This document shows positions 1 through 64,000 of a stretch of 64,000 nucleotides of DNA, in pieces. Source of the stretch: Oikopleura dioica (taxonomy: Eukaryota; Animalia; Chordata); the NCBI GenBank assembly GCA_907165135.1, contig OU015568.1:2790001-2854000 (forward strand), written 5' to 3'. Made by a program: the position numbers and the translations under genes. The notes beneath the pieces are model-generated. The model worked only from the letters and a program-made list of their open reading frames with translations. It had not been told where the DNA came from and made no database searches. The first letter of the stretch is position 1; each line of letters opens with the position of its first letter.

Positions 1-329
1 TTGAGCCACCAAGATTGACGTCTGAAAAGCTAGGATCGAAGTTTTTGAAGCCGGGATTGAAATAAGTGAAGCCGGGATTGACTGTGAAGAAGACAATAAA
101 AGAAAATAAAAATATAATATAATATATAAGAGAAAATAAAATCAATCAATTTAAACTAATTCACATCGCCGTTTGCCCAAGTCGCCGTTTGCCCAACTTG
201 GGGAAACGGAGACCATTCGGTCGTAGTTTCTAACTAGCTCCTAAAACTTGCGATTTAAAAATCCGAATTGATTCAGGGTCGTTTTTATTTTATTTTCTTA
301 TTTTGAAAAATAGGCTTGAGATTTAGCAG

Positions 330-606
330 TAGAAAAAATGTTCCCCGGGCTGCCCTCGGGAATATTTCGTGCGGGAACGCGGGCAAACCGCCCGTGCCCG
401 TTTATGCCCGCGGGAATCTTCTCATTCATGCCCGTGCCCGTATCTGCCCGCGGGAAAATTTGTTATAGTGCCCGTGCCCGCTTGGCTCGCGGGAAAATTC
501 GTTTTTGTGCCCGTGACCGTTTTTGCCCCCGGGAATCTTAAATATTCTGCCCGTGCCCGCCCGCCCGCCGCCCCCTTGCCCGGGAGCCGCAAAATTTCGA
601 ACTCTG
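330..606. mobile_element. GC-rich minisatellite-filled MITE-like element
   Basis: Units gcccgtgcccg-N5-gcccgcgggaa plus an AT-rich linker start at 390, 430, 470, 509 and 549 (period 39-40). The right end aatttcgaactctg (593-606) resembles the CAGAGTT..AAAT TIR of the element at 11761. The left TIR and TSD are not clear. Confidence 0.6.
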
Positions 607-1057
607 GGTCAATCAAGCCTAATATTCTAAGAGAAGTGATCGCTTCTTATTTTTCTTGACCTTTTGTCCCTCGCATTTGACCCCGTTAAAATTCGACGCA
701 ATTCGGTGCGCTTGACATTTGCTCTACTTCCCAGTCACTTCAGTCTCGTAACTTCTCATATTATTTCGCCCTGACATAACATTTTGCATATTTAATCGAC
801 AGTCTAGCCATGGAGCTCATCAAAAAACCGTTTTCCAATACAAAAAAATATGAAACTTTTGAGTCTTCTCGCCATCTCCTCGACCCAGGGCCAGCTTCTT
901 TCCCGAGAAGCGTGTCCTGAAATCCCAAAAATTGCTGATTTTGATGCTGAACGATACTCTGGTCAATGGTGAGTTGTACCGGGGTATTTTCTTTTACCGA
1001 AATTATTTTCGTAATCCGAAATGACATAGGCGGATTTCCTCCAAAAGCCGGAGAATT

Positions 1058-1872
1058 GGGTGGAAAAATATAAATTTAACGAAATTACAAAATCTTTTCT
1101 CTCTAAATATTTTCAAACTTTGACTAGACGTGTTAATAGAACAGGTCAAGTTTCATATTCTCCGAGGAAAAAATCTGAAATTGAAAAGTCCTAAAGCTGT
1201 CTAACGGCAATTGAAGTACATTTCTACTGACGGCTCTAGCGTAAAAAGTATTCGTTGGACCGGCTTATTTTTTGACGGAAATATATTCTTGAGCGTCTGA
1301 AGTAAGACGCCAGCTATTTTTATTTCGTTTTGATTACGCAAACCTTCTCTTATCAGCGATCAAAGTCAGACGAAAATCGTGATGAGACGGGGAGCGCGGC
1401 AGTGACAATGCGGCACGGTGACGCTGTGGCGCACCCTAGCCAGGCACGAATGAAAATCTCATTCAAGCGATCTCGTTTTGAGCAACAGGGTAGGGTGGGC
1501 AACAGCGCCACCACGCCGCTTAGTCACCGCCACGCTCATCGCCACAGCGAAATTCTCACCTAACTTTGATTGCTGATAAACCGATGAAAAATAATCAGAA
1601 TTGTCAGGAAAATAGCTGGCGCCCTAGTTCAGACTCTCGAGAAAATATTTCCGTCAAAAAATTGGAGTCCCTAATGGGTACTTTTTGCACAATCGCTGTC
1701 AGCAGAAATTTACTTCAATGTCCTCTAGACGGCAAAAATACTTTTCGATTTCGATATTTTTTCTCGGAGAATATAGAACTTGACCTACTCTATCACAACA
1801 TCCAGTCAGATTTTTAAAAAATTAACGTAGAAACGATTTTGTAATTTCGTTAAATTTATATTTTTTCCACCC
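1058..1872. repeat. About 815 bp imperfect palindrome (foldback/MITE-like)
   Basis: The arms pair along their whole length: gggtggaaaaatataaatttaacgaaattacaaaatc (1058-) with gattttgtaatttcgttaaatttatattttttccaccc (-1872), and ttttgacggaaata..cgccagctattt (about 1270-1320) with aaatagctggcg..tatttccgtcaaaa (about 1610-1660). The centre is near 1465. No clean TSD. Confidence 0.8.
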
Positions 1873-1972
1873 ATTAGAAATGATCCTTTATCCTCAAATA
1901 TCCACGTCATTGGGGGAATTCCGGAAAAGGTCATGTCCACTGTCAAAGCCCTACTAATCCGTCATGGTTAAG

Positions 1973-2581
1973 GTGGGAACAAGCTCGCTACCCGTATGCG
2001 TTCCAAAATCCTCTGGGCAGATGCGTCGGCGCCAAATATGGTGTAATTGATGAGTCGAAGATCAGCGTGCTCAACACGAACGTCATCCCAAAACCAGACG
2101 GATCCGGACTTTGGGAGATGCAATATGTAAACGCTTTTGGAACCATCGTCGATCCTGAGTTCCCAAACAAGGTACAATCATCTGCTCGACAAGGTGTTCT
2201 TTTTGTGAATCGACGTGTTGAGTGATTTTCATCCGCATCATAGATTATTACTTGTGCTTATATATTATTTTTCAGCTCAATATCAACTTCGACTACTTTG
2301 GCCCGAATGTCCGAGAACGAGGAACCAACTACTGGGTCATGGAAACCGACTACGACGAGTACACAATCGTCATGAACTGCGAAGGCCGAGATGATGGATT
2401 CACTGTCTCTTACGGCTGGCTCATGACTCGAGAAAAGGACATGCGAGTCCTCAACCCAAGACGATACGACGAGCTTCTTGAAAAGGCAAAGGGATACTCG
2501 ACTCTTTGGGCGCGACCTGAAGTCATCACTGCTGATAACACTGACTGTTCTTTTGACGAGGAATCTTATTGGCCAAACTAA
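1973..2581 (+). CDS. Lipocalin, apolipoprotein D-like (5' exon unresolved)
   Basis: Exon 1973-about 2169 reads WEQARYPYAFQNPLGRCVGAKYGVIDESKISVLN (lipocalin SCR1). After a GT-AG intron, the exon from 2276 reads NYWVMETDYDEYTIVMNC...YGWLMTR (SCR2/SCR3). A polyA signal follows the stop. Confidence 0.85.
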
Positions 2582-3802
2582 AGAGGCTTCTTGACCGTCA
2601 CATGTTCTGTAAATAAAATTTGACAACAGAGAAAAATTTTGATTTTATTATCATTTTCCAGAAAGTAAACCTGATTTTTCACTTCCAGACTGAGCATTTT
2701 CTGCACTCGATACTGTATCGCGCTGAAAATAAGATATAATGAGGACATAATTGCTCATAATCCTGGATCATAGTAAGCATGGATCTTAAAGCGGGTAATC
2801 AGCGATTTAACCCCACCCAAGGGAATCGGATAGCTCCGTGCTTAACCATTTTTTAATTGAGGTACTCCCTTACCGAGAAGCTTTCGTACTTGAATTTCTT
2901 CGTAAAGCAAACTTGTCGAACCACTAAAAATCATAATTTTTCATGAACTCGGTCATTTTTTCTCACTAAGATAAATCACCAAAGCCACTTAAAACTGGCT
3001 CTCTAATCAAATTAGAGTACGAAAAGCAGATCATTTTTCTAGAGCCAAAATCCTATCATTCCAAGGACGATCATAACGCCGGTTTTGTCGAATAAAGATT
3101 TCGGTTTTTCGCCAGCTCCATCTTCCCCAAAAAGATATGTTCTAAAGAAAAAAGCTAGAAAGAACGAAATTCGAGTCGATTTTGTTCACAAGAATTTCTG
3201 AAAAGTCTAAACTCCAAAAAAGTGCTTACCCATCATGAAAACTCTGCTCGTTCTCTCGTCGATACCGGATCATTATTCGATCAGAATGAGCTTGCTATTT
3301 CACATTTTCAGAGTATTATCGCCGTCCCCACGGGCGCGGTTTGTCAAATTAATGAAAATTGAACTACCGAACTATGTATTCCATTTTGCGGTTTCTTTAT
3401 TTTTTCACCCTACTCAGAAGAAAGGCATTAATCATCAATCAACACGGTTTGTTAGTATTACAGCTTAAAGCTTTATTCATGATCTGAGAAAAGACAGTTA
3501 CATTTCCCAACAAACATGATCGCCTCCGATTCCGAATGCATCATCCCTGACAGAAACTCCTTTGCACTTTTTCATCATCGTATATCGCAAGCTATAGGCA
3601 TTAGACATTGCAGCTTTAGAAGGATTTCCGGTCATCGTTTTAATTTCCTCGCTCCCTTTTTTACCGCTTATTCGTTGCGTTTTTTACGAGAACGTGAATT
3701 TAATTTTTATCTGTGTATTTTCTCGCCAAATTTGCTACTTTCTCCACTATCCACGGTTAAATTACGCTTATAGTATTACTGCTACGATTCTTCCCAAAAC
3801 CT

Positions 3803-4454
3803 TTATGTTGAAAATTGATGATGAAAGCAACGTGAAAAGGGAACTAAAATATGTATCCTTATCCCATTTCCTTGAGCGCAGCGAACCACAACTTCAATAA
3901 ACTCGCCATTTTTCTGACACCCGTCGCAATCGTGAATTTCATCCTTGCAAACTTCTCCCCTTTCCAATTTCTTTGAGCACAGATGCTTTGTCGATCTGTC
4001 TGGTAGACATTTCAATCCACGAGAGCGCTTAATGACTTCTTGCGGCTGTTTGGAGCCATGGGGCGGCTGAGATTCCAATCGACCGCGGCCTTGACCGAAT
4101 TTGGATTGTTTCTTTGGTTGAAAGTATTTTCTCTTGACAATGGATTTCGCTGAATAAATATAAAATTAGGAAAAATATTAGTTCTCAAAATGGAAATTTT
4201 ATTCAATATTTTTTAAATAAATTAAATGTTTGAATAAAAAAATATTTTTTCTTTTGGATTTTTATTAGAAAATAAAAAAAAAAATTTATTTTATTTTTAT
4301 CAAATGAACAATAAAATCTTTCCTTTTGAGGAGCTACCGTCGTCTTTATCCTCCTGTCTTCATCTTCAAGTCTGTCTATATTTTTCTTCCTTATCCACCA
4401 GCATCCATCAATTCGGGCAAAAAGAAAAATAAAACTCAACCCTGAAATTCTCAT
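3803..4454 (-). CDS. Hypothetical secreted Cys-containing protein
   Basis: A signal-like start MRISGLSFIFLFARIDG at 4454, an AT-rich intron, then a Cys-rich exon CLPDRSTKHLC...VCKDEIHDCDGC...VVRC. The splice phases could not be reconciled. Confidence 0.35.
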
Positions 4455-4724
4455 CCTCTGCCTATGAAACAAGCTGCGCAAAGAAAAGCACTGGTTCCCT
4501 TATTTGTTAAAAATAATCACGTCTTAGCCGGAAGGAATTTAAATTTCCGCATGATTCTTTTACGACATTTTGAGGAGAATTGAAAGCTGTGGGATCAAAA
4601 ATCTAAATCATCTTTTGACCGTCTGCGAAAAAAAATTTTAATTTTAGATTTTATTCGATGGAAAAAGACTATTCACGTAAAGGAAAAACTCAGTCTCAAA
4701 AATTCTTCTTTATTCCGAATTTCT

Positions 4725-5012
4725 TCATTTGACGCTGAGTTGTCGGTACATGCTTCTCCTCGTCAATTTTTTGTTAATTTTTTCAAGGGAAATATAAATT
4801 GCAGTGAGAATAAAAGAAATAACGATGATCTTCAGCAGGTCAATTTCATTTTCTCGAAGCCAGAGTTTTTGCTGCTCAATCCACTCAGGCCAGGAGGAGT
4901 CGTGGAGGAAAACAGTTGCTTTACTGTCATCTCCCGGATTATCAGAATTTCTTAAGGAGATAAAAGCATAAAGGATTAAGAATTATTCAACTTACATAAC
5001 CAGAAACAACAT
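4725..5012 (-). CDS. Hypothetical small single-pass membrane protein
   Basis: An open exon (about 4953-4725) reads DNPGDDSKATVFLHDSSWPEWIEQQKLWLRENEIDLLKIIVISFILTAIYISLEKINKKLTRR, i.e. a TM segment followed by a basic tail. An upstream gtaagt donor lies near 4995. The start is uncertain. Confidence 0.4.
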
Positions 5013-5593
5013 CCGCGACAAAAATCAAATATCACAAGAAATATTATTTTTCTTACGCCTTGTTTATAAAGCAAGAACAATCATTTTCTTTTTTTATAAT
5101 TCATGTGTAAACCACTTTACCGATTTTAGATTCAGCACTTTAAAAGGACAGATTTTCAATACTGTCTGCTGCAAAAACCAAAAAATGGACAAGAAGCCCG
5201 TTTTTCTGTCCACAAAAGGAACTCGTTCAGATAAAAATGGAGAATTATGTCAGCTCACTCGAGTAAGAAAAACATCTAAGGAACAAAATTTGTTACCAAC
5301 CTAGAATAATAAATTCAGAAATCTACAAGTGCTCGGCTTATTTGAACACGTCGAAAATCCGCAAAACTCTAAATTGCGAAAAGCAACAGTAACTCGTCGA
5401 AAATAAAGGATGAATCTGTGGTTCATGAAATTTTAAGCTGCGTGACCACTTAAAAGTCCAATCTTCTGCCGCATAAAGTGAAAAACAGGCGCAGAAAAGG
5501 TAAATAATTAAAAACGGGATGGTTGTGGAAAAGTATAAAATAGAATTGGATGTTTTTAATTTACCAGAAAAGGAAAATATCAATCGAAGAAAA

Positions 5594-5856
5594 ATGAGAT
5601 TTTCGAGCATTCTATTTATCGGACTTGCATTCGCTAGTTCCTTTCGAGATGCTCTTTTGTAAGTCAAAATTGGGAAGGAGGCTTAGGGCTATAATTCAGG
5701 AGTAATGCGATCGACGACGCTGCCAACCACGATCTACTGAAACGCAGCTTTGGTTTCCAATCGTACCGAAGCAGATACGATCAACTGATGGACAAACTCG
5801 CCTCGGCCGCAAATGACGAGAATTTGCTCGAAATTCTGGGCGGACTGAATAATTGA
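5594..5856 (+). CDS. Small secreted peptide precursor (signal peptide plus KR site), 2 exons
   Basis: Exons 5594-5658 and 5700-5856 are joined by a 41-nt gtaagt..ttcag intron in correct phase: MRFSSILFIGLAFASSFRDALLSNAIDDAANHDLLKRSFGFQSYRSRYDQLMDKLASAANDENLLEILGGLNN*. TATAAAA lies near 5534 and AATAAA at 5879. Confidence 0.8.
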
Positions 5857-6648
5857 ATTTTCAATATTTTTTTTCTTCAATAAAAAGGTCTTCTACTTTC
5901 CAATTTTTTAGAAACTAATCGAGTTAAATTGTCGGTAGCTTCACGTGTGCTCGAAATTGCGTTAAATCTGAAATAACGGTCGCTCTAAAAATCATTCACG
6001 TAAATTGCCGATTTCACGCAGAAAGCGCGTTCTTTGCTTCTAAAGGCGGTAGATCTGAAACAACAATTTCTTCTTTCCATTGACGACTTCTTCGAAGATT
6101 CAGCGGAATTGGTATTTTATTGGAGGGTTTTTAAAACAATTAACGATTGAAAAGTCGCACAAAGAATCTCAAATTAGATATTTCAAACGTCTTCGATAAC
6201 GGAGAACATAGATAGATTTGAGGCAATAATTTTTACAATTAATTTAATTATATAAATGATGAGATATGTCGTTCGAAAAAGGGCTATTTTCGAAGAATCT
6301 GAAATAAGCTTTTTTATCTGACATTATGAAAAATAATTGGCGATGGAGGATGATTATATCATAATCTTCTTTCGCTCTTCAAAGGGGGCATCTAAGAATG
6401 ATTGCTGGAGTGTCTGGGCGGTATAATATTTGGTATTGATTACGCGTTTTAGATCGCTAATTAATTTATCCAGGGATCACGTTTGAAGTGGTCAAAGGAT
6501 TTACCTTCACGACTCAAAAGCCTCTTACATCTCTTTTTTAACTACCATAGCTATCATCTGACGGATATGAGAACTTATATTTCTGAAAATTCATTTGAAG
6601 ATATCAGTTTTTCTTTTGGTTTATTTAGGGATGCGTCAGGATTTAAAT

Positions 6649-9600
6649 TTATGCTTCTGTGATTTTATTGCGATCGGACCGTTTCCAAAGGTCATTATCA
6701 AGAAGATATTGCTGTGTTCTTTCTAGTAGATTGATGAATTTATCTTCTCCTTTGTGGTATTCGATGGCCTTGTGGATTATCCTACTCCACGTTTCTCTGA
6801 AAAAATTGTCAGATGTTTTAATTGATGATTAAACCTCTCTGTTATCTCACAGAAATAGAAACACGTCCAAATGAGAATCGAGATTGCTTCATGATCATCT
6901 TTAAATTTGAAGTCCGGGCTTTGGTGGAATTCTTTGAATTGCTCTTCATTCATATCGAGCCAGATTTCGCTCAACTCTTCAAGTGTCGATCCTTTCAAAA
7001 CGATTTATTACTGCAGACGCGGGAAAGAACTTACTTTTTCTGATCATATATGCTGGTTCTCCAGGGGCATTTTGCCAGTGAGCGTTTTCGTCAGCGTTGA
7101 AAATCAGTTTGCCAAAATAATCGGATCTTTGTCGGCGCCAAGGCATGTTCAATTCAAGCCTTTTTTGGTTCAAAAGCACGAAAATAATCTTTTTTGATAA
7201 AAATCAAATAGAAAGACATTTCAGAACCGTCATTAATGCCATTACATTTTGGCTTCGGCTTCGGCCTGCCAAAACCTCCGAAAGAGAAGGACGGCTTTTC
7301 AGTAGGAGGCTTGTAACCGGTTGAAACTTGGTAATTGTGCATGAGCGCCAGTTGACGAACATCATTGGGATCTGCTGGGGGCGGTGGACCTCGACCATTT
7401 TGAATGAGTGCGCAGTGGGTGGCGTTGTTTTCGAGGAATGTTTCGGTCTAAAAATAATAATCGAAAAACGAAAGAAGGATTTTACATGAATGGCAAGTTG
7501 ACGTTGTCCTTGAAGATTGAGGCCGTTTGCTCCAAACCATCTGAGCTGCTGGAAATTATGAAGCTTTTTCGAGTTCTTGGGTCGCAAAAGAGATTCGGTT
7601 GGGAAGTCATGTGATGTTTCGATATTGCCTTCCCACGTGAGTTTAAGCCTGTATTTGGACAGATCTTGCTGGTGGTTTTCTTGAAAGATATTTTTCTAGA
7701 GAGGCATTTTTCAGTTGCTTTTACCTTGTTTAAAATGAAAGCTTATTCTGTCGTTGTCAATAACATCCGTTATTTGATTCCAATCTTCCTTCAAATAATT
7801 TTCAAAATAATCCTTGAGCTCATCTGAATCTCTTGGCAACTTCTTTTTGAAGCCTGAATAAACCCATTTTCTCAGTCGTTCATCATTCCATAGTTTCTTT
7901 AAATTCTGACCGGGGCCAGAGATGATTTCGATTTTGTCTTTTGAGTCGGATTTGTTAATGATCTCGGCGTTCGTGATTTTGAACTCGGAGTTGTTGATGT
8001 AATAAGGGATGACGGAGGCGATTTTTTCACGGAAGCGTTCTTTTTCTGTATTTGGTTTAATATTTTTTTAAGAATATCAGAAACCATAAGTAGTAGTCAT
8101 CTTGGTTGAAACTGATTTTTTAATTTAGGGAGTTATTCGATTTTATCAAGAAATTACACTTAGGGTGTTCCTTATTATAATGACCATATGGTACTGATTA
8201 AAAAATGACAAACCGAGCCTGAAAAATGCAAAACTTGACCATTGCCAGCTCTTGCCATCTCCCTAAAGCACTTGGAATCAACGATGATAGGTCCAACGAA
8301 AATAGGGTTGATTCTCAAATTCCCATTCGCCTCTTGCGTTTTCCGCCTGACGAGCTCCTCCAAGTTCTGTTTCCCTTCATCTTCTCCATCTTTCCAGCCA
8401 AATTGCTGATCCCCAATAACGAAAAAGATTCTTTCTGCCTCATGTTCCGAGTTTTTATCATTCGTCTGCTCTTCCAGGGTGCGCTCTAGAATCTCTCTGA
8501 TAAAAGGTCGACCAATGTTCGCGTCCATTGTTTTAACAGTTGCGTCGATTTCTTCATAATCTTTGACGGGTTGAAACCATTCAGATCCATTTTGAAGCTT
8601 TGGGATGAGATTCTCAGGGGTCCAGTTGTTTGTTTGGCCGTAAGTGATGATTCTCATGAAAGTTCTGCCGTCGTTAAGATTTGGGTCATTAATCAGTAGT
8701 CTTTTAAAGAATTGAACAATCTTCTAGCAGTGCGAAGTTTTTTATAGAAGCTTTGTGTTGATTGCCGCTATCTTTCTTATGAAAATATTCCAGTAGGATT
8801 TGATTATAAAAAGACTTTTGGTCCTCAAAAAAAAAAGGAAAATTTGTTCGATCCGTTCCTTAGTCCACCAATAATATTTCTAATGACATCGCCATGCAAA
8901 GACCCCGACCGAGAAACAATCAGCGTTACGAATCTCTTTCTCTTCGTTGATTTTTCAACTTTCATCTTCTTCAATAATTCTTTCGCTTGAATGTTCATGC
9001 TTAGTATCTTCCCATCTTCTTCATTCGCGCTGAAGTTTTCCACCCAGGAATCAGGTCCGAATGATTTTTGTGTTATTCTTATCGCCAATCTTGCGTTGTA
9101 AGTGCTCGGCGCTTCGCGAAGTCCGACTTTTGGATAGTCTTCGAGGTGAAATTTGAATTCGAAGTTGAAGTTTTTGCCCTCCATCATCTCGATCACGCAG
9201 TTTTTCATAATACAGTTATTGACATACGCATTTGCTTTGATTTCTACATCTTCTTTGCAGCAGATTTTTATGTCGTTTCGCTCATTTATATCTTCCTTCG
9301 TTCCAAAGAGATAAAAAGGGTGCACAAGTTGAAATTCTCCATTGATCATTTGTAATTGTTCGACAGTTTCTAAATGAATGACAATTCTTTCTGTCCCTTC
9401 CTTCATCGGCCCCATGACAAAATTAAAATTGTCGTTGTAGCAATCCGTCACGCCCATTGCTTCATGAATTCCGTCAATCATTCCTTCATTCAGCGCGTCC
9501 AGATAAGGTCTTGCTTCGTGAGTGTCCATTCGGTCTCTGATGCAATCTTTGACAACATGGAAGACTTTTTCATCTTTTATATACTCGGCGCGAAAGGAGA

Positions 9601-9882
9601 GAATATCAGTGCCGAAGTTTTTTGGGGAGGAGAAAATTGAACCATCGCCTTTTTTGGGTTATTTCTTGTCTCATTTCTAGTATTTACGAAAACTCACTCA
9701 AAGAGAGAAGAAAGAGCCCTAACCTTGTGGCGGCTTTGAATATGATTTCTTTGATGCCTGCTCTTCTGTAGGCCAAAATGTGAGCTCATAATAACAAAAG
9801 GCTTGCTTTCCCCGCAGCTCGATCCTTGGAAAATTCTCCTTTGCCAACAAAAAACAAAGAAAAACTTACCGAGATTTCGCAT
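6649..9882 (-). CDS. VWA5A/PARP4-like vWA-domain protein (multi-exon)
   Basis: Segments FVTLIVSRSGSL, FMRIITYG, MDANIGRPFIREIL, RIFFVIGD and INPIFVG..FREMARAGNGQVLHF follow the order of the vWA domain in VIT-vWA proteins. Further coding exons run to ...KITEA* at 6649-6651. The 5' end is approximate. Confidence 0.65.
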
Positions 9883-10480
9883 GCCTTAGTTCAAGGCTCG
9901 TTATATTCGCCCCCTTCGCATTGTATATGCTTGTGGGAACGAAATTGGATTCGATCACCATTTTTTTCTCTAAAAAATGAGCTGAACCACAGCTTTTTTC
10001 ACGCGCGCAAGGGAAAGTTTTACGAGAGCGCGCAAATATTGACCCTGTTATGAGTAGCGAGACTGTTTTCCCTTTTTACGGACATAAAAAGAGCCCCTCG
10101 AGCTAATTTCGACTCATAATTTGGGAATGATTTTTGAGATAAAATGAAGAGCAACAACCACCGCTACACGAAGCATGCGATCACAATAAAATAGTACAAG
10201 AAGATTAGATTCCCCTGCCGATTGCCTCAAAAATGCAAAAATGAGGACTAAAAATTGTCATTATCATTTGTTTATTTACAGCTTTGTTTATGAACAAAGC
10301 ATAATTTTTATCTTTGTTCATTTAGTTCTGATGAAGTGTGCGCATAATTATGGCGCTATCTTGTTTCCTCAACTGAAAATTTCAAATAAATCTGCCGATA
10401 TTTCGTGCAATCTGCGGATAAGCATGCATTTATTCCTCAAGAAATCGAGGAAACTAGCCACTTTCTGATCAAAGAACAAA

Positions 10481-12431
10481 ATGACTCGAAAAAGAAACCG
10501 TTTATTATTTTTTCTTGGGATAGCAGTGTCGTTTGCAGCAATTGGGACAATTTTGAGTTCTCCCAAATTCTTTCAGAAAATTTTTTTTCAAGAGGATGAG
10601 TCTTCGGAAAAAGAAACTACAAATAGCCCGAGCTTCACAACAAACTCTTTTGAATCATCAAACACATCCATTTCGACGATCACACATGGTATTTGCAAGT
10701 TTTTTTAAAAAGACAGAGTGATTTTTAGCAAAAACACAAACAACAACGGAGCCTTCTATTTCTACAGATATATTTACCACAGCAAGAACACAGAAAATGA
10801 CGAGTAAGAGCACTTACTTGCGAAGAATATTTCTGCCATAATTCCAATATCTGTCCTAAAGATCGGGGTTCGAAATCGCCTAGGCGAATTCGCCTAAAAA
10901 GCTATGCTAAGCTAGGCTAGGCGAATTCGCCTAGCTGCCTAGCTAGACGAGGATTCTTGAAATTTCGCCTAGCCTAGCATAGCCTAGTCTCATACTGGAG
11001 GCTCCAGTCTGGAGCCTTAGGCGAAGCTAGGCGACAACGCGAAAATGAAAATTTGCCTTGAATTTCGCCTAGGCGAAGAAATAAGGCGAATTTAGGCGAA
11101 GTTTAGGCAGATCTAGGCGAGATCTAGGCAGATTTAGGCGAAATCTAGGCAGCTCCAGGCGAAAATTTGCCTAATTCTCGCTTCTCGCCTTATTTTTGCC
11201 TAATCTCCTAGAAAAATTAAAATGAATCGCGTTTTCGCTTTTTTCGCCTAGATTCGCCTAGCCTAGGTTAGCCAAGAGTCTGTGACAAAAAATTCTCCTA
11301 GCTTTTTGAAAATCCGCTCTGCCTAGCCTAGCGACTTTTTGGCCCGATTTCGAACCCTGCTCAAGATCAATTCCAATCGAAATCCGAAACACGTAAATGC
11401 CCGACTTCATACACTGGAGAAAATTGCGAATGCCCACCAATTTTTGTCTTTCAAAAAGATGAGTCTGGGAATCTCATCGAAGAAGATTACGTCTCTGCAC
11501 ATGAAATTTGCCGCAGCCAAGATGGATACATTGCCTTTTTCATAAATGAACAAGAATACAATAGCTCATAGTTAGAAAAATAATTTTAAAATTTTTGTGA
11601 GTCCGCGTGCGAAAAAAATGCATGCAAGGGTTTTTTTTTTCAAACTAAGCAACAGCTATCTTCAAGTCGAACAAGAAACTCGTCTTCAGTATCTTAAACA
11701 CTGGCCAGCACTAGCGAGGGAATACTTGGGTAGGCTCAAAACTTATGTTTTTTTTCCATTCAGAGTTGCAAATTTGCTGAGCTGAGCTGGCTGACTGCTC
11801 AACTCAGCTCAGTAATTTTGGAAAATGATCTGATCTGCTCAGCTCAGCTCAGACAATTCTCACTCAGCTCAGCTCAGCTCAATTTTTTTCGAACATGATC
11901 TGTTCTGCTTAGCTCAGCTCAGGTCAGACAACTATCATTTAGCTCAGCTCAGCTCGGCTCAATGATTTGAATACAATTATACTACCAAAAAACAGTAAAA
12001 AACAGCTCAGCTCAGCTAAGCTTTGATAAGGGACCGCTCAGCTCAGCTTAACTCAACTCTCTTAAACAAAAGGTCAGCTCAGCTCAGCTCCGCTCAATGA
12101 CCTCTGAAAAAGGCCAGCTCAGTAACCTCGGAAATAGGCCAGCTCAGCTTAGAGAAATTTTCACTAAGGTCAGCTTAGAAAAATTAATCAAAATTTGCAA
12201 CTCTGTTTTCAATCATATTCAGGATATCATTCGTGTGAGCTACCTACTTTTTACACAGATGACGGGAATGAAGCAACCTGGCTCAACTGGGCGCCAAACG
12301 AGCCAAATAACCTTGATGGACTGGAATATTGTGTCACCATGACAGAAGCGGATCTTTTCAACGACTACTTTTGTCATTTCAAAATTAGATTCGCCTGCCG
12401 ATTGCCTCAAAAATGCAAAAACGAGGACTAA
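10481..12431 (+). CDS. Type II membrane C-type lectin with Ser/Thr stalk and partial EGF
   Basis: N-terminal TM (RLLFFLGIAVSFAAIGTIL), Thr/Ser-rich stalk, CPTSYTGENCEC, AHEICRSQDGYIAF, then WLNWAPNEPNNLDGLEYCVTM..FNDYFC..FAC (CTLD with EPN motif). All exons join in frame through GT-AG introns at 10689, 10804, about 11570 and 11730. Confidence 0.85.
10864..11359. mobile_element. hAT-like MITE with cgcctaggcg arrays
   Basis: TIRs c(g/a)gggttcgaaatcg / cgatttcgaaccctg. 8-bp TSD ctaaagat (10856-10863) vs ctcaagat (11360-11367). The interior is filled with the palindromic motif cgcctaggcg and variants. Confidence 0.85.
11761..12205. mobile_element. hAT-like MITE with (gctca)n arrays, intronic
   Basis: Perfect TIR cagagttgcaaattt / aaatttgcaactctg. 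The flanks tttccatt / ttttcaat are an imperfect 8-bp TSD. The interior is mostly gctcagctca repeats. It lies in the lectin intron 11730-12222. Confidence 0.85.
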
Positions 12432-12538
12432 AAATTGTCATTATCATTTGTTTATTTACAGTTGAATATTATGCTTGCATCATGTACAAAAAAGAAAACG
12501 AACAGTGCGCGAAAAAAAATGTGCTTTGAGCAGATGAA

Positions 12539-13516
12539 TTACAGTCGTGGTTGATCGTAAACTTTGCTCCTGTCGATGGATGTGTTGAATCCGTGGCCTG
12601 CGTAGATGTGTCCGTCCAAGTTTGACATGATCTGGTGCATTGGGAGTGAGAAGAGCGGGACCTGAGATTGTTGGTAAGGAAAAGTGGAGAAAGATTTTGG
12701 ACTTACAATTCCGTGATGATGTCGGTTAGCAAGAGCTCGCTGCATCGGGTAGGCGCCGTAAGAGTTGTTCGAGGTTCTGTAGAGCGGGTGCTGGTACGGG
12801 GTGAACTCGGTGGCGTATGGGCACGAGCCCTCGGGGCAAGATGCTCGGAGCCGCTCGGTTCTTCGGGCGAGCCAAATGTAGTGAGACTAGAAAATCATGT
12901 TTAAAATTTTTCCGAGATGAAAAATCTCTAGAACGCAATTTATTTTGATTCCTACCTGATGCATGCAAGGCATGGCGCAATCGTTATTCGTGAAGAAATC
13001 AGGATCAGATGCATCACTGTCGTTGATTTCGGAGCCGGCTTCCGATGAGTCGGTGTGAATATCGTCGCAGTTTTCCTCGTCGGAGCTCACGTCTTCCAGG
13101 ACGGGCTCGTTTTCACCGCAATCGGTGACTCGTGGAAGCGTCGTCTCGCTCGTCGCTTTTTCTAGAGCTTGATTTGTTTGCTAAAAAGATTTTTTAGATG
13201 GAGGATTTTTTCAAGCCGAAAGAATCATTTCTTTCATTCAGCGTTCAAAAGCCGCATGCGGCTTTTACAAAAACTTTAACAGAAATCTAGTGATTTGACT
13301 CAAAAAGTGAGAAAACGGCTTTTTCTTTAGGAAAATTTCTCAAGATCAATTTAAATCTTTATATCAGTCAACATCTCAAAAAACAAGTATAAATACCTCT
13401 AAAAGACCCTCAAGTCTCTGCTTCTCCGTGACAAGGACTCTGATGTACTCGTGGATGAGATCTGGCTTCTTTCGTGCAATGAAGAGCTTGTCGTATGCTG
13501 AGCTGAAGTTCGACAT
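12539..13516 (-). CDS. PIERCE/DUF4490-like ciliary microtubule inner protein with acidic N-terminal extension
   Basis: Four exons join in frame. The C-terminus QHPLYRTSNNSYGAYP...GHGFNTSIDRSKV matches the YRTSNxxYG and NTxxDxS motifs I recall from PIERCE1/2. Confidence 0.6.
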
Positions 13517-13824
13517 CGGGAAAAATGAACTTTCTTCGTTAAAACTTTCTTTGAAACAAACGAACTGGGGCTGCGAGGGTGTCGCGAAAATGGGAAAAAC
13601 GCCTTTTTTGTGGAAGCGCAAAAAACTAACTGACGAAAAATGGGAAAAATCGAAAACAACGAGGTGCGCTCTAGAGATTCTAGAGCTTTTCTCCGATTTT
13701 TGAAAATTTCAAAAACAACTCTTTCTTGATTTCAACAACAACTCGATAATTCAGATTCAGGTTCAGCTTTTTATTGCGAATATGAGGTGATAAGTTACAG
13801 AAAATATATTTTTAAATACAGTGA

Positions 13825-15250
13825 TCAGTTTTCGTAAAAATTCTTCCAACCTGGCCATTGTTTTTTGAAGATTTTTTTGCTCAAACTTAGTTCTGGCATG
13901 ATCATATGCTGACAGAGGACGCTCTTTTTGCCCGTTTCGGACAGCTGAAGTACATTTAAACCAAAATTATGATTGAGATTAACCTCAAAAGCTTTGAGTT
14001 TAATTCCTCCGCCAGGGTTATATTGGCAGCTTCTATCATTTGGCGGGCAGACTTTTTCTCCAGCAAGGCAGAATCGTTTGATTTCCTCGAGTTTTGTTTC
14101 AAGAATTTTCATGTCTTCATCAAAATTCGGGTAGGATTCGACTTTATCCCAAAAAGAACTGTTGAAATGATCGTAAATTGCATTGTCGAACGAGTTCCAC
14201 TCTCGCATTTTTTGCGCTAGAATTCGAAATTAGCCTCTTTTACTTCCTCTAAGTTTCTTGGCTTACCTAAATCATCAGAGATCGGTTTCTTCTCCGATCT
14301 CTCATTTGTCACGAAAAAGAGGACATCCTCCCACTCCCAACAGAGCTCGTTCCTCAGCAATATCATGCTCTCCTTGAAATAGTCCGACAAAACAACAAGA
14401 TCCAGTGTCTTATCAAGGTATTCAATGCTTTCGTGAATCTTCTCAAGTTTCGTCCACTCAAGACCAAGGTCAAAAGCGAGATGATTTCGGGCAAAGACGT
14501 CGTTTCCATGCGGTCCAACGGGGTTCTGGTGGTTGTAAAAGGCATCAGGGTTGGCGTAGAAAGTTTCGATATTTCCTGCTTTTCTGTAAGGGGCGGAAGT
14601 ATCTTTCATGTACCTGGAATAGATATAAAAGGGAAATGAAAAATATAGCTCACCCAAAAGAACTTTCATAGAGCGAAGGGATGTCCCTTAAAATCGTGAT
14701 TCTCTTAGCACCCGGAAACGTATCGTAAAGCTCGTTCGATGCGCGCAAATGATTCGCAATTATTACCGGCTTCTCTCCATCAGGAAACTCCTTCAACATC
14801 CATTCTCCAAACGGCTGAGGATAATAAAATCTATTGCCGCTGTTTTTCGGAAGAGCGATTTTCAAATCGTGTTTCAGACTGAAAATGGTCATGAAGAAAA
14901 AGGATTGACATCGTAATTAACCCGTATCGAAGGAAGATATTTTGAAGAGTTGAAGAGGCAGTTTTGTGAGTTTTAACAAAAACCACACTATTTGTTGGAC
15001 TGCATTGTCCTTTTTCATCTTCTTTTTCTTGATTTTCTTCAATGAAAATTCTCTCTTGAGTTTCTTCAATCAGCTGTCGCTCCTCGTAGACCTCTTTGCA
15101 TTCGGAAAAAGACCTAAAAATAGAAGCAACAAGCATTAGTCATTTAATTAACTGGATGTTGTAGATCGAGCCCAAGATCATCAAAAGCGAAGCGACGAGA
15201 AAAAACAGCGTTCGATTTGTTATTTCATCTTTTTTGAATTTTATTCCCAT
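13825..15250 (-). CDS. GAL3ST: Galactose-3-O-sulfotransferase family
   Basis: Type II TM start MGIKFKKDEITNRTLFFLVASLLMILGSIY, then VVFVKTHKTASSTLQNIFLRYG (PAPS-binding loop), ITILRD..YESSF, RNHLAFDLG, SMILLRNELCWEWEDV and WNSFDNAIYDHFN. Confidence 0.92.
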
Positions 15251-16048
15251 TCTTCACTGAATATTTACGCTTGTTTATTTTGAATGTTCTCTTTTTCTAT
15301 GAAACGATGTTCTTTGGAAGACATTTTGATGGAGTGGAATTCACCACTTGTTCAAATGAATAATTCTTAGCTTCATGACAAGTAAAAAGTAGTTATTTTC
15401 GAAGACTAGTAATTTTTTTGAAAGAGCCACGTGTTTAATTTTTTCTCGAAGACAACGCTTCTTTATCATTATAAACATATTACAAATTTCAAGATCTTTT
15501 TTTAACAAGTTGTTTTGACGCTCAAGAAAAAAAAGCTCAGAAAATTAAACCAACCAAAACTCATCTATAAATAGAATCTAACAATAATCTCCTCAAATCA
15601 CCTTCTTAGTGGGCTTTTCTCTGTTTTCTTTCCACCGAAAGTCACGAATTTAAATTTTTTATTGATAGCATCGCCGCCATCGCCTGTAGCCGATTTTTTT
15701 CGCAACTATTTTGAAATTTTTCGAACGTCGAACTCCTCTTCTTATTTTTGACAATGCAGCGGACTCATTTAATTGAAAAAACAACGAAACAAAAGATTCT
15801 GTATAAGGGGAGAAATTGCTTGTCTCTTATTATTTTACTCCTTAAATCTCCGCGGGAAATTTTATTCTAGAGGATTTTTATACAATGAGGCTTTGAAAAG
15901 CCAACCCTACGGGCAGCGCAATCAATATTCACCTTGAACCTGTGAAATCGATCTGAAGGATGACTCTTTGGTCATTTAGACTAAAAAAGCGATGGTTCAA
16001 GTTTTGACCCCCAAATGCATATTTCGCAAATAACTTTGCAGTTTTTAA

Positions 16049-16084
16049 CAGGGCTAAAATGAGATGAGAAAATATCCAGCCCTG
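16049..16084. mobile_element. 36-bp hAT-type micro-element
   Basis: cagggctaaaatgagatgagaaaatatccagccctg is flanked by a perfect 8-bp TSD gtttttaa (16041-16048 and 16085-16092). Its right 16 nt equal the TIR of the MITE at 24209-24700. Confidence 0.8.
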
Positions 16085-16359
16085 GTTTTTAATCATAAAT
16101 TTTAACGCTAAATGAGTTTCTTAATAAAACGTCAGACTTATTTTATAATCTCAAAAATGCTCAACAGGAAATTAACATCGTTAGAAATTGAGTTTTCTAA
16201 TATTAACAAACCATAAAAGAGCAGCGGTGTTTTTGGTACGCTTGATGATGGCGCCAATGAGCCGTTCTTTATGAGAACTCTTAAATTTACGAAAGGTTGA
16301 CCTTCATTCAGCCACTTGAGAAATTTCCCTAGAGAATATCTTAGGAGAAACTAACGATA

Positions 16360-18460
16360 ATGAAACTTGGATTTAGCCTTCTCGGATTGACAACTGCTTC
16401 GCATTTCAGAGGTGGAGGTCTTCAGGTAAAACATTTAATCGGCAACTGTCTATATTTTTTGAATTTATTATTACCTTAAATAAAAGGAGGTCTTATTTAA
16501 GGGAAAGACAAATATTGAATTTGATTTCCTTCTTCTTTGAAATAACCTTATTTTTTCTAGTACCGCACCACCAATGACCCGACAAAGCTCGAAGTAACCC
16601 GTTACATGGGATGGAGCTATTTCAGCGGCGGCTACAGCGGCGGCTGCACTCAAGAGCACATCGACAACCAAACTCCATCGACACAAGGAAGCGAAACAAT
16701 CACCGGCATCGGCTCCGTCCCGGCAACATACATTGTCTCCAACATCGAAAACTCACCAACAGTCGATTCCAGCAGCCACTTCTGCTTCGGAAGCTACACT
16801 TTCGAGATCGACGTCAGCTCGATTACTAGCTTCGATCATACCTACACCGGGTGCTGTACAATTGGCTTTCAGCAAGATGATGGAAGCACCAAGTCAGGTA
16901 ACCCAGAAACGCGGTTTTAGAAGCTCTTCCGAAAAGACCTAAAGAAGCCCTCGGGCTTATAAGCTTTATTTTGCTTATCTTGGACCGCACGTCAAAAGTG
17001 CCTTGGAAATATGCGATTAAGACGTCGCTTCTGACTACGGGAGATTTTCTCCATTTTTAACCGATCTTTTTCTAAAAAAAATTTCTCAACATCAATTTTC
17101 AGGTAATTATGGCTACACTGCTCGAGTCAACGATGTAACAAACAGTTCTCCCCAATTCGCCTCTCCACCAGCAACCTATTTGATGAAAGGATGCGGCGGT
17201 CAAGAATACGCCGTCGCTCCGGTCGACCCTGAAGGTGATACTATTCGATGCAGATGGTCCAGCGAGTCAGAAGCGTACAAAATGGCTCATGACTCCGGTC
17301 TTTCGCAGTTTTCGCTGAATGAAGAGACTTGCGTTGTGACCTATCATCCTGAAAATGATCAGGCTACGACGGGAGGATCGAAGGCGATTGCGGTTCAAGT
17401 TGAGGATTTTGATGCTGACGGAAATCTACTGTAAGTCAAAAAACAAGATCTTTCTTCTAGAAAATTCTTTTTCAGCCATTCCGTTCCACTTGGATTTATC
17501 GCAGTTGTCTCCGAGCCGCAGCTCCCAAGCAGCTCTAGAACTTCTCCCTTTTTCCCTGGACTTCTCTACGCAGGGCTCATTGATGGCGACGACGATCATG
17601 TCGATTTCCCCCTCTCTCGACGCCGACGATCCGCAGAACCAGCCTATTGCGCGGGAAGACCCTCCTTTGTCGGTTCTTCTCCTGCTCAGGCCGAGGAAAA
17701 GATCGAGAGCTACGCTGCTGGAATGACGATTCAAATTGATTGGCAAGCTGAGTATCAGATTGAAGGAGCTACCTACACTGATATCCCCCGCTATCAATTC
17801 GCCAGTCCTGCTGGAATGAGCTGCAGTGCTTTTGATGCGAATGGCGCAGCAACTTGCACTTGGAGCCCAACCGAAAGTCAAGTTGGCGACCATCCTCACT
17901 GCGTTGTCGTCTACGATCCTTATGGTCGATCTTCTGAGCGTCGATGCGTGACAATTAGGCTATTGGAAGCATGCGCGGATGGACTCGAAAGAGTGGGAAA
18001 ATACTGTCTTCCTCCTTGCGCAGCTGGTTGGGAAAGGGATGCAAGCATCAATTGCGTTGATGTGGACGAGTGTGCCACCGGAGTTGCTACTTGCGCGGCG
18101 ACGATTGAAACTTGCGCGAATAACAATGGCGGTTTTACTTGCCCTTGTTCCGCCGGATACGAGCGCAACCCACTTGGAATCTGCGAAGACATCGACGAAT
18201 GCGCTAGAAATACGGACAACTGCGCCAACACCGTCGAGACTTGCGCCAACTCTGTCGGCTCGTTCACCTGTCCATGCGCCTCCGGCTTTGAGCGAAACTC
18301 AGCTGGAGACTGCGTAGACGTCAACGAGTGTTCTAGAAGAGCTCATAGTTGCGCCAAGTTCACGGAAACATGCGTGAACAAATTTGGCTCGTTCACTTGC
18401 GAGAAATCGAAAGGATATAAGTTTCTGATGCTTCAGCAAGCGATGATGTTTGGATTCTGA
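16360..18460 (+). CDS. Secreted SHFRGG-motif protein with calcium-binding EGF repeats
   Basis: MKLGFSLLGLTTASHFRGG..; SPQFASPP..GC..VDPEGDTIRCRW; a furin-like RRRRS; three DVDEC/DIDEC/DVNEC..C.N..GSFTC EGF_CA repeats. Exons are joined by GT-AG introns. Confidence 0.85.
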
Positions 18461-18739
18461 AAATTATAATCTATTTCTGTCGCGACTCAAAAACTATCTC
18501 AATAAAATCGAAGAAAAACAAAATTGATCATGTCAAATTTGCATAAAATTATCGAACTTGAAAATGCCGCATCTGCATGATCGTGTGGTTAGCCAATCGC
18601 GGTTTCGACTCCTCCCCTTCCATTGAGTTTCACGATAATTTATCGTCGATTAATAACTAACGAGCTGCTGCCATTTTCAATAGGTTTTTTTAAGTGAGCA
18701 GTTCTCAAAAGGAAAAATTTTGCCTTTTTGAAATTTTAA

Positions 18740-19059
18740 ATGAGATTATTCAGCATTTTTATCCTCTTTACTTTTTGCCACGGCTTTTCTGTTTATTTTC
18801 TCAACAGAGTTTACAATGAGTGCGTTCAATGTAGAGGAGAACCTAATCTTATTGAGTTAAAGTAATTTAATTAAGCTGTATTCTCAAAACACGTCGCGGT
18901 AAACGAAGAAATCGACTTCCGGAAAATCTTGAACGATTGTGACGCTATGCTCTTTAACTTTTTTCTTCCTGAAAATTTGCGAGAGGGAGAACTTGTGGAT
19001 TTTTCAACCGATGGCTCGAATAATAATTTTACGGATCTTCTCCCGGAAAAATTGTACAC
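18740..19059 (+). pseudogene. Secreted protein gene X, 3' end interrupted by insertions
   Basis: MRLFSIFILFTFCHGFSVYFLNRVYNECVQC.. plus an exon ..NDCDAMLFNFFLPENLREGELVDF..PEKLYT. Similarity to its paralog at 28572-28740 stops abruptly at 19059, where TE sequence begins. Confidence 0.5.
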
Positions 19060-19420
19060 TAGGGTCGGGCATTTTCACGTGATGACCGCTGGACACGCTC
19101 AATTTTTTTTGGGTGATAGCCTGGGGGGTACTGATCACAAAAAACATAGCGGCCCTCGCTTAACCCATCAACACCTTTACCATTTACCTTTACCTTTACC
19201 GTTACAATTTTGTAACGCCGTTACAAAAACTCAGATTTTTTTCGCAATAAAAATTATTTTTCATTCCGTAATTCTTATTATTTTGGATATAATAAGCAAT
19301 AAGGCATACCAAAAAGTAGTTTCCTTCAACTCAAGCGCGAAGCGCACACTCGTTCATTGATTTTGATTTTGAATTTTTGTAACGCCGTTACAATTTTGTA
19401 CTTGTAACGTAGCCGCCCTA
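19060..19420. mobile_element. Degenerate TAGGG-ended MITE with gtaacgccgttac motifs
   Basis: Starts tagggtcggg and ends tagccgcccta. The palindrome-like gtaacgccgttac occurs near 19212 and 19379. No convincing TSD. Confidence 0.45.
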
Positions 19421-20074
19421 CACCCCGCTTACTTCCTTGATTTTATAATTTAATAAAAAAAGGCTTTTGATTGTAATTGACAAAGGCTTGGAACACCGAG
19501 TTGATCAATCTCAGTTCTGTCCCCTACCCTACTGATATAGGCTATCATATAGTATTCTAAGTTTTCTGAGTAAAATGTATTGGGAGGAAATCTGCTTTCT
19601 GAATTACAAGGTAAGCATAAACTTGGGAGAAGATCTCCCTTCTGAATTATAAAATAAATTTGATTTTGTTAATAAAGAATTATATCAACAATTCGCACAA
19701 GGCTCCTCCAGCTGCAGACTTTTGAGGACACCGAAATTAGTCGAACAATGACAAGAAGAAGATTGACAAGAAAGGGAAAAAGCAGGAATAACAAGCTGCG
19801 GATGGCCCTTCAATAAAAAAAATTAGGGAGAAGACCTCCCTAAGAAAGCTTATCTTCGGCTAAAAGTCTAAGCTTATCATTCAAATCCAGCACAAAAAGA
19901 GTTGCAAACAAAAGTTGAATTGTATTTTTCCCTATATAATATAGGCTATATTTGTTACTTTATACTTATAAAGAAAATTAACAAATGAATTGACAAAGTC
20001 TTTTTTGACTTTATATTAAAATTCACGCCCTCAATTACCCAATCCGCTTTATTGAAACCAAACTTTTTGAATTT

Positions 20075-20309
20075 TGTGAGGTCTTAGTGCTGAAAGTCGG
20101 TTAGAGATCTGATTAGGATCTCGCGCCGCGCTCTTCCCTGCCATTTTTACGAACACTGCTTCAGTCCACGCACAGTAAAAGTGCGGAATACACGCTTTTA
20201 TCGGAAACTCCCGTTTCGTGTTTTATTGAAGATATAGCAGAGGCTACGACTAGCTGATAAAGAGAACCGTCTAGTATAGAGAGCATACAGCAGTACTTAG
20301 ACGCTTACA
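20075..20309 (+). repeat. 5' LTR
   Basis: tgtgaggtcttagtgctg...gacgcttaca; direct repeat of 23283-23517. Confidence 0.95.
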
Positions 20310-20854
20310 TCTGGTGACAATCGCTAAGCTTCTTTCTTCACTGGACTCATCCGAACCCACGTTCGCCCTCATCACCGGCACTTCCCGCTGCGAAGCTAGA
20401 AGTGTTATTTACTTGGTTTGACCACTCGCCAAGTCGATCGAGCGATCTTCCGCCGTTCCCGTGTTGATAAACCGCTGGAGCTCGTGAATCAAGTCGCGTC
20501 CGCGCGCCGCACAGTAACCCTTCTGTGCGCACAAACGAGGTCAGTCAAAGTTGTGAAAACTGTAACTGCCGCATTTTATCGCCCTGAACACCGTGGAACT
20601 CGTCTCCGACCGCGCCTGAATCGCTCATTTCGCCGCCGGCTGCCTGGAACACACACTTCACGTGAAAAAGTCGCCACGTGCGCCGCTCAAGGAAATTTCC
20701 AGTTACTTGAGCGCTTTGTAAAGGTACAATATCTTGTTGTGAACCTCTTACCGCCAATTCCGTTATGCCGCGCCGCAGATTTTGATCAGTTCCGCCAACG
20801 AAACCCCGTGAACTTCGCCGATCCCAATCTCCAACGACAGTTTGGCCCGCCAAA

Positions 20855-21394
20855 ATGTCCCCTGTCGGCGCCTGCTACGCGCTCGACATCCCCGCCGACC
20901 GAATCGATTCATGCTTCTGCATCCTCACGCTAAATGCGTTTAGGGATGAGGTCTTGGACCACGTGTTTGCTCTCGCCGTCAACCCTGCGCTACTCAAAGC
21001 CGCCTTAGAAGCGATCAAAACTCGCCTAAAGCTAATAAATGCCCGATGTAAGGCTTTATTGGAGTTCGAACATTCACCTGGAGCCTCTCGCACTGATCCA
21101 ATCGAGACCCAGAGTTCTGACGACTCAGCTGACGTCCATGACTCCGCTATTGGCACCGATTCCGCTTCTCCCGTTGATAACGACCAAGCTTTTTCGGATC
21201 GAGAGTTAGATCGGCGCAACTCTAACTCCACTTCCCCGCGCAACTCACCTTCTCGAAACCTTCCAGACCTGACTTCACAGTCACTCTCGCCGAACATTCT
21301 TCAACCGTCAAAAACGGCATGTTCGACACTGGCGCCGACGATGTTATCTTGCCTAAATGGCTGCCAAAATGGCACATCCCTGACGAACTTTTGA
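20855..21394 (+). CDS. ORF1 (gag-position, probably truncated) of the LTR element
   Basis: 179-aa ORF upstream of and overlapping pol, which is in the -1 frame. A helical N-terminus is followed by a Ser/Asp-rich tail. No zinc knuckle is visible. Confidence 0.5.
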   Translation: MSPVGACYALDIPADRIDSCFCILTLNAFRDEVLDHVFALAVNPALLKAALEAIKTRLKLINARCKALLEFEHSPGASRTDPIETQSSDDSADVHDSAIGTDSASPVDNDQAFSDRELDRRNSNSTSPRNSPSRNLPDLTSQSLSPNILQPSKTACSTLAPTMLSCLNGCQNGTSLTNF

Positions 21395-22989
21395 AGCATC
21401 TGCAGAGCTCCAAGTTCACTTTCACTGGCGTCAACTCCGAGACTAAGGCCCAAGGCGAGTCCCGCGCTATCATCAATTTCAGCGATTCAAAATTCGCTGG
21501 AACCCGCATTCTAGTGACAGATGGCCACAACGAGCCGCTACTCATCAGCAGTACTGTCACACATCACGCCGCAAATGCTCCATTTGGTGGAACTGGTACC
21601 AAAGGCATTTTTCAACGACGAGATAGCCCTGGAGCAGAAATCTACACACAGGCTCTCAAAATCAAGTCGTACGCTCGTGATCCCTGGAATGCGCTTCTGA
21701 TCGACTCTGGCAACTCCAGTAGCGCAGATTTTCATAGTTACGCTGACGCTCGTCGATCTCAACCCTCTCAAGCTGCCAAAATTCAGCTTAACCCTCCTGC
21801 TCCAGGCCCCAACACCTCTACTTCGGACCTTCTGAGCTACTTGCAAAGCCAGAAAGAGCTCGTTCTTCCATCTTATTACCACAATAGAAGCGAACTTCAT
21901 GAACTCGCCGTTCTTTGTGTCCAGTATGAAGACGTCTCTGGAAGTTTTACTGACGAGCTTGGCCTGTTCTACAGACCCGTCCGAATCCCGACAAATGGCG
22001 AATTCCCCAACTGTGCTGGCAAGCGCTTGTGCTGCACTAAACTCGACACATCCACGCAATTTTCCGTCGCTCGAGTTACCACTGGGGAGCGAGCGAATGT
22101 TGCTGCTCGCACGATTGTCGAAGTGGTGGTTTTCTTTACATTGCCTGATACTCTACACGACCCTGATGTACGCTACGATTCGCCTGAAACTTATGGCAAG
22201 CGGATTAAAATGCTCTCGAAGCTAGCGAAAATCGCCAATCGCTCCGCTGATCTAGCTCTAGAACGCCAACATAAGCGTCTACATCGTGATCGCCTTCTCA
22301 AATACGGCGATATGGTCCATCTCTATCAACCCGTCACTAAGGTAGCCAAGGATTCCAACTGTTACTGGATAGGCCCTTATGAAATCGCCTCAGAAACTGT
22401 CGTCAAAATCGTCGACGGAGCCGATTTTCGTGGCTGGGCTCACCGATCTCATCTGCGTCTGGTCCCACCGCGCAATGATCAACTCAAATCTCCCTCCGAC
22501 CGGGCTCAAAAACAAGAGCTCATTGGTGGCGATGATCTCGATTCGCCTCAAAATCTACTGGTCGGCGCTTCTGGTTCGTATCCTGAACCTCTAGCAAAAA
22601 TACCAAAGGTTGGGAGGCCGGCTGCTGAAAAGCAATTATCAACCTCTGGCATGTCTACTAGAAAAAGAGGAAAAGGGCGAGTCCCGACTCGTTGCCTGAT
22701 CCGAAGCGTCAAAATACAGCTTCACTTCCTCCCTCGACTGCTGGAAATTCAACCGCTCCCGCCCGTTCAACGTCAACTTCAACTACGCCTCGCTCGACTG
22801 ACTTGGTGGAAAATGATGTTCAAGTTTTACCTGTTAAAACGACTTCTGCTCCTCGTGGATGTGCGGCAGACTCTCTACATGGACATCATTTGCATTCACC
22901 TTCTTCGTCAGCTGATCTTTGTTCCTTCTTCGGAAATCCGAGCGTCTTGGGTGGTGAAATCAGGAAAAAACTTCCTTGATTCGAGTTGA
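21226..22989 (+). CDS. Patchwork pol ORF (protease plus fragments of RT, RNase H and integrase)
   Basis: The frame is open from 21226. It contains MFDTGA (aspartic protease), PFG..GIFQR (RT motif-B-like), ELHELAV (RNase H-like), and YWIGPYEI plus HRSHLR (integrase GPY/F tail). There is no YxDD, HHCC or intact DD35E. Confidence 0.8.
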   Translation, partial: LHFPAQLTFSKPSRPDFTVTLAEHSSTVKNGMFDTGADDVILPKWLPKWHIPDELLKHLQSSKFTFTGVNSETKAQGESRAIINFSDSKFAGTRILVTDGHNEPLLISSTVTHHAANAPFGGTGTKGIFQRRDSPGAEIYTQALKIKSYARDPWNALLIDSGNSSSADFHSYADARRSQPSQAAKIQLNPPAPGPNTSTSDLLSYLQSQKELVLPSYYHNRSELHELAVLCVQYEDVSGSFTDELGLFYRPVRIPTNGEFPNCAGKRLCCTKLDTSTQFSVARVTTGERANVAARTIVEVVVFFTLPDTLHDPDVRYDSPETYGKRIKMLSKLAKIANRSADLALERQHKRLHRDRLLKYGDMVHLYQPVTKVAKDSNCYWIGPYEIASETVVKIVDGADFRGWAHRSHLRLVPPRNDQLKSPSDRAQKQELIGGDDLDSPQNLLVGASGSYPEPLAKIPKVGRPAAEKQLSTSGMSTRKRGKGRVPTRCLIRSVKIQLHFLPRLLEIQPLPPVQRQLQLRLARLTWWKMMFKFYLLKRLLLLVDVRQTLYMDIICIHLLRQLIFVPSSEIRASWVVKSGKNFLDSS

Positions 22990-23282
22990 CCACACTCGCA
23001 AGAGTACTCGTAGAAAAAGGGAAGTTTTCTTCAAAGAAAACTCGGCTGGTGTGAGTCTGCTTCTACTCGCGCTCTGATTGGCTCCCGCTGTCCGGAAATG
23101 GTTCGATCTCCGTCCGACATATCTCGACTTTTCGTCTCTACACTGGTGCAATTCCGACGCCACGTTGAGCTGATTGGCTGCCTTTCCCTTCACCTTTCCC
23201 TTCTGCACTTCTACGATGACTCATCTCTACGACTTCAACTCTTCAACCGAAGATTCTCGATCGTCTCTAGAATCTGGGGAGC

Positions 23283-23517
23283 TGTGAGGTCTTAGTGCTG
23301 AAAGTCGGTTAGAGATCTGATTAGGATCTCGCGCCGCGCTCTTCCCTGCCACTTTTACGAACACTGCTTCAGTCCACGCACAGTAAAAGTGCGGAATACA
23401 CGCTTTTATCGGAAACTCCCGTTTCGTGTTTTATTGAAGATATAGCAGAGGCTACGACTAGCTGATAAAGAGAACCGTCTAGTATAGAGAGCATACAGCA
23501 GTACTTAGACGCTTACA
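23283..23517 (+). repeat. 3' LTR
   Basis: Copy of the 5' LTR with one substitution (ccatttttac vs ccacttttac), followed by the TSD aattt. Confidence 0.95.
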
Positions 23518-23529
23518 AATTTCTAATAT

Positions 23530-24095
23530 AATATTAGATTTTAAACAAGAATTTTCGGGGAAATCTTGAGCCCCCTTTTGATTAGCCCATTAAATTTTTC
23601 GCATCAAAAACCCCCTCAGCCAATTTTTAGAAGTCGTGCCCAACTCAACATGCCTAGAGGGCATTTAGAAAATTTTGGATTCCCCTATAATTTTCCCTAA
23701 GGCTTATATAATATGGATAATCTATATATATTTGGAATCCTCATTATCTAACAAGTATGGGGAGCACAAAATTGTGACCTCTCGGAAAGGTCGAGGTCAC
23801 GTGACCCCGGATGACCTTTCCGAGAGGTCACAATTTTGTGCTCCCAATAATTGTTAGATCATGAGGATTCCAAAATATATATATTGTCAACATTATATTT
23901 CCTCTATGGCGGAATATAGGGGAATCGATTTTGTACTTTTGGAACTTCTATCACGTGCTATGACGTCATAAGTTCGCAATTTCGCCAATGTTTCCAACTC
24001 ATCTAGCATAAGTTTTAACACTCTTTCTAATGGGCAAATAAAAAGGGGGTCAGGATTTTACTCGAAAATCCTTATTGAAAATCGTTAGTGAAAAT
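23530..24095. repeat. Foldback palindrome
   Basis: Perfect 32-bp inverted repeat at 23761-23792 / 23813-23844 around a ggtcacgtgacc spacer. The arms continue imperfectly outward (ggaatcctca/tgaggattcc; ttagcccatta/taatgggcaaa; gattttaaacaagaatttt/aaaatccttattgaaaatc). Confidence 0.7.
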
Positions 24096-24208
24096 CGTAA
24101 GTTTGAAATTCTCAAACTTACGTATTCTTTAGAATTAAAGAGCCCGCGCTCATTGGCGGGCCAATCAGCAGCCCTTATTTTCGACACTTTTCGAGACACA
24201 CGCGAAAG

Positions 24209-24700
24209 CAGGGCTGGATATTTTGAAATCAGCAAAAATCTCAAATCGATTTTTGTGTGAAATCTCATTTTCATTTCAAAATTTTGCACCATTTCAACAA
24301 ATTTCAAATTTCAATTTTATTGCAACTTCCTCGTCATTATTTTTCTTTTTTGAAATTGCTGAAATTTCAGAATCTCAGATCTCAAAATTTTGCAAACCGC
24401 GCAATGGCCGCAGACAAACGTCGCGGTCTTAGAGCAAGACTTGTGATTGGTTCAGATGGACCTGAAATGCTTGAGATCTCAGAATTTCAAATTTCATTTC
24501 ATTGCAACGCGCGTATCCAACTCACGCAATTTTCTGAGATAATTGAGATCTCAGCATTTCAAATATCATTTTTTTGCAAAATCGAAAATTGAGATCTCAA
24601 ACAGAAAATTTTCTGAGATTGCATTTTTGAAATGGATGAGATGATGATTCATGTTTTTCGGTGTTTGAGATTTTTGTTGATTTCAAAATATCCAGCCCTG
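24209..24700. mobile_element. hAT-like MITE nested in an older related element
   Basis: TIR cagggctggatattttgaaatca(g/a)caaaaatctcaaa. Perfect 8-bp TSD cgcgaaag (24201-24208, 24701-24708). Internal gagatctc motifs. The host element's right end taccagccctg is at 24800-24810. Confidence 0.92.
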
Positions 24701-24861
24701 CGCGAAAGAGACGCGAAAGTCACTAAAGTCTCGACAAAATAAATTCGCGCACTAATTTTAGTGCACTAAAAATTTTCGACAGATTTTAGGACGCGAATTT
24801 ACCAGCCCTGGTCATCACAATAATAATTTCCATACCTCTGCGATTTTCATGAAAAACTTTC

Positions 24862-25142
24862 TACAGTGAAATGTAAGAATGTTTGTAAAGATATGGCCCC
24901 CTCAGATTCAGGGAGAAGATGTTGTATCTACTTCTTTCGTTTTTCCAGCTACGTTCAAATCGTGAATCAACGAAAATTTTCTCAAAAATCCAATTTTTTG
25001 TCGAGTGGTAAAATGATCCTTCTATTGCTCGGAACAACTTGCTCCTGTTCTTTCCTTTTTCAATCGTCGGTGGAATGATCATGTTCTGCATCAGAAGAAA
25101 AGCGGAAGTTGCCAAGGTTCAAAATCGCGATTCCTTACTAGC
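24862..25142 (+). pseudogene. Deleted copy of the membrane serine protease at 28877
   Basis: Matches the 5' exon and TM/tail exon of 28877-30129 but lacks about 950 bp containing the whole catalytic domain. A second small deletion sits at a ccaag microhomology. Confidence 0.85.
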
Positions 25143-25485
25143 CACCTATTTTCTTTCTGCAACCTTATTTTTTCTCAAGAAATTAAAAACAACAAATTTG
25201 AAAAATTACTGAGCGCCAAAAGAGTATCCATTTTATTACCGGGGACTATTCAGGGCAATTATGGTTGCTGTTGTCCTTTTCAATCATTTGAAAGAAGACA
25301 GTTCGGATAAGGGAAGTTTTTATAATGTTTAGTCAGAAGAATAATATGACCTGGTGTGAGTGTTTCAATTCGGCGGGGGACTCACGGGCGCTACTTATGA
25401 ATGTCTTGTTGGGCAGTCTGGTAGCCACTCTCAAATTTTGTGTAACGGAAACGTCCAATCTCCTGTAAATCCCAAAGCATCATAA

Positions 25486-26530
25486 ATGAACGAGACACAG
25501 GACTATGTGGGGATTGTCAGAAGGTTTGAACAGGACGAGAGTTTTGCGAGGATGTTGAACGAGAGATTGAATTCGCCGAGAGGAAATTCGGTTCAAAGAA
25601 GTTATGTTTCTAACAGGGTTTGGTTTTAACAGAAGAAATCATACCTCTTTATAGAAATTGATATTTATACATTTTTTGAGCAACGTCAACTTGATAGCTC
25701 AGCAAAAAACAGGTAAGAATGGCATTGTTTCATGTATAAGACAAGGCACACTCTTATTAACCTTCCTTTTAATCTTAAAAACGACTGAATAACCGATGTT
25801 ATATCATATTTATGTTAAAACCGTAGGAGCTCTCAAATCGTGAGTTATCAAAATCGTAATCCGAATCTTCGCGGAACTCTGAGCCGTCAAAGTTTCAGCC
25901 GAGCTCACCGAAATCTGTTTGATCTCGCTGGTCAAGGTACTTTTTCAACCCTTTTCATCAAAAATTCCGTTGACTAAGTTCTCGCCTCTCCTCAGCGAAA
26001 TCAAGGAAGAACCACTTCTCAGCCTGTTTGGAGAAATCCCTCGACACAGAATAACCAGAACACGTACAGAAACGTATCCCGATCGTACTCAAGAAGAGTG
26101 AACGAATCAATTGCCGAGCCACCTGAAGACGCTGACGATTCCGTATTCGACCAATCTACAGTTCTTGAGCCGCTGCCGATAATTGAGACAAACAACAATC
26201 GCATCGAAATTCCGCAAAAATTCTTGCCCCTGAAGAAATGCCAAAAGATTCAATACAGCCGCCAAAAATAATTCAAACTTGCAAAGATTTATTGGCCAAA
26301 GAAGGATCGAAATTTTTAAGAATGGGGAGAAACTGCTTCAGAATGCGGTGGAGCAGATGGAAGCAGATTTTCAAGAAATAAAAGGAAATGGCGCTTTGAA
26401 GTTTACCATGCTCTGATGGAGGCAATTACAATTCACTTTTTTGAATATTCATTTTTTCCTACAGTGGGTTGCGCAGGACGTTGCCCCCGAAAGAGCGGGT
26501 GAAGGGGCAACTAATCCTGCAATCACTTTG
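25486..26530 (+). pseudogene. Gene Y copy A (frameshifted)
   Basis: Paralog of 30336-31297. A 1-nt loss after KEGSKF (near 26318) shifts the frame. It retains an exon-like block (26464-26530) absent from copy B. Confidence 0.6.
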
Positions 26531-26671
26531 AGTAAGTCTAGAAAGGATTAATATAAAAAGCGCGGGCAAAGGGGCAACCAAATCTTATGGGTCATGAATA
26601 AATTGAAAGATTGTTTTATTTTATAATAAATTATTACAAGCCTTTATCTTAAGCCATTCTCAGGCCTAAAA

Positions 26672-28397
26672 ATGAAAAACAATGAAATGCAAGAAGACAT
26701 GGATTTGCTATCTGAACGATTTTCCTGTGGCATCTGCTGCAATAGGTACCGATACTCATCCCATTCCTTCCTAAGCCTTCAGTTATGCTGAAGTCAGTCC
26801 AGTAACACTTTCTCGCTGCAATCACGTCTTTTGTCAATTCTGCATTGAAAAAGTCACCGAATGTCCTGCATGCCGAAAACAAATTGACTCCGGCTCTACT
26901 AAGGTACTAAAAACCGGGTAGGCTTCATTTGCCCAAGAGCTTCATCTCCCCAGAGCTTCATCTCCCAAGAGCTTCATCTCCCCAGCCTGGGCAAATGAAG
27001 CTCCTGGGGAGATGAAGCTCTTGGGCAAATGAAGCTCTATTTCGACTTTTTAATATTTCAGAAAAAAATTTGAAATAATATTTTGAGAACTATTCATCCT
27101 TTTCATGTTTAACGCGAATTCGTTGCAATAATAGAATTAAATGAAGTAATATCTTTTCTCGAAAATCATAAATCATCCGAAAATATTTTACCAAAACAGT
27201 TATATTGGACAAGTCTGCTAGACACCGGATAGTTACTGATATATGCTCCGCACATAACCGTATAATTTATATTTTTCTTCATTTATCGTTATTTTAGAAA
27301 ACGAGAAAAATAACAGATAGAGCCAATCTCATAATCATTAAGCTTGATTATTGGTGGATGATTATTTAGGAACGACGTTTCTTAAAGAAGAAAACGTTAT
27401 TATGATGGCTAAGAATGAGTTTTGTCTTTTCTGAAACACATTTTTAGACTTCCAAGTTTATTGAAAAAATTAGTTTTGTTCCGAAGCCCGGCTCAACCAT
27501 TGACCACTAAGTACAATTCGCCCACGCAATTAAGGGTATAGTCATCGATTTTGGTCGGGTCTCCAATTTTTAATCTGAGCACATTTTTAGAATCCCCATA
27601 AAATTCTGAGCAAAAACTCCTTATGATTATTTTGGCTATCTTAACCCATTTGGCCGCAAATTGCGTTTGAAAGTGGCGAAATTTAGTGCATTTTGACCAT
27701 TAGCCGAATATTTTGAAATTTTGACCATTTTTAGGGGCTTCGTAAGGGTGCCATATGATACATTTTTAGAAAGCTTATATTCAGGGCATTTATTTAGGAC
27801 CACGTAGGGTAAATTTGGGCTATGCCCGCAGGGCATTTTATCAAAGCGAAAGGTCAAAATTTGGTAGCTTGGTTCTTTTAAAAATTTTTCAAAGAAAAGT
27901 TTATGATTACAGTATAAGGCTGTGTCATTTTTAAGATAAGGGTCTATATTTTAAGAAAAAAACATAAAATCAATAGATTTATATAGAAACTGTGGACTTA
28001 AAGCGCCGTGAAAAGAGGCTATTTTTGCGTTATTTGGCCGAGAGCTCAACTTTGAGCGATCCGCAAACCATGATTTCCTTGGAAATAACGTAAAAAGCTG
28101 TGACAAAAGTTAGATCTAGGATAGATCTTTTATATGACCTATTTTAGAGCCTCCCACATATTCCAAGTCCCGAGTTATAACCCCCTGAAATCGGCCAAAT
28201 CGACGACTATACCCTTAAAAGCTTCATTTCCCCAGAGCTTCATCTCCTCAAGAGCTTCATTTGCCCAGGCTGGGGAGATGAAGCTCTTGGGGAGATGAAG
28301 CTCTGGGGAGATGAAGCTCTTGGGGAAATGAAGCCTACCCAAAAAAACCCTCTTTCCTCTCTTTCTCATCTCTTTTCAGCCGCTTTACTTTGTCTAA
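26672..28397 (+). CDS. Stand-alone C3HC4 RING-finger mini-protein, copy A
   Basis: Three exons: MKNNEMQEDMDLLSERFSCGICCNSYAEVSPVTLSRCNHVFCQFCIEKVTECPACRKQIDSGSTKPLYFV*. Intron 2 carries a 1.4-kb insertion. Confidence 0.8.
26916..28340. mobile_element. Mutator-like non-autonomous element with palindromic terminal arrays
   Basis: Ends gggtaggcttcatt / aatgaagcctaccc. The flanks ctaaaaacc / aaaaaaacc are a 7/9 TSD. The paralogous intron at 31665-31708 is the empty site. Confidence 0.8.
27534..28214. mobile_element. Kolobok-like MITE (TTAA TSD) nested in the previous element
   Basis: TTAA|gggtatagtcatcgattttggtcg ... cggccaaatcgacgactataccc|TTAA. GG-starting TIRs with a TTAA TSD fit Kolobok rather than piggyBac. 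Confidence 0.75.
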
Positions 28398-28571
28398 AGA
28401 AAATTTGCTGAATACAGTATTCTGTATACATCAAAAATTCTGATACCATAATCATGTTATCAGTAAAGCTCTCCTGTCTGACCAAAAACTCTTATCTTTT
28501 TCTGTAAATACAAGTCGAGTGCGGCAAGCTGACAAGAGCCGCGGATCAAGTCTTTCCTCGTGCAATTTTGC

Positions 28572-28740
28572 TTCTCAAAACACGTCATTGTGACACTATG
28601 CTCTTTAATTTTTTTCTTCCTGGAGATTCTCGAGAGGGGGAACTTGCAGATTTTTCAACAGATGACTTGAAAAATAATTTCACAGATTTTCTCCCGGAAA
28701 AGTTGTACACGATCGGAGTCTCAGAAAAGAACTGATGACA
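28572..28740 (+). pseudogene. 5'-truncated, internally deleted copy of gene X
   Basis: ttctcaaaacacgtc|attgtgacactatgctctttaa...ggaaaagttgtacac aligns to 18884-19059 with a deletion of about 40 bp. Confidence 0.7.
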
Positions 28741-28876
28741 TCTGTTTTACCTTCGATATTCCTGCATTCAAAATAGAGTAATTATAAAAATGATTTCTCT
28801 AAGTTCGTTTTTTCAATTTCTAGAATAAAATGTAAGAATGTTTGTGAAAAAATGGCCTTCACAGATTCAGGGAAAA

Positions 28877-30129
28877 ATGTTGTTTCTACTTCTTCCGTTT
28901 TTCCAAGTATCCTTTTCGAAAGCTATCACGGACACGAGAGTTTTTGACCATGAGTTCCCAAGCTACGTTCAAATCGTGAATCAACGAAGAAAGGGCTTCT
29001 GCGGTGGGACCATTCTTGATTCAAGACATGTTCTCTCAGGTCAGTTTTTTTCTCAAAATTTTGAGTTTCTTGCAAAAATTAACTTCAGCTGCTCATTGTA
29101 ACGTAACTGCTGGTCAAATCGTCCACTATGGAACAGCATCAGTCGGCCCAGAAAGTGGTGATGGCTTCGTAACATTCGTCAGAAAAGTCAGCACGATCGG
29201 CCAGCGACTTCAAGAGTCGAAAATCTGGAGCAACGACATGGCGATTATCAGAGTTTCTCCTCCCTTTCGATTTGACAACGCAAATGTTCGACCGGTGAAA
29301 TTGGGAAGCAAGAAAGAGTTCGACAAATATGTCGAAAAAGGGAAGATCAAATGCTTGTTGGTCGGGAAAGGACGAGTTTCAACAGGAGACAATATCAAGT
29401 ACCCAAAGAATCTTCAGAAGGGGTACCAGATTTTTGACAATACGAGAACTTGTGAGGTAAGTTCTGATCAATTTATTGATTTTTATCACATTTTGCTTTA
29501 AGGGTTATTTCAAGAGAGAAACAGATCTACCGAACATTCCAACATCCGACGGCTGCTTTTTAACAGTTGGCTCTGATGGTTCAACTGGTTGCAAGGGCGA
29601 CTCTGGTGGCCCATTGTTCTGCTTTTTGCCAGAAAAGAAGATTTGGAAACAATTTGGGATCCGGGGCTTAGAAACCTTTCATAATTGTCATCAAATTTTG
29701 CAAATTGAAAGAACCCTTTAAAAAGAATCGCGAGTTTTGCTGATAAAGACTGCGACAAGCGCACTGCTTGGTGGGCTCCTTTTGTCGCTGGCAAATTCAT
29801 CTCAAAGGCAAGTCCCTTTGATCGAGAATCTTGTAAAGTCTTCACGTAAAATTAAGCATTCAAAGCAACACGATCACCTTCTGTCGGAAATCAACGACAA
29901 TGAAGAAGACGACGACGAAACTGAGGAAGATGAAGAAGAGCAAAAGGTATATGAAGATTTTTTAAAAATCAAATTCGTTTAGTCGAGTGGCAAAATGATT
30001 CTTCTATTACTCCTGTTCTTTCCTTTTTCAATCGTCGGTGGAATGATCATGTTCTGCATCAGAAGAAAAACGGAGGTTACCAAGGTTCAAAATCGCGACT
30101 TGCCAGATCTTCCTGAGACTCCTTACTAG
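28877..30129 (+). CDS. Trypsin-family serine protease with C-terminal TM anchor
   Basis: Signal peptide; FCGGTILDSRHVLS|AAHC, NDMAII, GCKGDSGGPLFC (intact H-D-S triad). A GA-AG intron (29658-29725) and a GC-AG intron (29808-29865) lead to an acidic linker, the TM ILLLLLFFPFSIVGGMIMFCI, and a short tail. Confidence 0.85.
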
Positions 30130-30335
30130 CCACTTCTTGCTTTCATCTGTTGCGCTTTTCTTGAAAATTTTAGGAACAAAATAAATTTGAAAACTTTCAG
30201 CGCGAGAAGAGTAACCATTTTATTACCGGTGACTATTCAGGGCAATTATGGTTGTTGTTGAAAAGGAGCATCATTTGAAAGAACACCGTTCGGCCAAGGG
30301 AAGATTTTATACTCGTTAATCCCAAAGCATCATAA

Positions 30336-31297
30336 ATGAACGAGACACAGGACTATGCGGGGATAGTTGAGAGGTTTGAAAGGGACGAGACTTTGGCGAG
30401 GATGGTGAACGAGAGATTGAATTCGCCGAGAGGAAATTCGGTTCAAAGAAGTTATGTTTCGAACAGGTTTCGGTTTTCAAAGCAGAAATCATAAGTTTTC
30501 GTAAAATTATTAACATTGATATTTTTTATGCTGCTCTCGTATTGATTACTTTCGTCTATTTATAACAATAGGGCATTGGCCAAAATCGACATTAAAAAAT
30601 AGGCTTTTTTCTGTTGAAAATTTTTAAGAAACCGAAGGAGTTCTCAAATCGTGAGGGATCAAAATCGCAATCCAAATCTTCGTCGAACTTTGAGCCGTCA
30701 AAGTTTCAGCCGCGCTCGAAGAAATCTACTCGATCTTGCTGGTCAAGGTAGACTTTTCAAATGAATGGAATCCCTGTTAATCCTGAATAAATTTAAAGTT
30801 CTTGCCTCTCCACAGCGCAATCAAGGAAGAACCACTTCTCAGCCTGTTTGGAGAAATCCCTCGACAGAGAACAACCAGGACACTTACAGAAATGTATCGC
30901 GATCGTACTCAAGAAGAGTGAACGAATCCATTGCCGAGCCACCTGAAGACGCCGATGATTCCGTATTCGAGCAATCTACAGTTCTTGAACAGACAGTTCT
31001 TGAGCCGCTGCCGATAATTGAGACGAACAACCATCGCATCGAAATTCCGCAAAAATTCTTGCCCCTGAAAAATACCAAAAAGAAACAATGAACCCGCCAA
31101 AAATGATTCAAACATGCAAAGATTTATTGGCCAAAGAAGGATCGAAATTCTCAGAAAATGGAAAGAACCTGCTTCAGAATGTGCTGGAGCAGATGGAAGC
31201 AGATTTTCAAGAAATAAAAGGAAATGGCGCTATGAATGTTTATCCTGCTCTTGCTGAGGCTATAGCAATACAAGTACCTATACATATTATCAAATAA
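30336..31297 (+). CDS. Gene Y copy B, orphan Arg/Ser-rich protein
   Basis: MNETQDYAGIVERFERDETLARMVNERLNSPRG.. is spliced in phase to RNRRSSQ..RARRNLLDLAGQ|VLASPQRNQG.. and, through a putative 47-nt GC-AG intron, to ..MNPPKMIQTCKDLLAKEG. The 3' end is uncertain. Confidence 0.6.
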
Positions 31298-31433
31298 TCA
31301 TTAATTCATATTTCAAAAACGTTTATTTATTCTAACTTAATGATTCTTATGGTCTTTAAAGCAATTGAAAGATTGTTTTATTGTTTAAGTTATTAAAACA
31401 AGCCTTTATCTTAAGCCATTCTCAGACTTAAAA

Positions 31434-31726
31434 ATGGAAGTAAACGAAATGCAAGAAGACATGGACCTGCTATCTGAACGATTTTCATGCGGAATCTGCT
31501 GCAATAGGTACCGATTCTCAGCTATTTTCTTCCTAAGCCTTCAGTTTTGCTGAAGTCAGTCCGGTCACACTCTCCCGCTGCAATCACGTCTTCTGTCAAT
31601 TCTGCATTGAAAAAGTCACCGAATGTCCTGCATGCCGGAAACCAATTTACTACGGCTCTACCAAGGTATCAAAAAATCCTCTTTTCTCTCTTTCTCATCC
31701 ATTTTCAGCCGCTCTACTTCGTCTAA
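31434..31726 (+). CDS. Stand-alone C3HC4 RING-finger mini-protein, copy B
   Basis: MEVNEMQEDMDLLSERFSCGICCNSFAEVSPVTLSRCNHVFCQFCIEKVTECPACRKPIYYGSTKPLYFV*, with two short GT-AG introns. Confidence 0.85.
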
Positions 31727-32105
31727 AGAAAGTTTGCTGTATACAGTATACATAAAAAATTCTACTACCATAATTATGTTATCAGTAAAGCTCTCCCGTC
31801 TGACCAATTTCTCTTATCTTTCTCTGTAAATTGCCAACTACAAGTCGAGTGCGGCAAGCTGACAAAACTTGAGACACGTTTTTTGCGCTCTTGACAAGTT
31901 TTTTTTCTTTTAAAATATTTTATTGAGTTTGTGTTTGTAAGTTGTTTTCGCACTAAGAGTTTTTCTATCTTAGTTTGTTTTTATACAGCAGAGTTATTTC
32001 TTTGACGATCACAGTATTGGTTGAAGAGGGAAAATGTACACCGTCCCGAGACAATCTTGGGAGCAAAAAAAGAATAATGGCAGTCGAAAGTTTCTTCCGA
32101 GCAAT

Positions 32106-33032
32106 TTAGTTCTGAGCATTGAGCCAGAGGAATCGAGGATCCTCTGCCGCCCAGGGCTGAGAGGAGTACTCGGCTCGTGTTCGGTTGACCAAATCGCGGA
32201 TGAAGTGATTGAGGGCATCCTGAACGTCTGGAGCAGAAGACCAGGTTCGTCGGATGATGACGGTCTTCAGAAGAGCGTGCCATTGGTCAAGGTTTTCGAC
32301 GTATTTTACCTAAAGGAAGTTTGAATTTGAGTAATAAAAAGCGATATTTTTTGTTTGAAAAAAAGCCAATTTAGAAATATAATGAAAAATTAACTTACTC
32401 TCATAAGTGTATCAGGCTTGAGGAAGGAATCGGTCGAATCATCCCATTCAGCAAAAGTCATGTGAACGGCTCGCTTGGCTTCTCCACACAATCTCGAGTC
32501 ATCAGTGAATCCGCAGAATTTGCTGACAAGGGCGTCTGATAGATCGTGAGCAGAGAATTCTTCAGGGACGCATTCCAAAAAGTTGCTTGGGACGATGTAC
32601 GGGCTCCAGGGTTCTTGAAGGTCGGGCTCGGTGAAGTTTTCGCCGTCCCAGATCATGAAGCCGGACTGTTCGGGGCAGGAGACTTTTGGTGCTTCGTCGG
32701 AAGAGTAGCCGCGGATCATGTCTTTGTCGTCTTTTTTTGTGAAGGACCCAGCGGGCGAGTTCTTTGTCGAAGGAAAGAGCGATGTCTCCAGCGGAGGAAG
32801 AATATTCTGTCGGAGAGACTTTACGAATCCGTCCGGAGAAAAGAGCAACATCGCCCCAAACCTTAAGGGTGTCACAACAAACAGGAACATTGGCAATTTC
32901 TCTAGCAGCTGGGTTTCTAGCAATATTGAGCTTGTTTCCGTAAAACTCGGCAGCGTCAAATTCAAGGTAGTCATCGTCCCACTCGTTTTCTTGGGCGAGT
33001 GCGGAAATGGCGAAAAAGCTGAAAAGTTTCAT
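32106..33032 (-). CDS. Hypothetical secreted protein with one homopolymer frameshift
   Basis: Signal peptide MKLFSFFAISALA. ORFs 32562-33032 and 32390-32974 join if the T7 run at 32732-32738 were T6. The last exon reads VKYVENLDQWHALL..WLNAQN*. Confidence 0.6.
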
Positions 33033-34470
33033 TTTTCTATTTTTCGCAGTGTTTTACTCTGAGTAAGCAGTGTAAGAAGCCCGGAGAAGTGAGCGCGATT
33101 TTATAGCAGCGCGGTTAATTCCGCGGCGCGGGGCGCTAGGGAGCGGCAAAATGAGCTTTCGCGAGCGGGGGAAAGATTGATAAGGATTTGAGGGAACGTG
33201 TTGTTTTCATGCTGGGCTGAGTTTTTTCATTTCGAGATAGGATATCAGTCAATGAACGACATTAACATGCAGCATGTTACATGCTGATACGTATTTTGGT
33301 CAGAAGACATCATCTTCTTATATATTTCCGAATGAAGTTTTTGATTTTCTAGTTCATGGTCTCGCTAAAGAATGAGCAGCGCTCAAAAGTTGCGTAAATT
33401 TCTCTAGATGAAATGTTTTTCTCATCGCTTAGACCAGTAAATACTCAGTCTTCGGATTTATTCCGTCCGAAAGCGAGCAAAACGAGGTATATAGGCTATT
33501 TAAAATAGCCTTTTCAAAAAAAGCACCTGTTTATTTTATTGAAATTCAAGTCATTAAAATTTTCAGAAAATAACGATATCGAGAGAAGAAGAAAATCGAG
33601 ATTCCGAAAAAGAGAGATCAGAAGGTCGACGAACCTTCGAAAAACGAGCAAGAAGATGATGATGGTTATTTACCAAATTAAACCTTCGACTTTTCCTGAA
33701 TAAAATCAATTTCTTTTTATCACACTTTGTCTTTTTTCGCAACTTTCAGTTAGTTTAAATGGAAAGCGGTCCTCATCAGTATAAGGAACGACGAAATATG
33801 GGTTTCAGAAAAGTTGAAAAAGAGAGTTGCGAAAATTTGCGCAGAAATTAAAGCCTCTTCAAAAACTTTCGTATTTCGCGGTTTTTGTCCCTGAAAACCA
33901 CGTTCGCTCGATCCACCTCTAAATCGAGCTTTTCTGGTTTGATTTAGAACCCTCGTTCCTCGCAATCGGAATTCTGAGGCGATGAAATTCAGAATTTTCG
34001 ATTTTGCAAAAAAGGAATTTGCGATTCAAATTTCATTCTCGAAATTCTAGATTTTCAAAGCTGCCGCGAAAAAGGTGAAAAACATGTTGGATTACATGAA
34101 CTTCAAAATTCTAATTTCAAAATTAAAAAAAAGCACGTGACATCTGGCTCGTTAGGTTTTTTTGCGAGAAACAGACGCGGAAAAGCTAGAATCTAAAAGC
34201 CTCTTTTTGATTTATAAATTTCGCTGCAGCTCTTGAGAAAAAAAGATGCAAAACCGCAAAGCGAATTTTCTTTAGAATGTGTTTGGTATTGAAACGTGTT
34301 CTGTCCCCTGAACCGCTCGCCTTACGGCGGCGGTGGTGTTGATGTTTTGTGCTAAACATCGAAATGGAGCGGTTTGAAATAAAAAAATAAGCTAGGGTGC
34401 GCGAGACGATTTTCCGGAAAACAAAATTAGTGGGACTTTATTGAATCAAGGATAGAGGAAGTAAATACGA

Positions 34471-35132
34471 TCAGTAGATTTTCTTTATTTGGTCGTTCCC
34501 AAACGGTTTTCTGCATTTTGGACAAATCTTCGGATTCAAAGAATGCAAACAGTTGAAGCAGAAGGAGTGAAAGCAAAGGGCAATGCATGCTTGTTGATGA
34601 TTTTCGCCATCGAATTGCTCGAAACAGACACCGCAAGAAGGCCCTTCGGTTTCATTGACGGTCTCATCTGAAAATAATGAAATTTTAATTATAAATAATA
34701 AAGATGGAATTCCATAAACGACCACATACTTTGTTGTTTTGATGTTAAATCATTTTCGATCTTTTTGATTTTGAGCTCAATATTTTTGATCTCTTCATCA
34801 ATATTTTCTTGGTCGACGAGTAAGCGTTGAATTTCTTTTTCATTCTTCTTTTTTCTTGTTTGTGCTTTTTGAAGTTCTAGCTTAGCGTATACGAGTGACT
34901 TTTCATTCGAAATTTTTTCCTCGTTACGAAGTCTTTTGATTTCGTTTTCGTGATGCTTGATTTGCTGTGTATTCGTTGGTATAATCTGAGAACCGTATGT
35001 TGATGGAGAGTTTCGGTAGGTCTGTAAATTTTTGGCTTGTCGCTCAAATTTTTTTGCCAATCCTCGAGCTAAAGTCAATTTTCTCCTAGATGAAAGATTT
35101 TTCATTTCATCCTCTTGCGCCTCCTCTGACAT
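34471..35132 (-). CDS. Coiled-coil protein with C-terminal C3HC4 RING finger
   Basis: Long heptad-rich exon (34689-35132 ORF), an intron, then SCGVCFEQF..IALCFHSFCFNCLHSLNPKICPKCRKPF. Confidence 0.85.
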
Positions 35133-35460
35133 GATTACTCTTATAAAACTGTGAAAAGATTTTTTAACTTCCTCTTCTTCTTTATTTTATTTTCCTTAGC
35201 TTTATTGATGACATTTATAGACTGTAAACGCAGAATAAATATTTGATCTAATCGAATCTTTTTCGATGCCACCCTAGTTGGGTGTTGAACGCGCTCAATT
35301 CTAGCGATGGATTAGTTCTCCCGAATCGCGATCGCCCCTGGGCCCAGCAAGAGTACGTAAAAGATATCATCAATCTCCACCTTCGCGTGAATAAATTCTT
35401 TTAATCAAGTCATTAAAACATCAAGTTAAACAAAAATATAATGCGCAGAAAAATCAGTTT

Positions 35461-36158
35461 TTAGCCGCAGTATTGTACTCGCTGGCAGCCGCAAGTTTTG
35501 ACGAGCATATTATTGATGCTAGAAATTGTGTCGTCTTTGAAGATGTTGAGCGGGCTGTAGGAAATCGTTGCGCAGCCGTTGAAGTATTCTGATTCCTCGG
35601 CATTTTTTAAACTGAAGTCATACACTACCTGGAACAGAAAAATGACCTACCTCCGAGACGAAAACTGACAGTAACCAGAACAGGTGCCAATGTTAATCAG
35701 CTCATTGTCCTTCGCCATGAGAGGTCGCCAACCGCCAGAGATCTCCTCCAACTCTAGAGCTGTTATGAAAAGATCTTCTCGTTGGCAAGGCTTGTCGCAG
35801 TGGTCGATCTTTTCATCGCCGGAGAAGAGGAGAAGCCCGCGTTTTGAGAAGAAAGAGGACGGATCAGGAGGGGTGTAGGTCGGATCGCGAAGACATTCTC
35901 TTTTATTGAGATTCAAGGATGTTTTTAAGGGGATAAGAGGCAGAATAAGGGTGTCAAAATGTTAACTCTTTTTGAAATGAGCAAATTACACCCTTATTTG
36001 CATTATTTTTCATTTAAAAATATAAAATCTTTTCTGGGAATCTTCGACTTTTCGGGAAATCTGGCAGCGCATCTTCTCACGTCATCTAAGTGACTTGCAA
36101 ATTGATCGAGTCCGAGAACGCTTGAAAAAGCGCCAAGAACTAAAAATATTAAAATCAT
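35461..36158 (-). CDS. Divergent TGF-beta superfamily cystine-knot protein (short prodomain; in-frame TAG or atypical intron at 35647)
   Basis: Signal MILIFLVLGAFSSVLG; KR site; PCQREDLFI..GW..NIGTCSGYC..GCATISYSPLNIF..NMLVKTCGC matches the TGF-beta cysteine and hydrophobic pattern. Confidence 0.7.
35944..35998. repeat. 55-bp inverted-repeat micro-element in an intron
   Basis: aataagggtgt...acacccttatt hairpin, with TA flanking agggtgt/acaccct. Confidence 0.5.
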
Positions 36159-36767
36159 GAACAAGTTAATTTTCGCTCGAGAAGTTGGCTTATATGGTCG
36201 GGCAAAATTAATGCGCTCCAGAAGAGGAAGTGTTGATCATTGATTTTTATTGATTGATTACGAGGATTATGCACGAAGAAATTGGTATATTCTTCTGTCT
36301 CTTGATAAAGTTCACTTTTAGAAAAAAGTTGGCGAGCAAAGATCTGAAAGAAAAGACCGAATCGATGTCATACCGAAAACCGAATGAAAATTGAACGATA
36401 AAGCCTTGTGAAGCTCCAGCTGCTTACACAAAGTGGCACTTGCGCTGCGCAAATCTGCCTCGCCGTAAAAACAGCGCATGAAATTGAGTTAGAAGGATTT
36501 CAACCGGTTAGAATACACATTGTTGCGAAAATTGATCAAGAAGATGATGGTACTTTTTACGATGAACTTGCTCAATATTAACTGAATTTCCTGACGATGC
36601 CGCTTTCCTAGCGACAACCCTACTGAGTTTGAACTATAATTGTTTGTTTTGATTATGATGTATGGTCTTATTTTGACCAAGTCCTGGGCATCAAATGGTC
36701 AGTGCATCGATTCTAAAACGACTATCCTCTAATACCACCTCAGTTATCTTTTTCTGAAGATCTCACG

Positions 36768-38402
36768 ATGAAGCTTTTACCGACCTTTGTTTTCGGCGCT
36801 ATCGTTGCTCAAGACTACTTCGACGCAGAAGGCGAGAGAAAAAAGAAAAAGACCAAAGTGACGAAAAGCGATGCTTGTGGGTGCACTGAGATGCCTAAAA
36901 ATGGACCTGATGCGGTTGCTACTTGTGTTATGGTAAGAAATGGTTTAAAATAGTCACTAGATTTTGATAAACGTTAGAATGGCGGAAAACGAAAAACGAT
37001 TGATTGGACTTGCCCAGCGACCGGAACGACTCAACGATTCAGCAATATTAAATGCAAAGGAATTCGTAAGAGAAAATTGGACGAGCAATGTGGTGATCTG
37101 GTCTGCAATTGTCGATTTGAAATGGACGCATTTGTTTCGACTATGAATCCTGATGAAGGGCAAGCTGTCGGTTTGTGTACCAATCCTCACAAAAAGCCGA
37201 CATACAAGCTTTTTTGCGACGCGAATTCTGACAATATTCATGATGGCGGAGAATCTTTCCAGGAATTCCGAGTGAGGTGCCGAAACGGAGCGCTCTTCAA
37301 GAGCAAATTTAACCAAGTTCTTTGCGGCAACTCGATCATCGGAGGCGATGGCTGGGAAGCTGGGCCTGCTTCGATGCCCTCTGGCTTGACTTGCGCAGAC
37401 CCAACGAGTCCGTTTACTGCGCGGAGAAAGCGCAAGATCAAAGACTTTGCGACCTCGAAAATCGTTGGTGGTCAGACAGTTGATAGAAAATCAACATGGC
37501 CTTGGATTGTGAAAACGCCAGGATGCGGCGGAACTATCATTTCAGCGAATCCGAGCGGAACGAGCGATTGGATTCTTACAGGAACGTTTTGAAACGAAAC
37601 CTTTTTTTCACCGAATTCTCGAGAACTTCGATTTCTTCAAAACTTTAAAGCTGCTCATTGTTGCGAAGGATTGTCTTCAATGAATGTGATTGTCGGATCT
37701 GAAGATCGAAGTATTGGTGGAGCTTCTACTGATGAAGAGTTTCGGGTGACATCCCTTAGCATCGTCATGCATCCAGATTACAATGGTGATCTTGGATCTC
37801 CTTCATCGCCTGGAGCTGATGTCTGTCTTGTCGAAGTTCCGAATCTATCAGGAATGGTTTATTTCTTGCTTTGAAATAAGGTTAATTTGATCAATAAAAT
37901 AAATCATGCTAGATGCTCAGCCTGTCGGATGCGTTGACTGTTGGAAACCAGCCTGTCTCCCTGCAGCCCATGTCGACGACAAAAGACTTTGCTACGTCGC
38001 TGGCTGGGGGACCACTTCCTCTGGTGGAAATTCGCCTACATTCGTAATGCTTTAGTTCAGATTTTGAAGCTTTCCTATTTATAAATTTAGCTCCGCGACG
38101 TTGGCGTTCATGCTTTTTCTCAAGAAGCTTGCGAATCAATCCCGGACATGAGCGGCGGAATCGTTCAAGATAATGAGTTCTGCGTTGGTGTTCCCGATTT
38201 CAATGGAGACGGCATCACTGACGGAGGGAAAGACTCATGCCAAGGTGATTCTGGCGGACCTCTGGTTTGCGAAGAGTCTGGCACTGCTGTTCTCTACGGC
38301 GTCGTCAGTTGGGGCTTCGGCTGTGCTTCTCCAGATCGACCGGGAGTCTACGCTAAAGTAGCGTCTTTTACTAACTGGATTTTCTCAACAATGAATGCAT
38401 AA
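36768..38402 (+). CDS. Trypsin-like serine protease with N-terminal Cys-rich region
   Basis: Signal peptide, Cys-rich N-terminus, RRKR, KIVGG, GCGGTII, ILT|AAHC across a GA-AG intron (37582-37650), [36 protein letters not shown]. Confidence 0.93.
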
Positions 38403-38972
38403 ATAAACGAATCCAGTTTCATGAAAACGCATCTAGTTCCTGAAATCTAAGACTTTCGTAATCCGGCTCTCATGGAATTTTAAAAAGAGCCCTTCTAGTG
38501 CTCTTGCTGGGCGGAGATGATAGTAAAATCCGCGGTTCGGATTTGAAAATTTGACGCGATTGCGGTCAGCTCGACCAGCGTACTTCTGCGGTTGAGTTTA
38601 ACGCGATTTCATGATTTCAACGTTCCGAATTAAATTTTGTTTTCATTACGCTCCTTTTTGCTGGATACAGGGAAACGAGACGACTTCTAGAAGGATTAAG
38701 CGGTGATGTTCCATCATGGAACTGGCGGATGAAGTGCCCGACCACTTGATTTGGTAGAAAACCTCGTAATTAGCCAATTTGCAGAAATAACGAAGATTTC
38801 TAGTAAACAGCTCTAATTCGAGAAGTTTTGATAGAAAAAAGTATAATAAATGCTGACTTTAGATATTTGCTTGATTGAATGTCGGCGAGAAATGATTTTC
38901 TCGGAAAGTCAATATTTACTGGGAGGTGTTCGCTCAGTTCAGTTTATGGTTCTTTCCAGAAAAGAAAAGAGC

Positions 38973-41291
38973 ATGGAGATCATTTGTGCCGGTTTTCCGA
39001 AGACATCATCGAAAAGCTGCTCTACTTGTCTCCGGTAAAATTTAATGCGATTTTTATTCTATTGTTCAATAAACCAAAACAAATTCTTGATGAGGACCAT
39101 AACAAAAGAATCAGTTTTACAAAGACGCGCTTTTTTTTAGGTTGGGGTATTTAAATCTCCCACTAACTTCTTTTTAGGCCCGGAACACCATATATATTTA
39201 GAATTAGCAGGAAAAATCTAGAAACTTGACCATAACCGATTCTCAAAAATCACTTCCGGTAGCGATTCTAGAGCCGGAAGTTGATGAAAGTTAGGTGTTA
39301 GGGTGAAGTGTGACCTATCAAATTGATGCTCAGAAGATTTTGAATTATGCTATAATCAAAATATCAGAAGAAACAGTCTTAAACGTGGTCAAACCCACCG
39401 GTAAAATTATGTTAAAAAGACATAAAATGATGAAATTCTTTTCAGTTTTTTCCGATTGGTTTGATTCCCGTTGGTGTTGATTTTTCTTAAACGATAGGAA
39501 ATCGTCTGAGCATCAATTTGATAGGTCACACTTCACCCTAACACCTAAATTTCATCAACTTCCGGCTCTAGAATCGCTACCGGAAAGTCACATTGACGCG
39601 CTTTTTTAAGGTTGGGGTATTTAAATCTCCCACTAACTTCTTTTTAGGCCCGGAAGACCATATATATTTAGAATCAGCAGGAAAAATCTAGAAACTTGAC
39701 CATAACCGATTCTCAAAAATCACTTCCGGTAGCGATTCTAGAGCCGGAAGTTGATGAAATTTAGGTGTTAGGGTGAAGTGTGACCTATCAAATTGATGCT
39801 CAGACGATTTCCTATCGTTTAAGAAAAAAATCAACACCAACGGGAATCAAACCAATCGGAAAAAACTGAAAAGAATTTCATCATTTTATGTCTTTTTTAA
39901 CATAATTTTACCGGTGGGTTTGACCACGTTTAAGACTGTTTCTTCTGATATTTTGATTATAGGATAATTCAAAATCTTCTGAGCATCAATTTGATAGGTC
40001 ACACTTCACCCTAACACCTAACTTTCATCAACTTCCGGCTCTAGAATCGCTACCGGAAGTGATTTTTGAGAATCGGTTATGGTCAAGTTTCTAGATTTTT
40101 CCTGCTAATTCTAAATATATATGGTGTTCCGGGCCTAAAAAGAAGTTAGTGGGAGATTTAAATACCCCAACCTTAAAAGCGCGTCATTATTTTTCATAAA
40201 ATAATCGAAGCAAAAGACCTTAAGGTAAACTTCGAAATATAGTGCACAGTGAGAGTCTCTTTTGACACCCAAATGAATGGAAATATTTAGCTATGATTTT
40301 TTTTAATTATAATTCATCTTAGAACACTTGGCTTCAAAGTCGCCGATTACATCGAAACTGCCGAGTTCTTGTCCGAAATCTGGGTCGAATACATCAACGG
40401 ACGATGTTCGATTCATAAAGTCATCGAAGAATACAACAAGCATGGTTTTCAAGGTCTCTTTCATCCACCTCATCAAAACGCCTTCTAAAATTTTCTTTCT
40501 AGCAAATCAGGACATTCCTGGAAATCTGTACTGGGAAGAGCTTTTCCACGCCTCTCCCAATGCAAAAGTGATTCTGACCGTCCGAGACAGCACCGAAGTC
40601 TGGAACAGAAGCATGGTCAACTTCATGCTGCAGGAAGCAAAAAGACTTGGAAATCCGGGCTTTTGGCTCTTTCATCGATTCTCCAGTTTGGGATGGACGA
40701 GTCCGAGAATGCTCAACATGCTTGAAATAATTGAAGTAGGCCTCCTTGAGATCAAAAATTGAAGGTTTTTCAATAATATTAGAAAGTGAAAAACACGATG
40801 TTTTTCCGCGCTCCCGATGTGAAATGGTTTCCCGCAGATTGGCGAAAGTTCACCTGGCAGAGTCAGAATGAAATGATGGGGAAGTATTGGGAATCGATGA
40901 AGGACAAGTACGAAGCTCAAATTCGACGAGTGAAGGAAGTCGTTCCAGAGGACCGTCTTCTCGTCTGGAATATCAAGGAAGGATGGGAGCCGCTTTGCAA
41001 GTTTCTCGATAGACCTGTCCCTAATTCTCCCATTCCAGTAGGTCAATTTTTGATTGTTAAAGCCAATTATCTTATTAGCACGATAATCGAACTGGTGACC
41101 ACGAGTTCATGGAAAGATATTTCCTCGAAAGCGATGTAGGAAAAGAAATGAAATCGTACATGAAATGGTACTTTGCCAAATTTCTGCTCAAAACCGTGAT
41201 CATTTCCGGCGCCCTGATCTATGAGAAGAAAAATGACTTCAGAATCACTCGAGCTCTTGTTTCTTCTGTCAGATCAAAATTGAATTTCTAA
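38973..41291 (+). CDS. Sulfotransferase family 4 (P-loop) protein, paralog 1
   Basis: MEIICAGFPKTSSKSC..LR|TLGFKVAD, DIPGNLYWEEL..SPNAKVILTVRD, VPEDRLLVWNIKEGWEPLCKFL..PVP. Intron 1 (about 39033-40322) is enlarged by a palindrome. Confidence 0.85.
39124..40185. repeat. About 1.06 kb near-perfect palindrome made of two head-to-tail MITE copies with inverted cores
   Basis: TIR block gacgcgctttt..ggttggggtatttaaatctcccac occurs at 39124 and 39595 and inverted at -40185. The core is forward in copy 1 (whose right TIR is truncated near 39585) and reversed in copy 2. Confidence 0.85.
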
Positions 41292-41458
41292 AAATATAAT
41301 GAGTCTATTTTATAAGTTTTATGAACTCTAAAAGATCCAATTTTTTGACCCCTCGCCAAGTTTTAACGTAATTCGCCGATTTGTAAGTCAATATTTGCCC
41401 GGAGGAGTGCAAAGAATTTGAATTCTTTCGAGGTCGGTTTCTATTGCAAAATAAGAGC

Positions 41459-42616
41459 ATGGAGATTATTTGCGCCGGCTTTTCGAAAACTTCGTCGAAG
41501 AGTTGTTCTTCTTGTCTAAGGTTTGCTTTTTTTCTAGTACTTCTTTTTCAATTTTGAAAACCATAAAATAAGTTTTTTAACATCAGACTAGATTTTTCAA
41601 TTATTTCTAAAATATGATAAATCTTTCAAACCATCTTCATCTCGCTTCTTTTTCGTAGGACTCTTGGGTACAAAGTTGCCGATTATTTCGAAACCTGTCA
41701 GTTTCTTTCGGACATCTGGCTCGATTACTTGGAAGGAAGGTGTTCAATTCATAAAGTCATCGATGAATACAAGAAATACGGCTTTCAAGGTATCAATCTT
41801 CTCAATTCTTCATTCTTCTTATCTTGTTCAAGCTAATCAAGACTTTCCCGGCAACATGTACTGGGAAGAACTGTACCACGCTTCCCCAAATGCAAAAGTC
41901 ATCATAACCATTCGAGACAACGCCGAAGTCTGGCACCAGAGCCAGTTCAATTTCATGCGTCAAGAATTTCAGCGCCTCGGAAATCCAGGTTTTTGGCTTT
42001 ATCAACGCTTCACGAACTTTGGTTGGACAAGCCCCAGGATGAATAATATACGAAAAATTTTCCAGGTATAAATTCTCATCTTAAAAAAGTAAAGAAAAAT
42101 CAAGATTGTTTCGAACGAAAAATTTTTCCGGACAAATGAGCCGGTAAAATGGTCTCCTGCTGATTGGAAAATGTTCACGTGGCAGCAGCAGCTTGAATAC
42201 ATGAAACCCTATTGGGAGGCTGAAAAGGACAAATATGAAGCCCAAATTCGACGAGTCAAGAAAGTTGTCCCAGAAGATCGACTTCTTGTTTGGAATATCA
42301 AAGAAGGATGGGAGCCACTTTGCAAATTTCTTGGAAAACCCGTCCCTGACTTCCCTATCCCAGTAAGTCCACAAATCATCATCTAAAATTCATCGATTCT
42401 CAGCACGAAAACAGAACTGGTGATCACGAGTTCGTGCAAAAATATTTCATCGAGAGCGAAGTTGGAAAAGAAGCGTTTTCCTGCATGAAATGGCACTTTC
42501 GCATGTTTCTTTTAAAAACTGCAGTCATTTCTGGGGCGCTTATTTTTGAGAAGCGAAATAACTTTCGAATAACAAGATATCTTCTTTCTTCTGTTCGAGG
42601 AGTCCTGAATCTCTAA
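41459..42616 (+). CDS. Sulfotransferase family 4 (P-loop) protein, paralog 2
   Basis: MEIICAGFSKTSSKSC; the same exon structure and motifs as paralog 1 (WEELYHASPNAKVIITIRD, EGWEPLCKFLGKPVP). Confidence 0.85.
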
Positions 42617-44348
42617 GGAAATAAAATTCATTATCCAGTAAATAAGTAGCGTCTTGAAAAACGTTCTTCTTGACAAAGTAGCTCATAATCATGAGAATCT
42701 AACTTGGTCGAACTACGAGCGTAATAAGAATTGATGACATTTTACACGATTCTGACGTGTCGAAGAAGAAGAATTATGTCTTCTCGGCATATTTGGAATT
42801 TGAAGTGAAGAGGAAACTATCCAAAATCATGAAGCAAAGGGCCTTTCTATCCAGCTTTTTCCCACATTCTCTGTGGTTTTTTCATTGTGGTATATCCGGG
42901 GTAAACCCTTAAATCCACCTTGCTGTCTTTTCTCGGAAGAGAGTTTTGATTGCGCTGGTTCCAAAAATAATGATCAAACTCGAAAAGTTCCTTCCTTTGA
43001 ACTCTTTTAAATATTTATCTTGTTCATCTATCCGATATTTTGATAGGTAAAAACTCCTCTCCAAATAACCTCAACACTGTCGATCGTCGCCCAATTTCGT
43101 TATCAATCGAATTTTCTCGCTGTAATAACTGAATCAAGCTCGTGTTTGATCAAGTACGTTATGCATTCTGGACGAAAAAAGCACTAGCAATTTTGAGATA
43201 TCTCTACGTGGAATTTTCATTTTGGTTACCGGAGAGCGGATGAAGGAATATTTTCTGAGGTCGGAGATACTAGCAAAAAGGGTGGCATTTTAGGGATAAG
43301 AAATAACAGCGCAGATCAATTAACATTTGTATACCAGTTCAAAAACATTAAAAAAGAGGGCAGAACCAATAAAATTAAGTGATTTTATGGATCAGGCTTT
43401 TGATTGGCCGGTAGGCCTAATACAGCAATCTTATTGGCTATCCAAAATCCACTTCTATATTTTGATTTAGTCCAAAAAAGAGGGTTCGGGTAATTTTTAC
43501 AGTGTTTTATTCTCATAAAATAATGTATATTTACAATTTTAATTACATAATTGTTGATACAAAATTCGATAATTACGAATTACAGTAAAAATAAATGAAT
43601 AATAAATACTCCTTTTGAAAGAAAACTTCTCCATCCACCACTAGACACTGGCGAAAAAATGACTTCATTGAAGAAATTGTCCCTCAAACTCTTCATTTTG
43701 TCTTCTACTTTTTCAAGGAACGATCTCTTGAACTGAAAATCGTGAATAAGATTTCGTGAACAGCGAGTTTTGAAAGAACAGCGATTGTTTAAATTCTCAC
43801 CTGTGCGTCGGAGAACGAGATTGCTTTCTGGGCGACGAAATGCCTTTCTACGTCGCCGCAAGAATTCTTTCGCGAATATCTGAATATCAAAGATTATAAT
43901 TTATCGAAAAACTTAAAAATTTCGACATCAAGTTTTCATTTTTAGAACAAAAAATAAGAAACTTGAAACACTTCTTCGGAAATCTGTCCACTCAAGAGTA
44001 ATGTTCACCCTGTGGTCTATGCCATAATCTTACGAAAAAATCAATCGCTCTGGTCAGGACCTTCTATTATTTTCGTCTCAACGTGTAATCTCAAGTGAGC
44101 CTCGCGAAAGCTCCCGGTTCACCGCTCCTGGAAACTCCTTTTTTTCGAAAAAAGGCAATAATAATAAGCGCTTCTGGTATTTTAAATTTTAAGCTCTTGA
44201 ATGTCTTGTTGCTAGTTATTGGGTAAATAGAGGCTCACTTTTTATAAAAAGTAACAAGTTTCTTTTCTTAATAAAATGTAATCAAATGAAAACGTGATCA
44301 AGTAATTGCGTTGAATAACTTATCAGAATATTTTGAACACATATAAAA

Positions 44349-44671
44349 GGCTATGGTCAATTTTTGGAGTTAAGAAGATTTGGAGTAAGCTAAAAGGAGC
44401 AACTTTATTTTCCGGAGATACTCCAAATTGGAGCAAAATTTCAACGCCGATTTTAAGGGTGTTGCAGAAATATTTAAGGGTATTTGAATAGCTCAAAAGA
44501 AAGCCCGGGCCCCGAGGCGCGTTTTTGCCAGGGTTTGACAGGGCCGGGAGGCCCTTAACACCATTAAAATCGGCTTTGAAATTTTGCTCCGATTTGGAGT
44601 ATCTCCGGAAAATAAAGTTGCTCCTTTTAGCTTACTCCAAATCTTCTTAACTCCAAAAATTGTGTCGAGCC
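44349..44671. mobile_element. Mutator-like MITE
   Basis: TIRs of about 110 bp (caatttttggagttaagaagatttggagtaagctaaaaggagcaactttattttccggagatactccaaat..) and a perfect 9-bp TSD catataaaa (44340-44348, 44672-44680). Confidence 0.9.
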
Positions 44672-47600
44672 CATATAAAATTAAACCCTAGACCGGTTCA
44701 AATTATGTCTATATTTTTCTCCTCAAAATGGCAAAAGAATTAATTTGGCTAAAATCTTTCTTCATTTTGATGAAAAAATCGTTTTCAGAGAACTTTGATA
44801 AACAAAATTATTAACGATAAATTTATCCAATCAGTACGAAACCCCCTTTTTCGTTAAAAAAAACCAGGCAGCGAGATTAGCCAAAACATGATTTTTATTT
44901 TTTCTTAAAAAATTGAGTAATTACTAATTAGTCTTGACAATGTCAAGTTGACATCTTATTATATAATTTTGTCTAAAGGAGTTGTATTTTTGGATTGTTA
45001 AATTTATTTCATGAGATAATTAAATTATGTAAAACAAGTGCTCTTCATCCTGAAGTGGCAAATTCATGATTGATTATGAAACAAAAAAGCAATAGTTCTA
45101 AAAGGTACTTTAGAGAAGACTCGATTTCTCGTTACAGTAAGGACCTTAGTGTGGCTTTGATTGAGCCACTTGACTGGCCTGACAGACCACTTGTGGTATC
45201 GGCAAGTCAAAAAAGAGAACTCAGTCTTAGATTTTGACAGCTTCGATTTTCGGCATATGCATTTTTTGCCATCGATTATGCAGAAAATGGCATAAAACAG
45301 TGATTGATAATTGAACTTTTTTGAAAATTCAAAAAAAGCTGAACTTTCTTTTTGATCGAAAATATAAGGGTATCACTTTGTTAATTTTCTGAAAAAAATC
45401 CGAAAAAAGAGTTTTTCGAGCCGATTAACCCATTTTGAGGACCAAATCTTTCGAAAAATGAAACTTACGGGAAAAAAGACTCGTTTTTGGAAACGTCTCG
45501 GCCCAAGATTTCAGATGGCGTCATCGGTTCGACGTTAATTCTGTCCAAGACGTTGAGGTCAGTCCCGATCATCATCATTAACTTGTCGAGGCCGCGCAAT
45601 CTGCCATCGCTCGAAGAGTCGTTTTTGAAGACGAGAGGGAAGGAGAAGATGATTTCTTCTTGGTTTTTGTCATCCTGCCTTTGGATACAAAAATCTTCGA
45701 GTCTAATTTAACCTTTTTGAAACATCATCAAGCTAATTCTATCGATAAGACCTATGTTAACACGCCGAGGCAATCTCAGCTTGTTGAATGCTCAATTTCA
45801 CGGTGTTATCTAACCGGAACTAATTCCACCAAAAAGCGGTTTTGATAAGAGTCGACACTCGTTGTCAGAAAAAAACCGCACCCGAAAACGTGCTCGGCTA
45901 TTTTGCCGATCCTACTGTCACTAAAAATAATAAGCTGACTTTTTATCGCCCTATTTTGTCCAGAAAACGATTCTAGAGTGAACTGCTAGAATTTTGATTG
46001 TATCCAATTTTTCCTTTGAACTTTTGAAGACGAGACTCATTTCAGCGCCACTCTCGCTTTTCTCGCTCAACATGAAAAAGAATGAAATCAATCTTTTTCT
46101 GTTTTTATTAAAACAAACTTCGGAAAAATGAACCTTCCAAAAAGTTATGAAAAATTCTTCTAATGCGGAGTAAATAACATTCTATCCCTGTTTTTTCACG
46201 ATCCTGTATGTTGTTTTTTCTTCTGTCGTAGTGGCGAATTGAGTTGCCGAAGGAGATGAGGATTTTCTTGAGGATCAGGTCGTCAGAGTCGATGGATATC
46301 GAGTAGACATTACCAGAATAGGTGAGAATCATCTAAATCAAGATTCATGTTGTTTCAAGGATGCTATAGCACACAGTGTCTATGAATAAGATATCTTATC
46401 GCTGTTGTTCAAACATATGGTACGGTGAAATAGATAAAAGAAAGTGTTCAATTTCTGAACCAGTAATTAAATTAGTTAACCATCTTTATATTTTATTCAT
46501 TATTCTAGCTCCTCAGGAACCCCCCCTCCTCACTACTTTTCTTTAGCTCAAAATGACCGTCAGAGCCTGGGCTACAATCTGGGATAGTAAACAACCTCTG
46601 AAAGGTCGAGTTAAGGCTTCAAAAATTCCCTTTTCCGAAATTGGCCAGATTTTGGGACTTTGGAGGTATCAAAATGCCCTCAGGGTACGAGATCACCCCC
46701 AAGTATCAATAGTCAAAATGATCCTCAGCTCCTGGGCTTTCTAAAACGGTATTATATGCCTACCCTACTAAGCCCAAAAAAAAGCTCAATTATTAGTGAT
46801 TTCCCCTAATTATGGAACATAATTTATGGTCATCTCTTTTAATTGATAAAATTGTTATGTCGATATAAATTGCGTCTTAGAATCTGGGGTCGGCAAGCCA
46901 CCAAGCGATGTTGGGTGGAGGTGAGTGGGTTGACAAGAGAATATAATTTTCACTGGTCGGGGTGGGTGGTGGATTTTTTTCGTAAGCGTTTTTCCGATCC
47001 CAAAATTTATAGAATAGGACTTGATAACACCAATTCTTCGGGCATTTTTAACCAGTAGGAATCCATACATAAATGAGAATTGTTTCTCCGCGAAAATTAG
47101 AAATAATATTTCAGAAAAACAAGAGTCCGAGGCTAAAAAGAACTTAACCACAGATTGCAAATCTTTAGGGATTGGGACCCGTAGAATCAATAACTGTGGC
47201 CATAAGAAATGTCAAGAAAGATTTTGTGAAAATAAAAAAAAATCACAAAAAATTTTAAAGAAAATGTGAATAAATTTTTCATAAATCTTTCTACGTGTCA
47301 GATCGCTTATTTTTCAGAAGCGGAATATTCTATCCCCCTAGAATTCTGCTCATTTTCTACATATTCTGTCGTTTATTATTGAAGGTGGTGCTTTACATAC
47401 CTGGTCGGCTTTCCTCTCCGCCAGCATTTTCGTAGATGCGACTAAGCTCGCCAAATCGGACATGTTCAACTAAACTCACTTCTAGTCCCAATTCTTCGAA
47501 AGCGCAAAGACAAGGTTTACCTCCTTTAGTTTCTTGTAGTCGATTCGGTCATCAGACAGGTCTAAAACAGAGACATTGATTAATTTTGCATGAATGAGGA

Positions 47601-48984
47601 CGAACTTACCAAGGGGACTTTTGTTGACACTGCACTTCTTTTTCGTCGGTTCTAAAACATGTTTTTTCGACTAGAAAACCTCTTTATTGAGTTTTACCTG
47701 TATTTGAAAGGCATAAAAGAAGTATCTGAATAATCAACATTCTAAAAATACTCTCTAACCAAAAGAAAAAGTGGCCCTTCAAAACAGAAAAAAGTGAAAA
47801 TAACGATCTTCTTTAAAAATAGCCGATAAAATCGCCTAATTGATGAGAAGTGCGTTCGCCAGCCTCATTTAAAGACGAGAACAGCTTCCTCTTTTTTCTC
47901 TTGCATGATTCTAAGCGACATCTGTGGGCCTCTCAACATTCTGAATTATATATTTTTATTTATGTCAAGCAACATGCTCGGCAAAAAAAAGCTGCATCTG
48001 CCAAGTCTTTTTTGGAGCAAATTGGACAGCTTTAGGAAATGTTCGCTTCATGAATTCATATCTTTTCAGACTCAGGTCGAAATCGAGGTCAAAAAAGTCT
48101 CTCTCTTTCTTTCTCGATTTTCTGTTTTAAAAATTTTTTTAGTTATTTAGTAGCAAGTTCTTTTTTTGCGCAAAGAGCGCGTCTAATTCCCCCTTCTTTT
48201 TTCCTCTAAATTAATTGATGAAATATTTTTTCTTTGGGATAATGCGCACCTCTTGCATATAAAATGAAGAGCCGCTCTGAGAATGTCATATCAATATATG
48301 CATGTCGTCGAGTAATAACTAAGAAGAAAACTGAGCACACGTGTTATTTAAACATACTCTGATTATTCTCATAGAATAATTGATCGCTTTCGATATCGAA
48401 AGGTACGGTTCGAAACCGCCGGCTACGATGATGACTGTAATGATGACAAAAGTCTTCTGTCAATACTGAACTAAAGTCAACTTTTGAAGAATCTTATCTG
48501 GAGGAAAACAGTAACAAATCGAGTTTCTTGAGCAGCTTATCAGTTTTCCACAAATCCCCTCTCTCTGATAATTGCGTGGTACTGATGTAGCCGAGCAAAC
48601 CACATGACGACTTGAAGCTGTTTGGAGCTGCACCTGGCGGCTCAGAGAGGATGAAATGGAGATGTAATTTGCATTTGCCAAAAATTTTTGCGCTCACAAA
48701 ATTCAACAGCGTGTTTTTGGACAGAACGTTCCAAAAAGAAAACACATGCAATCCTTGATACCGGGGATTCATGTAAGTACAAAGCCGCTTTATCGTCAAA
48801 TTGACGTTTGAGGTCAATCTTGGTTTATTCAAAAATCACAGGATTAGTTGTGCATGTATTTGCTCAATGCCTGAGAAAGTAAGTTTCAACAATTGAACAG
48901 AGGAAATATTTGCCGAAATGCAAATAATGTCCATTTCGCTAACCTCACGATTTTTTGGAGAAAATCGCCCATTCCTGAAGCGGC

Positions 48985-49748
48985 ATGAAACTTTTTCTCT
49001 TCCTTTTTCTTCTACCAGAATTCGTTTATGCAAGCGACCGAGAGTCAGGAAAAGCAAAATGCAAGAGGGAAGCGAAAGAGTTCTTGAATCAGTGTTCTAC
49101 TGAGTGCATTGGCGACAGCGATTGTTTCGCCGGCTGCAGAAAACGGCTTCAGATAAGATTTATGTGATATAATATAAAATCTAGAAGCCATAAGATAGAA
49201 AAGAAATGAAAAATGTCAAGCACACTTGTCTCGTAGAAAGACAAAAAGTATTTGATCACCTCCATGAAACATTGGTTTTTAGTTCTTTCTTCAAATTTTT
49301 TTTGCTTTATACTTTTTTAGGAAACAGAAGGTAAACCAGAAATGGACCAGGAGCTGTTCAACCATGAGACCGAATTGATGGTGAGAAATCAAAATGCAGA
49401 TTTGATTAAAAATTTGAATAGGAAAAAGAACAAGAAATCAAGGCTTTGCAAGATCAAAAAGACCAACTTATTAAACAACGACAAGCTGACGCAGAAGTGG
49501 AAGCGATCGTGATTTCCGAGCAGATTGATGAGCTACTCAAGAAGAAGAAAGAGATCGAAGCTCAAGCAGGTATAACATCGGCGACAACAACAGAAGAGTC
49601 CATCGGATTAGCCGAGGATCTCGCCAGAGACTTTGCACCAGATTTTGTCTTAACCATCATCGATCATATGCAGAGCAGTTCTGAAGGAATGAGATCGTCA
49701 TTGTATTCACTTATTGCTCTTACTGTCGCTTTTGTCCTTGATTTCTGA
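48985..49748 (+). CDS. Secreted or GPI-anchored Cys-helix plus coiled-coil protein
   Basis: MKLFLFLFLLPEFVYA signal; C-x10-C-x3-C-x5-C-x3-C; coiled coil; hydrophobic C-terminus SSLYSLIALTVAFVLDF*. Confidence 0.6.
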
Positions 49749-49979
49749 TTAAAAATATTTAACTTAATCGAATAAAATTAGTTTTTTTTTATAAGTCTTC
49801 TTGTTATTTTAGGAGTGTAAGAAAGTCTAACCCACATTTATTTTCGAAAATCCTCTCGCCACAAAGTATATTCTCCTCGCGCCGTCCCCGAAAATTAGCC
49901 CTGCCATGAAATTCTCGAGCCAAACATTCAACCTCTCCTTCCACAGAGAAATCGCTTTTCTCCAAAGCGTTTTTTCATC

Positions 49980-52900
49980 ATGCGGCTTTCGCACGTTTCG
50001 CTTTTTTCTTCGCTTTTAGTCTTAGTTTTTTCTTCTCAAAGTTTGCTTCCGAAAGGGCTGAGATGTTCCAGGCCAGAGAGATTGCCAGAAGAAATCGGAA
50101 ATGCGCCTCAGAGATCGGTGAATTTGAGAATTTTGCATGGATCGGAAACGGATTGGAATTGGCCGTTTATTGTGAGACTGGGGATGAGAGATTCGAATGG
50201 GATAATCAGGCTCTGTGGCGGGACGATTTTGAATCAGAGGTGGATTATTACAGGAAAGGGATTTGTCATTATTATGAAGAGAGAAGAGATTGATCAGATT
50301 CGAGCTTTTGAAAAATCCTCAAAAAGCTGCGAGCTGTGCATATGGAAAAGAAGTCGTCGGACTGATCGCTTCAGATGAAATCAACGGAAAAATCGAAGAA
50401 TTCGAAACGCGAAACTTTGCCCGAGGCGTGTACTTTCACAAAGATTTCAAACCAGAGGGCAATTTCATGGACGACGTGGCTATGATCGAACTTGAACGGG
50501 ATTTTCAGCTGACTGAGAAGCTTCAACCAGCGTGTTTGCCGGAAACGGACGTGGATTACACTGGAATGCAGTGCTTTATTGCTTTGGTTTTTCGATTGCT
50601 TTTAGAAAAACAAGAATAAGAAGAAATTCTATTTAATAATTTTTGTCATTAGTTTTGTTTCTTCTCCGAAAAACCATTTTAAAGCTGGCTGGGGAATGTC
50701 AACACGAGATACTCTTGATATCCAAACTCATCTTCTTGAAGCCCGAGTGAACATTTTCTCGGACAGTATTTGTGAAAAAATATTTTCGCCTTTCGATTTG
50801 TGGGACGGAAAATCATCGATTTGTGCGATGGGAAGTTCTGGAGAAGGATCATGCCATGGCGATGCAGGAGGACCAGTTATTTGCGTGGATTCTAAAAACG
50901 ACCCAATCCTGGTTGGAATTCAAAAGAAGCGGCAAACTTGCGGTGGCCCCTTCCTCATTACGAAAACGTCCTCTTATGTCGATTTCATCAAAAACCTCAT
51001 TTCGGCGCGAGCTTTGACGAAATGCGGCCCACCAGAGAGGTCATTCGATATCGCCGATAATGTGAAGATTGAATGTCAGGGCGAGACCTGCCACTTGGGC
51101 TGTTACATAACCCATCAGATACCTAATCTGAAAATGATTACCTGCCAGACAAATGAAGAAACAAACGGTATTTCCAAGTTTTTCCCCCAAAAAGCTCCTT
51201 TTTTGATCTTAATTTTCAATCTTCTAGAGCCAGAATGGAATCCACTACCTGATGACGTGTCCCAAATCAAATGCCTGACTCCAAGTCGAAGAACTCAATG
51301 CGGCCATGTTGAAGAATTCTTCGTTGTCGAAAAAGGCGTCGTTGTCGAATGTTCCAAGTCAACTTGTCAAGTTTCGTGTGCGCAGAAAAACCAGAGTCCT
51401 TCGTTAGTTGAACTATTTAGTTTTCAAGACTGACTCATTTTTTTCTAGTTCGGACGCGGTAAAATGCTTGAACAGAGAACGCAAACTCTGGAATTTACCA
51501 GCTGGCTTCACCTTAAAATGCGAGTACCGCCCTCTTGCGTTCGACGACGTCCAGGAGGAAATCATGGCGCATTATAATCGAATTAATCTCGACTTTGATA
51601 ACCTTGACGTCGTAGAAGCCTCAGTCGTCACTCAAGGCAGAGCTCATAAAATTACACCCTCTATTTTATCAACCAGGTGAAGTAGATTCATTATTGAGCC
51701 TCGAAAAGCACCTAAAACAACGACGACGTGTACCAAGAACAAGACCCCTGTCAGCACTACTAGATTCAGACCAAAGAAAAGAGCCGGAAGAAAGAAGCAA
51801 ATCAAAAAATACTTGACAAGTAAATATAACATGACAAATAATCAAAAATCAACGACTACTGAAAAATCAATGACAAAAACATCAACAATCACAACTTCAA
51901 CACCTACAACCACATTTACATCAACAACAACAACAACGACAACCCCAGATATAACAACGACAACATCAAACCAACTATCTACAACGACTTCAACATCATC
52001 ATCATCATTCGTGACCATTTCAACAATGCCTAACCAACTTCTCACTGAATCCACAAAGAAAAATTGGAAAAAGGGAAAAAAAGAAAAGCGTTTTACCAAA
52101 AAGCAAAAGCGCCAACAAGCTCGAAAAGCAAAGCTTGAACGGGCGCGTCCTTACATCTTCAACAACATCAACTACAGCGGCGGGCTTCGACCTCAGTACC
52201 CAACAAGCCGCCCCATCTCAACAAGACCTCCTTGGGCTCGACCAACCACAAGGCCACAATTCTACGGTCAGCCAATGCACATGACGGCGTGCGGAAATGT
52301 CCGAGAAAAATTCCAGCTCGATGAAAAAATCAGCGTTCGTTGTTATCGAGGCATTTGCTCGTTCACTTGCGCGCTGCCACTCAAACCATCGATTCAACAA
52401 ATTTCCTGTGTCAATCCAGCAAAACGCATTTGGTCAGTGAGAGCCTTCTCGAAAGTTTACTGCATCAACCCATTTGAATCGAGTTTGAATAAATATCAGA
52501 CGACAAGACCGCCAGTGACTCAGGAAAGGATAACCACATTTGAATATGAATGAGTTTTATTGGAAAAAAAAGGATGAGTGGTTAACCCTAAATAATCAAA
52601 TGATAACAAGAACCAAACCCATCTTTACAGGCTTCACTATCACCAAGAAAACAACAACGACTTCAACAACAACAACCACGACATCAACAACCACATCAAC
52701 AACAACCACGACAACTACAACCACAACCACAACGACAATAACAACGACAACAAAAACATCAACTACAACAACGACAACAACAACAACCACGACTACAACA
52801 ACAACATCAACTACAACGACAACAACGACGACAACAACAAGAATAGCAACGACAACGACACAAGAAATACAGCCGCCGTCCAGAGGTCCAAACGCAAGCC

Positions 52901-53541
52901 TTATCTCCTTCGACAATTCCGGCAAAACAGTCGTTTATAATTTCGCGTCGGTCACGGAAAACCCTTTCAAACTTGCTCCACAAACAGTCGCTCCAACCAC
53001 TGAAAGCTCTCCAACAACGCTATCTCAAACAAAAACAACGCCAAAGCAACATCGTTTCTCGTTCGTCGGTGGGCCAGGAAAGAGACCCGCAAAGCGACCA
53101 GGAAAAAAGGGTCCAAATAGAAAGCGTCCAAACAAAAAACGACCAGGGAAAAAGCGACCAGCAAATGGAAAGATTCATGGAAAGATACCCAACAAAAAGC
53201 AGCCGACAAAGAAAGCTCCTTCGACATTCAAAAAACCGATTAAAGGGGTCAGGCCAACTTCTGGAATAAAGAGAATCGATAAGCCATTTACTCAGTATTG
53301 CGGAAATCTCAGAAATTCAAAAGAACATGGTTATTGGCTCAAGAAGCACAACTTTCACGTCAACTGCCACTCGCCCAAAGGAAGATTGCAGGTAAGCAAA
53401 AGCTGATTTTTTCAGAAATTTATATTCTAGATTTGCTTTATCAAATGCGAACCCGGACCGTACGTCGCTGAGGTCAAATGTTTCAAACACAAAACCGGCC
53501 CTGCAAAATGGTCTTCTCTCAAGAAAGAACCTTCCTGCTGA
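49980..53541 (+). CDS. Catalytically inactive serine-protease homologue with four 6-Cys modules and Thr-rich mucin tracts
   Basis: RILHG, LCGGTIL, WIIT|AASC (His to Ser), DDVAMI, CHGDAGGP (Ser to Ala); repeated CG..F....V...C....C...C modules; poly-Thr and Lys/Pro-rich segments. Confidence 0.85.
52650..52860 (+). repeat. Coding (ACN)n Thr repeat
   Basis: acaacaacg/acaaccacg arrays encode the poly-Thr of ORF 52540-53406. Confidence 0.9.
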
Positions 53542-53644
53542 CGACCAAAGCTTTATTTGACCTTCTATTATTAATTAAATTTGTTGATACGTTTTAATAA
53601 AGAATCCGCTTTTCTACTTCTATTCTCGCTTTTTTCAGAAATTT

Positions 53645-55806
53645 TCATAAAGCGTAGGTTCCTAAGAATACCTTGTTCAACAAAAAACATAGGCTCAAAT
53701 TTACCTCAGAGCTGCTGGTTCTTGTTGAGCTGGGAGCGCTGTCCATGGTTATTCGGAATCCATCGATGTTGTCCTTTTCCAACGAAGATTGACTCGAAGA
53801 AATATAAACTGCTTTTCCAGTTTCAAAAATTAGCCAAAGACCTAAATTTAGTGAGTTTCTCTCGCCACCATTCTATCTGCTTACAGCAAAGAATTGGGAG
53901 AATAATGAAAATAACCAACGCTCCCATATAAATTTGGCATGGCTCGACTCCCTTTTCCATAATGACTTTTGTAAGCGGCTCGAAATACCATTGATGTCTT
54001 GAACTTTCGTAAATACAAAACAGCAGCATAATTACCTCGTCATTTCAGCTCGATGTTCTCGATGAAAGATACAAGAGCTGATGCTCATTGCAGACCCCGC
54101 TAATACGAGATGAAGGATGTTATAGAAAAACATAATGATCAGGGAAATAATAATGGTGCTGTCCAGGAATTTTTTCTTGCGATTTTCCTAAGAATATTTA
54201 TTTTATAAAAAAAACTCTCAATTTTGTACCTTCGAAATGCTTGTCGGAGCCACGAAAGAACCATTTGGTTTGGCAGTCGAAACAACAGCATCAAGTCGCA
54301 AGTAAACTACCCCGACCTTAATCGGGTCAAATAACCATCAAGCTATTTCGTCTTCAATCCGTGTTTGACCCTTATTAATCCGACAAGCGCGAATAACAAA
54401 TCCCATCCTCTGCATTTATGAACCCAAAGAGGCGCTGCGAACTGAACTTCTGTGTGGATGACGATTTCTTTTAGCGAAGCAAGGAAGATGTAGAAAATGA
54501 ACCATCTCATGGAGCCGGCATAGATGAATTGGACGAGGTTTCGATATTTGACCGTGAATGGGTGGAACTCATTTTCGAGGGCAGCAAGTTTAATCGCAAC
54601 GGCGTCTGAAATATTTTTTTATCATGAAGAATTGAGTTGATTTCAGTTTTCAGAAGGTCGTTTCCGGACCTAGTTGAACCTGATTTTATTCTGAATATTC
54701 ATCAAAACGCGCTAGCAAGTCAAAAAAAACACCCCTTGTACCTGTCATTTTGATTGGAATAGAATTGGCGTCGGTTTTCACTAGCAAAAACGAAATCGGC
54801 ATCAAAAAGATGAAGAAATTGACAAGTTTGAGAATCGGTCTCGTGATGCAAAAGCATTTTGGCAATTCTTCTTTACAGCTCTGCACAAGATAGCTTTGAA
54901 TATCATCTGGTATCGATTGCAGCACAATATCTATTGGATTTTTTAGCTGCGTTCTATTGCAAAACAGAAAGACATCTTGCTGCTCGTCTTCTGGTGAAAG
55001 ACCAGCGAGATTGAAATTTGGAATAACTGGAATTTCGTCTCCTCCGAATTGTTTGAGCCTGATCCTTGGAGCTGGAATCTGATAAAATGAGAAATCGACT
55101 CGTTTAGGTTATCTTACCTTTCTACAAAGTCGTTCATCGCAAACAGTAATAAATTCAGGTGCAGCTGTTGTTGTTATTTCTTTCCGCTTTGACAGTAACT
55201 TCCGCTGCTCTTTGTAGTTTTCAAACTTCTGGCATTGAAAATCTCTGATATCTTGAACTTCTTCTTTACAAAACTTGCAAGATTCTCCGAGAATTCCATC
55301 TATTGAACTCGAAGCTGAGCATTCAAGAAGCCGGGGGCTTTTCGAAACTATACAAATATTATATTTAAGCATGAAATCAAGGAAGAGAACCTGAAAAAGC
55401 TATGAGTCCTGAAAACTCATAAACAGCGTAACAAGTGATGATCACAAAGTAGATCCCAAGCTCGGCACGAATCATCATCGAGCCACCCGATTTCGTGGAG
55501 AACTCAAATTGGCGCTTGTTAATTGAGTACCACTGGGCGAGAATGGGAATAAAACATGCGACGATCAAAATAGGTCCGCCTTTATTTAGGCTTTAAAAGT
55601 TCAAGATCAGGAAAATTTTATCGAGAAAGGGTTATGTTCTGTTTCTTTTCAATTTAAAAATGATATACCGAGTGGCTTATCCTAAATATAGCCGTTCCGA
55701 AAATATACCCTCCGAATTGTGTTGTCGTCTGAAGAAGAAAAAGCTCAATCGCAACGGCCAATATCAAAAGCGGAATAATCCAGATGAGCGGCTTTTTCGG
55801 ATCCAT
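53645..55806 (-). CDS. Orphan multi-pass membrane protein
   Basis: Start MDPKKPLIWIIPLLILAVAIELFLL. Several hydrophobic exons (AELGIYFVIITCYAVYEFSGLIAF; LVNFFIFLMPISFLLV; RWFIFYIFLASL; ALVIFIILPILCC), a Cys-containing loop, and an end at ..VFLGTYAL*. Family not recognised. Confidence 0.6.
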
Positions 55807-58134
55807 TTCCTCTCTCTCTACTCGCGTGTACTATTTCCTATTTTCAAACAAAACCTTTCTTGAGGGAAACGCTCAATCAAACGAATACGGTCTTTCAGAA
55901 TAAAAATCAATTTATAGTAAAGTAGCGAAATAGACGGAGCAACATGATCCTTTGGAGGGCAGACCTAGCTTCTTTTAATATGTTTAATAGCTAAATATAT
56001 TAATATCTTCTTTCATTCTTTGCTCATGCTAATCTGTTGTGAGCCGAGCTAGGTCGCCACCACAGACTTTATCTATAGAGCGCGAGAAAAAAAGAAGGAA
56101 AAAAGGGCTGAGGCTCGGTTTTATATCTTGACGCACGATTTTGATTCAGAGCAGTGATCCCTCAACCAAGAAAAAAACCAAAGATTCAATCTTTCCTGCT
56201 ATTTTAACAAAACTGAAAATTCGAAGAAAGACTGCAAAAATTGAGAAGAGAGAAAATCACAGAAGAGACTCAGTTGGTAAAATTTAACTTCAAAGTGTAA
56301 GAAAACTTTCCTTTAACTTCACTAAAATATTCTTTACTAAATAAGACTTGGTTTTAAGAAAAAAAAAAGAATTATCAGAAGAAAAAACTCAAATAATAAA
56401 CGAGAATGCTTCCTGACCAAAAACGTGATGAAGAACTTATTTGGATAGATAAACTAGGAACAGAATAAAATTTCATTTTGAGGATAAAAAACTGACTTGT
56501 CCAAAGCATACTACCCCCGATACGCCTAGAACAAACCCATTAGCCAACGAGGACCTACTTTTGGCTGTTGGTTAAGCTTTTTTGCGACAGACAGCCTTCT
56601 GAGAAATTCGGTTAATTATCGCTATCATAAGCTTTTGCTAATTCAAGTTCATCCCGACCGCGTCAATTCGCGATCTGTAAAAGGCAGCCTTAATTTAGCG
56701 CCTAATCCAGCTTTTCCAATTGTCCCATCTGAGATCCAGGCACACTCAATCGTCAATCGTTCGTTGTCTGTTTATATTTCAAATTATCGACTTTGAATAA
56801 TTTTCAATAATTTTAGTGACTAAAATTTAGTCGAGTCTAGTCAGAAACAGAAAGTTGTGTCAGAAAAAAATGCTGCTTACCTGATAAAATGAACGGAATA
56901 TGATGATTTGAACCCTCGCATTAAAATAAGATAATGGCCTTTTATTTTGAACATGTTTAACCCGATAACGCTGTATTTCCTTATTATATTTGGATTATAT
57001 GCTTGAATATATGAATATTTGCAAATGCATTTTTGCCTATCGACAGTAATACATTTCTTTCATAATGAAAGCAAAAATCTTATTTAAGGTCCTGCCATTA
57101 GTCTTGACTAAGGGGAGTGGGGCTGTGAGTGAAAATAAATTTTATTTATTCTGTTAAAAAGCGCAAATGCTTCATCCAGAGTGCACGGCGGCATACGATT
57201 GCCTAGGCTGGATAATCCTTTTATTCGTCGTCGTCCTGGCCATCTTGATGATAATAGGTAAAAACACCGCGCTCGGCGAATACCAATTTGATAATGGCGG
57301 CCAAGAAGCCCTGATCAACTGGGTTTATTCAGCGCTCGTTTGACAAGTCTTCTTTAAACCAGTTCGATCAAATCTTGCCCAAAAATAATTGTCCAAAATG
57401 CAATTGAAAATTATGCGAAAAATTTTAGTGAAAATAATGATGATGTGCAACAAGTCCCGCTCATCAGAACAAGGTTAAGGGCTTCGCTTTCCAATTTATT
57501 TCGAAGAAAAATTTCATCGCTCTTAACCCGGCTAAACAGCGCCGCAATTAATGTCCCATCTGGCTTCGCCGATGATCGGTGCGGCTATAGGTGTCAACTC
57601 TGACATATACGTCCAACTCAAGCAGTGTCAGGTTCCCGTTTCCTTAATTTTTAACATCCATCGTCATTGTTATTACCCAGGACCTGTCAAAGAAGAGAAT
57701 CAATGCAAACAAAAAATCCTCACCATCCTCAAAAATGCCAAACTCGAAAAAAACAAAACTAGATGTCAATGAAAATCTGTCTCCAATAAAATCGTGATAC
57801 AAAAATACTTTCAACTTCCCACAGCTCCAGTTGTTCAATTATCAATTATCGTTCAAAATAGAAAGTTTCAATGGGAAGTACCGTTTCAGTTAGATAAGTG
57901 GCCACTTATTTTAATCCGCCGAAGAAAGGTGTTGGAAAACGATATTTTCGGTACTTCTTTTGCTCAAAATAGAAAAGACTTGGCAATTATGGCAATTATC
58001 ATATCATTCTATTTTGAGTTGTATAAGAAATTGTATAACAAATTTTGTATATAAGCGGCCGCGTGTTTCGAACTATCACAATCAACAGCAATCAAAATAA
58101 AAAATATCGAATATCTCAAAACAAAAAAACAGCA

Positions 58135-58404
58135 ATGAAAATAATCGCAATGATCTTCGCCTTTTCTGAGGCATTTTTTAGACCAGAAACAACTTTCTAC
58201 CGTGGAGAGCCTTACCAGGTAACGAATCTCCAAATTTTCTTTAACGTATCGTATTTCTAGAGGCTTGCACGAGTTGATCGAATGGCTTTGAACAAGGAGC
58301 TTTATGGCTTTGAGCTTCAACGACGAGGAAGTATCGTCAACGAACTTGGAGCTAAAATTTTCAGATTGCAAAAGATGGCGATTCAGCATCGTCATTCTCG
58401 ATGA
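58135..58404 (+). CDS. Small secreted peptide precursor (RR site), 2 exons
   Basis: Exons 58135-58218 and 58261-58404 with a 42-nt GT-AG phase-0 intron: MKIIAMIFAFSEAFFRPETTFYRGEPYQRLARVDRMALNKELYGFELQRRGSIVNELGAKIFRLQKMAIQHRHSR*. Confidence 0.7.
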
Positions 58405-58738
58405 AAAATACATATTTTGTGATAAAACAATTCAAAATTGATATGAAAAAATAAAAGAATCGAAAAATTGTCGCTTGTTATTTCCATTAAGGATAAATGT
58501 CCCCTTCATTCAAGAAGAAGTAAGAAAAATAATTTCATCAGCAAAATGCAACTGCAGCTAATTAGTGATAACGTTTCAAAATTGAACCCAGATCGTCTGG
58601 CAAAACCACGGCGGCCGGGCGCGGTTAGCCCCATGCTCGGACAAATCTGTTTCGAATCAATTTCCTGGGGTAACTAATTCGGACACTGATTTAACCAGCC
58701 AGAGCAGTTAGCCGAGCGACAGAAAGCAAGTTTCGACG

Positions 58739-60899
58739 ATGTGTTGGACAACGCTAAAACGTGAACTTTTTTCAATCTTTGTTTTTTGCCTTTTTCTCAG
58801 AGAAATAAACGCAAGAACTTGTGGCTCTTCTGATAAGGTGAATGGAAAATTCGTTCACGTCCAAAGATTTAAATCGTCTCCGGAATCGTGTACCTACGAT
58901 CTGAATTTTCCGAACGATGCTTCTTCAAAGCTTTCTTTTCAAAAAGAACCGGCTTGCATCGAACACTCAATAATCATCCGGGACAGCGAAAATACCTTTG
59001 GCCCTTTTTGCTCGAGCGTGGAAGAACGCGGCGGCTTCGGAATTTCGGCAATCATTCCGAATGCGAAACGACTCTCGACGATTACAGAAGTGGTGTTCAA
59101 AGGGCCTCTGGAAGTGGAAATCAAACCAACTTCGGAGAGACGATCGAGATTTAGGCTGCTTTTCACGTGGGAAAAAGTGGAGGAGTGCTCGCTTTCAGAC
59201 GTTGCTAAATTTGATGGTATTTTCTCCAAAATCGCAGCGGCTGAAGGAAAATTCGCCGCAGCCCGTGTTTGGAATCGACTCTCAAATCAGCTTAAAAATT
59301 TCGACGAAGACTTTCACCAAGAATCTGCTCGTTTTTGCGCTGCTGAAACTTTGCAACCTCCATGCGAGTTGGTGAGATTTTCTCCTGACGCATCTTTTGA
59401 AGAGATTTTTGATCAAACGAAGAATCTTTTGGATTTTCTTTCAGGCTACTGTCAAAGTGGATTTGCTTACAGGAAAGGCTTTTATTTTGAAAGACAAGTG
59501 TTGTTAAAAAGAAGTATCAAAACAAGCCGTTATCAGATGGTATGATATTTTGAACGAAATGCTTTTCAACTCCGGCGAGACGTCCCGAATCGAAGTTGAA
59601 AAAATTCCAGAAGAGTTCCAAATTCATGTTATTCAGCAAGAACCTATGCGAATGATTCTAGAAAACGAGTTTGTTGTTCACAAGCGACTTGAGTTCGAAA
59701 CAACTGCCTCAACGACAATTACAACTAAGAATACGCCACCTCCAACAGCAGGACCGCCGAGCAAGTTGCTCATTGAACCCATTTTTCCTCGTAAGACGGT
59801 TTTTTCGAAGCTCTTCCTCAATTTTCTTCTAGAAATGGACTACCCAGAAACATGCGGTTGGTTAAAAGAATCAACGATGAAAAAATCGATGTGTTCGATT
59901 TCCTCCCTTTCTTCGTGCAACACTCCCTTATTCGCCGATGTTCTCTCCCTAACTTCCTCCACCGAATCTTGTCCAGTCAATCATTCAGCGACGATTCTCG
60001 AGCGAATTTTCGAATACGCACAAAAACTCGCTTCCAATTCTGGGTTTTTCAAGGGACAGTGCGCGACAACCAAGAAACAGCTTCCTTGTGATTTGATGAT
60101 GATCAATTTGGACAGAGAAGACCAGCTCAAGCCTTCGAGTTTTATTCGAAAAATGAGGATGATAACAAGAAAGATCGTTGCTGACTGCGAAATCAGCCAT
60201 CGACACGAGCTGCAGGAGCTTTACAGAGAAGGTAAGATGGAAATTCCTACGTAAATAATCTAACGCAAAATTTCAGTCTGGTCTTCGATCAAATCTTGCG
60301 GCCCAAATCAAAACACAAAATCCGACGATTTGTCTCTTTTGATCGGCGAGCGCGGCTTAGCTTTCCAAAAGCCGAGGAAAGAATTCTGCCGCATCTCCGG
60401 CTATGCCTCTCGAAATATGAAATGGTTCTCTTCCCGCCTCGGTCTTGTCAAGGATCAGGAGCGAGCTGTGGAATTGTTCGAGGAATTGGCTGAAGAGATC
60501 GCGGATATTGGGGCAAAAGCGGCTCATAATGTCGGAGAAAGATGCTTGTTAGATGGAGATGTGTAAGTGAAATGTTCTTACGAAGATTAAGTGCTCAAAC
60601 GTACTCATTTAGCGCTGATCGGATTCCCTGCGAGCTTGCGTTCATCCCTAAAAATGAAGAAGGATGTCAACTTGGAGCACGATTAGCGCGAGTGGTCAAA
60701 TACCTGCAACAAAAATGCCCACTTCTTGTTTCGCAAGCTGTTCCGAGAAAACTAAGAAAACTTGAAGGTAAGCTCAAAGTCATTGATAGCAGAATTTAGT
60801 TTGATTTCAGAAGCATTGGCAAGGGAAGAAGGAACATGTCCAGAACTAGGGACGAAGATGACAAGAGATATTAGACTTGTGGCGATGAACACGCTATAA
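58739..60899 (+). CDS. Secreted CUB-like domain protein with three Cys-helical repeats
   Basis: Signal-like start; TCG..SCTYDLNF..LSF..C....IIIRD...GPFC (CUB-like); three repeats with a C-x7-PC(E/D)L..C pattern separated by a Thr/Pro linker. Confidence 0.65.
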
Positions 60900-61082
60900 A
60901 TTTAAGACAAAATAATCTGTACATTTGAATAAAAAAAATCCTGAAATCCAGATCCCCCGGGAATTTTTCGCGGCTTGCATTTCAAGCTCTGTTTATATTT
61001 GTCCTTGCTCCTGTCAGGAAAGCAAGCTGACGATAGCCAGAGCTCATAAAGAACTCATTCCAGATTTTCAAAAAGCGAAAAA

Positions 61083-62765
61083 ATGGAGAGCAAGAGAAGT
61101 TCGATTCTCTCAAAAGCCTCCTCTGCCGGGGGAGGAGTGAAGCTCCAAAGAAATTTGACAGTTTGGGGAGGAATTGCTCTTGTTGTTGGGACGATGATTG
61201 GATCTGGTATTTTTGTGTCGCCGACGGGGATTTTGAAGGAAAGTGGCTCTGTCGGATCCAGGTTTGAGCTTATTCGAGAGATCGTGATAATAGTACTTAT
61301 AGTTTGGTGATTTGGGTTATCACAGGGGCAATTTCGACACTTTGTGCCCTTTGCTACATTGAACTTGGACTCTTAGTGGACGCTACTGGCGCCGAGTACA
61401 GTTACTGTAACGACGCTTACGGAAGTCTTATCGGCTTTCTTGTTGGCTGGACCTTGATCATCATGGCAAAACCAGCCGGTTTGGCTGTTATGGTGACTGC
61501 TTTTGCTGACTACACTTCCGCCCCATTCTATCCTGGCTGCGACGCTCCCGAAATGCTGAAAAAGTTTCTTTCCATTTGTGCAATTTTGTTCATCATGATC
61601 GTCAACGGCTTGTCCGTCAAAGCCTCCGAGCGAATGCAGATTCTTTTCACCGTCGTCAAGCTCATTTTAATCACCGCCATCATCATCGGCGGCTTTGTGG
61701 AAATCGCGAAAGGAAACACGGAAAACTTTGAGAATGCGTTTGAAGGAACAAGTCCTTCTTTGAGTGCCTGGGCAGTGGCAATTTACAATGGAATGTGGTC
61801 GTATGACGGTTGGAACCAGCTGAACTTTGTGTCGCAAGAATTGATCAATCCTGAAAGAAACTTTCCTCTCGTCATCATTGGTGGCATTCCTCTAGTTACG
61901 CTGCTCTATCTTCTCGTCAATGTCGCTTACTTCACCGTCATGTCTCCTACTGAGCTTCTCCAAAGCCCGTAAGTACAAGAGGCATCAACCCAATCTTCAA
62001 TCTGTGTTTCTAGAGCAGTTGCTACTACATTCGGTGCAAAAGTTTTTGGCTCTTTCGCCTGGATAGTCCCAGTTGGAGTAGCTTGCTCAACTTTTGGCTC
62101 CTCCAATGGCGAAGCTTTCACGTCTGCAAGACTTGTTTACGCAGCCGGAGGAAATGGGCACTTCCCAAGATTTCTTGCTTATCTCAGGTAATCTTCCTTG
62201 ATTTCATTTTTCCCAACTAAATCTTCAGCAACGAGCGATTGACTCCCCTGATGGCAGTGGTTTTCAACGCTGTGATCGGAATTCTTATGGTCTTGCCGGA
62301 ATCGTCGAACATTGAGAATCTTCTTGACTACTTTAGTTTCGCCATGTGGACAATTTACGCCCTGACATTTATTTCTATCATTATTTTCCGCTACAGAAAG
62401 CCATATTGTGATGTTGAAAGAAAATTCAAGGTGAATTTTTTGAGCTTTTTTTGCTTCTTTGTTTGTTTTCTTTTATCGCCTCTGTCAGCAAAATTCGCTC
62501 AAACATGCTTTTTAAGATTTGGCTTCCGCTTCCTGTCCTTGCTGCCGGAATCTCGCTGTATTTGGTCATTGCGCCTCTTGTTGAAGAACCATCCTTGGCA
62601 TATCTTCTTGCTACTCTCATCATTTTTGGTGGACTGATATTCTACATTCCCTTTGTCTATCTCGACTGGGACCTTCCCTTTGGAATTTACAACAAAGTCG
62701 AGATTTTCTGCCAAAAATACTTTGAAGTTGTTCCTGTTTCAGCCGATGAGCTTAAAAACGAATAA
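61083..62765 (+). CDS. SLC7: SLC7 L-type / b(0,+) amino acid transporter light chain
   Basis: LQRNLTVWGGIALVVGTMIGSGIFVSPTGIL, LCYIELG, GAEYSY, YNGMWSYDGWNQLNFVSQELINPERNFP, YFTVMSP.ELL, TP..AV.F; about 12 TM segments over 4-5 exons. Confidence 0.95.
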
Positions 62766-62929
62766 AAATCAAAACAAATTTTAACACTGAATCCGGATTT
62801 GTTTTATAAGGTCGGTCGTTTCCCTGAGAACAGATATTGCTTGCATAGAAATTCATTTTTGAGTGAAAAAGCGGCTTCGAGTTTTCGTCGAAAAAGTTGG
62901 CAAATGATTGAAGGAAAAAATATGAGCTG

Positions 62930-63583
62930 AAAGAGAAAATATGGCTAGAATATACTGAGGATAATGAAGGATCAATTTTCTTCGAAATTTTCGATGATGA
63001 CCAGTTACTTTGGTCACATTGGTCATCAGATTTGCCAAGCCTGAAAAACTATTGGCTTAACAAATTTGTCGGGGAGGAAGATGTTATTATTCTTCAAGAC
63101 CATGATGACTGTTATTATTGTTTCGACAGAAAAATTAAGATTTGCGCTCATCATGGAAGCGAGATCATCATTCGCATATCTTTAAAAAACCGAACAGTCA
63201 AAAAATACGTTGTTCCTGATCGAAAACTCAATGAATGTTCTGACTTTGTATGTGGTTTCGGAGTTGCTAGAGATCAGCTTTATTTCCTCGTAACAGCACC
63301 TTCATTTATACAAGTCCAGCATTCAGGAAACGAAGATCAATTCCATTATCGTTATTTTGGAGTTCTCTCTGAAAACAAGGATGAAAACAATTTTCTTGCC
63401 AACACCATCTGTTTTATAAGAGAAGATGTTTTCCTCAGTGGAAACGAGCTTAAAATACCGGCTAAATGCGACTACTTCCATTTCAACGACTTGACTGACG
63501 AAGAAGAAGAAGATCTTTTTCTATTTCGATGCTATAATGGAGGGACGGAAGGAGCTCGGGTCAAAATAAATCAGCCTCCCTAG
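62930..63583 (+). CDS. Hypothetical protein (lineage-specific, intronless)
   Basis: The frame is open from about 62930 to 63583 with protein-like composition but has no in-frame ATG at the 5' end (possible spliced or trans-spliced start). Confidence 0.45.
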   Translation, partial: KEKIWLEYTEDNEGSIFFEIFDDDQLLWSHWSSDLPSLKNYWLNKFVGEEDVIILQDHDDCYYCFDRKIKICAHHGSEIIIRISLKNRTVKKYVVPDRKLNECSDFVCGFGVARDQLYFLVTAPSFIQVQHSGNEDQFHYRYFGVLSENKDENNFLANTICFIREDVFLSGNELKIPAKCDYFHFNDLTDEEEEDLFLFRCYNGGTEGARVKINQPP

Positions 63584-64000
63584 AAATTCAAAGTGCGTAA
63601 AAAAAAAATTATGTATTATTTATTGTGTTGATGATTGTTGACTCCTTGAAAAAGATAAACTAGCTCTGTTGTATGGACTTCCTTTCGAGAAATTTCTTGA
63701 AGAGTTGGACGAAGATGTATTTCAGAAAGATCTAATTGAATATAAATATGGCGATGTAACCAAGCAAGCAATTTGCGTCGATCTTCGTAAGATCTTTTTC
63801 TTGTGAGAACAAGCAAACTAAGCCTCTTTTTTATAGTCTGTCATCCGTCAATAAAAGGCGAGGATGGGGAACTGCTCAACCTCATTGAAGCGAGAAGGGA
63901 AGAAGTTGAGTTTTACCGAGATTATTATAAAGAAATAGCCAATGGTGATTAAATTCATTCTGAGCTAAGACGACAACATTGTGGCTTGAAATAAAATTAT

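What the first reader, a model, noticed from the sequence alone, without database searches (positions are those of the whole stretch)
10729..11470. MITE insertion appears to have intronised half of an EGF domain in an intact lectin gene
Removing the MITE (10864-11359) and one TSD gives a continuous EGF-like frame TCEEYFCHNSNICPQDQFQSKSETRKCPTSYTGENC. The gene instead stays in frame through a canonical intron from gtaag (10804) to the AG inside the right TSD (11365). That intron removes the MITE plus the codons for EGF cysteines 1-3. Cys4, the partner of Cys2, is now Arg (cgt, one step from tgt), while the Cys5-Cys6 pair remains. The now-intronic EGF piece is also 1 nt out of frame with the upstream exon, as expected for released sequence. 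This looks like a snapshot of TE-driven intron gain with domain trimming. An alternative GG donor at 10865 would excise the MITE in frame relative to the EGF codons.
Basis: partly seen in the sequence, partly recalled or inferred. Interest (0 to 1): 0.75.

Follow-up and report, generated by a model that had tools for sequence, protein, structure and literature searches.

The report
Transposon-bearing new intron trims lectin gene
In one Oikopleura dioica haplotype, a small transposon sits in former coding sequence of a lectin gene and a 2-base deletion 58 bases upstream created a strong splice donor, so the damage can probably be spliced out as a newly born intron; no RNA data could be checked.

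Summary
A 496-bp hAT-type MITE (10864-11359) has an 8-bp target duplication, CTAAAGAT/CTCAAGAT. It interrupts the EGF-derived module of a membrane C-type lectin gene in O. dioica OKI2018_I69 chr1.

Two marine-metagenome contigs about 95% identical (L037, L038) are natural MITE-free versions. They read straight through the predicted empty site and code Cys1-3 in frame with the stalk.

- **Cys4:** the Arg at the Cys4 position is also in the MITE-free relatives, and every close paralog lacks Cys4. It is therefore not a consequence of the insertion.
- **Frame shift:** the "1 nt out of frame" is a 2-bp deletion (GAGTGCAAG to GAGTAAG). That deletion itself creates the GTAAG donor at 10804. Of 542 possible small deletions, only this one gives such an in-phase donor.

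GT 10804 to AG 11365 keeps a 258-aa frame open. It replaces 21 residues, including Cys1-3, with one.

Against this: no transcript evidence, no annotated protein found for the gene, and a nearer AG (10860-61) would retain the MITE and hit a stop. The order of events (MITE or deletion first) is unresolved.

Verdict: a probable recent intron birth (about 0.5) versus a null allele (about 0.35). Unchecked scan notes (s1-322916, s1-534458) report similar MITE-in-exon cases elsewhere in this genome.

The parts
10481..10688 (+). Exon 1: start codon, signal-anchor (MTRKRNR + hydrophobic stretch) and start of the Ser/Thr-rich stalk; ends in phase 1
   Evidence: The ORF is listed. Its N-terminus is homologous to the paralog ORF L034:5440-6654.
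10689..10728 (+). Intron 1, 40 nt, GT..TTTTTAG; read-through hits a stop
   Evidence: The chr2 paralogs have no intron here, because their ORFs are continuous.
10729..10803 (+). Exon 2: 25 codons of Ser/Thr-rich stalk, ending ..TQKMT + first base of the split codon
   Evidence: Window 10776-10783 (ACCACAGC) is the empty site of a different MITE carried by the relatives.
10804..11365 (+). Putative new intron 2 (562 nt): former exon sequence plus MITE, from GTAAGA to CTCAAG
   Evidence: In phase with exons 2 and 3. Not verified by RNA.
10804..10809 (+). 5' splice site GTAAGA, created by loss of GC between 10805 and 10806 (relatives read GTGCAAGA)
   Evidence: Alignment A1. It is the only good in-phase GT in 10729-10870. 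Only 1 of 542 possible 1-4-nt deletions does this.
10816..10863 (+). Former codons for the N-half of the EGF-derived module (TCEEYFCHNSNICPKD; Cys1-3), now out of frame with exon 2
   Evidence: From 10806 to 10857 the sequence is identical to the MITE-free relatives.
10856..10863 (+). Left target-site duplication CTAAAGAT (one change from the original CTCAAGAT); holds a competing AG at 10860-61
10864..11359 (.). hAT-type MITE, 496 bp, 15-nt terminal inverted repeats, internal CTAGGCGAA-type repeats, no coding capacity
   Evidence: As RNA it folds into a long hairpin, z = -9.2. It is absent from L037 and L038.
11360..11367 (+). Right target-site duplication CTCAAGAT; its AG (11364-65) is the proposed 3' splice site
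11366..11570 (+). Exon 3: C-half of the EGF-derived module (..RKCPTSYTGENCEC) and first part of the C-type lectin domain
   Evidence: It is 96% identical to P0008.
11571..11649 (+). Intron 3, 79 nt, GTTAG..CTAAG; shared with the relatives and absent from the chr2 paralogs; flanked by CAATAGCT/CAACAGCT
   Evidence: It has no other copy in the genome.
11650..11729 (+). Exon 4 (..YLQVEQE..AREYLG)
   Evidence: The EYLG|YHSC junction matches the annotated paralogs P0001 and P0002.
11730..12222 (+). Intron 4 (an old position shared with paralogs), here swollen by a second MITE at 11761-12205 (TIR CAGAGTTGCAAATTT; TSD TTTCCATT/TTTTCAAT)
   Evidence: The second MITE is absent from L037.
12223..12431 (+). 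Exon 5: C-half of the lectin domain (EPNN, FND, four Cys) and the stop codon at 12429-31
   Evidence: Pfam Lectin_C scores 22.2 bits against a cut-off of 22.6. Frame check.

Best explanation
This haplotype of a type-II membrane C-type lectin gene differs from MITE-free relatives by two derived lesions 58 nt apart. One is a 496-bp hAT-type MITE inserted at CTCAAGAT, inside the coding sequence of a degenerate EGF-derived module. The other is a 2-bp deletion that turns GTGCAAG into the consensus donor GTAAG.

The most likely reading is that the two lesions now define one new spliceosomal intron (10804-11365). It is made of 60 nt of former exon plus the MITE and six bases of the right TSD. The acceptor is the AG in the right target-site duplication.

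Splicing restores the reading frame. It replaces 21 residues, including Cys1-3, by one Asn, and leaves the Cys5-Cys6 loop joined to an intact lectin domain.

Inferred, not shown: the MITE's terminal repeats pair in the pre-mRNA and bring the distal AG next to the left flank, so the effective intron is about 60 nt, a typical length for this species.

Shown: both lesions are derived, and the frame arithmetic works. Inferred: that the intron is actually spliced. Unresolved: which lesion came first.
For: - The MITE family has perfect 8-bp TSDs at other loci.
- Natural empty-site sequences L037 and L038 (protein P0008) read straight through, in frame with the stalk.
- The annotated chr2 paralogs P0001 and P0002 have no intron in this module.
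- The GC deletion creates the only strong in-phase GT in 10729-10870.
- Only 1 of 542 possible 1-4-nt deletions, and 1 of 959 substitutions or 1-nt insertions, would give an in-phase donor this good.
- The five-exon model is open for 258 codons.
- Against L037, exons 3-5 show 0 indels in 492 nt, while non-coding sequence shows 10 indels in 1053 nt. There are 9 synonymous and 9 non-synonymous codon changes, on 95 synonymous and 394 non-synonymous sites, giving dN/dS of about 0.28.
- The gene's own conserved intron 3 uses a similar ..CTAAG acceptor.
- The MITE RNA forms a hairpin with z = -9.2.
Against: - No RNA evidence was reachable.
- No annotated OKI2018_I69 protein holding this gene's N-terminus or last exon appeared in two word searches that did find the paralogs. 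None holding exon 3 appeared in the exhaustive search.
- A nearer AG at 10860-61 lies 58 nt from the donor, a typical intron length here. Using it would retain the MITE and meet a stop after 19 codons.
- The terminal-repeat stem would bury the pyrimidines in front of the distal AG.
- The trimmed ectodomain has 9 Cys, an odd number, against 12 in the full form.
- Divergence from the MITE-free relatives is only 3-5%, close to the 3.6% heterozygosity reported for this population (PMC8008620). The allele could therefore be too young to show decay.
- The donor score used came from a rough generic table of my own.
Confidence: 0.5

Rival explanations
1. Null allele or young pseudogene. The MITE insertion and the 2-bp frameshift simply broke one member of a multi-copy lectin family. 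The in-frame GT-AG path is a coincidence. Transcripts, if any, are unspliced here or use the nearer AG, and are degraded.
For: - No annotated protein for this gene was found, although the paralogs are annotated.
- The proximal AG at 10860-61 gives a 58-nt intron that leads to a stop.
- The same haplotype carries a second MITE close to the acceptor of intron 4.
- Paralogs exist that could cover the function.
- Low divergence from MITE-free relatives means intact exons prove little.
Against: - The only indel in the former exon is the one deletion out of 542 that makes an in-phase consensus donor.
- No stop or indel occurs in 777 nt of the remaining coding sequence.
- dN/dS against the relatives is about 0.28, and this haplotype carries no excess of derived changes at conserved positions.
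Confidence: 0.35
2. The N-half of the EGF-derived module is still coding. One route: exon 1 splices directly to the AG at 10809-10, then the MITE is removed from the GT at 10868 in its terminal repeat to AG 11365. This drops the 25-codon stalk exon and adds Arg-Asp. A second route is two-step removal that leaves a 6-nt micro-exon.
For: - Both paths are stop-free and in frame.
- GT at positions 5-6 of the terminal repeat is present in all family copies.
- The N-half is unchanged relative to the relatives.
Against: - The acceptor at 10809-10 sits in a purine-rich context with no pyrimidine tract.
- GTTCGA is a poor donor.
- A 6-nt exon is implausible.
- Zero changes in 52 nt is expected anyway at 3-4% divergence.
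Confidence: 0.07
3. The 2-bp deletion is an assembly or polishing error. The real allele keeps the stalk and EGF-like module in frame. The MITE is then removed through its own GT (10868) and the TSD AG, as an introner-like exact-plus-6-nt intron.
For: - The assembly is Nanopore-based and haplotype-merged (PMC8008620).
- With the two bases restored, the GT 10868 to AG 11365 intron is in phase.
Against: - The site is not a homopolymer.
- The assembly was polished with about 100x Illumina reads.
- An error would have to hit by chance the one place that makes GTAAG.
Confidence: 0.05

Closest known systems
Intron gain by transposon insertion (introners; DNA-transposon model of Huff, Zilberman & Roy 2016; cases listed for Oikopleura in Table 1 of PMC3443670, citing Denoeud et al. 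2010)
   Same: A non-autonomous DNA transposon with a TSD sits in former coding sequence. A splice site (the AG) comes from the target-site duplication. The terminal repeat carries a GT. The pre-insertion state is known from empty alleles.
   Different: The proposed donor is not supplied by the element or its TSD. It comes from a separate 2-bp deletion 58 nt upstream, so removal is imprecise and costs 20 residues. The family is small (13 candidate hits in the genome). I did not show that it creates introns elsewhere.
Intronization of exonic sequence (Irimia et al. 2008; reviewed in PMC3443670)
   Same: Sixty nucleotides of former exon become intron because a mutation forges a strong donor. In the relatives, the equivalent GT..AG segment is 60 nt, a multiple of 3. 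That is the kind of latent in-frame segment the model needs.
   Different: The donor-making mutation is a frameshifting deletion, not a point change. The new intron also carries a transposon at its 3' end.
MITE-derived non-canonical introns of Fritillaria borealis (Henriet et al. 2019, as cited in PMC13326754 and PMC7789003)
   Same: Both concern a larvacean tunicate and hairpin-forming MITEs inside genes that the U2 spliceosome must remove.
   Different: The intron proposed here is canonical GT-AG. I could not read the 2019 paper itself, so this comparison rests on citations and my own recollection.
EGF-CTLD membrane lectins of O. dioica (chr2 g4572/g4573; chr1 genes at 2.905 Mb)
   Same: Same architecture: signal anchor, Ser/Thr stalk, EGF-type module, and a C-type lectin domain with an EPN motif.
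   Different: This gene has one EGF-CTLD unit, three extra introns, and, on this haplotype, a module cut to its Cys5-Cys6 half.

Membership tests
hAT-type MITE | 8-bp target-site duplication | tested here: met
   The window shows a 7/8 match. Copies L002 and L003, L004, L010 and L012 show 8/8.
hAT-type MITE | Terminal inverted repeats starting CAG.., small size, no ORF, several dispersed copies | tested here: met
   The TIR is 15 nt. Typical full-length copies are about 500 bp (this one 496 bp), with shorter and longer variants of 135 and 1204 bp. The own-genome search gave 13 candidate hits. No ORF of 30 aa or more starts in the sense strand of the element.
hAT-type MITE | Matching autonomous element with a hAT transposase | not tested
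   A 1204-bp relative (L010) was seen but not examined.
Spliceosomal intron (new) | GT..AG ends, phase-compatible, read-through closed by stops | tested here: met
Spliceosomal intron (new) | Absent from orthologous or allelic sequences and from paralogs | tested here: met
   L037, L038 and P0008 are continuous across the site. So are the annotated paralogs P0001 and P0002.
Spliceosomal intron (new) | Junction seen in RNA | not testable with these tools
   No transcript data are available. The own-genome annotation is withheld from the look-up of encoding contigs.
EGF domain | Six cysteines, including C4-x-C5 | tested here: not met
   The Cys4 position is Arg here and in P0008. It is Pro or Ser in P0001 and P0002. 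Pfam gives no EGF hit on P0008.
EGF domain | Homology to bona fide EGF modules | tested here: met
   The module aligns column by column with the last EGF of P0004, P0014 and P0022; the chr1 L035 genes carry the same CxC..SYSGE.C.CPP motif by eye. The L035 protein scores on Pfam EGF.
C-type lectin domain | Pfam Lectin_C match above the gathering score | tested here: inconclusive
   The last exon alone scores 22.2 bits against a cut-off of 22.6. The paralogs score 44.8 and 57.5 bits. The joined model was not scanned.

The most novel reading that the evidence does not exclude
A self-rescuing frameshift gives birth to an intron in a chordate, caught with its 'before' allele. A 2-bp deletion breaks the frame and in the same stroke makes the donor that splices the damage out. 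A hairpin-forming MITE on the acceptor is tolerated because its stem keeps the effective intron short. The result is a heritable trimming of a protein module.
Probability: 0.4. Interest if true: 0.7.

Novelty: new member of a known kind. Interest (0 to 1): 0.5.

Why it matters
How new introns arise is mostly inferred from old events whose traces have faded. At this locus both states exist in nature at about 95% identity. One is an uninterrupted exon. The other is an allele with a transposon plus a donor-making deletion.

A single RT-PCR or RNA-seq look-up would show whether intron birth by combined transposon insertion and intronization has happened here. It would also show whether a protein module can be shortened this way.

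If the intron is not spliced, the locus is an ordinary null allele in a transposon-rich lectin family.

Tried and rejected
- **Annotated protein:** Two word searches, seeded with paralog sequence that shares long identical words with this gene, found only the chr2 paralogs. A third, on a neighbouring gene, gave only a metagenome fragment. The look-up of encoding contigs leaves the own genome out, so the gene list at the locus could not be read.
- **More alleles:** Two exact-pattern scans of JGI metagenome contigs found nothing. P0008's 90% cluster has one member.
- **Tandem paralog in the window:** Rejected. Only an 81-nt relic of the 3' end lies upstream.
- **MITE age as a clock:** Rejected. 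Divergence between MITE copies (74-83% identity) could have built up before this copy transposed here, so it does not date the insertion.
- **Empirical donor table:** I tried to build one from ORF-bridging short GT-AG candidates in the window. The set was too noisy to use. GTAAG was about 3-fold enriched there, and nothing more should be read into it.
- **Intron 3 as a repeat family:** No other copy was found in the genome.
- **My recollection of Henriet 2019:** I had recalled that it described MITE-derived introns in O. dioica. The citations show it concerns Fritillaria borealis. Denoeud 2010 could not be read.
- **Joined model:** The joined five-exon protein was not sent to any search, family scan or fold. 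Only single exons and natural ORFs were used, by reference. Joined translations were computed only inside scripts, to check frames.

Full report
**Where this is.** The window is G000:C1:2,790,001-2,854,000 of a 64.3-Mb, 19-contig assembly. A paralog search returned proteins named Oidioi.mRNA.OKI2018_I69.chr2.g4572 and g4573. The genome is therefore Oikopleura dioica OKI2018_I69, a Nanopore assembly polished with Illumina reads and haplotype-merged. The sequenced animal had about 3.6% heterozygosity (PMC8008620).

**The element.** An own-genome search with 10855-11372 found about a dozen related copies at 70-83% identity. Lining up their ends gives termini CAGGGTTCGAAATCG...CGATTTCGAACCCTG. Five other copies show perfect 8-bp target duplications. 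That is the signature of a hAT-type MITE.

- The flanking duplication is CTAAAGAT (10856-63) and CTCAAGAT (11360-67).
- Base 2 of the left terminal repeat is G, where all other copies have A.

**The gene.** Frames and splice arithmetic give five exons: 10481-10688, 10729-10803, 11366-11570, 11650-11729 and 12223-12431.
- The product would be 258 aa: a signal anchor, a Ser/Thr-rich stalk, the C-half of an EGF-type module and a C-type lectin domain.
- The last exon scores 22.2 bits on Pfam Lectin_C, against a cut-off of 22.6. The paralogs score 44.8 and 57.5 bits.
- Paralogs lie on chr2 at 2.604-2.609 Mb and on chr1 at 2.905 Mb.
- In all of them the stalk, the EGF-type module and the first half of the lectin domain are one uninterrupted reading frame. 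The annotated proteins P0001 and P0002 contain the whole module.

**The pre-insertion state exists in nature.** The exhaustive protein search with exon 3 (by reference) returned P0008, 90 aa and 96% identical. It is carried by two marine-metagenome contigs: L037 (1868 bp, Tara Oceans) and L038.
- These contigs align to the window at about 95%. They skip 10864-11359 and also the second MITE at 11761-12205, with one copy of each target site.
- Across the first site they read TGTCCT-CTCAAGAT-CAAG. They code ...TCEEYFCHNSNICPQDQVQ..RKCPTSYTGENCEC.., in frame with the upstream stalk codons.
The original target was CTCAAGAT, and the left copy has since changed.

**What changes in the interpretation.**
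- **Cys4.** The Arg at the Cys4 position is also in the MITE-free relatives. The chr2 paralogs have Pro-Lys-Cys and Ser-Glu-Cys there. P0010, a homolog of unknown source, also lacks Cys4 (Val at that position..PVKEC). Only the chr1 2.905-Mb genes and P0004, P0014 and P0022 keep Cys-x-Cys. Loss of Cys4 is therefore old and family-wide. The module is a degenerate, 5-Cys derivative of a true EGF, and Pfam gives no EGF hit on P0008.
- **The frame offset.** The offset between exon 2 and the Cys1-3 codons is a 2-bp deletion. The relatives read GAGTGCAAGAGC where the window reads GAGTAAGAGC. In the relatives the stalk frame runs straight into the module. The deletion therefore breaks the frame and creates the GTAAG at 10804 in the same stroke.

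**Is that chance?** There are only three GT dinucleotides in 10729-10870.
- 10804 (GTAAGA) is the only good one. It is in the phase required by the AG at 11364-65.
- I rebuilt the ancestral-like stretch inside a script and tried every 1-4-nt deletion. Only the observed one, of 542, gives an in-phase donor as good. The same holds for 1 of 959 substitutions or 1-nt insertions.
- The score table is a generic one of my own. GTAAG versus GTGCA is nevertheless a clear difference against the U1-complementary consensus GURAGU, which is established knowledge.
- This is the main argument that the donor has been used.

**Constraint.** Against L037, exons 3-5 carry 21 substitutions and no indel in 492 nt. 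Introns, the former exon piece and downstream sequence carry 10 indels in 1053 nt.
- By codon there are 9 synonymous and 9 non-synonymous changes, on 95 synonymous and 394 non-synonymous sites. That gives dN/dS of about 0.28.
- At the two changed positions that are conserved in paralogs (Glu in YHSCE and in GNEATW), the window keeps the paralog state.
- So there is no sign of decay. At 3-5% divergence, however, the power of this test is low.

**Against a working intron.**
- I could reach no RNA data.
- Two word searches that recovered the annotated paralogs did not return a protein with this gene's N-terminus or last exon. The exhaustive search found no protein with exon 3 other than P0008. 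The gene is probably not in the published annotation, which is itself incomplete.
- The left target duplication still holds an AG (10860-61), 58 nt from the donor. The species' median intron length is 49 nt (PMC8008620). Using that AG would leave the MITE in the mRNA and give a stop after 19 codons.
- The trimmed ectodomain has 9 Cys, against 12 in the full form.

**Mechanism and order of events (inference).** The 562-nt segment folds so that the MITE forms one long hairpin (z = -9.2). The stem base joins 10861-78 to 11345-62. This puts the distal AG three bases beyond the stem, next to the left flank. That could make the intron behave like a roughly 60-nt one.

Two histories fit equally well.
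1. **MITE first.** The element lands in the exon. It is perhaps weakly removed through the GT at positions 5-6 of its terminal repeat and the TSD AG, which is in frame and adds 6 nt. The deletion then supplies a strong donor.
2. **Deletion first.** The deletion turns a latent 60-nt in-frame GT..AG segment into an obligatory 58-nt intron, which is pure intronization. The MITE then lands on that intron's acceptor and duplicates it.

Only alleles carrying one lesion without the other can decide between these.

**Comparison with what is known.**
- Transposon insertion as a source of introns, including cases in Oikopleura, and intronization of exon sequence are both described mechanisms (PMC3443670).
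- O. dioica is known for many lineage-specific introns and a permissive spliceosome (PMC4122922).
- MITE-derived introns are reported for Fritillaria (cited in PMC13326754).
- This locus is a new, well-documented candidate example that combines two known routes, not a new kind of thing.
- Two unchecked scan notes (s1-322916, s1-534458) report other MITE-in-exon putative introns in this genome.

**Limits.** The joined five-exon model was not searched, scanned or folded. Only exons and natural ORFs were used, by reference. Joined frames were checked only inside scripts.

**Verdict.** A probable recent intron birth has probability about 0.5, and a null allele about 0.35.

Noticed in passing
window 11761-12205: A second hAT-type MITE (TIR CAGAGTTGCAAATTT; TSD TTTCCATT/TTTTCAAT; GCTCA-type internal repeats) sits in the old intron 4, 17 nt before its acceptor, and cuts the T-run off from the AG. 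The family is abundant (305 first-look candidates in the genome). It is absent from the relative L037, whose intron 4 is only about 40 nt.
   Followed up: partly
window 11558-11660 (intron 3, 11571-11649): Intron 3 is shared with the metagenome relatives but absent from the chr2 paralogs. It is flanked by CAATAGCT/CAACAGCT (7/8 match), has CATAGTTAG..CAAACTAAG ends, and leaves an NSSY-NSY duplication in the protein. It looks like an older intron born from an insertion with an 8-bp target duplication. No other copy exists in the genome.
   Followed up: partly
L037:1-266 and L038:1-147; target = window 10776-10783: The MITE-free relatives carry a different but related MITE (right end ..CAGATTTAGAACCCTG, GTCGAAAA/TCGACTCG internal repeats; at least 35 copies in G000). 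It sits in the stalk-coding exon at ACCTCAGC, a site that is empty in the window. The same gene was therefore hit independently in both lineages.
   Followed up: partly
window 10201-10281: An 81-nt copy (96% identical) of this gene's last 15 codons, stop and start of the 3' UTR lies 200 nt upstream of its start codon. It looks like the relic of a deleted tandem duplicate. No other lectin exon was found upstream.
   Followed up: partly
L034 (G000:C5:2600001-2610000): A cluster of three paralogous double EGF-CTLD lectin genes. The annotated g4573 protein (P0001) starts at an internal Met, although a 404-aa ORF with signal anchor and stalk is open upstream (5440-6654, minus strand). The third gene's second module has lost Cys5, and that gene was not returned as an annotated protein.
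   Followed up: no
L010 (G000:C1:12078971-12080174 approx.): A 1204-bp member of the first MITE family with the same termini and a perfect TSD (CTTTCAGC). It may be a longer progenitor or a composite copy.
   Followed up: no
window 10858 and 10865: Both post-insertion changes at the left junction fall within 8 nt (TSD C to A, TIR A to G), while the 52 nt before them are unchanged relative to the relatives. The TSD change removes a pyrimidine at position -4 of the competing proximal AG. This could be chance.
   Followed up: no
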